From: a virus | Taxonomy: Duplodnaviria; Caudoviricetes | Strand: one strand, 5' to 3' | Length of the DNA: 24,406 nucleotides | Virus record (IMG/VR): IMGVR_UViG_3300031759_000137 | Location: 1-24,406 of that record | Shown: in pieces, positions 1 to 24,406 of the stretch | Layout: each line of letters opens with the position of its first letter | Numbering within the stretch: the stretch's first letter is position 1 | Program-made: the position numbers and the translations under genes | The notes under the pieces: generated by a model | The model's database searches: none | Told to the model about the DNA's origin: nothing | The model's input: the letters and a program-made list of their open reading frames with translations, nothing else

Positions 1-1
1 G

Positions 2-1468
2 CGTGGTCGTAAACCAAATGTCTTAAAGTTCTTTGTAAACGACGAAGAACAGTCTGCAGAGGACAATGCACAGGGTGACTCAAGAGAAACACAGGATGCT
101 ATTGAACGCACTTTGGGTTTATCGCATGATATGTTCAAACATATTCTAGCACTCAACACTTATACAGAACCATTTTTAAGTCTTAAAGCCAACGATCAAC
201 GCACTATCATTGAACAGCTACTGGGTATCACTATGCTGTCAGAACGAGCTGATCGTATCAAAGAAATTAACAAAGAAACCAAAGACGCTATTACACAAGA
301 AGAATTTCGTATTCGTGCTGTGCAGGAGGCCAATAAGCGCATTGAAGAGCAAATTGAGTCGCTAAAACGCAGACAAGGACTGTGGGTAACTAAACATGAA
401 GAAGAGACAACTAAAATTGAGGCCGCGCTTTCGAGCCTCAAGGAGATCGACATTGAAGCGGAGATTGATGCACACAGAGCGCATACTGCTTGGGATCAAA
501 AACGCAAAGATATCAATGAACTATCGGGCGCTATTAGCCGAGCTAAAATTGACGCCGACAGGGAAACTAAAGCCATTGTCAAACTGGAGAAAGAGATTGC
601 GTCGCTTGAGTCTCACACCTGTCACACATGCGGTCAAGCGTTCCACGACTCGAAGCACCAACAGGTCCTGGAAGGTAAGCAGAAAGATCTGGCAACATCG
701 AGAGCGGCAAGCCAAGAGCATACACAACTCTTATCAGACCTACAGACTGCCCTCGAAACCCTGGGCGTGTTAGGTAAACCGCCTCGAATGTTCTACGATA
801 AAGAAGAAGATGCTATTAAACATCAGGCTAACTTGGCAAACTTGCAAACACAATTATCTGCCAAAATAGCCGAAGTAGATCCTTATGTAGAACAAATTGA
901 GGACATGAAGAATCAAGCCTTGCAGGAAGTAAACTATGACACACTCAATGAACTTACTCGCTTGCAAGAACACCAAGATTTCTTGCTCAAATTGCTGACT
1001 AGCAAAGATTCGTTTATCCGTAAGAAGATTATTGAGCAAAATTTATCCTATCTTAATGCTAGACTAACACACTATTTAGATCGTGTAGGCTTGCCACATA
1101 CAGTGGTATTCCAAAACGACTTAACTGTCAGCATTGAAGAGCTGGGTCGTGAATTAGATTTTGATAACTTGAGTCGTGGTGAGCGTAATCGACTAATATT
1201 ATCAATGAGTTGGGCCTTTAGAGATGTATTCGAAAGTCTCTATCAGCCAATCAATCTGTTGTTTATAGACGAAATGATTGACAACGGGCTAGACACACAA
1301 GGTGTTGAATCTAGTTTGGCCTTGTTAAAACAAATGAGTAGAGAACGACACAAGAGTATTTGGTTAGTAAGTCATAGAGATGAACTAGCAGGCCGTGTCG
1401 AGAACATACTCAAGGTAGTCAAAGAAAACGGTTTTACCAGTTATAATACGGATGTAGAAATTGCGTAG
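2..1468 (+). CDS. gp46: Recombination endonuclease ATPase subunit (T4 gp46 / Rad50-SbcC-like), 5'-truncated by the window edge
   Basis: The frame is open from base 2 (RGRKPNVLKFF...), upstream of the ORF-track start at 113. It has a long coiled coil with zinc hook CHTCGQ, ABC signature LSRGE, Walker B LLFIDE, D-loop NGLD and H-loop VSHR. Walker A lies outside the window. Confidence 0.93.
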   Translation, partial: RGRKPNVLKFFVNDEEQSAEDNAQGDSRETQDAIERTLGLSHDMFKHILALNTYTEPFLSLKANDQRTIIEQLLGITMLSERADRIKEINKETKDAITQEEFRIRAVQEANKRIEEQIESLKRRQGLWVTKHEEETTKIEAALSSLKEIDIEAEIDAHRAHTAWDQKRKDINELSGAISRAKIDADRETKAIVKLEKEIASLESHTCHTCGQAFHDSKHQQVLEGKQKDLATSRAASQEHTQLLSDLQTALETLGVLGKPPRMFYDKEEDAIKHQANLANLQTQLSAKIAEVDPYVEQIEDMKNQALQEVNYDTLNELTRLQEHQDFLLKLLTSKDSFIRKKIIEQNLSYLNARLTHYLDRVGLPHTVVFQNDLTVSIEELGRELDFDNLSRGERNRLILSMSWAFRDVFESLYQPINLLFIDEMIDNGLDTQGVESSLALLKQMSRERHKSIWLVSHRDELAGRVENILKVVKENGFTSYNTDVEIA

Positions 1469-2330
1469 AGTTAAAGTACTTCACATAGAACCCACAGATG
1501 TTTGTCAGTTGGCCTGCCCGTTATGCGCTCGCGAAACTGATCCTAACTTCAATAAATCTAACAAGCATCAGCTTAAGATTGAACACATACAGAGAAAATT
1601 TTCAGATCGTGTGATCAAAGGGCTGGACAAAATGTTCATGTGCGGAGACTATGGAGATCCTGCCGCTGGCTACTATACTTTAGAGATTTATCGTTATTTT
1701 AGAACAGTAAATCCAGATATTGTGCTAGGCATGAATTCAAATGGTGCCTTACAAAGCACATTTTGGTGGTACGAGCTAGGCAAATTGTTTAACCAGCCCA
1801 AAGATTACTGTGTATTCAGCATAGACGGCCTAGAAGATACTAATGCAATATATCGTAAAAATAGTAATTGGGCCAAGCTGATGAGCAATGTAGAATCTTT
1901 TATTGCCGCTGGGGGTAAAGCACACTGGGACATGTTGGTATATCGTCACAACGAACATCAAGTAGATGCCTGCGAACAACTAGCTCGTGAAATGGGTTTC
2001 AAGTGGTTCCGTGCCAAAGTTAGTAAGCGTCCGTTGGTGGATCGTTTAGAAGCACCGGTACATTGGCAACTGCCTGTGGTTGAAACTACGGGTAAAATTG
2101 AATGTCACGCCCTGGCTGAAAAAAGTATGTACATGGATGCTCAGGGGCGTCTTAGTCCTTGCTGTTGGTTAGGCAGTAGGCAAACGGATTTTATCACAGA
2201 TGATTTGGCCACAGTAAAAGAAACTTGGCGTACAGATAATCCAAATCCAGTCTGTGCTAGAAATTGTAGCAAACAACTAAGTAAAACGGCATTTGAAACA
2301 CAGTGGCAACGAGAAATTCAACTCAGCTGA
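1461..2330 (+). CDS. Radical SAM protein with a C-terminal Cys cluster (twitch/SPASM-like)
   Basis: CxxxCxxC motif CQLACPLC near the N-terminus, CGDYGDP, SNG and FSIDG core motifs, and C-terminal C...PCC...C...C. TTG start overlaps the gp46 stop. Confidence 0.88.
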   Translation: MRRVKVLHIEPTDVCQLACPLCARETDPNFNKSNKHQLKIEHIQRKFSDRVIKGLDKMFMCGDYGDPAAGYYTLEIYRYFRTVNPDIVLGMNSNGALQSTFWWYELGKLFNQPKDYCVFSIDGLEDTNAIYRKNSNWAKLMSNVESFIAAGGKAHWDMLVYRHNEHQVDACEQLAREMGFKWFRAKVSKRPLVDRLEAPVHWQLPVVETTGKIECHALAEKSMYMDAQGRLSPCCWLGSRQTDFITDDLATVKETWRTDNPNPVCARNCSKQLSKTAFETQWQREIQLS

Positions 2331-2341
2331 TGGTAGTGTGA

Positions 2342-2347
2342 TAACTA
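2342..2347 (+). promoter_or_regulatory. Putative late promoter variant TAACTA
   Basis: Matches the TAnnTA motif seen before many genes in this window. It lies 7 nt upstream of ATG 2355, with no Shine-Dalgarno sequence. Confidence 0.45.
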
Positions 2348-2354
2348 ATAGTCC

Positions 2355-2789
2355 ATGACATGGCTATTCGAAAATCAAACTGTAGAAGCATTACCAGAAG
2401 ATTGCGTTGGGTTTGTTTATTTGATAACAAATAATCAAACCGGTAGAAAATACATTGGAAAAAAATTAGCAAAATTTAGTAAAACAACATACAAAACAGT
2501 AAAACTCAAGAACGGCAACAAAAAACGCAAAAAAATTCGTAGCAAAATAGACAGTGATTGGCAACTTTATTACGGCAGCAACATAGAACTTAATCAAGAC
2601 ATAGAACGCTTAGGCGCAGGCAACTTCACAAGAGAAATATTATTTTATTGCAAATCAAAGGCAGAATGCAGTTATATTGAAGCTAGAGAACAATTTAATC
2701 ATAGAGTACTAGAGTCAGACGACTACTACAATGGGCAGATAGTTTGCCGTATACATGGTAGTCACATAAAAAACAAAATACAAACTTAG
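2355..2789 (+). CDS. Small GIY-YIG-family nuclease (catalytic domain only, with a Lys/Arg-rich insert)
   Basis: GFVYLITN...KYIGKK, YYGSN, FTREIL, catalytic-type E in YIEAREQ and terminal YYN. Basic insert KTVKLKNGNKKRKKIRSK. No C-terminal DNA-binding modules. Confidence 0.8.
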   Translation: MTWLFENQTVEALPEDCVGFVYLITNNQTGRKYIGKKLAKFSKTTYKTVKLKNGNKKRKKIRSKIDSDWQLYYGSNIELNQDIERLGAGNFTREILFYCKSKAECSYIEAREQFNHRVLESDDYYNGQIVCRIHGSHIKNKIQT

Positions 2790-3192
2790 ACAGGCAACAA
2801 CACACTCTGTTTGGTCGAGGTAGCTCGACTCGCAAGGAGGAACGGTTAGATCCCCGGTCCGGAATAGCTTGCGTGTGAAAGGCAATTGCTAACTTAAGGC
2901 AACAAATGGTTCGGGCTCTGATGAAAAAGATACAACCCGTGCTTATAGGACTTGGATCGATTTCGGGTTACTAGGGTTCCGTTGATATGTGAAGCTTGAG
3001 TAGGGGGTACCGGTCAACCGCCTCCGTGTATGGTGTACATACAATCTCATTAGAATCGATGACAGCTACACTCGGATAATGTAGAGTCAGTTCACCGTTA
3101 TACGGTGAATTGTGACCGCGTAATCTGGATAATGCGTAAGAAAAACAATCATGTCTGAGCTTTAGCGAAAGACATAGATCTCAGTGAGATCT
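2790..3192 (+). ncRNA. Candidate large structured non-coding RNA (~400 nt), family not recognised
   Basis: ORF-free gap in an otherwise tightly packed genome with at least 10 helices. Examples: GTCGAG/CTCGAC 2814-2829; ATCGATTT 2956-2963 with GAATCGAT 3053-3060; TGTATG/CATACA 3027-3043; CAGTTCACCGT/ACGGTGAATTG 3088-3112; ATGTCT/AGACAT 3151-3175; AGATCTC/GAGATCT 3176-3192. Several G-U pairs form only on the + strand. Confidence 0.6.
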
Positions 3193-3199
3193 CGAACAG

Positions 3200-4102
3200 T
3201 TAGTTAAATCTAATACCCATTTTAGATAAATGTTTTAAAACATTTGATTCTATTGTTTGCCATTTAGTAAGATAGTCAGAAAGAAATAATTGCTTTGCTG
3301 ATTCATAGTTGATAATAAAATCTTCGTGTCTGTAAGGAATGGCTAGATGTGTTGCCTGTTGGTTACAAACACTAGTTTCAAAACGATACAGTTCAACTGT
3401 ATGATTAGGATAAATCATTCTGATATTGCACCAAAGATTAAATGTTCGTTTAAGAACAGACTCTAGCTGATCTAAATCGTTTTTGGTAATTTCTATTGGA
3501 GTCAGCTGATCAAAATTCACTGGAGAATCATAGTGCAGTGCGGTATGATCATCCAACATGTTTCTAGCTGTAATCAGCTTGCTACAGGCCCAACGCCACC
3601 AGTCTTGACGATACATAAAGCAAATCAAAGTGTTTGGATCACTGCACTGCTGTACTACATCAGTGTTGCTGGGTACAGCATGATGATCAGCAATAGCTGT
3701 ATAAGTTTTCTGTAGTATTTCTTCCTGTAGTACCGTGGCGCACCTAGTCATGGTAAACATCATATACTGTGATATGCCGCTAGTACTGGTGCTAAATCTT
3801 ATGCTAGGATGTATAATTAAATCTTCGGTTTCAGTCCATAGATTGTCGCCAATTAAAAAATCATAAGGCAAGTCTTGTGTAAAAACGGTTTTGATTGAGT
3901 AGGAATTGTCTAACAACCTGTGGAGATCTTGATAACTGTGATCGATATAAGGAGTTTCCCAAATGGTATTAGAGTCTGCAGGCAACTGCCATTGGCCGCT
4001 AGATTTAGTTTCCACATTTTTATAAGTTGGAAATAGCTGACTGATCCAATCTCGTTCGCCCGGTTGATCCTGGGTACAAAGAATAATATTCTTTGGATAC
4101 AT
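3200..4102 (-). CDS. Hypothetical protein; C-terminal part resembles a divergent Stf0/PAPS-dependent sulfotransferase fold
   Basis: 300-aa ORF coupled to the upstream gene by a TAATG overlap. MFTMTRCATVL resembles the 5'-PSB loop RSGT; ICFMYRQDWWRWACS resembles the 3'-PB R.D.....S motif; YRFE resembles the YE motif. Confidence 0.5.
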   Translation of the reverse strand: MYPKNIILCTQDQPGERDWISQLFPTYKNVETKSSGQWQLPADSNTIWETPYIDHSYQDLHRLLDNSYSIKTVFTQDLPYDFLIGDNLWTETEDLIIHPSIRFSTSTSGISQYMMFTMTRCATVLQEEILQKTYTAIADHHAVPSNTDVVQQCSDPNTLICFMYRQDWWRWACSKLITARNMLDDHTALHYDSPVNFDQLTPIEITKNDLDQLESVLKRTFNLWCNIRMIYPNHTVELYRFETSVCNQQATHLAIPYRHEDFIINYESAKQLFLSDYLTKWQTIESNVLKHLSKMGIRFN

Positions 4103-4437
4103 TAGAACTGATCAGGCCAATCACGGAACAGTGCGTGTTGTATGTCACCGGCAACAAATTGATTGAAGCTTTTGTGTTTGACTTCTAGTTCGCCTTCTAA
4201 AGGAGCCACGCGGCGAAACGCCGAATCCATCTGTGCCATGTCTTGGAACTCCATCAAGATCATCCACTCGGGCATGTCAGTAATACTACGGAAGCCCATT
4301 TTGCAACGAGTGATGCGATAGCTTTCCATCTTGCCTTCGGCGATCAAATGATCAAAGAAACTTTTCATTCCGTTGACCCAGTCCAAGTCCGAGATGTCGC
4401 CTTCTTTGTTTGCCCAAATTGTGTACAAGTCTGCCAT
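4102..4437 (-). CDS. DUF6614-like protein (dimeric alpha-beta barrel type)
   Basis: Pattern YTIW...HL...G...YRITRCKMGF....PEWMILMEF..MAQMDSAF..VA......H...N..V......LFRDWPD recalled as DUF6614-like. AAGGA SD upstream on the minus strand. Confidence 0.55.
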   Translation of the reverse strand: MADLYTIWANKEGDISDLDWVNGMKSFFDHLIAEGKMESYRITRCKMGFRSITDMPEWMILMEFQDMAQMDSAFRRVAPLEGELEVKHKSFNQFVAGDIQHALFRDWPDQF

Positions 4438-4474
4438 TATTTTTCCTTAACTTTTAATATACATATATAATTAT

Positions 4475-5155
4475 ATGAAAATACAGTTCGCACATAATTT
4501 TGGCCACCAAGAACAGGGTGAGTTTTTTCACTTTGGTTGTGAGTTAGTTGATGTAGCTCCAGAAGAATACAATGCCGCGTTAGACTTTGGATTTTTACAA
4601 TCGATACGCAACAACAAAGTAGTATGGTATCAAAGTCGCAGTACTCGTGTTGCTGTGGCCAACACCGATTATGAGTTATTGCCAGATGCCTGTATTATTG
4701 AAAATCCTACGCCGGCTCAGTTTACAGAAATGGATCATATCTATACTGCCTACTGCTACTATAAAAAGTTCAAAAAGTATTTTGAAATTGGACAACACTT
4801 GCCGTCGGATCGCTTTATGGCCTATTACCAGAGTGATGTATTTGTGGCCTGGGCCAAACTAAGACACTATTCTGATCAGGCCATAGAAACCAGTTTGTTT
4901 GCCTGGGATTATAGTCAGCCACACACCAGATTAGGCAGTCGTAGTCTAGAGCACGAAATAGCCTGGGCCAAACGCGAAGGCTATGAATATGTTTATCTAG
5001 GACCCGGCTACGAGCGATCCAGTCTGTACAAGGCTGATATACAAGGATTTGAGTGGTGGACTGGGCAAGAGTGGAGTCAGGACACTGATCAATATCGTCA
5101 GCTGTGCAAGCGTGACAGTAAGATCAAGTTGCCCGTGGATCTTTACGGTGTTTGA
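4475..5155 (+). CDS. Aminoacyl-tRNA-protein transferase-like protein (Bpt/ATE1 family, GNAT fold)
   Basis: C-terminal LGSRSLEHEIAWAKREGYEYVYLGPGY....LYK matches the ATE_C signature (LG..S.L.EI..A...G..Y.YLG......YK). N-terminal Y..ALDFGF...RSTRV resembles ATE_N. Confidence 0.7.
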   Translation: MKIQFAHNFGHQEQGEFFHFGCELVDVAPEEYNAALDFGFLQSIRNNKVVWYQSRSTRVAVANTDYELLPDACIIENPTPAQFTEMDHIYTAYCYYKKFKKYFEIGQHLPSDRFMAYYQSDVFVAWAKLRHYSDQAIETSLFAWDYSQPHTRLGSRSLEHEIAWAKREGYEYVYLGPGYERSSLYKADIQGFEWWTGQEWSQDTDQYRQLCKRDSKIKLPVDLYGV

Positions 5156-5633
5156 ACAAGACTTCTAAATAGTCCGCAGGCCAAGTGTCATAAAAGCCCT
5201 TCTTGGCAACAAGCTGGGCTTTTTCATTTAGATCGCTGAGATCTTGAACCAGTGCCAGTGCATAGGTACCTTGATTCATTGAAACACCGTTGACAATTTC
5301 AGGATCGCCAGGATGATCTTCCAACGCTATGAAACCTTTGGGCAGTAAAGCTTCTTCGTTGGCAGCCGTAACATCACTTGCAAATTGTTCATAAGAAAAC
5401 TCATCAGGATTGTAGGCAAGAATTAACACACTCTTGCCACCTATACCATCACGGGCAACATTGACCAGATCAAAATAAGGATTGACACCTACTCTAACGG
5501 TAAAGTCACGATCCAGTCTGGCCTTGCGAGCATATGGACAAGGAGCCCAGCCGCCTAGTGCTGGGTGCGGAACTTCTACAAAAGTTTCTATCCAGTGCTC
5601 TATATCTGATTGTACAGTGGCTAAGTCTAACAT
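5124..5633 (-). CDS. DUF1415-like protein
   Basis: W...FV......CPYA motif, then DHP and N...Y.L. TAATG coupling to the upstream gp51-like ORF. Its 3' end overlaps the convergent transferase gene by 32 nt. Confidence 0.55.
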   Translation of the reverse strand: MLDLATVQSDIEHWIETFVEVPHPALGGWAPCPYARKARLDRDFTVRVGVNPYFDLVNVARDGIGGKSVLILAYNPDEFSYEQFASDVTAANEEALLPKGFIALEDHPGDPEIVNGVSMNQGTYALALVQDLSDLNEKAQLVAKKGFYDTWPADYLEVLFKHRKDPRAT

Positions 5634-5809
5634 TAGAAAAATGGCAATCCAGATTTTTTAGTAGTATCCAAGTTTTCTTTGATGAGATCACTGATTAAAG
5701 TACGCTCGTCTGAACTTAGATGTAAAGCCTGATCGTATGATATTCCACCACGCATGTACCAGGCCATTTTTAACGCCTCCTCCTTGATTGTAGCAGACTC
5801 TTTTTTCAT
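5633..5809 (-). CDS. gp51: gp51-like baseplate hub assembly / tail chaperone C-terminal ORF (probably also reached by -1 frameshift from gp26; frame open to beyond 5869)
   Basis: WYMRGGISYDQALHLSSDER..I..LIKEN resembles gp51 and 'T'-type chaperone segments. It lies directly behind gp26 in the -1 frame. Independent ATG at 5809. Confidence 0.6.
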   Translation of the reverse strand: MKKESATIKEEALKMAWYMRGGISYDQALHLSSDERTLISDLIKENLDTTKKSGLPFF

Positions 5810-5847
5810 TTCCTCAATCAGCTCGGAAATTTTTTCAGGAGGTAAGG

Positions 5848-6696
5848 TCAGGAGGCGCGATCGAAAAAACTTGTCATATCCAAGGTAAGCTGTTGCTCGT
5901 ATTTGAATTGGCACTCTGGACAGGTTAAATCAACTGGTTGTAGTTCTGAATCAGATTTAATTTTTACCAAGTGATCTCGGATATCGTTAAACAGCGAACG
6001 ATCGCAGTTCTTAAAAAATTCTTGTATAAATTCGGGCTGGTTGACCATGGCATTGGGAGTTCTAATCAATGACACACTCTGGGCGATTGTGCGTACAGTA
6101 ATTTCAGTTAATTTTTTGAGTGCATGACTCAATGCCATAACTTTTTCTTGGTTAGCTTCGCCGTTGTCATTGAGATCTGGCAACATCTGTAGTGCTCGCT
6201 GTTCTTCAAACTGTACTTGATTGTTGCTGTTAACTTCTTTGTAGCTGAGTGGTTTAAAGAAAATTTCAATATCGCCATGCTTGATGCTGTGTTCAAAATC
6301 TGGAGTTTTCATCTTAGCCAATACAGTACGCAGATCCAAAGCCAGTTCAGTAATGGTCTGACACTGTGGACATTCGGTAGAAAAATCCATATTTTGCCCG
6401 TAACTGGCAATTCTAATACCAACAAGAATAGCATCAATGTCAATACTAGGCACTGACCAGCCGTCTTTGATATTAGGAACACAACTTTCAATAACACTGA
6501 CCACTGCCTGACCGTTGAACAATGCATCTGGAGTACGATAGGTAATTTCATCAATGGCCGTCATGGGCAACACCGGCAATTCACCGTTCTGCGGCATCGC
6601 TAGTGTGCCTTCTGGATAAAAATTACCCTGACTAGGTAGTCGAATGTACAGCGCAGGCTGTCTAAAATACTGTGATAAAGGGTTGTTTGGATTCAT
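5848..6696 (-). CDS. gp26: gp26-like baseplate hub subunit / tail assembly chaperone
   Basis: LPSQG.FY...V.PMTA.DE..., D.DAIL..IRIASYG, two CxxC motifs (CPQC, CPEC) and terminal SFF. AAGGA SD upstream. Confidence 0.8.
   Translation of the reverse strand: MNPNNPLSQYFRQPALYIRLPSQGNFYPEGTLAMPQNGELPVLPMTAIDEITYRTPDALFNGQAVVSVIESCVPNIKDGWSVPSIDIDAILVGIRIASYGQNMDFSTECPQCQTITELALDLRTVLAKMKTPDFEHSIKHGDIEIFFKPLSYKEVNSNNQVQFEEQRALQMLPDLNDNGEANQEKVMALSHALKKLTEITVRTIAQSVSLIRTPNAMVNQPEFIQEFFKNCDRSLFNDIRDHLVKIKSDSELQPVDLTCPECQFKYEQQLTLDMTSFFDRAS
5863..5869 (-). other. Putative -1 programmed ribosomal frameshift heptamer T TTT TTC
   Basis: In-frame X XXY YYZ heptamer four codons before the gp26 stop. The -1 frame is open into the gp51-like ORF. 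An 8-bp GC-rich stem can start 5 nt downstream. Confidence 0.6.
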
Positions 6697-6723
6697 GGGT
6701 TTTTCCTTGGATAAGTATAATTA
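6697..6723. promoter_or_regulatory. Overlapping divergent late promoters (TAAGTA on + at 6712-6717; palindromic TAATTA at 6718-6723 usable on -)
   Basis: The 26-bp divergent gap holds TAnnTA motifs on both strands plus the gp26 SD. Confidence 0.45.
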
Positions 6724-9029
6724 TGGCTGATATCAATGACGATCAAATTAATGCGCTGAACGATAGCATTCGCGAACTAATCGAAATTAACAAAGGATTA
6801 GCCGCGGCCCTGGGTGTTGATGTCAAAACTAAAAAGACTGATAATAGCGAGTTTGGCAAAAAAATGGCCGAAGCTAACAAGTCGTTAGATGCCATGAAAA
6901 ATACAGTAAATGCTGTTACTGGCACACTGGGATCTTTGAGAAATGAATCTGGCGCACAAGCATATAACAAGGCCATTGATTCAACAGCGGCTGGAATCAA
7001 TAAACTTGGCAATTATCTAAGTGTACTTTTTCCAGAATTTTCATTATTAATTAAAACTGTACAATTTGCTACCCTGTCGCTGGCAGAGTATGGTAAAGCA
7101 GTAAGCAAGCAGGCAGATGCTCTATATAAAAGCTATCAAGATTTAAGTGCCATTGGTGCTACAACTATCTCTGGTGGTTTAGATGAAGTTTTTACTAACC
7201 TACAACAGTTTGGTTATACAGTAAAACAAATTGGCAATTTAGGCGCACTGGTTAAAGACAGTGCTGACAATCTAGCAGTATTGGGTGGTACGGTAGCAGA
7301 CGGTACAGCGCAGTTTGCTGAAATGAGTCAGGCAGTTCGTGAAAGTGCCTTTGGCGATCATTTGCGTATGATGGGCTTTACTATTGATAGTCTTAACAAA
7401 GGTACAGCAAATTATCTAAGACTACAAGCGGCACAAGGCGAGCTAGGAAATAAAACTCAAGAGCAACTGACCGAAGGTGCTGAACAATATCTAGTTCAGC
7501 AAGATAGACTCACTAAACTTACTGGCGCCAGTGCCGATGAGCAGGCTAAACTTAAAGAGTCTGCTCTGTCAGAAGAACGATTTGGAGCTTCAATTCGTCT
7601 GCGCGAACGACAAGCCAAAGAAGCAGACATACGCGGCGACCACGAATTGGCTTCAAAATTACGAAAACAAAACGAAGACATTCAAAATGTCAGTGTTCAA
7701 GTATTAAAAGCTGGGGGTAAAAATCTAGCACAAGGTATGCGTGACATATCCACTGGATTTGTTACTAGCCCGGCTGCCCGTCAATTTCAAATTGGTTTTC
7801 CTAGAACTGCTGAACTGATAAGAAAAGGTGCCGATCAGATAACCATTGCCAACAGCATGAGAGAAGAAGCTGTAGCCAATGAACAAAAGTTTGATCGACT
7901 AAGAGCAGTAGGAGCCGCAGATGCAGTAGCAGGTATTGGTGCAGAAGTTGCCGCAATGGCCAACTTAAAGGATCAAACAGAAGCCAATGCTAAAATTACG
8001 CATTATCAAAATGATCAAGCTGAAGCTGCCGCAAAAAACATGACATTGATGCAGGTTAAACAACAGCATTATCAACAGGCATTGGATCGTTTGGTTGAGA
8101 TAGGTATAGGCCCAGTAACTGCCGCAATGAATATATTAGCTGGTGCTATAGAAACGATTGGTGATCTAGTAGAAGATATTCTACACCCACTGGATTTCCT
8201 AGCAGGCAAAACTACACACCAACTTGAATCAAAATTAAGAGATGCTACTGCCGCGGGAGATACAGCTAGAGCTAAAGCCATTAGAGAAGAAATGGCCAAA
8301 GGCGGTGGTGCCACATCATTTGACACAGCCAAATCCGGCGGCGGTGGGTACACTACCGGTGCTAGAGGAATGCAAAACGCCAGCGATGTTGATAAGATTT
8401 TATCCACAATTCGTGCCAAAGAATCCGGCGGCAATTATGGTGCACAGGCCAAAGGCAGTTCTGCATCAGGTGCATATCAATATATCGACAGCACATGGCA
8501 GTCTTTAACCAAGAAATTTAGTATTGGTGCTGAATTTAAAAAAGCCAAAGATGCTCCTAAAGAAATACAAGATTTAATTGCTCGCAAAAATGTTGAAGAA
8601 ATTCTAGCCAAAAATAATGGCAGTTTGTCTGCGGTTGCCAACACCTGGTACACAGGCAATGCACAAGGCAAAATGAGTGCTCAAGCACTGGCAGCCAATA
8701 ACGGTTTGACAGCAGAAAAATATGCATCCGGTTGGATGAACATGTTTAATAAAATGGGTGGGCCAGCTGTACAAACAGCATCTACTACACCGCAAGCGCC
8801 AATAGCGGCACCTACAGGCAGTTATAGTTCCAGTGTAAGTAAACCCACGGATCTAACAGTTCCCAAAGACAAAACAGCATCCACCGGAGAAACTGCAATG
8901 GCAGCCAATGATCCTAGCATGTTGCATGAAAATCTGATCGGCGCATTAAAATCTGGATTTGCCGAAATGTTGCGTGTACAGACTGCACAGTTATCAGTAC
9001 AGAAACAACAATTAAAAGCTACTAGCTAA
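6723..9029 (+). CDS. Tape-measure-like tail protein with a C-terminal lytic transglycosylase (SLT/Rpf-like) domain
   Basis: Ala/Gln/Lys-rich helical 768-aa protein (start corrected to ATG 6723). Domain IRAKESGGNY......SASGAYQYIDSTW...A..AP..IQD carries the catalytic E-S motif. Adjacent to the gp26-like chaperone. Confidence 0.72.
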   Translation: MADINDDQINALNDSIRELIEINKGLAAALGVDVKTKKTDNSEFGKKMAEANKSLDAMKNTVNAVTGTLGSLRNESGAQAYNKAIDSTAAGINKLGNYLSVLFPEFSLLIKTVQFATLSLAEYGKAVSKQADALYKSYQDLSAIGATTISGGLDEVFTNLQQFGYTVKQIGNLGALVKDSADNLAVLGGTVADGTAQFAEMSQAVRESAFGDHLRMMGFTIDSLNKGTANYLRLQAAQGELGNKTQEQLTEGAEQYLVQQDRLTKLTGASADEQAKLKESALSEERFGASIRLRERQAKEADIRGDHELASKLRKQNEDIQNVSVQVLKAGGKNLAQGMRDISTGFVTSPAARQFQIGFPRTAELIRKGADQITIANSMREEAVANEQKFDRLRAVGAADAVAGIGAEVAAMANLKDQTEANAKITHYQNDQAEAAAKNMTLMQVKQQHYQQALDRLVEIGIGPVTAAMNILAGAIETIGDLVEDILHPLDFLAGKTTHQLESKLRDATAAGDTARAKAIREEMAKGGGATSFDTAKSGGGGYTTGARGMQNASDVDKILSTIRAKESGGNYGAQAKGSSASGAYQYIDSTWQSLTKKFSIGAEFKKAKDAPKEIQDLIARKNVEEILAKNNGSLSAVANTWYTGNAQGKMSAQALAANNGLTAEKYASGWMNMFNKMGGPAVQTASTTPQAPIAAPTGSYSSSVSKPTDLTVPKDKTASTGETAMAANDPSMLHENLIGALKSGFAEMLRVQTAQLSVQKQQLKATS

Positions 9030-9036
9030 ACTGCGG

Positions 9037-9042
9037 TAAATA
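9037..9042 (+). promoter_or_regulatory. T4-type late promoter core TAAATA
   Basis: 7 nt upstream of the portal ATG. The T4 gp55 late promoter consensus is TATAAATA. Confidence 0.6.
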
Positions 9043-9049
9043 ACTTACT

Positions 9050-10891
9050 ATGGCAGATAATAACCGCAGAGGCCCTAATGGTGGGTGGCGCAAGTATTTT
9101 AAGGTTGCAACACCTGGTGGACAACTAAGTCCAATTTCCGGATCAAATCAATTTGGATTACCGGGCTATAACCGTAATACTGGTGGTGGCGAAGGTATTA
9201 ATACTCCTAATGATTTTGCATTTCGCAACTATGCCAGTAGACTACCAGAAGTATACACAGGACATCCTAATCGTGTTGAACGCTATAATCAATACGAAAA
9301 TATGGATATGGATTCTGAGATTAATGCCTGTTTAGACATTATTGCTGAATTCTCAACACAGATCAACGAAGATAACGAAACTCCGTTTGATATACACTTC
9401 AAAGATAAACCAACTGATCACGAAGTAGAAATTATTAAGAAACAGCTACAACAGTGGACAAAACTTAATAAACTAGATCAGCGCATATTCAAATTATTCC
9501 GTAACACTATCAAGTACGGCGATCAAGTATTTGTTCGTGACCCAGAAACATTTGAAATGATGTGGGTTGATATGACCAAAGTAGCTCGCGTTATTGTTAA
9601 CGAAAGCCAAGGCAAGCGTCCAGAACAGTATGTGATTCGCGATATTAATCCTAATTTCCAAAACATGACTGTGGCATCAAAAACCACACAGGACTATTAT
9701 GTTAGTCGTCCAACTGGCACTATTGGTCAAGGCGCAGGTAATTCAGCCTTTGGCGGCGGAGCTGGTGGCGGAGCTGGAGTAAGCGGCGGCGGAGTAGGTA
9801 ACAATCGTTTTGTGCAGGCCATGAACGAATCCTGTTTAGATGCTCGTCATATTGTGCATTTGAGCCTAAACGAAGGTCTTGATTTTTTCTGGCCATTTGG
9901 ACAAAGTATTCTAGAAAACATCTACAAAGTTTACAAACAAAAAGAATTATTAGAAGATGCGGTATTGATCTATCGTATTCAACGAGCTCCAGAACGCCGC
10001 TTGTTCAAGATTGATGTGGGCAACATGCCTAGTCATATGGCCATGGCCTTTGTTGAGCGTGTTAAAAATGAAATGCATCAACGCCGTATTCCTACTGTAA
10101 CAGGTGGCGGACAAAACATGATGGATGCTAGTTATAATCCATTAAGTATCAACGAAGACTACTTTTTCCCACAGACAGCAGACGGTCGTGGATCCAGTAT
10201 TGATGTATTGCCAGGCGGTCAGAACCTAGGCGAAATTGATGACTTAAAATATTTTAATAACAAGATGGCTCGTGGCTTGCGTGTGCCTAGTAGCTACTTG
10301 CCAACAGGCCCAGACGACTCAAATTTAGCTATGAATGACGGTCGTGTAGGCACAGCATTGATACAAGAATACCGTTTTAACCAGTACTGCATACGCTTAC
10401 AAAAGCTGATTATGCAGAAATTAGATGACGAATTCAAGATGTTTTTACGCTGGAGAGGCTTCAATCTTGACAGCAGTCTGTTTAATATTGCACTTTGCGA
10501 GCCACAAAACTTTGCAAGTTATCGCCAAAGTGAGTTAGATAACAGCAAAATTCAAGCATTTGCACAGCTAGAACCCTTGCCATATATGAGTAAACGATTC
10601 TTAATGAAGCGTTATTTGGGCTTGACCGAAGAAGAATTACTTGAAAATGAGCAGATGTGGAAAGAAGAGCGCGACGAGCCTGAGCTTCAAACCACACAAG
10701 GACAAGACTTGCGTAGCGTGGGCGTAACCCCAGCTGGCATTGAATCTGACCTACAAAACGCTGAATTATCACAGGCACCTCCAGGTGGTGAAGCTCCTGA
10801 AGGCGCTATGCCAGCAGTACCTAACACAGCAGGCCCTGGTGGCCAAGGTGCCGTAGCGGCTCCAGCTGGCGCTTCTGGCGCAGGCTTATAA
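9050..10891 (+). CDS. gp20: Portal vertex protein
   Basis: Motifs LEDAVLIYRIQRAPERRLFKIDVGNMP, EDYFFP, LPGGQNLGEIDDLKYF and LRVPSS typical of T4 gp20. Confidence 0.96.
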   Translation: MADNNRRGPNGGWRKYFKVATPGGQLSPISGSNQFGLPGYNRNTGGGEGINTPNDFAFRNYASRLPEVYTGHPNRVERYNQYENMDMDSEINACLDIIAEFSTQINEDNETPFDIHFKDKPTDHEVEIIKKQLQQWTKLNKLDQRIFKLFRNTIKYGDQVFVRDPETFEMMWVDMTKVARVIVNESQGKRPEQYVIRDINPNFQNMTVASKTTQDYYVSRPTGTIGQGAGNSAFGGGAGGGAGVSGGGVGNNRFVQAMNESCLDARHIVHLSLNEGLDFFWPFGQSILENIYKVYKQKELLEDAVLIYRIQRAPERRLFKIDVGNMPSHMAMAFVERVKNEMHQRRIPTVTGGGQNMMDASYNPLSINEDYFFPQTADGRGSSIDVLPGGQNLGEIDDLKYFNNKMARGLRVPSSYLPTGPDDSNLAMNDGRVGTALIQEYRFNQYCIRLQKLIMQKLDDEFKMFLRWRGFNLDSSLFNIALCEPQNFASYRQSELDNSKIQAFAQLEPLPYMSKRFLMKRYLGLTEEELLENEQMWKEERDEPELQTTQGQDLRSVGVTPAGIESDLQNAELSQAPPGGEAPEGAMPAVPNTAGPGGQGAVAAPAGASGAGL

Positions 10892-10894
10892 ATA
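10887..10894 (+). promoter_or_regulatory. Perfect T4 late promoter TATAAATA
   Basis: Exact consensus overlapping the portal stop, 5 nt upstream of ATG 10900. Confidence 0.7.
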
Positions 10895-10899
10895 CTAGC

Positions 10900-11124
10900 A
10901 TGATCTTAAATGAATTATATGACCGCAGTCCTGAAGCTTATCAGGACCTAAGTCAAGACAATACTCAACCGCGGTTAAGCGATACTCGCAAAACCCGTTT
11001 GACTCTGCGCCAGCTTAATAAACTGCGCCAAATGAACGATATCAGGTCCGTGGAATACAGAGAAAAACTAAAAGATATAAAACGCCAATACGCACCTGCA
11101 CCTGAGCCTCCTACAGGCCTGTAA
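10900..11124 (+). CDS. Small head-module protein (74 aa, position of T4 gp67/gp68)
   Basis: ORF between portal and protease with its own late promoter. Basic helical core TRKTRLTLRQLNKLR. N-terminal LNE resembles a gp21 cleavage site. Confidence 0.7.
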   Translation: MILNELYDRSPEAYQDLSQDNTQPRLSDTRKTRLTLRQLNKLRQMNDIRSVEYREKLKDIKRQYAPAPEPPTGL

Positions 11125-11173
11125 AAAAACTGTCATTTCTGACAGAAAATCACCGTTAAAGTACCTAGATTAT

Positions 11174-11195
11174 GTAATATATGTAAATATATTAC
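11174..11195 (+). promoter_or_regulatory. Late promoter TAAATA (11184-11189) embedded in a 9-bp inverted repeat
   Basis: GTAATATAT-GTAA-ATATATTAC, followed by an AAGGAG SD for the 11220 gene. Confidence 0.55.
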
Positions 11196-11219
11196 CGAGC
11201 CATACCTTAAGGAGAAAAT

Positions 11220-12164
11220 ATGACTAATAAATTTGAACAATTAATCGAATATGTGATTAATGATGAAGAACAAAAAGCCCGTGAGCTTTTCCATGATATC
11301 GTTGTTGAGAAATCACGCGAAATCTACGAGAGTCTTATGGAAGAAGAAGACGAAGAGTCTAGTGCTGAGCGCGACGACAAAGCTGAAAAAGCTGGTAAAA
11401 AAGTTGCTAAAGACATCGAGTACGACGAGAAGAAAAACAAGTTGGACGAAGATGAAGAAGAAGATGACGAAGAAGATCTTGAAGAAGATATGACTTCTGA
11501 TGCCGCTCCTGATCTTATTGACGACGTCGAAATGGACGAAGAAGGTATGACCATGGAAAATGATGCTGAGTTTGACGACGAAGCTGAAGAAGAAGGCGAA
11601 GAAATGACTCATGATATGGAAAACGATCATGATGAAGAAGGCGACATTGAAGATCGCGTAGTTGACTTGGAAGACAAGTTAGACGAATTAATGGCTGAAT
11701 TTGAAGCTATTATGGGCGGCGAGCACGGCGAAGAAGATGAATTTGATGCTGAGCGCAATGATGTAGGCAACCACGATATGCAAGGCGACGAGCTAGAAAT
11801 GGACGACACAGCTGAATTTGCTGACATGCCATTGGGCGAAAACATCAGTTTGCCATCAGCACCAAAGCCAGTTACTACTGAGCCAGCTGGAACAAACACA
11901 AAGTCTACAACAGCATTTAATTCAGGTGCAGCCGGTATGGCAAGTAAGCCAGTAGGCGGTAGCCCAGATGAGAAGAACCCAGACGGCACAGCCGCTTACA
12001 AGAAGCCATCAAACGCTTACAGTAAGGGCGAAGGCAATTTGCCAGGCGCAGGTACTTTTAAAAACACTCCAGCTAAAGACGGTAGTAAATTGGCACCAGC
12101 ACCAAAGCCAGTAACTGCACAAGCAGCCGGTGTTAATACAAAGACACCTTTTCCAAGAGGTTAA
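11220..12164 (+). CDS. Highly acidic prohead core / scaffold-like protein
   Basis: N-terminus FEQLIEYVINDEEQKARELFH resembles gp67-type core proteins. Long Asp/Glu tract, Pro/Ala/Gly-rich tail, strong SD, located just before gp21. Confidence 0.7.
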   Translation: MTNKFEQLIEYVINDEEQKARELFHDIVVEKSREIYESLMEEEDEESSAERDDKAEKAGKKVAKDIEYDEKKNKLDEDEEEDDEEDLEEDMTSDAAPDLIDDVEMDEEGMTMENDAEFDDEAEEEGEEMTHDMENDHDEEGDIEDRVVDLEDKLDELMAEFEAIMGGEHGEEDEFDAERNDVGNHDMQGDELEMDDTAEFADMPLGENISLPSAPKPVTTEPAGTNTKSTTAFNSGAAGMASKPVGGSPDEKNPDGTAAYKKPSNAYSKGEGNLPGAGTFKNTPAKDGSKLAPAPKPVTAQAAGVNTKTPFPRG

Positions 12165-12173
12165 TAGGTAGAT

Positions 12174-12827
12174 ATGGCTCGCTATACATATCTTAAAGAA
12201 CATCTAAGCTTCACTCAGGCCAGGGCAGAAATCCTGACTGAGGAAGCCGCGGATGGTTCTGGCAAGAACTTGTACCTCAAAGGCATTTGTATTGAGGGCG
12301 GAGTTCGCAATGCCAACGAGCGAGTATATCCTGTAAACGAAATTGCCAAGGCAGTAGACACTATCAACGAACAGATTAAAACTGGTCATTCAGTTTTAGG
12401 TGAAGTAGATCACCCAGATGATTTAAAGATCAACTTGGATCGTGTAAGTCACATGATTGAAAAAATGTGGATGGATGGCCCTGCAGGCTATGGAAAACTA
12501 AAGATATTACCAACACCGATGGGAACATTAGTAAAAACAATGTTAGAATCCGGTGTTAAACTAGGTGTTAGCAGTCGTGGATCTGGAAATGTCAACGACG
12601 CAAACGGACATGTCAGTGACTTTGAAATAGTCACTGTTGATGTGGTTGCTCAACCAAGTGCTCCTAATGCATATCCAACAGCAATTTATGAAGGCCTACT
12701 GAATCATCGTGGCGGTCAGCAGTTGCTAGATATGTTTAAGGACCCTGCTAAAGGCAACAAAGCACAGAGATTTGTAAAGAGCGAAGTTCTTCGTTTGATA
12801 CAAGGTCTCAAGATTGAAGGGAAATAA
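12174..12827 (+). CDS. gp21: Prohead core protease
   Basis: N.N.RVYP, LGEVDHP (catalytic His), LPTPMG, GVSSRGSG (catalytic Ser) and DVVAQPSAPNA. Confidence 0.95.
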   Translation: MARYTYLKEHLSFTQARAEILTEEAADGSGKNLYLKGICIEGGVRNANERVYPVNEIAKAVDTINEQIKTGHSVLGEVDHPDDLKINLDRVSHMIEKMWMDGPAGYGKLKILPTPMGTLVKTMLESGVKLGVSSRGSGNVNDANGHVSDFEIVTVDVVAQPSAPNAYPTAIYEGLLNHRGGQQLLDMFKDPAKGNKAQRFVKSEVLRLIQGLKIEGK

Positions 12828-12828
12828 T

Positions 12829-13923
12829 ATGCTAGATGCTATTAAACCGTTATTAGATAGCGAGCTAATTTCTGAGGATGCGAAAGCAGAAATCAATGAA
12901 GCTTGGGAATCCAAGTTAGTTGAAGCCAAAGAACAAGCCCGTGCAGAACTCCGCGAAGAGTTTGCACAACGCTATGAGCATGATAAACAAGTAATGGTAG
13001 AAGCCCTGGATCGCATGATAACAGATGGTCTTACTGATGAACTACAACAAGTACAAGCTGAAAAAGCTCAACTTGCTGAAGATCGCGTTCGTTTCCAAGC
13101 TAAGATGAAAGAAAATTCCACAAAGTTTAACGACTTTATGGTAACCAAATTAGCAGAAGAAATTGGCGAATTGCGTAAAGATCGTAAAATGCACAACGAA
13201 GGTCTCCAGAAATTGGAAGGCTTTATCGTACATGCATTAGCTAAAGAGATTCAAGAATTTGCACAAGACAAACAAGATGTAGTTAATACAAAAGTTCGTT
13301 TAGTGCGTGAAGCTCGTAGCAAACTTGAAACATTGAAGACACGATTTGTAAAAGAATCTGCCGCCAAGATGAGTCAAGCTGTTGGCAAGCATCTCAAGGC
13401 CGAACTCAGTCAGTTGCAAGAAGACATCAAAGTTGCTCGCGAGAACAATTTTGGTCGTCGTATTTTTGAAGCGTATGCCGCAGAATTTGGCGCTACTCAC
13501 TTAAATGAGAAGCAAGAAGTTCGCAAATTACACGATGCATTAGCTCAGAAAGATGCAAAACTGGCCGAAGCCATCCAACTCACACAAAAGGCGAAAGTAC
13601 TTGTGGAGTCCAAAGAACGCGAAATCCGTATGATCAAGGAATCCAATGAACGCGAAAGCGCCATGGAAGAATTGCTCGCTCCTCTAAACAATGAGAAGCG
13701 TGAAATCATGCGTAATTTGCTCGAAAGCGTACAGACTAAGCGTTTGTCTGCCGCATTCGAAAAGTATCTACCAGCTGTTTTGGAAGATCGTTCCGTGAAA
13801 GCCACAAAAGTGATCACAGAATCATTGTCCGAAGTAACTGGCGATAAATCTGCCCGTGTCCAAGATGCTGATGAGCAAAGCGAAAGCAATGTCATTAATC
13901 TGAAGCGGTTGGCAGGGCTGTAA
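12829..13923 (+). CDS. gp22: Prohead core scaffolding protein
   Basis: Long coiled-coil Glu/Lys/Ala-rich protein between gp21 and gp23. Start corrected to ATG 12829. Confidence 0.85.
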   Translation: MLDAIKPLLDSELISEDAKAEINEAWESKLVEAKEQARAELREEFAQRYEHDKQVMVEALDRMITDGLTDELQQVQAEKAQLAEDRVRFQAKMKENSTKFNDFMVTKLAEEIGELRKDRKMHNEGLQKLEGFIVHALAKEIQEFAQDKQDVVNTKVRLVREARSKLETLKTRFVKESAAKMSQAVGKHLKAELSQLQEDIKVARENNFGRRIFEAYAAEFGATHLNEKQEVRKLHDALAQKDAKLAEAIQLTQKAKVLVESKEREIRMIKESNERESAMEELLAPLNNEKREIMRNLLESVQTKRLSAAFEKYLPAVLEDRSVKATKVITESLSEVTGDKSARVQDADEQSESNVINLKRLAGL

Positions 13924-13950
13924 TTTAAAGATATCAAAAAGGAGACTTAA

Positions 13951-15147
13951 ATGTCACAAGAATTAATCGAAAGTCGTTGGGACGAAACTAAGGAAGCGTT
14001 GCTTGAAGGCCTACAAGGTTCTAAGCGTTCTTCCATGAGTGTAATCCTTGAGAACACAAAGAAGTACTTGAAAGAGAACGCAAGTTCTGGTTCAACTGCA
14101 TCTGGTAACATTGCTACATTAAACCGTGTAATTCTGCCAGTAATCCGTCGTGTTATGCCAACTGTTATTGCTAACGAGTTGGTTGGTGTTCAGCCTATGA
14201 CAGGCCCAGTTGGTCAAATCCACACATTGCGTGTTCGCTATGCTCAGTCTTTAACAGACAACAGCTTGGCACAAACAAGTGTAACAGCTGGCCAAGAAGC
14301 TTTGTCACCATTTACCATTGCAACTGCATACTCCACACAGCCACAAAGTTCTAGTACAGCTACTGGCTATACTGGTAACAACACAGCTACAATGGAAGGT
14401 ACAGGCGGTAAGCAAATTTCCGTACAGATCTTGAAGCAAGCTGTTGAAGCTAAGACACGCAAACTCCAAGCTCGTTGGACATTTGAATCTGCACAAGATG
14501 CTCAAGCTATGCATGGCATCGATGTTGAAGCTGAAATCATGGCTGCTCTTGCACAAGAGATCACAGCTGAGATTGACCAAGAGATCCTCTTGAGTCTACA
14601 AACATTGGCTACAACAGAGTACACATACAACCAAGCTACTGTATCTGGTACAGCAACATTCGTTGGTGATGAGCATGCCGCTTTGGCAGTGTTGATCAAC
14701 CGCGTTGCTAACTTGATCGCTCAGCGTACACGCCGTGGCGCAGGTAACTGGGCTGTTGTATCTCCAGCTAGTTTGACAGTATTGCAATCTGCAACCACTT
14801 CTGCTTTTGCTCGCACAACAGAAGGCACATTTGAAGCTCCTACAAACACCAAGTTTGTTGGTACATTGAATGGTGCTATGCGTGTGTTTGTAAACAGCTA
14901 CGCACAAGATACACAAGCTGTGTTAGTTGGTTACAAAGGCTCTAGTGAAGCTGACGCTGCCGCGTTCTACTGCCCATACATTCCGTTGATGAGTAGTGGT
15001 GTTGTATTGGATCCAAGTACATTCGAACCAGTAGTTAGCTTTATGACTCGCTACGGATTTGTCGAGCTCACTAATACTGCGAGCAGTTTTGGAAACGCAG
15101 CAGATTATGTTGGGGAAATCGCAGTGCAAAATTTATCGTTCAGCTAA
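13951..15147 (+). CDS. gp23: Major capsid protein
   Basis: RRVMP..IA..LVGVQPMTGP.GQI..LR, VEAKTRKLQARWT.E.AQD..AMHGID.EAE, FYCPYIPL and FMTRYG motifs. Strong AGGAG SD and strong codon bias. Confidence 0.97.
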   Translation: MSQELIESRWDETKEALLEGLQGSKRSSMSVILENTKKYLKENASSGSTASGNIATLNRVILPVIRRVMPTVIANELVGVQPMTGPVGQIHTLRVRYAQSLTDNSLAQTSVTAGQEALSPFTIATAYSTQPQSSSTATGYTGNNTATMEGTGGKQISVQILKQAVEAKTRKLQARWTFESAQDAQAMHGIDVEAEIMAALAQEITAEIDQEILLSLQTLATTEYTYNQATVSGTATFVGDEHAALAVLINRVANLIAQRTRRGAGNWAVVSPASLTVLQSATTSAFARTTEGTFEAPTNTKFVGTLNGAMRVFVNSYAQDTQAVLVGYKGSSEADAAAFYCPYIPLMSSGVVLDPSTFEPVVSFMTRYGFVELTNTASSFGNAADYVGEIAVQNLSFS

Positions 15148-15198
15148 TCAAACAGCAACAACGAAAAGTTTATTCAACCCAGGGATGGGAAGAAGCAG

Positions 15199-15222
15199 AA
15201 AAGCGCCGCAAGGCGCTTTTTT
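15199..15222 (+). terminator. Intrinsic terminator after gp23 (potentially bidirectional)
   Basis: AAAAGCGCC-GCAA-GGCGCTTTTTT: GC stem, GNRA loop and U tract. Confidence 0.88.
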
Positions 15223-15290
15223 GTTGGCCAAATTATTTGACAAACATTATGTTTTGAGTGTATTATTCTTAGTAATGCTACGGACTATGA

Positions 15291-15296
15291 TAAATA
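15291..15296 (+). promoter_or_regulatory. Late promoter core TAAATA
   Basis: 5 nt upstream of ATG 15302. Confidence 0.6.
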
Positions 15297-15301
15297 AAAG
15301 C

Positions 15302-16120
15302 ATGAAACACTTTATATACAAAACAACTCACATAAACGGCAAATACTATATTGGAAGACATAGTACAGAAAACATCAACGATGGCTACATTGGGTCCGGT
15401 CTTTGGCCTAGTTCTATAAAAGATAAATCCACACTAACTCGAGAAATACTTGAATATGCTGATTCGGTTGAACAGGTAACAAGACTCGAAGGGCAGTATC
15501 TAGCAGAACATTATGGCAAACCGGGTTGCATGAATCAAACTGTAGACCCTATTGGGTTTGATACAGATAATAATCCAATGAAAAATCCAATTATAGCAGA
15601 AAAAATTGCCGGCGATAATCACTATATGAGGAAAAATCCGCAAGCAAGAGAAAATAGTAGACAAAAGCAAAATAAATTAGTTCAGGAAGGTAAGCATAAT
15701 TTACAAGGCGATCGCAATCCAAACAAGGATGGCCGTAACGCTAAAAAAGCATATGAGAATGGCAATCACGTCTGGCTTAAGAATAATCCAAGTATATGGC
15801 GTAGCGAAGCAGGTATACACCACTGGCAAAATGGCAACAGTCCTAACGCTGGCGGCAAATTAAACAAAAAACTTGTAGAAGCCGGAACACACAATTTACT
15901 TGGGCCCGAGCACAATGCCAAACGAATCAAAGAAGGTACACATAACCTGCTCGGTCCAAGTTCGAATCTAGACAGGCTCAAAGCCGGTAATCATCCAAGT
16001 CAAATAAAAAAAACTTGCGAGCACTGTGGAAAAACTGCAAGCGTGAGCATGTATACACGATGGCATGCTGACCGTTGTAAACAATCCCCCAACAACACCC
16101 CCAAGAAAGAAACAAAATGA
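15302..16120 (+). CDS. Free-standing Seg-like GIY-YIG homing endonuclease
   Basis: Start corrected to ATG 15302 (the track's 15059 start runs through gp23 and the terminator). FIYKTT...KYYIGRH, YIGSG, REIL...E, N; then GxH repeats and a C-terminal CEHC...RWH...C zinc finger. Confidence 0.85.
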   Translation: MKHFIYKTTHINGKYYIGRHSTENINDGYIGSGLWPSSIKDKSTLTREILEYADSVEQVTRLEGQYLAEHYGKPGCMNQTVDPIGFDTDNNPMKNPIIAEKIAGDNHYMRKNPQARENSRQKQNKLVQEGKHNLQGDRNPNKDGRNAKKAYENGNHVWLKNNPSIWRSEAGIHHWQNGNSPNAGGKLNKKLVEAGTHNLLGPEHNAKRIKEGTHNLLGPSSNLDRLKAGNHPSQIKKTCEHCGKTASVSMYTRWHADRCKQSPNNTPKKETK

Positions 16121-16398
16121 AAGACACTGAAATTGTAGAAGTACTAGCCGATGGCACCATCAACCATTTTGATTTGGATGTATGCAATGCCGCTGCTGAC
16201 GAGGCCTTAGAGCTATTGTGGGCCAAAGAAAATACCGTGCTGTCGTTTGACTACACAGCCGCGGTTTTTAGCCTGTTCGTAGACTCTATCAATATCTTGA
16301 GTAATTCTGGATGGACCACACAGGAACTACTACAGGAAGTACTTGATCACTCCGAAGCCAACGACAACATCGGCGACCCAGATTGTGAGGACGACTAA
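16117..16398 (+). CDS. Hypothetical acidic protein (93 aa)
   Basis: ATGA overlap with the endonuclease stop. No motif recognised. Confidence 0.65.
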   Translation: MKDTEIVEVLADGTINHFDLDVCNAAADEALELLWAKENTVLSFDYTAAVFSLFVDSINILSNSGWTTQELLQEVLDHSEANDNIGDPDCEDD

Positions 16399-16465
16399 CC
16401 GCGCCCGCTGGCACGGTGCTAACTGCAAATACCACCTGTGACATGGCGTAAACCCTTGGATCTGC

Positions 16466-16471
16466 TAAATA
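16466..16471 (+). promoter_or_regulatory. Late promoter core TAAATA
   Basis: Upstream of the AAGGA SD and ATG 16495. Confidence 0.55.
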
Positions 16472-16494
16472 GGTTATCAGATAAGGAATAGATC

Positions 16495-17034
16495 ATGGTA
16501 GCACCATTACAAATAGGCGGTGGCATTTCAATAGGCGGTAGCATTAATATCGGAAATTTTGCAGAGGTACCTAGTTTTACCATAAATTCATTTGAGTTTG
16601 CGTCAGGCGAATCTTACGGCGGCGGATTACAGCCACAAGGTACCAATGGCACTGGCGGATTTATTAATCCGGCTACTGGATCGTTAGAAGCAAGCGGATA
16701 CGCATTTATTACGCCAACAAGCGAACTTATAACTATTTTAGATACAGCATTTGCAGCCGCCGGAATACCAACAGACGGTTCTACTTATGCGTGGAATGTT
16801 ACTTGGGGAGCAGGTAGTACAACTTCTTCTGGTATAGTTCGTTTAGGTTGGAACAACGGAGGACAGACATTGATTATGTCAGTAATGAACCCTAGCGACA
16901 ATAGCTGGCAAAATCCTCCAACCGGCTCTAATTATGAATATGCCGCAAGTTTGATTGGCACTTTTTTACTGCCAGCAACCTTCACAGCTTATACTCCATT
17001 AAATCAAGTTGGCTCTGCTAACGAATGGTGCTAA
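16495..17034 (+). CDS. Hypothetical protein, probably virion-associated, with an N-terminal IGGGISIGGSINIG motif
   Basis: Late promoter and SD. Gly/Ser/Thr-rich beta-type composition. Confidence 0.65.
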   Translation: MVAPLQIGGGISIGGSINIGNFAEVPSFTINSFEFASGESYGGGLQPQGTNGTGGFINPATGSLEASGYAFITPTSELITILDTAFAAAGIPTDGSTYAWNVTWGAGSTTSSGIVRLGWNNGGQTLIMSVMNPSDNSWQNPPTGSNYEYAASLIGTFLLPATFTAYTPLNQVGSANEWC

Positions 17035-17044
17035 ACTATAACTG

Positions 17045-17716
17045 ATGATAACACTAAGACCCGCTAACACTCGCGGCAATCCTAGAGCACCATTTATCAA
17101 CAGTTATCGTACATTTAGTTTTCCGGCTTACTACGATAGTCGCTATATGAACTATAGCAATCTACAAACCATAAACGATGACCGTGTACAGTATGCCTGG
17201 CAGGTGCCTTGGCACGAACACAAAAACATGGAAATCTTTGGCTATGTAGTCGAAGGGTCAAGTCATCATGTAGACAGCTTAGGTAATGATGTAGAAGTGC
17301 CTGCCGGTGCTGTTCAACGCATGAGTGCCGGTAGAGGTATTAGTCACACAGAAGGCAACACAGCAGACCGACCTAATCGCTATCTACAGTTATGGATACA
17401 ACCTAACATACTGGACACAGAACCCGAACATGCCTGGCATCAGTTTACTCGCGAAAATAAACTAAATCAGTTTTGCAATATCACTGAACGGCTACCTATT
17501 AAACAGGATGCCCGTTTACTAGCTGGTATTTTTACTGAAAACTATACCTATGCTATTGACACTACTCGTCATTACTATCTGTATGTGGTGTCGGGCACAG
17601 CTACCATAAACGGCCAACCTGTTATAGAAGGCGATGGTTTAAGTTTTGAAAATGAAAACAGGATTGAGATCGTCAATCCTGTAGAGTCTGAAATTATTGT
17701 TTTTGATTTAGTTTAA
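17045..17716 (+). CDS. Pirin-family bicupin (YhhW / quercetin dioxygenase-like)
   Basis: S..TFSF..YYD, INDD.V, H.H..MEI..YV.EG...H.DSLGN, VQRMSAG.GI.H.E.N and LQLWI.P; metal ligands H, H, H, E present. Confidence 0.92.
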   Translation: MITLRPANTRGNPRAPFINSYRTFSFPAYYDSRYMNYSNLQTINDDRVQYAWQVPWHEHKNMEIFGYVVEGSSHHVDSLGNDVEVPAGAVQRMSAGRGISHTEGNTADRPNRYLQLWIQPNILDTEPEHAWHQFTRENKLNQFCNITERLPIKQDARLLAGIFTENYTYAIDTTRHYYLYVVSGTATINGQPVIEGDGLSFENENRIEIVNPVESEIIVFDLV

Positions 17717-18861
17717 ATCTTAAACAATTTTAAATGATTATGAATTCTATCAACGGGCGAGGACCAATCGCCTATTTGTTCTTGTCTGAACAATCTAGCA
17801 CTAGGATACCAAGGACTGCTATCTCTCTTTAGTAACCAACGCCAGTCAAGGCCAAACTGATTTAGAGGAATCCAAGTAGGACGACCCAGTGCGCCAGCTA
17901 GGTGTGCCATGGCAGTGTCTACACTGACAACCACATCTAAATGAGCAACCAAGGCTGCGGTATCAGAGAAACTGTTGATTTCACCTGGGAAACAGCGCAC
18001 ACCTAATTCACCTAACTTGGCATCCTGCTCGGCAGAGCAGTCATACTGTAAATTGAACCATTCATAGTCACTGTTTCTGGTAATAAGATCAATAGCATTG
18101 TCAAACTTCATGGCCTTGTGTTGATTGATCCAGGAGTCAGGACGACCTGACCAGCAGATACCTACACGCAGTTTTTTCTTTAGGCCCAAACGAATCTGCC
18201 AGTCTTTGACCTTTTGTGCATTGGGCATAATGTATTGTAGTTCATGGGCCATGTTATCAAGGTTGACTTTTAGTATGCCCGGAATACTCATAATAGGAGT
18301 CCAGTAGTCAAACTGTTCTGGTACTTCGTTAAGGCGTATAATTGTGCCGACCTGTTGTTCTTGAAATAGCGGAATTAATGGGTCAGCTACCTGCATAAAC
18401 ACATTAGCACCTTGGCCTCGCAAAATTTTCAAATATCTAAAAAATTGCAAATTGTCACCGTGCCCCTGTTCGCCCATGATCAAAATAGTTTTGTCTTTTA
18501 GATCCTGACCAGACCAACGAGGTTGTGTGTATTTTGGCAACTGTCCTGCTAAATGTTCGTACTGCCATCGCCATTCGTATTCAGGCCAACCGCGGTCATA
18601 ATCACCCATCAGCAAATAGGCCACTGCTAGGTTAAAATGTCCGGTTACAAAGTCTGGTGCCATAGCAATGGCATTTTGTAAAAACGGAACGGCCCGTTCT
18701 GGGAATCCGCACTCGCGAATCACATTACCGTAGTTGTTAAATGCCGATACAGAATTTGGATCTTCGATCAGTGCTGTAGCATAGCATTTTAAAGCATCCG
18801 CTGGCTGATGATTAGCCCGATACTCATTACCTTTTTCGATTAAATCTGCAATAGTTGTCAT
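17713..18861 (-). CDS. TPR-repeat protein fused to a GT9/heptosyltransferase-like GT-B glycosyltransferase
   Basis: N-terminal TPRs (AFNNYGNV, GHFNLAVAYLLMGDY..GW.EYEWR), EQGHGD..QF.RY, VGICWSG, DVVVSVDTAMAHLAGALG.PTW and DWRW....SPWYPS.RLFRQ. Likely start ATG 18861 (or 18867). Confidence 0.88.
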   Translation of the reverse strand: MTTIADLIEKGNEYRANHQPADALKCYATALIEDPNSVSAFNNYGNVIRECGFPERAVPFLQNAIAMAPDFVTGHFNLAVAYLLMGDYDRGWPEYEWRWQYEHLAGQLPKYTQPRWSGQDLKDKTILIMGEQGHGDNLQFFRYLKILRGQGANVFMQVADPLIPLFQEQQVGTIIRLNEVPEQFDYWTPIMSIPGILKVNLDNMAHELQYIMPNAQKVKDWQIRLGLKKKLRVGICWSGRPDSWINQHKAMKFDNAIDLITRNSDYEWFNLQYDCSAEQDAKLGELGVRCFPGEINSFSDTAALVAHLDVVVSVDTAMAHLAGALGRPTWIPLNQFGLDWRWLLKRDSSPWYPSARLFRQEQIGDWSSPVDRIHNHLKLFKI

Positions 18862-18866
18862 GAACA

Positions 18867-18872
18867 TATTTA
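18867..18872 (-). promoter_or_regulatory. Late promoter core TAAATA (minus strand)
   Basis: 5 nt upstream of ATG 18861 on the minus strand. Confidence 0.5.
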
Positions 18873-18909
18873 ATTCAGCCTGCAACGACCAAAATATTTG
18901 TTTTACCCA

Positions 18910-19003
18910 TAAATACTTGATCAACGCAATCCTGCGTTTTATGCTGATGATTAATACCCAACAGCGTAGCGGCTAGAACCCGCATCGGACTTCTTTAAGG
19001 AGA
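18910..19003 (+). promoter_or_regulatory. Late promoter TAAATA (18910-18915) followed by a three-hairpin structured 5' leader
   Basis: AACGCA/TGCGTT 18923-18938, TATGCTG/CAGCGTA 18940-18968, GCGG/CCGC 18969-18983, then an AAGGAG SD. Confidence 0.55.
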
Positions 19004-19010
19004 AAACAAA

Positions 19011-20045
19011 ATGGGTCGTCCACTTAAAATACAAAAATATTCCGCCGGTTCCGGTGATACAAGCAAAAATGGTGTAGGTGTTGCCATTGACCAAGGCTTC
19101 CCACAGTTTGCCAATGTAGAAGTGCCTGTAGTTCCTACTGGCATGACCAGCTCAGAGTTCTTGGGTGTAGTCGGCGGTGCTAATGCACTTAACGGAACCA
19201 GTATTGCTAGTTCTGCATTTCCTGTAGTTAAAATTATAGCTAATGTTAATGGACAGCAAGGCAATGCATACATTATTACACAAAAAGGTCAGACCAAGTA
19301 TTTGGTTTCTGGTGAAGACAGTGTGTATGCTAACAACCTTACAACAGGTTATTCATATCAAATTACTAATCTAGGTACAGGCACAAACTGGACACAGTTA
19401 GGCGCTGGTGTTAATCCACAGCCTGGACAAGTGTTTACTTGCCAATTACCACTAGGTTCTGGTACTGGTAATGGTACAGCCAGTGACGCAGGTCAATGCA
19501 CTTTGGTAACTAGTAATGTGCTAACAACCGGACAGATGAATATGACATTCCAGTCAGGTGGTAATTTAGTTTATGCAAGTCGCTTGACTAACAAGTACAT
19601 TTTTGACGGATCAACTCCTCCAAATCGTTACGCTGTTAACTTCTTTGCTCCTGAATCTGCTGCCGCTATTGCCAATGTTAATATTACAGGCAATGCTGGT
19701 ACATTTACAAGTAATGCATACTCTACCTACACAGTCGGTAGTACAATTACTATTAGTGGCAATCTTTCAAATGTGGCAACTGGTAATATCTCAGGATACA
19801 CCAGTCCAAGTACATACTACATTACTGCTACCAATGGAACTACAACATTTACATTGAGTACAACTGCAGGTGGTGCTAATATTGTTACTACCGCTGGTAA
19901 TACCACTGGTTGGACATTCACAGCTGAAGGCGCCGCTACAACTGTAGTTAAATCTGGTGCAGACAATGCAACTTGGGTAGGTACAAGTGGACCTGCTAAC
20001 ACAGGTAATATTTCGTTAGCACAAGTTTCTAACTATACATCTTAA
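19011..20045 (+). CDS. Virion structural protein (paralog 1, MGRPLKI...NYTS)
   Basis: Late promoter, strong SD, Gly/Thr/Asn-rich beta composition. Aligns by eye end-to-end with the next ORF. Confidence 0.75.
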   Translation: MGRPLKIQKYSAGSGDTSKNGVGVAIDQGFPQFANVEVPVVPTGMTSSEFLGVVGGANALNGTSIASSAFPVVKIIANVNGQQGNAYIITQKGQTKYLVSGEDSVYANNLTTGYSYQITNLGTGTNWTQLGAGVNPQPGQVFTCQLPLGSGTGNGTASDAGQCTLVTSNVLTTGQMNMTFQSGGNLVYASRLTNKYIFDGSTPPNRYAVNFFAPESAAAIANVNITGNAGTFTSNAYSTYTVGSTITISGNLSNVATGNISGYTSPSTYYITATNGTTTFTLSTTAGGANIVTTAGNTTGWTFTAEGAATTVVKSGADNATWVGTSGPANTGNISLAQVSNYTS

Positions 20046-20060
20046 TAGGAAAAAACTAAT

Positions 20061-20765
20061 ATGGGTCGTCCATTAAAAATAAAGAAAACCAGTATTGTAA
20101 ATGCTGGTTACCCACAGTATGGTAATATCTCAGACGGAACTCCTCCAGCTAGTCCTTGGACTAGCCAGGACTTCGTTGGTGTAGTTGGAGGTATGGAACA
20201 AGTTGCTACAGCAACATTTCCTGTGGCCAATGTTACAGTTTATCTTACAGGTAGTAGTGAGCAAAATGGAGTTATTCTGCGCCAAAAAGGCCAGAGTACA
20301 TTCTTAGTTGCTCAAAATACCACGGTATATGCTAATGCATTAGTAGCAGGTCGTAGCTATGTGATCAACACTGTTGGTACTACTAACTGGGGAACAGTTG
20401 GTGCTGGTGGCCTAAGTAAAGGTAATAATCCTAGTGTTACCACTGGCGATATCTTTACAGCCACGGGTGCTGGTACCGGCACAGGCACAGCGCAACTAGC
20501 AGGTCGTTGTGTTTTGGCCAATGTTTCCGCAGGCAATTTAACACCTGGTACAATGACAGCTACAGTTACAACCGCTGGTAATACTTCTGTATTACTTAAT
20601 CGTATTACAGACCACTGGGGTATAGGGTTTGATGGTACTCAGTACTTGCTCAACTTCTTTGAAGCCAGTGCAAATACAGCAGTCAAAGCTGGTATTGATA
20701 CACCTACTAGTACCACAGGTGATGATACAGTACCAATGGTTGTGCTTAATAATTACACTTCGTAA
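20061..20765 (+). CDS. Virion structural protein (paralog 2, MGRPLKI...NYTS)
   Basis: Shares MGRPLKI, F.GVVGG, QKGQ...LV, VYAN.L..G.SY.I...GT.NW...GA, G.GTG, NFF and NYTS with paralog 1. Confidence 0.75.
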   Translation: MGRPLKIKKTSIVNAGYPQYGNISDGTPPASPWTSQDFVGVVGGMEQVATATFPVANVTVYLTGSSEQNGVILRQKGQSTFLVAQNTTVYANALVAGRSYVINTVGTTNWGTVGAGGLSKGNNPSVTTGDIFTATGAGTGTGTAQLAGRCVLANVSAGNLTPGTMTATVTTAGNTSVLLNRITDHWGIGFDGTQYLLNFFEASANTAVKAGIDTPTSTTGDDTVPMVVLNNYTS

Positions 20766-20783
20766 TCCTAAAGTTTTACCACC

Positions 20784-20809
20784 AAAATCCCGCTTCGGCG
20801 GGATTTTTT
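20784..20809 (+). terminator. Intrinsic terminator with a C(UUCG)G tetraloop
   Basis: AAAATCCCGC-TTCG-GCGGGATTTTTT; UUCG-capped terminators are typical of T4-like phages. Confidence 0.9.
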
Positions 20810-20837
20810 ATGATTTATCCTAGCTGTTAAAAACACA

Positions 20838-20843
20838 TAAATA
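20838..20843 (+). promoter_or_regulatory. Late promoter core TAAATA
   Basis: Directly after the terminator, before the AAGGA SD and ATG 20862. Confidence 0.6.
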
Positions 20844-20861
20844 ACAAAAAGGATTCTATAG

Positions 20862-21464
20862 ATGACCACATACAAAAATACCAGCGGTGACTTTACTTTA
20901 ACTTGCCAAAACGGCAATGGTATTTTCACAATTAATGCTCAGACAAACTTCCTTGGAAATGTAACCTATAATGTACCGGCTACTACCAGTACTCCGTTTA
21001 TTACAGTAGCTGCCAATAATACTGGTACTATCCAGGACATGGGTCTTATTGCACAAATTAATCCGTCTAGTTTTGCAGGACTGAGATTTGATGTTGCCGC
21101 AAATACCTGGCAAATCAGTTCCAGTGTTAGAGCAAACGGTGCTCCTATTGCGGCCTATACCGACATTGGTGGCAGTACCGGAAACGCCGCAGGTGGTAAT
21201 ACACAGATTCAGTTTAATCAAGCAGGTGCATTTGGTGCCAGCGGAAATTTAACTTACGACTATGCTAACAATGCATTGACACTACAAGGTTACGAAGTGT
21301 TAGGCAACATTGGAGCCACCCCTGGTACTACTCCAACAAATGCTGTGGCAATTTACAACAGCACAGTAGGCGGTGGCGGCACTGGTGTATATGTATTGTC
21401 AACCGAAGTCAATGACGAATTGATTAGTAAAACACAAGCTATTGTTTATAGTTTAATATTTTAA
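20862..21464 (+). CDS. Virion structural protein (fibre/baseplate-associated)
   Basis: AGLRFD...NTWQ and GGNTQIQFN.AG.FGAS motifs common in phage fibre proteins. Late operon context. Confidence 0.65.
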   Translation: MTTYKNTSGDFTLTCQNGNGIFTINAQTNFLGNVTYNVPATTSTPFITVAANNTGTIQDMGLIAQINPSSFAGLRFDVAANTWQISSSVRANGAPIAAYTDIGGSTGNAAGGNTQIQFNQAGAFGASGNLTYDYANNALTLQGYEVLGNIGATPGTTPTNAVAIYNSTVGGGGTGVYVLSTEVNDELISKTQAIVYSLIF

Positions 21465-21473
21465 GGAATAATT

Positions 21474-21791
21474 ATGACCCTATCAGTAACAGGAAACATA
21501 ACAACATCAGCTGGTAATGTTTATGTAAGTAGCGGAAATACCGCAATTACTTGGTTAAGTATCTGCAACACATCTGCTGGTAATGTTTTGGCAAATGTGT
21601 TTGTTGTGCCAAGCGGATTTTCTTCTGGATCTACTACACAGGTATACCAAGATTTGTTAATGGTACCTGGAGAAACTTATCAAATTTATGCTGCCGCAGA
21701 AAAATTGATCTTGGCTGATCAAGATTCTGTGCAGATTCAATGCAACACAAGTAGCGCACTAAACGCAGTCACTTCATATACATCAATTTAA
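21474..21791 (+). CDS. Small virion structural protein
   Basis: AAGGA SD. All-beta pattern ICNT......NVFVVP...EKLIL...D. Coupled to the next gene by TAATG. Confidence 0.65.
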   Translation: MTLSVTGNITTSAGNVYVSSGNTAITWLSICNTSAGNVLANVFVVPSGFSSGSTTQVYQDLLMVPGETYQIYAAAEKLILADQDSVQIQCNTSSALNAVTSYTSI

Positions 21792-22192
21792 TGGGTTACT
21801 TTGTAAAGAATCGCCGACTGCAATCTGGTAGCACTGGGGTCATCTTGCCCACAGGCTCTACAATTCAACGACCAGAGTTTCCTGCATTTGGCCTTATAAG
21901 ATACAACACCGACAGTGGCATGGTGGAGTATTTTGACGGAACAATGTTTCAAAGTTTATTGACCGGTGCTAACTTTACCTATGTGGTAGATAACTTTACC
22001 GGTGATGGCGTTTCTACCACATTTGGACCAATGAGTCAAGCAGTAGCGAATGCCTCTAATATTATTGTTTTCATTGGTGGTATCTATCAGATACCTGTTA
22101 CCAATTACACGGTTAACGGCACAGTTGATATTACATTTACATCGGCTCCTCCATTAAATGCAACAATTAATGTGATACACACTCAAGGATAA
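21791..22192 (+). CDS. Virion structural protein with a LP.G.T.QRP / G.IRYNT motif and a GDG..TTF domain
   Basis: LPTGSTIQRP...GLIRYNTD....EYFDG followed by FTGDGVSTTF...VFIGGIYQ.P...YTV.G..ITFTSAP; both modules recur in T4-like baseplate and fibre proteins. Confidence 0.7.
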   Translation: MGYFVKNRRLQSGSTGVILPTGSTIQRPEFPAFGLIRYNTDSGMVEYFDGTMFQSLLTGANFTYVVDNFTGDGVSTTFGPMSQAVANASNIIVFIGGIYQIPVTNYTVNGTVDITFTSAPPLNATINVIHTQG

Positions 22193-22195
22193 TAT

Positions 22196-24325
22196 ATGGG
22201 AATTAGTCGTGTAGCCGGTCAGATGTTACAGTCCACTCTGGAAAGAGATGGAGTCAACTTATCAGTCACTGATCTTGCCAATAGCACACCTGTGCTTTTT
22301 CTTGATGTCAACAATGGTCGCGTTGGTGTTAACACTGCGTCACCTGGTACTGAGCTGGTAGTAGTTGGAAATATTTCAGCCACAGGCAATATTATCAGCA
22401 ACACAAATTTTGTTGGCAATGGATACTATCTTACTGATATCAATGCCGGCAACATTCTTAACAGCTACGGCAATGCCAATGTAGCTGCCTACTTGCCAGT
22501 CTATGGCGGCAACATTGCTGTAGCCACTATTTCCAGCAACGCCAATGTTAACATTGCAATCTCACCTGGCGCCAATGGCATTGTCACTATTGCCAATACC
22601 GCAGGCGGAGCAAGTGGTATACAGTTAGGACCTAATACTCTAGGACAATTTGTCAGTAATGCTCTTACTTTGACCAGTAACACCAGCGTTACCAACGGCA
22701 TTGCTGAATTGAATCAAATTTTAGGTAAATTGGTTCCACCAGCACCACCAGCATTTCCAAATTCTACTGCCTTGTCTATCACCAGCGCAACCACTACAGC
22801 TAGAATGGCCAACGGCTTTACACAAACTGATAACACAACCACTGGCAACAAAGCAGTGGCCGCCGGCACAGTAGTTTCGGCTGTAAGATCAAGCACTTAT
22901 GCAACCAACACAATCAGTACCACAGGCCCAGGCGATTCGGGTACACTTGCAGTGTATCTCAATAGTGTTTCGTCAGGCAATGTCACATTTAATCCCTTGG
23001 CAACTCCGACTGCCAACGGCGTCTATAGTAACTTGGTAGTAACCAATAACCAAGACTATCATGCATCAAACGCCAGTATTCCTCCTGGATTCTGGTATGT
23101 GTTTAGCTCCAGTGCCACAGGTACAGTACCACAAGGGTGGAACGAAGTTTACATCTCAGATACTGCCGCTGGCAATACCAACACTCCGGTCTGGTACTAT
23201 GATTCCAGTACAGCAGCCGCTCCAGTGTTTAGTTCAACCACCTTTACAGCCTGTGCTAGTCCTAGTCTAGCCTATTCCAGTACTGTACCACACTACACTG
23301 GCAACACCTATTTCAATCTTGGATTTAATGTAAATCGTCTAAGTGCCAACATGTATCCTAACAACGGAAACCTGTTGACCAATTCTACCACAGCCGGCGG
23401 AGCATTCCTGGCACCGGCTACAGTCAGTTATGCGTCTGCCAATATTGCAGTTCCTCTGGTCCAGAATTTATATGTTGCAAGTGGCAATGCCACAGCTAAT
23501 ACCACAGCCTACATTGTCAACACTGGATTTGGTAACAGTACCGCAGGTCCTACTGTAACAGTGACAAACAGCTACAACACCACTACAAATACCTTTACAC
23601 CGGCTGGCGTAGTATTATACAAAAATGGTAACACCACAGCCATAGATGAAGGCAATATTGTGATTGGCAGTAACATTGGTAGTGGGTCAGGCAGTGCTTA
23701 TCGTATTGTTAATCCTAGCGGCAATACTGTGGCAGACTATCCGGTTTACACCGGCTCAGAAGCCACCTTCAACAGCCAAACTGGCCCATTTTACACCACA
23801 GATGCTACAGTGACTGGAGTAGGATCTCAAGGTGTGTTACGCTTTGATAAAACAAATTACAGCACTGGATATTTGCCAGCGGGTCCTAATCTAAGTGCTC
23901 AACAAAATACCCAGTATTTTACATTTAAGTTTGTACGCACCTCAGTCAGTAAGTTCAATATTCAGTATGTTGGCACTGTGGCCGGCATGTGGGTAGCCTT
24001 GCCTGGATCAGTATTTGACACCGCATCGGGCAATGTTGGTCCTACATCAGGACTCAACGGTTGGCTCAACATGTGTGTGCCCTACGGCGGAGCTGGTATT
24101 CCAGGATCCAACGGCCACGGCGGTAACGGCAGTGATGGCTGTGCCCTGGGCGGAGCAGTAATTCCAAATACACTACAGTCTAACGCTTCTACTGCATTTG
24201 GTTATACTTGTACATTTGGAACAGTTAATAGTTCTAGTACAGCTACTAATGAAATTTATGTAAGAATTAAACTGACCTCAGGGCAGTCAGTGACAGCATT
24301 AAGTTTACAAACGGCGAGTAATTAA
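22196..24325 (+). CDS. Large virion structural / tail-fibre-like protein (709 aa)
   Basis: LDVNNGRVGVNT.SP...L.V.GNI fibre motif, YGNANVAAYL, and extreme Thr/Asn/Gly/Ser content. Confidence 0.7.
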   Translation: MGISRVAGQMLQSTLERDGVNLSVTDLANSTPVLFLDVNNGRVGVNTASPGTELVVVGNISATGNIISNTNFVGNGYYLTDINAGNILNSYGNANVAAYLPVYGGNIAVATISSNANVNIAISPGANGIVTIANTAGGASGIQLGPNTLGQFVSNALTLTSNTSVTNGIAELNQILGKLVPPAPPAFPNSTALSITSATTTARMANGFTQTDNTTTGNKAVAAGTVVSAVRSSTYATNTISTTGPGDSGTLAVYLNSVSSGNVTFNPLATPTANGVYSNLVVTNNQDYHASNASIPPGFWYVFSSSATGTVPQGWNEVYISDTAAGNTNTPVWYYDSSTAAAPVFSSTTFTACASPSLAYSSTVPHYTGNTYFNLGFNVNRLSANMYPNNGNLLTNSTTAGGAFLAPATVSYASANIAVPLVQNLYVASGNATANTTAYIVNTGFGNSTAGPTVTVTNSYNTTTNTFTPAGVVLYKNGNTTAIDEGNIVIGSNIGSGSGSAYRIVNPSGNTVADYPVYTGSEATFNSQTGPFYTTDATVTGVGSQGVLRFDKTNYSTGYLPAGPNLSAQQNTQYFTFKFVRTSVSKFNIQYVGTVAGMWVALPGSVFDTASGNVGPTSGLNGWLNMCVPYGGAGIPGSNGHGGNGSDGCALGGAVIPNTLQSNASTAFGYTCTFGTVNSSSTATNEIYVRIKLTSGQSVTALSLQTASN

Positions 24326-24327
24326 CA

Positions 24328-24406
24328 ATGACCATTAGCGAATCACAATATGTAGACCTACTGGTTAAGAAACTGTATGGCGTAGCCAAGACAGATACGC
24401 CACAGA
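24328..24406 (+). CDS. Start of the next structural gene, truncated by the window end (MTISESQYVDLLVKKLYGVAKTDTPQ...)
   Basis: ATG 2 nt after the previous stop; frame open to the window end. Confidence 0.6.
   Translation, partial: MTISESQYVDLLVKKLYGVAKTDTPQ

Follow-up and report, generated by a model that had tools for sequence, protein, structure and literature searches.

The 410-nt gap at nt 2790–3199 of the window, by which the whole 24.4-kb virus record analysed here (24,406 nt) is meant, likely encodes on the plus strand a large structured RNA that, judged from its sequence and those of its homologues, stands about an even chance of being a primer RNA resembling ColE1 RNA II, one that would pair with its own DNA and act as a replication origin. 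Comparison of homologues established a conserved fold with two predicted pseudoknots, occurrence of the RNA independently of the nuclease gene beside it, a rule of identity between two 7-nt words near its 3′ end together with a direction of mismatch, and a bias in the hairpins of its tail. The earlier note had favoured a nuclease-RNA system and listed a structured replication signal among the alternatives; the latter is the better reading.

The record belongs to a T4-like phage with portal-, capsid- and baseplate-like genes, of which the baseplate-hub label came from a phrog search and the portal-like and capsid-like labels are presumed, and its relatives have genomes of up to 317–367 kb. The gap, the largest in the window (the next being 154 nt), follows a 144-aa ORF at nt 2355–2789 and sits at the junction where a plus-strand block, comprising a gp46-like ATPase gene, a radical SAM gene and the small nuclease gene, meets a minus-strand block. 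Its earlier description as free of ORFs stood except for a single frame of at least 50 aa touching it, which starts with TTG, encodes 56 aa and runs on the minus strand. The locus is anchored upstream by the C-terminal part of a protein which we take to be gp46/SbcC-like from its Walker-type motifs (nt 113–1468, plus strand); it had no Pfam match, and its homologues also lie upstream in the loci that carry a resolvase gene (see below). No sigma-70 promoter was found upstream of the RNA.

Folded as a single sequence, the gap scored modestly above chance, with z of -2.15 on the plus strand versus -0.46 on the minus strand. Comparison of homologues gave strong support, and the earlier proposal of a conserved plus-strand structured RNA is upheld. 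In an alignment of 56 homologues, including two subtype-B-like rows (L136 and L149), a 76-pair structure had 93.1% of its cells paired and two-sided changes in 52 of the 76 pairs (305 cells), versus 27 pairs and 73 cells in shuffle controls, none of 500 shuffles reaching any of the measures, and 31–49% paired cells in slid controls; since the structure was derived from the same sequences, these counts are biased towards it. The fold extends from about nt 2803 to 3136 (approximately 335 nt) and contains two predicted pseudoknots, and an estimated 1,200 viral stretches contain a core motif taken from it.

All the local elements that had been read from the single sequence were recovered, namely the hairpins at nt 2814–2829, 2886–2902, 2912–2939 and 3088–3112, the TGAG/CTCA, GGGGG/CCTCC, CGG-TCAA-CCG and TGTATG/CATACA helices, and the two terminal hairpins. 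From 5′ to 3′ on the plus strand, a four-helix 5′ domain in its subtype-A form (nt 2803–2877), which replaces the RF01718-matching domain of the sister subtypes, is followed by the two hairpins within nt 2886–2939, the second with a conserved A-rich loop, and by a hairpin at nt 2942–2976. The loop of this last hairpin (nt 2956–2962) pairs with nt 3054–3060 to form pseudoknot 1, in which 7 of 7 pairs showed two-sided changes and which is the same in subtype B; the long-range helix proposed earlier between nt 2956 and 3060 is therefore real, but it is a pseudoknot arising from the loop of a hairpin that had been missed. The pseudoknot suggested between GGAAC and GTTCC was not borne out, being 82.4% paired versus 80.7% after shuffling with 3 two-sided changes, and its bases fall in a local hairpin at nt 2839–2860. 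The actual second pseudoknot joins nt 2982–2985 to the loop at nt 3014–3017 and involves a bulged hairpin (nt 3003–3025) in the most conserved core of the element (nt 2979–3049, with invariant columns); its pairing was complete in 209 of the 222 distinct loci, with 8 fully paired sequence variants, being invariant within the subtype of the window and varying across subtypes. Downstream lie repeat unit 1 (nt 3060–3084), with heptamer copy 1 (GGATAAT, nt 3074–3080) in a predicted single-stranded loop of the nascent RNA, an 11-bp spacer hairpin that is part of the covariation structure (nt 3088–3112), repeat unit 2 (nt 3113–3136), with heptamer copy 2 (GGATAAT, nt 3127–3133), the template strand of which is the proposed capture site, and, at nt 3137–3192, an A-rich spacer and two adjacent hairpins (nt 3151–3175 and 3176–3192). 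The loops at nt 2846–2852 and 2921–2932, which we take to be T-loop-like, could interlock or bind a tRNA elbow, a feature outside what a role as origin explains.

An Rfam search of nt 1500–4500 gave no match up to E 10, RF01718 (cut-off 37 bits) included; the sister subtypes and the island copies described below matched this family, Polynucleobacter-1, with 62–121 bits over the whole 141-nt model, so that the Rfam check proposed in the earlier note was negative for the window and positive for some of its relatives. Matches to RF01718 were obtained for 3 of 7, 13 of 20 and 5 of 6 related loci in three tested sets. A subtype-B profile matched nt 2979–3135 of the window at E 1e-14, the invariant core being common to both subtypes. 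The copies positive for RF01718 have the core of the window and the 3′ module with twin words, and they share with Polynucleobacter-1 a freshwater and Burkholderiales setting and the lack of a known function, whereas the subtype of the window has another 5′ domain and no RF01718 match. The model spans the first ~140 of ~335–350 nt, with neither pseudoknot, the twin words nor the tail inside it, and the 2010 supplement lists 16 sequences, one of them from a Polynucleobacter chromosome (Weinberg et al. 2010, PMC2864571). In agreement with the earlier note, RNase P RNA, tmRNA, SRP RNA and group I/II introns gave no Rfam or ARAGORN match in the window; a known ribozyme was likewise rejected for want of an Rfam match, and reading the element as a group II domain V was dropped on inspection by eye. 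No description of the element came up in literature searches on GIY-YIG enzymes with structured RNAs, new large phage RNAs and ornate RNAs; the motif is partly catalogued, and its 3′ twin-word device was not found described in the literature searched. With subtype A or B as query, blastn gave no match among cultured phages. In bacterial genome contigs a loose pattern yielded 121 loci, none with a credible profile match, 3 of 401 pattern matches were at chance level, lay in G+C-rich sequence and had no profile match, and RF01718 was matched in 0 of 151 and 0 of 4 genomes in a search run without a positive control. A more distant large RNA occupying the same slot (L229, L248, L250 and L581–L700) was designated subtype C; its homology is based on layout and one match at E 1e-5, two tested copies had no Rfam match, and its twin motif consists of a variable dinucleotide matched between the copies and followed by GGCAA.

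Each of the two units of the 3′ module consists of TGAC, a linker of 5–8 nt, a fixed ACTC or ATCT, and the 7-mer, the two copies of which lie 48–60 nt apart across loci. With a first pattern, by which 5 of 138 loci had no module, the two 7-mers were identical in all 133 non-redundant phage loci possessing one, versus a mean of 23 and a maximum of 37 in shuffles. Because this pattern fixed some of the letters, the scan was repeated with a pattern blind to the 7-mer, and the words were identical in 83 of 85 distinct core-bearing matches and, when pooled, in 142 of 145 over 14 different words; among 22 blind-scan matches with no detected core, the 6 identical ones resembled family members. Position 1 of the heptamer has undergone at least 25 changes by parsimony, at least 12 in subtype A and 13 in subtype B. 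At the level of sequence, these comparisons establish that the two words must match each other whatever their sequence.

Three phage modules differed in the heptamer, two of them (L304 and L373) not by G/A alone, and loci L221 and L232 showed a G (copy 1)/A (copy 2) mismatch; among 45 distinct modules of subtype C, 44 had the same letter at the variable position of both copies and one had G/A, 45 of 120 loci not being parsed. The motif from the 2010 supplement retrieved 60 further loci from metagenomes (L707–L766), 50 of which were long enough and 48 of which had the module, giving 40 distinct ones; 29 of these had identical heptamers, 10 had a single G (copy 1)/A (copy 2) mismatch and 1 was mis-registered by the pattern, with no in-register case of the reverse. 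Such mismatches become G·T wobbles under no arrangement other than copy 1 annealed to the complement of copy 2, and their direction agrees with annealing of copy 1 to the template strand of copy 2; as homologues are not independent, the bias in direction rests on few events. At position 8, A/G was observed in 7 of the 40 island modules; similarity at positions 8–10 is also explicable within the RNA, where both tails can pair with linker 1. A comparison of duplexes (117 versus 5) contributes little, since most of its signal comes from a single ancestral difference. The idea that the two words pair antiparallel to each other was rejected, the best-pairing combination never occurring and variant words breaking the pairing, as was, by eye, a T-box-like reading of codons, which leaves the identity at positions 1, 2 and 7 unexplained.

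No viral contig carried the island motif, and no nuclease, resolvase or gp46-like gene was present in the fetched flanks of the 60 loci, six of which, inspected gene by gene, look like bacterial islands. Among 13 island ORFs scanned, 4 were of the integrase family, one was DUF6641 and one was an AAA ATPase; none was assigned to an initiator family. On their freshwater metagenome contigs these loci (e.g. L738:3427–9084) appear as small integrase islands in which the RNA is surrounded by DUF6641, a short tyrosine recombinase and an AAA ATPase; in L708 a tRNA lies nearby.

Of 133 phage loci, 76 have C-GNA-G triloop hairpins after the module on the top strand, compared with 17 on the bottom strand; a looser criterion detected GNA or GNNA in 38 of 40 island tails. 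The RNA body, whose frequent loops include GNRA tetraloops, does not commonly have triloops of this kind, and in the near-complete relative G004 the only long intergenic GNA hairpin lies in the tail. In the window itself the two tail loops are TTTA and AGT, with no top-strand GNA, and the tail of G002 lacks a triloop hairpin of this kind. A+T make up 68% of the 30 nt downstream of copy 2. Mini-hairpins of the GNA type are described as much more stable in DNA and as present at the G4 and ssiA priming sites (PMC13037366). The tail hairpins may in addition terminate the converging minus-strand operon.

In the proposed mechanism, copy 1 would be kept accessible in a loop of the folded nascent RNA when the polymerase arrives at copy 2, the predicted unpaired probability of copy 1 before copy 2 is transcribed being 0.57–0.81, and would anneal co-transcriptionally to the template strand there. 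A persistent R-loop would be seeded in this way over the A-rich spacer. On the displaced top strand, DNA hairpins with GNA caps would form and serve to load a helicase or primase, and synthesis of DNA would be primed either from the end of the RNA or from a product of the primase, as happens at ColE1 and T4 R-loop origins. GC skew lent no support to a role as origin: in three near-complete genomes it tracked the gene strand and did not turn at the site. To our knowledge, no origin has been mapped in phages of this size class.

The element would thus work like ColE1 RNA II and is, by its sequence, not a member of that group, no similarity to ColE1-type or other plasmids having been detected, nor any Rfam match. 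The likeness lies in a large folded transcript, a segment of which matches downstream non-template sequence, and in the proposed use of the displaced strand for helicase loading with no need for an initiator protein. ColE1, according to PMC4412123 and PMC5043065, requires an rG/dC contact between RNA and template and no initiator protein; here, unlike ColE1, the contact would be a mixed and freely variable 7-mer lying ~55 nt upstream rather than a G run, and the element is found in jumbo phages and integrative islands. The T4 origins oriF and oriG, as described in PMC3016281, lie near strand switches and comprise ~100 bp with a promoter and an unwinding element that act independently of sequence, and the rules of R-loop formation at origins of this type are listed there as open. 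The window resembles them in belonging to a T4-like phage, in presumed transcription into an A+T-rich stretch and in the local strand switch near the site, and differs in the conservation of an RNA fold and of the matching words. The wider proposal, that jumbo T4-like phages and small integrative islands have in common a family of RNA-primed origins in which a variable 7-nt self-guide loop of a doubly pseudoknotted RNA captures the template and DNA mini-hairpins load the replisome, is made tentatively and seems somewhat short of evenly balanced. If true, Polynucleobacter-1, catalogued in 2010 with no function, would become a replication primer RNA, and a folded RNA gripping its own template by a swappable word would exist outside ColE1-type plasmids; the twin words would allow a clean and cheap test by compensatory mutation.

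Of the other explanations, the one that survives best, although it is on the whole unlikely, is a free-standing ornate RNA with no role at its own DNA, the pseudo-symmetric 3′ module of which would bind two copies of a partner in trans (a host RNA, a tRNA or a protein dimer) or pair its words in parallel. A common partner in trans would yield the same pattern of heptamer identity, the two pseudoknots, the T-loop-like loops and the GNRA loops are in keeping with such an RNA, cross-pairing of the units about a symmetric loop is predicted in the full-length fold, and a table in Weinberg et al. (PMC2864571) scores Polynucleobacter-1 as a possible cis-regulator. It is opposed by the many occasions on which both words switched together to unrelated sequences, which would be costly with a third partner, by the one-sided direction of mismatch, and by the restriction of DNA-type hairpins to the tail, which it leaves unexplained. 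Neither extra copies nor complements of the unit were present in the genomes; no third site complementary to the heptamer was found in the RNA or within 2.5 kb, the heptamer was neither enriched nor depleted in three genomes, and the twin site occurred once per genome, as a pair in 4 of 5 records and as a single unit in the fifth. A multi-copy operator was rejected on the same lack of additional units.

Two further readings place the function of the words in DNA or in transcription, and even jointly they are improbable. In the first, itself quite improbable, the words form a DNA-level device, such as a recombination overlap, a nicking or packaging site or a template-jump signal, with the RNA fold serving to position or regulate the enzyme that acts there. 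Identity over seven bases is typical of the overlap regions of tyrosine recombinases; the islands encode integrases, and the phage site lies after recombination genes. The copies are, however, merely 48–60 nt apart, reciprocal strand exchange would favour no single direction of mismatch, and no integrase lies beside the phage copies inspected; a template jump by reverse transcriptase was rejected, RVT_1 being absent from 5 of 5 complete genomes while the control was positive. In the second, which has very little probability, the element would act on the recombination operon as a terminator, an attenuator or a stabiliser of the 3′ end, with copy 1 displacing the RNA from its hybrid in the polymerase at copy 2. 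The RNA-DNA hybrid within polymerase is 7–9 nt long, a length that the match equals, the element closes a plus-strand operon at a convergent junction, and the pairing logic is that of the proposed origin; yet the islands inspected have no co-oriented gene directly upstream, and a 335-nt fold with two pseudoknots far exceeds what termination needs.

The 144-aa protein upstream is a compact SegE-like GIY-YIG nuclease (plus strand; PF19835, E 8.5e-33, 113.6 bits against a cut-off of 25; phrog_447), a member of this family by sequence with intact catalytic residues, Y22, Y33, G35, K37, E109 and N126 being invariant across 88 homologues. Its structure model (pLDDT 94) was closest to the catalytic domain of I-TevI (Z 8.5, rmsd 2.6, 82 aligned residues), with the basic insert predicted to form a beta-hairpin; Foldseek returned nothing under E 0.001, a PDB sequence search gave one weak match, and the modelled fold by itself points to no particular function. 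A free-standing homing endonuclease was rejected, as the protein, unlike such enzymes, has no DNA-binding tail, is present as a single syntenic copy in 5 of 5 genomes, and is mutually exclusive with a PD-(D/E)XK gene (PF24608; phrog_244, 'RusA-like Holliday junction resolvase') that takes its slot behind the gp46-like gene in other phages (L111:1778–2290, L122:1789–2295, L144:335–853, and also L207–L286). PF24608 was absent from five genomes with the GIY-YIG gene, 4 of them complete, and present in all five resolvase records, of which the 2 complete ones had no PF19835 and one, 55% complete, had two PF19835 matches in longer frames. Because the two genes exclude each other across six complete genomes, the nuclease is likely, from this sequence distribution, to be a housekeeping junction resolvase or branch-cutting enzyme separate from the RNA. 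A Holliday-junction-resolvase-like role has been suggested for Uri nucleases of jumbo phages, with two families named (Iyer et al. 2021, PMC7824862). Endonuclease VII was found in 1 of 5 genomes, that one being of the resolvase type. That a GIY-YIG gene and a PD-(D/E)XK resolvase-like gene replace each other at a single position hints at the role of a phage gene that is widespread and commonly annotated as 'NAD synthetase'.

The RNA and the nuclease each occur without the other, so the nuclease-RNA system put forward earlier lacks support on several counts. Starting from the nuclease (80 loci), the core lay within 450 nt in 55, more than 1 kb downstream behind inserted genes in 14, and was missing in 11, of which 8 were on contigs ending within 300 nt and 3 had another gene next and ended soon after. 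Starting from the motif (first 80 loci), the nuclease was upstream in 70, the flank was lacking in 3, a long GIY-YIG gene was present in one, and 6 had no nuclease within 2.5 kb, 3 of these having the PD-(D/E)XK gene in the slot; five of the six records, fragments 5–26% complete, were searched whole. The notion that the RNA never occurs without the nuclease was refuted by 80 PF24608 loci, which had no GIY-YIG gene within their 2-kb flanks and carried RNA of subtype A in 29, B in 20 and C in 30, the last one being cut short, so that subtypes A and B stood behind an unrelated gene in 49, and by the islands, with a GIY-YIG gene in 0 of 60 fetched flanks. Subtype C was behind the resolvase gene in 67 of 68 loci with enough flank. 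Homologues of the compact nuclease were present in 303 cultured-phage records; the RNA that had been expected downstream of them was absent within 3 kb in 5 of 5 cultured phages inspected, and in four with the nuclease annotated the next gene started 0–148 nt later. RNA-library contigs, in small shares and from relatives of the window phage, bridge the nuclease gene and the RNA region with no strand, ends or level readable, which is no proof of a single transcript.

That the RNA guides or scaffolds the nuclease is accordingly highly improbable, for although the frequent adjacency, the bridging contigs and the predicted basic hairpin would suit it, the same RNA subtypes stand behind an unrelated resolvase fold and in islands with neither gene, inserted genes split the pair in some loci, cultured homologues have no RNA match nearby, and no nuclease residue covaries with the heptamer. 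The window resembles OMEGA/reRNA systems (IscB-omegaRNA, TnpB-reRNA) in having a compact nuclease gene beside a structured RNA with a variable segment; the nuclease here is GIY-YIG by Pfam and fold, not RuvC or HNH, and linkage to the RNA is not obligate. The guide-like segment that had been anticipated does exist, but it lies inside the RNA, comprises 7 nt and finds its match in the locus of the RNA itself rather than in an outside target.

Several minor features were observed around these loci. Some subtype-A copies have an extra non-coding leader of 90–210 nt between nuclease and RNA (L012:2930–3150, L072:1680–1800), and L091 and L144 have short tandem repeats with AGGCA(C) upstream of the RNA; AGGCA occurs in the window at nt 2792, 2880 and 2897 and was not enriched between genes in three genomes. 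Elsewhere in the window, nt 4102–5633 contain a DUF6614 gene, an ATE_C-like/GNAT gene (below the cut-off) and a DUF6875-like gene, the gene at nt 4475–5155 being on the plus strand and its two flanking genes on the minus strand, and a 272-aa homing-endonuclease-like gene (phrog_314) at nt 15,302–16,120 directly follows the capsid-like gene. The near-complete relatives G002, G003 and G004 each encode a permuted tmRNA and 5–28 tRNAs.
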